Assembly: GCA_964508365.1 (NCBI GenBank)
Contig: CAZDTP010000070.1
Span: forward strand, 1-16,794
Length of the DNA stretch: 16,794 bases
Origin: an uncultured archaeon
GTDB lineage: Archaea; Asgardarchaeota; Lokiarchaeia; Sigyniarchaeales; SOKP01
Reading direction: 5' to 3'
Made by a program: the position numbers and the translations under genes. Of this stretch, positions 1-16,794 are shown one piece after another. The notes beneath the pieces were generated by a model, which was not told the origin of the DNA, did no database searches, and saw only the letters and a list, made by a program, of their open reading frames with translations. Every line of letters starts with the position of its first letter. Within the stretch, counting starts at the first letter, position 1.

Positions 1-429
1 TATTCGATTTTTGGTTAGTTAAATCAATGATTCATTGAAATTATTATAAATATATGAAACCTTGACAAAATTTTTATTAATCCTATTATAAACCGTTAAT
101 GCTGTCATGATTTAAATTATAAATTCTCCTCAATTTCTACACTATTTATTTTAAAATTATATTTTTTAGCAAAATTTGCATAATAATAAAAATCATCGTC
201 CTTTTTTTCCTTGGAATATTAAGAATTACCACTTTAAATAAACCTAGATTTTTCTTAACAACATTGTATATTAAACTCCTTATAAAATTATCGACTTTAA
301 AATAGAGATTTTATTTTTATTCAAAATTAATATTAAATTTTATGAACTAAGAATCGACTTAATAGAGTCGTATATGAAATTTTTAAGAAGAAAAATTTCC
401 CTTTTTGTGTGTGGATAAATAGTAAATAT

Positions 430-457
430 TTAGTTAATTTTTTACAAAATTAACTAA
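430..457. terminator. Perfect 12-bp inverted repeat (TTAGTTAATTTT-ttac-AAAATTAACTAA); possible terminator or protein-binding site
   Basis: Arms 430-441 and 446-457 are exact reverse complements. The hairpin overlaps the minus-strand stop codon (450-452) of the gene-tail remnant. It is very AT-rich, so the stem is weak. Confidence 0.4.
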
Positions 458-497
458 TTTGATAAAAATTTTCTTCAAATTCAGGTTTATCTTCATA
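450..497 (-). pseudogene. Isolated 3'-end remnant of a DUF362-like gene (YEDKPEFEENFYQIS*), tail B
   Basis: The minus-strand translation matches the C-terminus of the 4536-4859 fragment (YEGKPEFEEKFF*II*) and the remnant at 4483-4533. It has 38/48 nt identity to 4483-4530. There is no upstream gene body. Confidence 0.75.
471..485 (+). repeat. 15-bp exact direct repeat TTCTTCAAATTCAGG (second copy 4504-4518, 4033 bp apart)
   Basis: Read directly from the sequence. It is the identical core of tails B and A. Confidence 0.9.
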
Positions 498-598
498 TTA
501 TAAGATTTAAATTTCACATTTCGGATACTTATCAAAAAGAAAATTTCAAAAATTAAAAAAAAATTAAGGTTTTACCTAAAAAATCAATAGTTCTTGGT

Positions 599-1225
599 TC
601 AAAAGCTCCTTGATTTTCCTTTCATATCGAAACTCGCTATAACCCCACTTCTATTCTTGAACTCCCAATTCCTTTCAAAATCTTTATAGTTCCAGAAATG
701 AGTGTTACAGATTTTTAAATCTGAAAGGTACATGCCGAATAGAGAATTTTCAAGTCTTTGAGGATTTTTTCCATCGAGTCCTGGAGTATAGGATAATTTC
801 ATTTCTCCGTAAGGCATAGTAATGTGGAAAGTATTTCCCTCTTGATTAAAATTAATATCCACATATTTTATTCCTAAAATTTTCGTTAGAATCATCCCAC
901 CAGGAATTTTATTAGTAAAAAACGGTTCTAAATATTTCCTTTGTTCGTCAGTAGTTTTATCGCTTATGTATAACCCTCCTTCTCCACCTTTAGTCAATAC
1001 ATCCGCAGCTTTATTAGAATATAAATCAATTACATGAATTGCCATTACACCGCCGATATCTACATTGCCTATTTTTCCTTCGTCATATTGGAATAATTGA
1101 AATGATTTACATGGAGTTTCTCTATCTCTTCCAAAATAATACGAACAATGCCCCTCTGAGGCGCATGCCTCATACCAACTACCTTTTGCACTCCAACTAA
1201 TTTTTTCTTTTACTTCTTTAGACAT
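599..1225 (-). CDS. DUF1326 family protein (putative metal-binding)
   Basis: 208 aa. The N-terminal W-x2-KG-x-WYEAC...C...PC...F-x-YDEGKIG-x-VDIGG pattern and C-terminal N-x-H-F-W...W-x-F-x-NRSG-x2-A-x-F pattern resemble DUF1326, recognised from memory rather than by search. Confidence 0.75.
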   Translation of the reverse strand: MSKEVKEKISWSAKGSWYEACASEGHCSYYFGRDRETPCKSFQLFQYDEGKIGNVDIGGVMAIHVIDLYSNKAADVLTKGGEGGLYISDKTTDEQRKYLEPFFTNKIPGGMILTKILGIKYVDINFNQEGNTFHITMPYGEMKLSYTPGLDGKNPQRLENSLFGMYLSDLKICNTHFWNYKDFERNWEFKNRSGVIASFDMKGKSRSF

Positions 1226-1614
1226 TCTTTTACCCTTCTATCTTTGCATATTTATAATTACTATATTATCTATCAAATGGAAAATAAAAATTTTCATAAG
1301 AAAAGAGTTTAAAATCATATTTAATGTTATTGACTCCTTTGTCTAAAGGTAGGCTTTAACGCATTTAATAGTTGTATTTAAAATTGTTTCTCATTTGAAA
1401 GATGTGAATAGAATAATTAGAAAAAAAGGATGAATTTCAAGATTGGTACGAGAATTCATGATCTTTATACGGAAGATTTCCACAGACTATTGAAACTTAA
1501 ATATAAAAGTAATAAGTACACAAATGGTGCCTTAATCGATTAAAAAGCAACTACGGTAAGTTTTATATTTAATTAAAAATTCATATTCTCAAATATAGAT
1601 CGAGGTCCTAATAT

Positions 1615-2556
1615 TTGAAAAATCCTATTATTCAGACTTTTGGGGTAACAAAAGTTTTTAAAGATGTTATAGCAGTCAATAAATTAGATTTAAAGGTTAC
1701 AGGGGGGATTTACGGACTCTTAGGACCTAATGGTGCTGGAAAAACCACCACTATAAAAATGATGATTGGTTCACTGTTTCCAACAGAAGGGCGTATAGAG
1801 CTGTTTGGACATGATATTCATGGGAAAGACAAAATGGATATCCAAAAACGTATTGGATATGTCCCTGAACATCCAACATATTTCCAGTCTATGACAGCAG
1901 AAAAATTACTTACTTATATCGGATCGGTTTTTCATATGCCAATCCAAGAAACCAAGAAAAAAATTAAAGAACTTCTTCGGCTTGTGGATTTATCTGATGC
2001 GAGAACACGTATTATCGCAAAATATTCTGCTGGAATGAAACAAAGAATAGGTATTGCTCAAGCTCTCATGAATGATCCTGAATTACTAATTTTAGATGAA
2101 ATTACTTCAAATCTGGATCCAGTTGGTCGGAATCAAATTATTGAACTTCTTAAGAATCTCAACAAGGAAGGTAAAACGATTTTTATTTCGACTCACATTT
2201 TACCTGAGATCCAAAAAATGAAAGCTGATTCTATAGCTATTATTGATCGTGGTCGTCTTATTATGGAGGGAAGTATCGATGAGTTAAATGACGAACTGAA
2301 AACTCAAGTAATCGTTATTAGCCCTAATCATAAACTGTTCCGAGAAGCTCTCTCATCTGTTGTTCCAAATATCACTGAAGAAGTAGATTCTCTTATACTT
2401 AATACTGATAAATTAGATGAAGTCTGGCAGATAATAGCGAATATTTCCCTTCAAAATAAAATTGTTATTAAGGAATTTCGATCTACTGGAATAGATATTG
2501 AACAAATCTTTATGAAAGCATTAAATTCTGAACAGCTTGGAGGGATAGAGAAATGA
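1615..2556 (+). CDS. ABC transporter ATP-binding protein (ABC-2/CcmA-like exporter)
   Basis: Walker A GPNGAGKTT, signature YSAGMKQR, Walker B ILDE, H-loop STHIL. TTG start. The stop overlaps the next start (ATGA, 2553-2556). Confidence 0.95.
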   Translation: MKNPIIQTFGVTKVFKDVIAVNKLDLKVTGGIYGLLGPNGAGKTTTIKMMIGSLFPTEGRIELFGHDIHGKDKMDIQKRIGYVPEHPTYFQSMTAEKLLTYIGSVFHMPIQETKKKIKELLRLVDLSDARTRIIAKYSAGMKQRIGIAQALMNDPELLILDEITSNLDPVGRNQIIELLKNLNKEGKTIFISTHILPEIQKMKADSIAIIDRGRLIMEGSIDELNDELKTQVIVISPNHKLFREALSSVVPNITEEVDSLILNTDKLDEVWQIIANISLQNKIVIKEFRSTGIDIEQIFMKALNSEQLGGIEK

Positions 2557-4439
2557 ATAATATAATTCAGAAGCTAAAGAAACTCAAATTACCTATTTTG
2601 ATCCTTAGCCTATTCATTGCTGCTGGCTTTATTATCCAATATACCATAATAAATGAAAATAAATCAGAAACTTTTTCGCAAGACTTTTCTACTCCGCTTC
2701 AAAATAGTATAACTTATGAAAGCGGAAATATTCTAATCGAGAACCAAACGATCTTAGAGGATATTATCATAAAGTTTACCGCAAGTGTCAGTGTAGTGAA
2801 CTCTACTCTACAAGGAAGCATCTACATGTTCAATATGGGGAATTTATTCATACTTCAAAAATCAAACATTACACAGAATTTAATCATATCAGATTTTTCA
2901 ACTCTTTTTATAGATAATTCAACAATTGGAGGTTCTATTGAATGTCGAGATACTACATCTATGGAACTCTTTGAATGCTACACTCCTACAACAACAGTTT
3001 GGAAATTTGATTATGCTAATATAATTCTAAATAGTAGTAATCTCGACACACTCAATGAATTTGGAATTGCTGGGAACATCCATGTTGTTAATTCTAAGAT
3101 TAATTTAGTATCGCTGAATGGATTGTCATCCTCACGTACGTATATTACAAATTCTAATATTCTCTTGTTAAATGATCTGGTGTTTCCATCAAATGTGATC
3201 ACAGGCCCATTTAGATTTGGCATTTTTACTTTCAATATTAGTTACTCTACTTCCGAAAGGATTATTAACCTCACATGGATAGGATGGGATAGCCCTATTA
3301 TAGATGGTTATCTTAACATTACATTTCAAATTTATTTCGATAACCAGTTTTATGCTAAAATTAATGGCTCTGGTTTTCATGATCAATATTCTAGTAGTTA
3401 TCAAATAGAAATATCTGATCCCGGCGAACATAATATAACTATTGTTTCCATTGACAGCATGGGTAATAAGTATTCATCAACAATTATTATTGAACTACTT
3501 ACCTATCCACCATTTCAATGGATACCTTTCTTTATACTTATAGCGGCAATTACAGGGTTGATCGCAGGAATGATAATTTGGATAAAGAGAAAACAAAACC
3601 GAGGTTATTTTAGTTCAATAGGAACAATTTTTAAAACCGAATTAGTCGCGGGTAAGAATAAACTTCTAATTTTTGCTATAACGAGCGCTGCTCCGGGAAT
3701 ATTACTATCTTTATCCTTCTGGGTAATAAATCATCTGGTAGGTTCGATTGCTTTTGATGGTATCAGAGACTTGATTAATATGTTCTTTAATATTTACATC
3801 TACTATTTTGGACTGATCTTCAGCATTAGTATAGGGGCAGGTTCAGTGGCTAACGATAAAAAGAATGGTTCATTGTCATGGTTTTTTAGTAAGCCTGTGA
3901 GACGGTGGGAATTTCTTTGGGGAAAAATTTTGGCCTTCATAGTAATGATTGTCATTACAATGATTTGTGTATCCATTTCATTTACATTAGGGTCGATATT
4001 TTATGTTGATCCCATCTATATTACAGATATATTATCCATAGGAGGATATATATTTCTTATCGGTCTTATAGCACTTCTCCCATTGACAGCTATCGTTGTT
4101 TTTTGCTCAAGCGTATTTAAAAAAGTTGGGCTTGCATATTTCGTTCCCATCTTGGTTTTTATGGCTATGCCTTCACTGATCAGCTTTCTCACGATCTTAG
4201 CAGGAAGTGATTGGCCACTTCTATTTTCCTTCACATATTATTTCGAGCAATTAGGAAAGGTTTGGATCTCAAATGTCGGAGGATTATTTGGTTCAATAGG
4301 AAGTTATGGGGGCCTTTTGGGAATAACTATTACACCTTTAACTCTTGATCCTATTACGATTATTCTAATTATGGTTGCTTTAACCATAATTTTCCTTAGC
4401 CTTGCGACCTTGATCTTCCAAAAACAAGATATTCCTTAA
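2553..4439 (+). CDS. ABC-2 type permease fused to an N-terminal ~290-aa extracellular beta-rich region
   Basis: Layout: N-terminal hydrophobic segment, long polar beta-type region with 11 N-x-S/T sequons, TM helix, then a permease with the DKKNGSLSWFFSKPVRRWEFLWGK motif and multiple TM helices. Translationally coupled to the ATPase. Confidence 0.85.
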   Translation: MNNIIQKLKKLKLPILILSLFIAAGFIIQYTIINENKSETFSQDFSTPLQNSITYESGNILIENQTILEDIIIKFTASVSVVNSTLQGSIYMFNMGNLFILQKSNITQNLIISDFSTLFIDNSTIGGSIECRDTTSMELFECYTPTTTVWKFDYANIILNSSNLDTLNEFGIAGNIHVVNSKINLVSLNGLSSSRTYITNSNILLLNDLVFPSNVITGPFRFGIFTFNISYSTSERIINLTWIGWDSPIIDGYLNITFQIYFDNQFYAKINGSGFHDQYSSSYQIEISDPGEHNITIVSIDSMGNKYSSTIIIELLTYPPFQWIPFFILIAAITGLIAGMIIWIKRKQNRGYFSSIGTIFKTELVAGKNKLLIFAITSAAPGILLSLSFWVINHLVGSIAFDGIRDLINMFFNIYIYYFGLIFSISIGAGSVANDKKNGSLSWFFSKPVRRWEFLWGKILAFIVMIVITMICVSISFTLGSIFYVDPIYITDILSIGGYIFLIGLIALLPLTAIVVFCSSVFKKVGLAYFVPILVFMAMPSLISFLTILAGSDWPLLFSFTYYFEQLGKVWISNVGGLFGSIGSYGGLLGITITPLTLDPITIILIMVALTIIFLSLATLIFQKQDIP

Positions 4440-4482
4440 AACCAAAGAAAGAATTGGAGAGAGATTTGAATATAAAAAAGAA

Positions 4483-4533
4483 TTAGATTACTTGATAAAA
4501 TTGTTCTTCAAATTCAGGCTTACCCTTATACTT
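4483..4533 (-). pseudogene. Isolated 3'-end remnant of a DUF362-like gene (KYKGKPEFEEQFYQVI*), tail A
   Basis: The minus-strand translation matches tail B and the tail of the adjacent plus-strand fragment. It is bounded upstream by TTATAA (4534-4539). Confidence 0.8.
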
Positions 4534-4837
4534 TTATAAAAAACGCTTGGAAAGGAGAACCTTTTGATAGTATTGAGTTCTTAAATGGTAAGATTATGGA
4601 ACCTAGTCCAGGAATGAATAAAACAGTTTTATTTGGAAAATGTCAATTTGAAAAAAATAAAGATCATCCATATATCAATGAGATGATCCCCATTAAAGGT
4701 TGTTCTCCGACCATGGAAGAGGTAAAAGAAGCGTTTAGTCAGATTGGAATTGAAATAGATCCGATGATAATTAAAAAAATCGACAAAGGAGTAGGAATTC
4801 TAATGAAAAAATACGAGGGAAAGCCTGAATTTGAAGA
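4505..4837. repeat. 17-bp exact inverted repeat (4505-4521 TCTTCAAATTCAGGCTT / 4821-4837 AAGCCTGAATTTGAAGA) flanking 299 bp
   Basis: Read directly from the sequence. Confidence 0.9.
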
Positions 4838-4859
4838 GAAGTTCTTTTAGATTATATAA
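4536..4859 (+). pseudogene. 5'-truncated C-terminal fragment of a DUF362-like Fe-S protein (includes ORF 4596-4850)
   Basis: The frame stays open upstream of the ATG and reads IKNAWKGEPFDSIEFLNGKIMEPSPGMNKTVLFGKC...KGCSP...KYEGKPEFEE. I recall this as the C-terminal extension of DUF362 proteins; it needs an HMM check. There is no N-terminal domain, and the TAG at 4848-4850 precedes the family-aligned TAA at 4857-4859. Confidence 0.6.
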
Positions 4860-4920
4860 AATCTATTATTTCTATTTTTTTTTAATAAATAATGTAAATA
4901 AATTTAGGAGTAATAAGCGA

Positions 4921-6042
4921 TTACCTCTTAAAATAATCTAACACCTTTTTCACACAACCGAATGAACTCTTTATCTTACTTACATCGCAAGAATAAGTCA
5001 TATTATATAAAACGATGTGTTTTAACCCGACATTAGCATAAGCTTCAATTTTCGATATAATCTCATCTGGCGTACCATGTAAAAAGGTTTCTTGGCATAA
5101 TTTTGAGGGAATTTTATCTAAAGCTTCAATCATTGTTTCACGGTTATACTGTGTAGGGATATAATCAAGAAGTCCATAAAAATTCTCGCCAAGGGGATGT
5201 GTAATTCCAAACTGTTTAAAATACTCATTTGATTGAAGAAGACAATAGTTCTTTACAAATGCTGTTTCTAACATTCTATCGCATTCACTATGATCTTCAT
5301 CAATAATAATATTGTGCCAAAGACCAGGAGTAATATCATTTGGATTTCTTCCTACTTTTTTAGCTGAATTCCGAATAGTATTAAGCTTTTCTTTATAAGT
5401 TGAGACATCAAAATTTGTCGGTAGCCATCCATCTGCTAATCTTCCTGTTAAATCACACATCTTAGGTCCATGTGCTGCGACCCATATGGGAGGATACTTT
5501 CCTTCTGTATAAGGTTTTATAGAAAGTACAGCATTTTTTAATTTCCAAAATTCGCCATCAAAGCTTACCTTTCCTTCATTTTCCCAAAGAAGTTTAATAA
5601 TTTTGATTGCTTCCTCTAATCTACTTACAGGTTTCTCCCATTTTATACCATAAGGAATAACATTTTCCCCTTCCCCTGTTCCGATACCAAGAATAGCACG
5701 TCCTTTTGAGATATGATCCAAAGTTATAAATGTTTGAGCAAGAATTGCTGGATGCCTTCTAAATGATTCAGTAACACTTGTACCCAGTTTCACTTTTTTA
5801 GTTACCCACGCTGCAATTGCAATCACAGAAGACACATCGTAAAAATCATGAGGGCTATTTTGAATATTAGACATTTGAATAAGATCGGGAGACCAGATTG
5901 ATTCGGGAATCCAACCCATTAGATGATCTGCAAACCATACTGAATCATATCCTGTTTCTTCTATCCTTTTAACAGTTTCAATTCCTCTGTCAAAGGGAGG
6001 GATGAAAGTCCCTTCTGTTCCGATTTTTATATCAAGATCCAT
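4921..6042 (-). CDS. LLM-class flavin/F420-dependent oxidoreductase (Rv2951c ketoreductase-like subgroup)
   Basis: Motifs DSVWFADHLMGW, RRHPAILAQ, GRAILGIGTGE...PYG, PPIWVAAHGPKM, GRLADGWLP and HPLG. Confidence 0.9.
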   Translation of the reverse strand: MDLDIKIGTEGTFIPPFDRGIETVKRIEETGYDSVWFADHLMGWIPESIWSPDLIQMSNIQNSPHDFYDVSSVIAIAAWVTKKVKLGTSVTESFRRHPAILAQTFITLDHISKGRAILGIGTGEGENVIPYGIKWEKPVSRLEEAIKIIKLLWENEGKVSFDGEFWKLKNAVLSIKPYTEGKYPPIWVAAHGPKMCDLTGRLADGWLPTNFDVSTYKEKLNTIRNSAKKVGRNPNDITPGLWHNIIIDEDHSECDRMLETAFVKNYCLLQSNEYFKQFGITHPLGENFYGLLDYIPTQYNRETMIEALDKIPSKLCQETFLHGTPDEIISKIEAYANVGLKHIVLYNMTYSCDVSKIKSSFGCVKKVLDYFKR

Positions 6043-6077
6043 CTTATCACTTTAATATATTTTATGAATACTTATAG

Positions 6078-6110
6078 AAATTCTAAAAATTTTATAAACC
6101 TATAGAATTT
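6078..6110. promoter_or_regulatory. Divergent promoter: palindromic TATA box TTTATAAA (6091-6098) centred in an 8-bp inverted repeat AAATTCTA/TAGAATTT
   Basis: Lies in the 159-bp gap between the divergent LLM genes. An AGGAG RBS-like motif at 6186-6190 precedes ATG 6202. Confidence 0.45.
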
Positions 6111-6201
6111 TTATACTTATTACAAACAAAATAAATAACAAATATGTTAGGACTAAAATTTCTAAAATTTAATGAGAAATTAAAAAGGAGATTGATTTAA
6201 A

Positions 6202-7248
6202 ATGAGATTTAGTTTTCATATTCCTGTACCGACTCCCCGGCTTGAATTAATGATTGAGGGTACAAAGAAAGCCGAAGAATGTGGGTTTTTTGGCGTTTTT
6301 TATGCTGATCATACAGTAATGCTACCCCCAGGCCCTGGAACTTGTTATGATGCATATTGTTTTTTAACTTCTTTAGCTATGGTGAGTAAAAACATCAAAT
6401 TATGCACTGGCGTATCTGATTGTCATCGTTTTCACCCTGCTCTAATGGCACATAAGGTTGCAACTTTAGATGTGATTTCTAATGGACGAGCGATGATTGG
6501 CATTGGGGCAGGTGAAGCAATGAATATTGATATGTATGGATTAAATCGGAATAGATCAGTGACTAAATTGAGAGAATATATTATTTTAATGAGAAAGTTT
6601 TGGACAAAGAAAAAGGTGAATGCAGATAGTGAATTCTGGGGAAAAATCAAGAATGCATATATTCAAATAAAACCTATTCAAGAAACGCCACCAATTTATG
6701 TTGCAGGTAATGGTCCAAAAACCCGTCAAATAACTGGAGAATTAGCTGATGGCTGGTATCCACTGTATCAACCTCCATGGGTTTTTAAAAAGAATGCAAA
6801 AGAGGTTATTGATGCAGCTAAAATAAGTGGTAGAGATCCCTCTAAAATTGATTTTGTATATGATTGTTTTGTAGCAATTGACGATGATGACCCTCAAAAA
6901 GCAATTGGGAGATGTGAATTTTTTAAGTCATCCTATGTATTAAATGCTTCAATTACAAATCAGGCATACCCCAATTTAAATATACCCGAAGATGTAAATG
7001 TACACAATTTTGAAATGACTACTGAAGGCGTTTCAGAACAATTACAATATTTAGATAAACTACCTGATTCAGTTCTTCAAGATTTTAATTGTTTAGGTAC
7101 AACCGAAGATGTAATCGCTAGTATCGAAGAATATAAAAAAGCGGGAGTAAACAATTTAAGTATTATGAATAGAGGTCCGGATCCAAATAAAGTATATGAG
7201 ATTTTTAGAGATAAAATTATACCATATTTTAATGATATGGAAACATAA
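6202..7248 (+). CDS. LLM-class flavin/F420-dependent oxidoreductase (Mer-like)
   Basis: Motifs YADH, HPALMAHKVATLDVISNGRAMIGIGAGE, PPIYVAGNGPKT and GELADGW. An RBS-like motif lies upstream. Confidence 0.9.
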   Translation: MRFSFHIPVPTPRLELMIEGTKKAEECGFFGVFYADHTVMLPPGPGTCYDAYCFLTSLAMVSKNIKLCTGVSDCHRFHPALMAHKVATLDVISNGRAMIGIGAGEAMNIDMYGLNRNRSVTKLREYIILMRKFWTKKKVNADSEFWGKIKNAYIQIKPIQETPPIYVAGNGPKTRQITGELADGWYPLYQPPWVFKKNAKEVIDAAKISGRDPSKIDFVYDCFVAIDDDDPQKAIGRCEFFKSSYVLNASITNQAYPNLNIPEDVNVHNFEMTTEGVSEQLQYLDKLPDSVLQDFNCLGTTEDVIASIEEYKKAGVNNLSIMNRGPDPNKVYEIFRDKIIPYFNDMET

Positions 7249-7251
7249 AAA

Positions 7252-7271
7252 TTTTTTTATTTTTCTTTTTT
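7252..7271 (+). terminator. T-rich archaeal-type terminator
   Basis: Oligo-T tracts immediately follow the TAA of 6202-7248. Confidence 0.45.
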
Positions 7272-7287
7272 CTCTTGAAATTAATTC

Positions 7288-7392
7288 TTAAAAGAAAATC
7301 CCTTTCTTACGAGCAAAATATTTAACTATTTTAAAAGATACGTTACAGATTAGCGAAATTAAAAAACACACCAACCAATCAAACGTTTTAAG
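7288..7392 (-). pseudogene. Isolated 3'-end remnant of a P-type ATPase gene (LKTFDWLVCFLISLICNVSFKIVKYFARKKGIFF*)
   Basis: 23/34 aa identical to the C-terminus of 8798-11659 (LTGLDWLVCFLISLICIVSFEFIKYMARRSGIYF*), with the same length to the stop codon and many synonymous changes. Confidence 0.9.
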
Positions 7393-7412
7393 TTACATTA
7401 ACTATTTTAAAA
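7322..7412 (+). repeat. 15-bp exact direct repeat TTAACTATTTTAAAA (7322-7336 and 7398-7412)
   Basis: Read directly from the sequence. The second copy sits at the boundary where ATPase similarity ends. Confidence 0.8.
7344..7365 (+). repeat. 22-bp exact direct repeat TACAGATTAGCGAAATTAAAAA (second copy 8854-8875, 1510 bp apart)
   Basis: Read directly from the sequence. It is the identical core shared by the remnant and the intact ATPase tail. Confidence 0.9.
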
Positions 7413-7451
7413 ATTAAATTGTTTTAGGAATAAGTTTTAAATTTACTTGGT

Positions 7452-7997
7452 TCACTCTCTTGGTTTCTCTTCCCAGTCTTCTCTTAGGATGGCCATGATG
7501 ATCTCGTCGTAATACTTGCCATTATGATACCTTGCTTGCCGTTTTCTTCCTTCTTCGACAAATCCAACTTTTTGATATGATTTGTAAGCACGAATATTAA
7601 ATTCGTAAACGATTAATTCGATCCTATTCATATTTAATGTGTTGAACCCATACTCTACCAACATTTCCATTGCTTCTGTTCCATATCCTTTGTTTTGATA
7701 TTCCTTTTCTCCGATAGTAATACCGCATGAACACGCTCTATTTTTGCTGTCTATGTTTTGAATGGCACAATTTCCAATGATTTTTTCAGGATCTTCCTGA
7801 TCCAATAAAAGAATTGAGAAATAAACACTATCTTCTTTGTGTTTGAGCGAATCGAACCATTCTTCTTCCCAATCTCGGGTCAATGGTTTATACATTATTA
7901 AGTATTGCGTAATCTCGGGGTCGTTAAACCAATTTAGAAAAATATCAATGTGTCTCCTTTCAAGAGGAGCAAATTTAATCCGCTTTCCTTTAATCAT
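7452..7997 (-). CDS. GNAT family N-acetyltransferase, RimJ/RimL-like
   Basis: Motifs IGEKEYQNKGYGTEAM, F-x2-LNMNRIEL-x-V-x2-FN-x-RA-x2-SY-x-KVGF-x2-EG-x2-R and G-x-YYD. Confidence 0.92.
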   Translation of the reverse strand: MIKGKRIKFAPLERRHIDIFLNWFNDPEITQYLIMYKPLTRDWEEEWFDSLKHKEDSVYFSILLLDQEDPEKIIGNCAIQNIDSKNRACSCGITIGEKEYQNKGYGTEAMEMLVEYGFNTLNMNRIELIVYEFNIRAYKSYQKVGFVEEGRKRQARYHNGKYYDEIIMAILREDWEEKPRE

Positions 7998-8081
7998 ATA
8001 TACTAAGATTTCTACAAATTTTAAAAAATTAACGGATAAAAACAGTACGATATAAAATAAAATGTTATTTTAATATTTTAG

Positions 8082-8695
8082 TTAAGGAGTACTTTTAACC
8101 CTCATCTCGTCTTTTTTAGGATAATGATATGAGATTAATCCTACAAAAGATGAAGAACTAAAAATTGTAATCCATTCAAATATGGGGATATAGAAAAATA
8201 GGAAAAGAATATTTATTGATGCCCAAACGATACCATAATAACCAATTATTCTCGGGAAATTAGCGTATTTTGTTAGAATAATTCCTCCAAATAGCATTGT
8301 TGGTAGTAGGATAATGAAAAATGTTAGAGACCAGAATAAATGTGCATCAAAGTTATCTTCTGAAAAAATTCCAATCATAATATCTGAGAAGGAAAGGAAT
8401 ATTCCACTTATTATCAGAAGTACCAAGAATATCTTGCCTTTCTCCATATTATTTAGTAATTTTCTCAGCCCTATAAAAAAATCATAAGAAAAGAACCTGT
8501 AAGAATGCATCCAATATTATATATGATTGCTCCATATGGATTAAGAATTGAATTCCCCAAATCACTTATCCAATGATTAATAGGATCAATAAGAGATAAA
8601 TTAAAAAAAGCAGATATACAGGTACAAATCAAATAAATACTAATCGCAATATAACCAATTAATGAAGAGTTAATCAAACTTTTATCAATTTTCAA
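8082..8695 (-). pseudogene. DUF998-like membrane protein split by a 1-nt deletion in a T7 tract (ORFs 8471-8695 and 8082-8510)
   Basis: The N-part has WISDLGNS...NP-x-GA-x-IYNIGCILTG. Adding one T at 8475-8481 gives ...TGSFLMIFFIGLRKLL... and a continuous 204-aa multi-TM protein. Confidence 0.75.
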
Positions 8696-8797
8696 TTATA
8701 GTCACCAAGATTATTATAATACTATATCTATTTATGTTTAAATCTGGAATATTATTAATGTGCTGTTAGGTGTAAGTTTTATAAATTATATAGGAGA

Positions 8798-11659
8798 TTA
8801 GAAGTATATTCCTGATCGTCTTGCCATGTATTTGATGAATTCGAAGGAAACTATACAGATTAGCGAAATTAAAAAGCATACTAACCAATCCAAACCTGTG
8901 AGGAACATAAATCTAAAATTTAAACCCCATTCAGCGAGTGTTACTTGGACTCCCGGAATATATATAAGTGCGAGAAACACGGCAAATAAACACCCAATTA
9001 GAACGTACATGAAACGGGTGCTGTCTTCTTTTATACTTCGAATTAACGATTTGTTTGGTCTCCGAATTTGTAAAATTAAAAACGATTCGCAGAAGTAAAT
9101 AGTTACCATTAACATTGTAAGAGTTTTAACTTCGTTCAGAGAAATTCCACTTCCATCTGGGAATGTAAGGGGAGAAAATAAATAAGCTTCGTTTAAATCT
9201 CCGAAATTGATAACAGAAACTTCAGGACCCAAAAGTGTCGTGAAATAAACGACGATCATACTAATCGCCAATAGAGCTCCAAAAATAAACAAAAGGACGA
9301 CTGTATTTTTAGATAATATCTCTTCCTCGTCATGGGGTGCCTGCTTCATTAAATCCTTAGAATTACGATCGAACGTGAGTATTAAACCCGGAAAAATGTG
9401 AACCGTTATCGAGAGGAAAATCCATTGGAAATAGAATGGGGGGTCTAAAAAGTAAGGGAAGTTCAAAATAACAGATAAAATAAATTGGACAATGCCTTCA
9501 AAAACATTTATGCAGATATAGAAAAATACCACTGCTCTGATGCGAGCAAAAATACCCCGTCCTTGTTCAATACCTGTAACGATTGATATAAAAGAATCGT
9601 CGCTAATTACCATATCACTCGCTTCTTTCGCAACATCAGTTCCTTGAATACCCATAGCTATTCCTGCATCTGCCATATTTAAAGCTAGAGCGTCGTTAAC
9701 CCCATCTCCAGTCATAGCTACAACTTGATTAGCTTCTTGGTATTTTTCGATTATATCCTGCTTATGCTCTGGAGATACTCTAGCAAACACTTTAATTTTT
9801 TGAAAATCATAAAACGATTTAACATTCTTTATTTCTTTACCTTCTAATACAATTTCGTCTTCGTTTTTAATAATAGAGATTTGCTGGGCGATAGCTCTCG
9901 CCGTGGTGGGCGAATCTCCAGTAATCATTACAACATCCACCCCAGCATTATGACATTGTTCAACGCTTTGTTTTACGCCTTCCCGAGGAGGATCATATAT
10001 CGTTACAAACCCAATATAAATCATATCCGACTCGCACAACTTTCTACTTTCCTCGTATTCTAGTGGAATTGTATCTAATTTGTTATAACATAAACTTAAA
10101 ATTCTATATCCCTGTCCTGCGTAGATATCTGAAATCTTTAAAACTTTATCTTTAATTTCGTCTGAAAATTCTAACTCTTGGTCTTTATATATGACTTTTT
10201 TGCATAATGGTATTAATATCTCACTTGCACCTTTGGTAAAAGAATAAAATTTACCCTCTTTTTTATAAACTTTAGTCATTCTTTTAACCTTAGAATCAAA
10301 AGGGTGCTCTTTAATATACTCAAAATCGTCTAGGAGATAATCACCCATTCCCTTTTGAAAGAGAACCATTAATGCACCTTCAGTAGGAGATCCAATTACA
10401 TTCCAATTCTGGATAGTTTTACCTGATATCTCGAGCTCGTTTTTGACTAAAGCAGAGTTATTGTTCAAGAACCCTGAAGTTAGAAGCAACTTGAGTTGAG
10501 GATAATCATCTATGTGTTTCACATATACAGAATTTTTCGGATCGTCAACTAATATTATATCTCCCTCAGGACTATAACCACTACCAGAAACCTTATATGT
10601 AGAACCATTTGTCCATACATGCTGGATGCTCATTTGATTTTTTGTTAAAGTCCCTGTTTTATCTGAACAGACTACACTTACTCGACCTAAACTGTCTACT
10701 GATGCAAGATTTCTGATGATGACACCATGATGTGCCATAGCTACAACGCCTGTCAACAAAATAATTGTTACAAGGAGGGGTATATTGATAGGTAGTAAAT
10801 CCATGGCAGAATTTAGACTTTTGACTATATCTAACTTACCTGTAGCGCCCCATAGAATCAAGAGAATAAAAAACCAAAAACCGATAACAATCAATCCTAG
10901 CCATTTACCAAAATTATTCATTTTTGCTCGAATTGGAATCTCGCTCGTTCCTGCGTCTTCTAAACCTTGTGATATTTTTCCTATTTCGGTATCCTTTCCC
11001 GTTTTTACTGTTATTGCCGTTGCATTGCCAGTAGTGATAAAAGTTCCGTAAAACACCATATTATGTCGTTCAGCGATAGATACATCATCGTTTTTTATTG
11101 CGGTTCCAATATAGACTTTTCTGACTGGCTCAGATTCTCCCGTTAAACTGGATTCGTTAACTTCTAGGTTTGAAGATTGAATAATTCTCCCATCAGCAGG
11201 TATTCGATCTCCTTGCTTAAGGACTAATAAGTCGCCAATAACTACATTTTTAGTTATAATATCATTTTTTTGACCATTCCTTATTACAGTGGTTGTAGGT
11301 GCAGTCATTTCTCGTAGTGCGTTTAATTTTTTTGTTGCTCGGTATTGCTGTATGATTGCTACAACACAATTGAGAGCTACTATCCCTAAGGTTAACACAA
11401 CGAATAATAATTGTCCTTCGCCCATTATGATTGCTGCTAAAAAAAGTATTAACGAGGCGAAAAGATAAATTACGATTAGCCAATTAAATAAGGGAGCGAG
11501 ATAAATTTTGATAAAACCTTTAGAAGCTTTCGGGATCTCGTTAAATCCGTAAAGTTCAAGTCGCTTTTGGGCTTCTTCATTTGTTAATCCTTTAGTTGAG
11601 TTCGTTTCAAATCTTTGATAGATTTGCTCTAACTCCATTTTATAGTAGACTTCTTCCAT
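8798..11659 (-). CDS. P-type ATPase, P2A-like scaffold with non-canonical transport site (M4 PINIP)
   Basis: Motifs LTGES, CSDKTGTLT, KGASE, MITGD, FARVSP-x-HK, TGDGVNDA and A-x-EA-x-DMV-x2-DD. About 10 TM helices. Confidence 0.95.
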   Translation of the reverse strand: MEEVYYKMELEQIYQRFETNSTKGLTNEEAQKRLELYGFNEIPKASKGFIKIYLAPLFNWLIVIYLFASLILFLAAIIMGEGQLLFVVLTLGIVALNCVVAIIQQYRATKKLNALREMTAPTTTVIRNGQKNDIITKNVVIGDLLVLKQGDRIPADGRIIQSSNLEVNESSLTGESEPVRKVYIGTAIKNDDVSIAERHNMVFYGTFITTGNATAITVKTGKDTEIGKISQGLEDAGTSEIPIRAKMNNFGKWLGLIVIGFWFFILLILWGATGKLDIVKSLNSAMDLLPINIPLLVTIILLTGVVAMAHHGVIIRNLASVDSLGRVSVVCSDKTGTLTKNQMSIQHVWTNGSTYKVSGSGYSPEGDIILVDDPKNSVYVKHIDDYPQLKLLLTSGFLNNNSALVKNELEISGKTIQNWNVIGSPTEGALMVLFQKGMGDYLLDDFEYIKEHPFDSKVKRMTKVYKKEGKFYSFTKGASEILIPLCKKVIYKDQELEFSDEIKDKVLKISDIYAGQGYRILSLCYNKLDTIPLEYEESRKLCESDMIYIGFVTIYDPPREGVKQSVEQCHNAGVDVVMITGDSPTTARAIAQQISIIKNEDEIVLEGKEIKNVKSFYDFQKIKVFARVSPEHKQDIIEKYQEANQVVAMTGDGVNDALALNMADAGIAMGIQGTDVAKEASDMVISDDSFISIVTGIEQGRGIFARIRAVVFFYICINVFEGIVQFILSVILNFPYFLDPPFYFQWIFLSITVHIFPGLILTFDRNSKDLMKQAPHDEEEILSKNTVVLLFIFGALLAISMIVVYFTTLLGPEVSVINFGDLNEAYLFSPLTFPDGSGISLNEVKTLTMLMVTIYFCESFLILQIRRPNKSLIRSIKEDSTRFMYVLIGCLFAVFLALIYIPGVQVTLAEWGLNFRFMFLTGLDWLVCFLISLICIVSFEFIKYMARRSGIYF

Positions 11660-11861
11660 TAGAAATTCTCCCGGGAATGAATATTATTTTTGATTTTATG
11701 ATAAAAAGTAATTATGATAAATACACTATAACAATTTTACTTTTTATTTTATAGTATTTTTATCTAGAAAAATTAGTAATGGAAAAATAAATTAGTATGC
11801 TTCAATTGAAAAAAAAAATTCTGCATTTGTGTAATAATACCTTTTTCTAATTTAAGACAAT

Positions 11862-14729
11862 TTAAAAAATTACATTTTTTCTTCTCGCTAAGTATTTAAA
11901 AAGCTCTATTCCAAGTAAACCTGGTAGCGCCATCAAAATACAGATTATCCAATCAGTGCTACTCAAAAAGAGAAAGTTGATTTGTAAATCTAAGCCAAAT
12001 TCTTCGTTCACATAATAATTAACATCTTTTGAAAATAAAACAAATAAAACGTGTAGGGCGAGCGTAAATAAGCTTATTACGAGTAGGGTTAACGAAAATT
12101 CGTTTTTAAGGCTTTTGATAAGTGATTTGTTAGGCCTTCTGAATGTCCAGATGAAGGTAGTTTCAACAATGTAAAGTGTGGTGATAAACATAGTTCTTGC
12201 TTTTTGTGCTAATAATTTGGGTTGTGTTGATCCAACTGGAATATAACTAATCGCAGGATTAAGATTCCACTCATTCAATGGGATAAAACCTTCTAATGTA
12301 AATTGAAGAGCTGCTACCAGTCCAATTCCCATTAAAAAAGCTTGTATTATTAGTAAAATCCACATATTCTTGTTTAAAAGCTGTTGTTCGTCTCGAGGTG
12401 GCTCTTTCATTACATCTGTGGGATGTTTATCAATAACTAACGCTAATGCTGGAAGTGAATGAACTATCGCGTAAATATAAATATGCTGCCACTCTGAGCT
12501 GAACAAATCAAATAATGGGACAAACTCATAAGCGAAAAAGATAACTGTTTCCATTAAATTTAAACAAATGAAAAAAAATATTATATTTCGAATTCTCGCA
12601 AATAAACCACGTCCAATTCTAACTCCTTTAACAATTGAAGTAAAGTCATCATCACTTACTACCATATCAGCGGTTTCTTTAGCAACGTCTGTTCCAGTAA
12701 TACCCATAGCAATACCCGCGTTAGCGAGTTTTAATGCTAATGCATCATTAATACCATCGCCTGTCATGGCGCATATATGACCTTGGGATTGATATTTTTC
12801 CACAATTATTTCCTTATCTGAAGGATTTACTCTAGCAAACACAGAAACTTTGTTAAATTCTTTAATACTCAATTTGGAGACCTCAGCTCCTTCTACAATT
12901 AAATCTCCCTCTTTATAAATTCTCATTTGCGACGCAATAGTCTTAGCTGTTGCAGGGTGATCGCCTGTGATCATAACGACCTTTATACCACCTGATTCAC
13001 ATTCTTCTACCGATTCTCTTACTCCAGGTCTGGGAGGGTCTAGAATAGATACATATCCTAAAAAAGTTAAATTATTTTCTACTTCCTCTCGTTTAAGATC
13101 ACCAATTTCTTCAAATTTCTTATAACCTATAGCTAAAGTTCGATATCCTTGGGTTGCTCGAGTTTGTATTTCTTTCAGTAGTTTTTCTTTTATATCATTA
13201 GTTAGAACATTTTCTTTACTATTTATTTCAATTATATTAGCGATTTTTAAGATTATTTCAGGAGCACCTTTTGAAAAGGCGATTTTATGAGAATTGTCTG
13301 TTTTAAGCTCGCATACAGTAGTCATTCTCTTAAATTCGGAGCTAAAAGAAAATTCCTGCAATATTTTATATTTATTTTTTATATCGTATGGTATATACCC
13401 TGCTTTTTCAGCTAAAACTAACAATGCAGCTTCGGTCGGTGAACCTAAAGCTTTTCTTACCGCTATTTCTTTTGAAGTTTTTAACTTCACCTTTACATCT
13501 TCATATACTAGTTTTGCATTATTATTTAACACACTTGAATCAACAAAAGTTAGAAAAGTGCTATTGTTGCGTAAATTCTGAATGTCTCCATTGATGAGAA
13601 TTTCACCCTCAGAATCATAACCCGAGCCTGTAACAGTATATTCCTTGTTATTTATCCAAAACCTCTCTACTGTCATCTCGTTTTTGCTAATTGTTCCCGT
13701 TTTGTCCGAGCAAATGACTGAAACACGTCCAAGAGATTCGATAGCTGATAGATTTTTGACTATTACGCCACTTTGAGCCATGTTAAGAACACCTGTAACA
13801 AGAACGAGGGTCGACAATAATGGAAGATTAATGGGCATAATACCCATTGATCTTAAGATTGAACTTGTAATTGCATGATTTATATTATTGCCAAAAAATA
13901 ATCCTTGCAATCCTAAGACACTAAATTTGTAGAATATTAGAATTATTAAATTAATAATTACAATCGTCCCAAGGATATATCCTAATCTATTAAGTTTTTT
14001 CCTAAGTGGAATATCCTCAATTGAACCCATCTCGTTAAGTTGATTCGAAATTTTACCAATCTCAGTATTTAATCCTGTTCCAGTGACAAGCGCTGTTCCT
14101 CTTCCAGTGTTTATATATGTTCCCATAAACACCATATTATTTTGTTTTTGGATTGGTAAATTCATTTCTTTTATGTTTTTATTGCTTTTTTCCACTGGCT
14201 CACTTTCCCCAGTTAATGGTGCTTCGTCAATGGTTAAGTTGATAAAGTTAATAATATGAGCATCCGCTCCAATCTTATCACCTTGTTCTAATATCATAAT
14301 ATCTCCTGGAACCAGTTCTTTTGTAGGTATTTCGAACTGAATACCATCTCTTAGAACAATGGATTTTAGAGCAGCAATTTGTCTTAGCGATTCCAATGCT
14401 TTTTGGGCTCTGAATTGTTGTGTGATAACCGTTATCGAATTTATTATTACTACAGTGAAAGTAATGATTGTCGAGGTTTGATCTCCCAGAATGAATACAA
14501 TAGCAGCGGAAATTATTAAAATTATGATTAAAAAATTGAAAATTGGTGCTAAATAGATTTTCCACAGAGATTTTTTAATTTTTGGTAGTTCATTATAGCC
14601 ATATTTGATAAATCTCTTTTCTATTTCAGAATTTTTCAAACCATTGTTAGAATCTGTTTGGAATTTTGAAATTAAATCGTCAATTGATTGGAAATATGAA
14701 TTATCAGAACGAGATTGTGTTTGATTCAT
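11862..14729 (-). CDS. P-type ATPase, P2A-like scaffold with non-canonical transport site (M4 PINLP)
   Basis: Motifs LTGES, CSDKTGT, KGAPE, MITGDH, FARV-x-P-x-DK and TGDGINDA. About 10 TM helices. Confidence 0.95.
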   Translation of the reverse strand: MNQTQSRSDNSYFQSIDDLISKFQTDSNNGLKNSEIEKRFIKYGYNELPKIKKSLWKIYLAPIFNFLIIILIISAAIVFILGDQTSTIITFTVVIINSITVITQQFRAQKALESLRQIAALKSIVLRDGIQFEIPTKELVPGDIMILEQGDKIGADAHIINFINLTIDEAPLTGESEPVEKSNKNIKEMNLPIQKQNNMVFMGTYINTGRGTALVTGTGLNTEIGKISNQLNEMGSIEDIPLRKKLNRLGYILGTIVIINLIILIFYKFSVLGLQGLFFGNNINHAITSSILRSMGIMPINLPLLSTLVLVTGVLNMAQSGVIVKNLSAIESLGRVSVICSDKTGTISKNEMTVERFWINNKEYTVTGSGYDSEGEILINGDIQNLRNNSTFLTFVDSSVLNNNAKLVYEDVKVKLKTSKEIAVRKALGSPTEAALLVLAEKAGYIPYDIKNKYKILQEFSFSSEFKRMTTVCELKTDNSHKIAFSKGAPEIILKIANIIEINSKENVLTNDIKEKLLKEIQTRATQGYRTLAIGYKKFEEIGDLKREEVENNLTFLGYVSILDPPRPGVRESVEECESGGIKVVMITGDHPATAKTIASQMRIYKEGDLIVEGAEVSKLSIKEFNKVSVFARVNPSDKEIIVEKYQSQGHICAMTGDGINDALALKLANAGIAMGITGTDVAKETADMVVSDDDFTSIVKGVRIGRGLFARIRNIIFFFICLNLMETVIFFAYEFVPLFDLFSSEWQHIYIYAIVHSLPALALVIDKHPTDVMKEPPRDEQQLLNKNMWILLIIQAFLMGIGLVAALQFTLEGFIPLNEWNLNPAISYIPVGSTQPKLLAQKARTMFITTLYIVETTFIWTFRRPNKSLIKSLKNEFSLTLLVISLFTLALHVLFVLFSKDVNYYVNEEFGLDLQINFLFLSSTDWIICILMALPGLLGIELFKYLARRKNVIF

Positions 14730-14828
14730 CTCAATATCTATCCCAACTTAACAACGCATTAGAATTTTATAAATATTGATTTAAACATTTATAATTATAT
14801 AATTTTTTCTCTAAAACTAAGTTATCTG

Positions 14829-15797
14829 TTATGATTGAATATTAAATTCTGATGGATCTCCTAATAAATATTTTAAGATGTGATATTTTTTTCTAATGGT
14901 CGTACTTGAAAATCTGCTTGTTTGTTCAACAATACTTTGAGTAAAAATCTTGCTATTATCTAAAGTTTGGCCAATATAGTAAATAAGTCCTGCAGTAAAA
15001 GCCTTGTAATTCATGTTTAAAATTTGCTGGTAATTTATTTTCTGCAAAATTTTATCTACTAATAGTTGCATTTCCAACTTTAATTTTATGTAATCTAATT
15101 CGCTTGAAAAGTGTTGTTCAACTCTTTGGTAAAGTATATTGTTTAAATCCTTCTGAAATAGAATTTTAATTTTATTTTTTATCTCTTCTTCTAGATTTAT
15201 AGCGTTTTTATAATCTTTTAACCTTTTATCCGTTCTTTTGACTTTTAGCATTGCATTGTTGAGCATCTTTTTGTTTATTTTATGTCCTAACTCTTTAGAC
15301 ACTTTGATGAAGTCTTCAATCCTCACATTTGTGGTTTCTTTTATTTCCATCCAAATGATTGCAAGAAAAATAATTACCATATTTTCATAAGTCTGTCTAT
15401 GATATTTGTTATATCGGAGATACTTGTCCTTTATTTCATTGTATTTAACATTGTCAATATTTAATCCAATACCATTATTTTTTAGCATGCTGATAGTTTT
15501 CTTTTGCTCCGTAAAACTATTCTGAGAATCATTAAACCATTTGGACAAAGTTTTAATTTGCTCAAAACGAGCTTTCGTTTTTGGATCTTGAATAGCTCTT
15601 GAGTCACTTATTCTTATTTTTCTTTCGTATTCTAATTGAGATTCTGTATAAAAGTCAGGTGGCGGAGTTTTCTCGAAAGCGATTTTATCTTTATCAATTA
15701 AACCACAATCTTGACAGACAAAATATCCACCCTCTTGCTTAACATTCTTGTGCTCACAATCGGAAATTTCTTTATTATTGCTATTCAAGAAGATCAC
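14829..15797 (-). CDS. Divergent TFIIB/TFB-like protein (Zn ribbon plus two cyclin-like repeats)
   Basis: C14-x-H16-x11-C28-x2-C31 ribbon. The C-terminal AGLIYY...TQ-x-IVEQTSRFSSTTIRKKYH-x-L resembles the TFB second repeat/HTH. GTG start. Confidence 0.7.
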   Translation of the reverse strand: MIFLNSNNKEISDCEHKNVKQEGGYFVCQDCGLIDKDKIAFEKTPPPDFYTESQLEYERKIRISDSRAIQDPKTKARFEQIKTLSKWFNDSQNSFTEQKKTISMLKNNGIGLNIDNVKYNEIKDKYLRYNKYHRQTYENMVIIFLAIIWMEIKETTNVRIEDFIKVSKELGHKINKKMLNNAMLKVKRTDKRLKDYKNAINLEEEIKNKIKILFQKDLNNILYQRVEQHFSSELDYIKLKLEMQLLVDKILQKINYQQILNMNYKAFTAGLIYYIGQTLDNSKIFTQSIVEQTSRFSSTTIRKKYHILKYLLGDPSEFNIQS

Positions 15798-15961
15798 AAT
15801 GAATTAATCTAATTATAATCTATCATATCTATTCAAAAAAAGTATTAATCTTTAATTTATAAATATAGCATAAAAAAAACCATCAAATTAAATATTATAT
15901 AAAAGATTTAAAAGAAAATAATGAGTATAAAATATAACTAGAAAAAAACGAGCGATTAGTC

Positions 15962-16534
15962 ATGGAGCGTAGAGTTGTAATAAAATGGTTAAAAATCTTT
16001 AGTATTGGCTTTCTTATTCTTACCCTAGTTGGTTTAGTTGATCTCATTTTGATGAGTACAATTATTAATATAACTTTAGATAGCCAGCTATTTAATATTC
16101 TAACGATAATTTTTCAATCAGGCTTTATGTCTGTTCACGCAGCTTTATTATGGATTGTTTTACTCAGTATCTTTTGTGGCTTTATTGTTTTATCATACTC
16201 AATTTTTAATGTTGCTAATAAAAACACCATCGAAGATAGAATTCTTGCTAAATTTTTATTGCTTATCGGTTTATTTCTAATTATTGGCGGTTTTATTACT
16301 ATGAATTTCATAGTTCTATTAGGCAATAGTCATATCAATACTGGTATAACTTATATTACATTCCAAACCGCACTATTCTCGCCTTCGATTACTTCTGTTA
16401 TTGGAGCAATTATGTGGTTCTATAACACTGTTATGGTTTCTTGTTTCTTAACCTCTGGTTTAATTTTTGGCGGAATTGGTCTTAAATGGATGCTACTTAT
16501 CCAAGAGGAAGAATCCACTAATAATCAAATCTAA
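15962..16534 (+). CDS. Hypothetical membrane protein (~4 TM)
   Basis: 190-aa ORF with four hydrophobic segments and a short acidic tail. No family recognised. Confidence 0.8.
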   Translation: MERRVVIKWLKIFSIGFLILTLVGLVDLILMSTIINITLDSQLFNILTIIFQSGFMSVHAALLWIVLLSIFCGFIVLSYSIFNVANKNTIEDRILAKFLLLIGLFLIIGGFITMNFIVLLGNSHINTGITYITFQTALFSPSITSVIGAIMWFYNTVMVSCFLTSGLIFGGIGLKWMLLIQEEESTNNQI

Positions 16535-16644
16535 TTTTTAACTTAATTATTCAGATTCTTAAAATAAATAAAAACAGTATCAAAGGATTTTGAAATCTGA
16601 ATCTTAATGATCTGTGACTTATTCTATTTAGTTTTACATCTTAA

Positions 16645-16794
16645 TTAATATTTGGAGGATTTAATTTTATATAATCTGATTTCTAGATCGTTTACCGCTA
16701 AATTTATTAGAAAGAAGTGATTATATTTATATTTGCCTCCAAGCAATATATTTCCAAATTTAGTTAAGATATCTGGAGTTAAATCACTTCTTTC
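16645..16794 (-). CDS. 3' end of a gene continuing beyond the window (...ERSDLTPDILTKFGNILLGGKYKYNHFFLINLAVNDLEIRLYKIKSSKY*)
   Basis: 49 uninterrupted codons from the window edge to a TAA, in DNA AT-rich enough that stops are frequent. Convergent with 15962-16534. Confidence 0.6.
   Translation of the reverse strand, partial: ERSDLTPDILTKFGNILLGGKYKYNHFFLINLAVNDLEIRLYKIKSSKY

Follow-up and report, generated by a model that had tools for sequence, protein, structure and literature searches.

Tandem P-type ATPases of a Lokiarchaeon with a hydrophobic residue in place of the PEGL glutamate: candidate pumps for a small cation other than Ca2+

The classes of P-type ATPases are defined by their transport sites, and in the P2A Ca2+-ATPases the glutamate of the PEGL motif in helix M4 (SERCA E309) serves as the gating residue. 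The window analyzed here, a stretch of 16,794 nucleotides of archaeal DNA, encodes two tandem P-type ATPases on the minus strand in which this motif reads PINIP and PINLP, and as such raises the question of what pumps altered in this manner carry across the membrane. The initial annotation of this DNA regarded them as a catalytically intact subfamily whose cargo is either an ion other than Ca2+ or no ion at all, and saw in the isoleucine a hydrophobic gate, convergent with or informative about the origin of the P4 lipid flippases, that would deserve attention in an Asgard host. The source genome is indeed that of a Lokiarchaeon. The features of the two genes on which the argument first depends are as follows.

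8798..11659, minus strand: P0001, the downstream pump, 953 aa, PINIP sub-clade; intact ORF with five P2-type Pfam domains
10649..10663, minus strand: DKTGT phosphorylation motif of P0001 (TGES at 11132-11143)
10778..10792, minus strand: M4 motif PINIP of P0001, residues 290-294; by alignment, I291 is the SERCA E309 position and N292 is G310
11862..14729, minus strand: P0002, the upstream pump, 955 aa, PINLP sub-clade; intact ORF with five P2-type Pfam domains
13692..13706, minus strand: DKTGT phosphorylation motif of P0002 (TGES at 14202-14213)
13821..13835, minus strand: M4 motif PINLP of P0002, residues 299-303 (I300, N301), by alignment

Both translations are free of stops, and each contains TGES (residues 173-176 in both), DKTGT, KGA, TGD and GDG[VI]ND. 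The two proteins have the attributes of type II-like P-type ATPases, namely Cation_ATPase_N, E1-E2, HAD and Cation_ATPase_C domains with 10 transmembrane helices, and score 266-296 bits against the general P-type ATPase model TIGR01494 (cut-off 62). An AF2 model of P0001 built from a 72-row alignment (pLDDT 87.4, pTM 0.83) finds its best fold matches in LMCA1, SPCA1 and SERCA, and matches the PMCA, Na/K and H/K pumps as well (Z 30-34). With every catalytic motif present in full-length reading frames, the phosphorylation/dephosphorylation machinery driven by ATP and the 10-helix P2 fold are thus intact in both pumps. Furthermore, decay or sequencing error can be set aside as the source of the unusual M4 motif, which is shared by paralogs only 41% identical over their full length and belongs to a class carried by all 108 family members examined.

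The motif occupies the PEGLP position exactly where it was first placed. Its proline lies 43 residues before the aspartate of DKTGT in both pumps, and in a MAFFT alignment of the 108 family members with 102 PE-type pumps it shares a column with the PE[GSA]L proline of all 102 of the latter. The next residue is glutamate in every PE-type pump, versus I in 86, L in 9, V in 6, F in 5 and W in 2 family members (position 291 of P0001, E309), and the one thereafter (292, G310) is Asn in 105 of 108 family members versus Gly in 91 of 102 PE pumps. The changes extend to M6, where position 754 (D800) is His in 107 of 108 versus Asp in 94 of 102, and position 750 (N796) is variable across the 108 versus Asn in 96 of 102. 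M5 keeps N718 (N768) in 102 family members and E721 (E771) in all 108; M8 E858 (E908) is Glu in 99 of 108, in a column where PE pumps have Q in 54 cases and E in 41. The corresponding segments of the two genes are listed here.

9497..9508, minus strand: M5 N718..E721 of P0001, the kept N768/E771 equivalents (alignment columns)
9398..9412, minus strand: M6 of P0001, S750-I-T-V-H754, with H754 at D800 and S750 at N796 (HMMER alignment to LMCA1 and MAFFT columns)
9086..9088, minus strand: M8 E858 of P0001, the E908 equivalent (alignment column)
12549..12560, minus strand: M5 N724..E727 of P0002 (alignment columns)
12459..12473, minus strand: M6 of P0002, Y753-A-I-V-H757 (alignment columns)
12162..12164, minus strand: M8 E856 of P0002 (alignment column)

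These columns establish that the predicted Ca2+ site II is dismantled, with a hydrophobic residue for the PEGL glutamate, no constraint at the N796 position and histidine for the bridging Asp800; beyond the E309 change noted earlier, two further positions of the Ca2+ site are altered. They likewise establish that the predicted ligands of site I are retained (the M5 Asn and Glu and the M8 Glu), and that an Asn is added on what would be the unwound part of M4. As read from the alignment, the M4 change belongs to a wider family signature, other fixed differences being P56, N59, Q105, I241, R326 and L658. The cytoplasmic funnel for Ca2+ entry likewise shows acidic residues neutralized (E109 to Q, D59 to N), and Q56 is replaced by P. 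Such a loss of acidic residues could instead mean that the cargo is bound from outside, as in uptake, or that it is a proton.

In sequence (E 2e-122), by HMM (421-521 bits) and in fold (Z 34), the known systems that match the family best are the P2A pumps (LMCA1, SPCA1/PMR1, SERCA and the prokaryotic PEGL pumps, the one in the source genome included), which share its domain order, 10-helix fold, TGES, DKTGT, KGA, TGD and GDGxND motifs, M5 N..E and M8 Glu. The family departs from them in having P-phi-N-phi-P for PEGLP in M4, x...[TVSA]-H for N..T-D in M6, I for the T of TPLQ and GDGVNDAL for GDGVNDAP, and in forming a separate monophyletic clade (FastTree support 99, IQ-TREE SH-aLRT 100) within which P0001 and P0002 belong to separate sub-clades. 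In FastTree the clade lies next to all PE pumps in a basal polytomy, and IQ-TREE recovers a weak (83) sister relation to a SERCA-type representative, in trees that held no eukaryotic P3, P4 or P5 references and no P2B, P2D or P3 reference set; affinity to P3, P4 and P5 was judged instead from HMM scores, the ranking of PDB sequences and fold ranking. Against the P2A models TIGR01116 (cut-off 703.4) and TIGR01522 (cut-off 798.3), P0001 scores 423 and 468 bits, P0002 441 and 468, and other members 396-521. Since the family falls below the cut-off of every NCBIfam equivalog model, it lies outside the known curated subfamilies.

A search with the M4 motif, proposed earlier as the means of establishing taxonomic range, found the family almost nowhere outside the Asgard archaea. 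The corresponding DNA pattern was detected in 264 of the 399 Asgard genomes searched, with no matches for a reversed control pattern, and a scan of 185,579 species returned at least 119 loci, nearly all of them Asgard, including those of the cultured MK-D1 and Lokiarchaeum ossiferum; all named representatives of the family are Asgard. Some of these genomes hold 3-5 copies, and several copies per genome are usual for metal pumps. In the literature on Asgard P-type ATPases we found no description of the family, only a transporter survey that names putative Ca2+ ATPases. As such, this is apparently an undescribed and ancient P2-like branch essentially specific to Asgard archaea. A recent review expects more prokaryotic P-type families to emerge, and has proposed one of them, P6, from a single M6 substitution (PMC10654040). 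The P6 pump CtpE of Mycobacterium offers an instructive parallel, as it too represents a prokaryotic branch with a substitution at the M6 Asp, a residue otherwise found everywhere, and this substitution is the ground on which each is proposed as a new family; by its published description, however, CtpE keeps PEGL, has Ile in M6 and has bacterial homologs, whereas the present family has lost PEGL, has His in M6 and is Asgard (PMC10654040).

We consider it moderately probable, from the pattern of conserved residues, that P0001 and P0002 are paralogs of an ancient Asgard P2-like subfamily which cycle on one small inorganic cation other than Ca2+. It is the buried Glu/His/Glu pocket, kept throughout the family, that points to such a cation. 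The E1/E2 cycle would be retained, with a single ion occluded in a putative pocket formed by N292, N718, E721, H754 and E858, and the hydrophobic side chain of M4 would seal the former site II. Given that a histidine, two carboxylates and amide oxygens constitute the typical ligand set of borderline divalent metals, we favor a metal of this kind (e.g. Mn2+, Fe2+, Co2+, Ni2+ or Zn2+) as a possible cargo, albeit more tentatively than the general scheme and only slightly ahead of a monovalent ion (K+ uptake or H+ export).

The most serious alternative, though on balance a doubtful one, is that the pumps move a monovalent ion, either importing K+ bound from outside in E2P, in the manner of the Na/K and H/K pumps, or exporting H+. 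Protonated His754 would here supply an intrinsic positive charge opposite E721 and E858, comparable to the Lys/Arg of the H/K and P3A pumps. Consistent with this proposal are the neutralized cytoplasmic funnel and a net site charge that is reduced from four carboxylates to two and a histidine. The P3A H+-ATPases (plant AHA2, fungal Pma1) furthermore show Ile/Val after the M4 proline in a comparable P-I-x-x-P frame, GGIPIAMP (PMC9708826, PMC4937031), and have a single cation site and few buried charges; Pma1 itself is among the fold matches of P0001 (Z 31). However, the M6 Asp that is the proton acceptor of P3A pumps (PMC10654040) is precisely the residue that the family has lost to His, and with the P3A model TIGR01647 (cut-off 615.5) the family reaches no more than 310-346 bits, a lower score than ordinary PEGL pumps obtain. 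In favor of K+ uptake, the source genome, 100% complete by marker genes, yielded neither TrkH, Kup or KdpA nor an Ion_trans_2 K+ channel. The same lack extends across the phylum, however, and does not follow the family, as TrkH, Kup and KdpA were each found in none of 57 sampled Asgard genomes from 23 families; K+ channels occurred in 9 of the 32 genomes with the family versus 3 of the 25 without it, leaving 22 of the latter devoid of them also. A complementary distribution of the family and K+ transporters was accordingly rejected, the gap being real but unspecific, with TrkH, Kup and KdpA absent with or without the family. Last, K+ prefers oxygen ligands, and an invariant histidine would thus be unusual for this ion.

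It is improbable that these proteins remain pumps for Ca2+, or for some other hard divalent ion (e.g. Mg2+), with a single modified site, which is what database annotation would imply. Relatives are named 'Ca2+-transporting ATPase' in the source databases, but the names are automatic; likewise, putative Ca2+ ATPases are recorded for each of the five proteomes covered by a published survey of transport proteins in Asgard archaea (PMC7997004). Ca2+ pumps are also the nearest relatives of solved structure, and N768, E771 and E908 of site I are retained. Nevertheless, virtually all members have other residues at three Ca2+-binding positions (E309, N796 and D800), and scores against the Ca2+-pump equivalog models (421-521 bits) fall under their cut-offs of 703-798. 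The same genome, moreover, keeps a separate canonical pump (PEGL...NIATDG) along with two CPC heavy-metal pumps, by virtue of which export of Ca2+ and of Cu/Zn-type metals would already be covered.

More improbable still is a flippase-like pump with a hydrophobic gate and a cargo other than an ion (a lipid, an amphipathic or an organic compound), convergent with or ancestral to the P4 pumps. The resemblance that inspired this idea is genuine insofar as P4 pumps (ATP8A2, Drs2) have Ile at the PEGL glutamate position, in a P-I-S-L motif, and the two positions are equivalent (PMC4937031); site II Ca2+ ligands are lost, P4 pumps are otherwise confined to eukaryotes (PMC10654040), and no known prokaryotes are more closely related to eukaryotes than the host lineage. 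A hydrophobic residue here is nonetheless compatible with cation pumping and not diagnostic of a flippase gate, as the P3 proton pumps also carry Ile/Val at this position. The A domain reads TGES in both pumps, as had been noted at the outset, and TGE[S/x] across the family, rather than the DGET of P4. The family scores 86-147 bits against the P4 model TIGR01652 (cut-off 431.25), no better than ordinary PEGL pumps (86-116), and the top 60 PDB sequence matches and top 50 Foldseek/VIA fold matches include no P4 chain, although some similarity may lie further down such rankings; in both trees, which lack eukaryotic P4 references, it groups with PE-type pumps. Similarly, the M4 motif of both pumps is PIN[IL]P and not the PP(E/A)LP of P5, the P5 model TIGR01657 returns 205-251 bits against a cut-off of 618 (208-274 for ordinary PEGL pumps), and P5 chains are absent from the same best 60 sequence and best 50 fold matches. 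No match to PF03381 (CDC50) was found in the source genome or in any control genome, and P4B pumps need no CDC50 (PMC10654040). Unlike P4, the family retains two buried Glu, an invariant His and two Asn, with both Glu and the His strongly constrained, and these indicate a polar ion site rather than a lipid groove. The initial annotation's non-ionic cargo and its link to a P2-to-P4 transition thus find little in their favor; the pumps are probably not ancestors of lipid flippases but movers of a different small ion, and on present evidence the family does not inform the origin of flippases. The least probable reading makes the family a new top-level, Asgard-only class of P-type ATPase with a cargo unprecedented among P2 pumps (an organic cation or an amphipathic, lipid-like compound), in its strongest form the prokaryotic stem of one of the eukaryote-only families, P4 or P5.

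The matter is of some consequence, as a clade in about two-thirds of sampled Asgard genomes has three canonical Ca2+ ligands replaced and yet is annotated everywhere as a Ca2+ pump, an annotation that feeds claims of Ca2+ signalling in the archaea most closely related to eukaryotes. Knowledge of what is carried would give a well-studied enzyme family a new class of specificity and correct such inferences, and could bear on the handling of metals or of K+ in Asgard archaea, where Trk, Kup and Kdp are apparently absent.

The gene neighborhood consists of a TFB-like ORF, a GNAT and a small membrane protein, and is without functional clue to metals or ions; no metal regulator, chaperone or metal-binding domain adjoins the pump genes. 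The first of these neighbors is as follows.

14829..15797, minus strand: zinc-ribbon TFB-like ORF, the conserved upstream neighbor, with the same strand and adjacent upstream position at 25 related loci

Across those 25 loci the median gap between this ORF and the pump is 96 bp. Its sole Pfam match is a weak one to the TFIIB zinc-ribbon (E 0.032, below cut-off), and it is possibly a dedicated regulator of the pumps. As to the tandem arrangement itself, second-shell positions differ between P0001 and P0002 (S750/Y753, I755/S758 and C857/V855), and the two copies probably differ in cargo or in affinity.

Two neighbouring P-type ATPases of the window, P0001 and P0002, share 41% identity from end to end, and ORF translation places them and their M4 motifs as follows:

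8798-11659, minus strand: P0001 ORF, 953 aa
10778-10792, minus strand: PINIP, M4 motif of P0001 (residues 290-294)
11862-14729, minus strand: P0002 ORF, 955 aa, co-oriented with P0001
13821-13835, minus strand: PINLP, M4 motif of P0002 (residues 299-303)

The initial annotation had set PINIP and PINLP at the PEGLP position, and its coordinates were matched exactly; in both proteins the M4 Pro lies 43 residues before the Asp of DKTGT, which in alignment is the register of PE[GSA]L in the pumps that keep it (PE pumps). The catalysis that it had called intact is likewise borne out, as both pumps carry every catalytic motif (TGES, DKTGT, KGA, TGD and GDG[VI]ND), and each has the full set of five Pfam domains that make up a type II pump. 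As judged from sequence, their P2-type engine is shown to be intact.

Alignment shows that the M4 substitution does not stand alone but belongs to a coupled change across the transport site. P0001, P0002 and relatives in which a hydrophobic residue replaces the PEGL Glu (SERCA E309), hereafter the family, were compared with PE pumps through HMMER alignment to Listeria LMCA1 and MAFFT alignments.

Transport-site residues (P0001 / SERCA numbering) in 108 family members and 102 PE pumps
291 / E309: family I86, L9, V6, F5, W2; PE pumps E102
292 / G310: family N105; PE pumps G91
718 / N768: family N102; PE pumps N95
721 / E771: family E108; PE pumps E96
750 / N796: family variable (F36, S21, Y18, V14, T9); PE pumps N96
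754 / D800: family H107; PE pumps D94
858 / E908: family E99; PE pumps Q54, E41

The equivalent residues of P0002 are I300, N301, N724, E727, Y753, H757 and E856. Further fixed differences of the family are P56, N59 (SERCA D59), Q105 (E109), I241 (T of TPLQ), R326, N399, R867 and L658, the last placing L in the final position of the GDGVNDAP of other pumps. From the site differences, the ligands of Ca2+ site II are shown to be lost, with a hydrophobic side chain filling the space. The site-I carboxylates are shown, over the aligned members, to be strongly constrained, and a His and an Asn, each invariant, accompany them, such that a constrained N/E/H/E/N set is retained.

The genome that carries the window (4.07 Mb, 100% complete by marker genes) has five P-type ATPases: two are CPC heavy-metal pumps, a third is a canonical PEGL pump whose M6 reads NIATDGIPA, and the others are P0001 and P0002; the new site therefore coexists with an ordinary Ca2+-type pump and has not replaced it. 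In M4 of this canonical P2A-like pump (G000:C76:7187-10042, plus strand) the motif is PEGLV, not PEGLP; the representative closest to it (P0258) scores 595-598 bits, under both Ca2+-pump equivalog cut-offs.

A non-Ca2+ or non-ionic cargo had been proposed initially, and the loss of the site II ligands favours the first part of that proposal; the family is probably misannotated as a Ca2+ pump. We envisage that one small cation other than Ca2+ would be occluded at a single site. A borderline divalent metal is the reading we tentatively favour, because His with two carboxylates and amide oxygens is typical coordination for such ions, because Ca2+ and Cu/Zn-type export are already covered by this genome, and because family copy number rises to 3-5 in some genomes, as for metal pumps. 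Only slightly less likely is a monovalent ion, K+ or H+. No TrkH, Kup, KdpA or Ion_trans_2 channel was found in the window's genome, and TrkH/KtrB, Kup and KdpA were each absent from 57 of 57 Asgard genomes (23 families, the window's genome included) in searches for which control genomes matched as expected. Ion_trans_2 K+ channels were present in 12 of these 57 (9/32 with the family, 3/25 without), and since the K+-importer gap extends over genomes with and without the family it does not track it, and lends K+ as the cargo no specific support. The buried charges that the family retains and the TGES of its A domain make a lipid or other non-ionic cargo less likely.

The notion of a P4-like gate stands only in part. 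The Ile of P0001 and P0002 does occupy the position of the P4 PISL Ile, which is exactly that of the PEGL Glu (PMC4937031); however, P3 cation pumps such as AHA2 likewise have Ile or Val there (PMC4937031), GGIPIAMP defining the plant P3A-I pumps (PMC9708826), and the clade has no further tie to flippases. The suggested link to the P2-to-P4 transition was not upheld, as the family scores 86-147 bits against the P4 model vs 86-116 for PEGL pumps, and the best 50 fold matches of the AF2 model of P0001 (pLDDT 87.4, pTM 0.83) include neither P4 nor P5 entries; the model matched LMCA1, SPCA1, PfATP4, ACA8, PMCA, SERCA, Pma1 and the Na/K and H/K pumps with Z of 30-34. Scores against the P5 model (205-251 vs 208-274) and P3A model (310-346 vs 408-487) similarly argue that the family has no special affinity to these classes. 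No curated NCBIfam subfamily model reaches its cut-off for the family, the best being IIA models at 421-521 bits (595-726 for ordinary PEGL pumps), and the top 60 PDB sequence hits consist of P2A pumps, P2C pumps and PfATP4. P4 pumps are described as eukaryote-only, a P6 class has been proposed for CtpE (PEGL kept, M6 Asp to Ile), and further prokaryotic families are expected (PMC10654040). Among the papers we found, a single one deals at all with Asgard P-type ATPases, and it enters them as putative Ca2+ ATPases (PMC7997004). We found no description of this transport-site signature in the literature, and the family appears to be undescribed.

That it is a real subfamily is upheld by its monophyly in both FastTree (136 rows, support 99) and IQ-TREE (79 rows, SH-aLRT 100, stem length 0.39). 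With a P1B outgroup, one tree puts it in a basal polytomy with respect to PE pumps, and the other makes it a weakly supported (83) sister of a SERCA-type representative. P0001 and P0002 belong to separate sub-clades, the PINLP-type including Helarchaeota and Lokiarchaeia sequences and the PINIP-type Thor, Odin, Heimdall, Hod, Borr and Atabey sequences; others are P[FVL]NFP (MK-D1 among its members), PW[NS]FP and PIN[IL][VI]. When 1.84 billion representatives (50% identity) were searched, some 35 clusters with P-[ILVFW]-[NS]-[ILF]-[PVI] were recovered, at identities as low as about 36%, and lower in the ranking PEGLP pumps replace them.

The initial annotation had raised an Asgard host as a possibility, and this was corroborated: the best 120 database relatives are 71-100% identical, and all named ones are Asgard (Lokiarchaeota, Promethearchaeota, Thor-, Heimdall-, Hod- and Hermodarchaeota). 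A DNA pattern encoding P-[ILVFM]-N-[ILVFM]-x37-C-[ST]-DKTGT matched at least 119 loci over 185,579 species (one genome each). Among the matches listed, 114 are Asgard or unclassified archaeal MAGs by record title; Promethearchaeum syntrophicum MK-D1 and Lokiarchaeum ossiferum are among those listed, and the five exceptions are three Bathyarchaeota-labelled, one Methanomethylicus-labelled and one 'Aerophobetes bacterium' contig. The first four (L033, L096, L099, L120) cluster with Atabeyarchaeum (Asgard) in a single well-supported group, reflecting either lateral transfer out of Asgard or wrong MAG labels. The fifth (L026; NJBP01000013.1, 'Candidatus Aerophobetes bacterium Ae_b3b') encodes a PINIP pump nested in the Lokiarchaeial PINIP clade (branch length 0.24), and probably reflects misbinning of Asgard DNA, not a transfer. 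Within the phylum, 264/399 genomes (64/90 of high quality) have the pattern, the reversed control matching none of the 399; in several Asgard families neither the pattern nor a looser one matched. In the taxonomic family of the window's genome, 122/134 genomes have it, a majority with two matches that lie some 3 kb from each other on the same strand. The pair was co-stranded in 16/16 fetched loci holding it, and the PINLP-type gene is upstream in the window and in those pair loci checked for gene order. Three genomes of the order to which the window's genome belongs (G135, G136, G137) have 4-5 matches each, in different sub-clades (PINIP, PINLP, PVNIP, P[FL]NFP); these predicted copies are a local family expansion.

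The neighbouring genes of the window are:

4921-6042, minus strand: luciferase-like monooxygenase family gene (Pfam Bac_luciferase)
6202-7248, plus strand: luciferase-like monooxygenase family gene (Pfam Bac_luciferase)
7452-7997, minus strand: GNAT acetyltransferase, same strand downstream in 21 related loci
14829-15797, minus strand: zinc-ribbon ORF, 322 aa, N-terminal C-x-H...C-x2-C
15962-16534, plus strand: multi-pass membrane ORF, 190 aa, no family match, divergent upstream in 22 loci

The zinc-ribbon ORF, whose sole Pfam match is a weak TFIIB ribbon (E 0.032), is co-oriented with the pump pair and 99 bp upstream of it; homologs hold this position in 25 related loci (median gap 96 bp), and a role as a dedicated TFB-like regulator is possible. 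The GNAT and membrane-ORF neighbourhood may be mere synteny among close relatives. The two Bac_luciferase genes are divergent (E 7e-70 and 2e-50), and further upstream stand genes for an ABC ATPase and for an ABC-2 permease whose N-terminal extracellular part is large, together with a DUF1326 gene.
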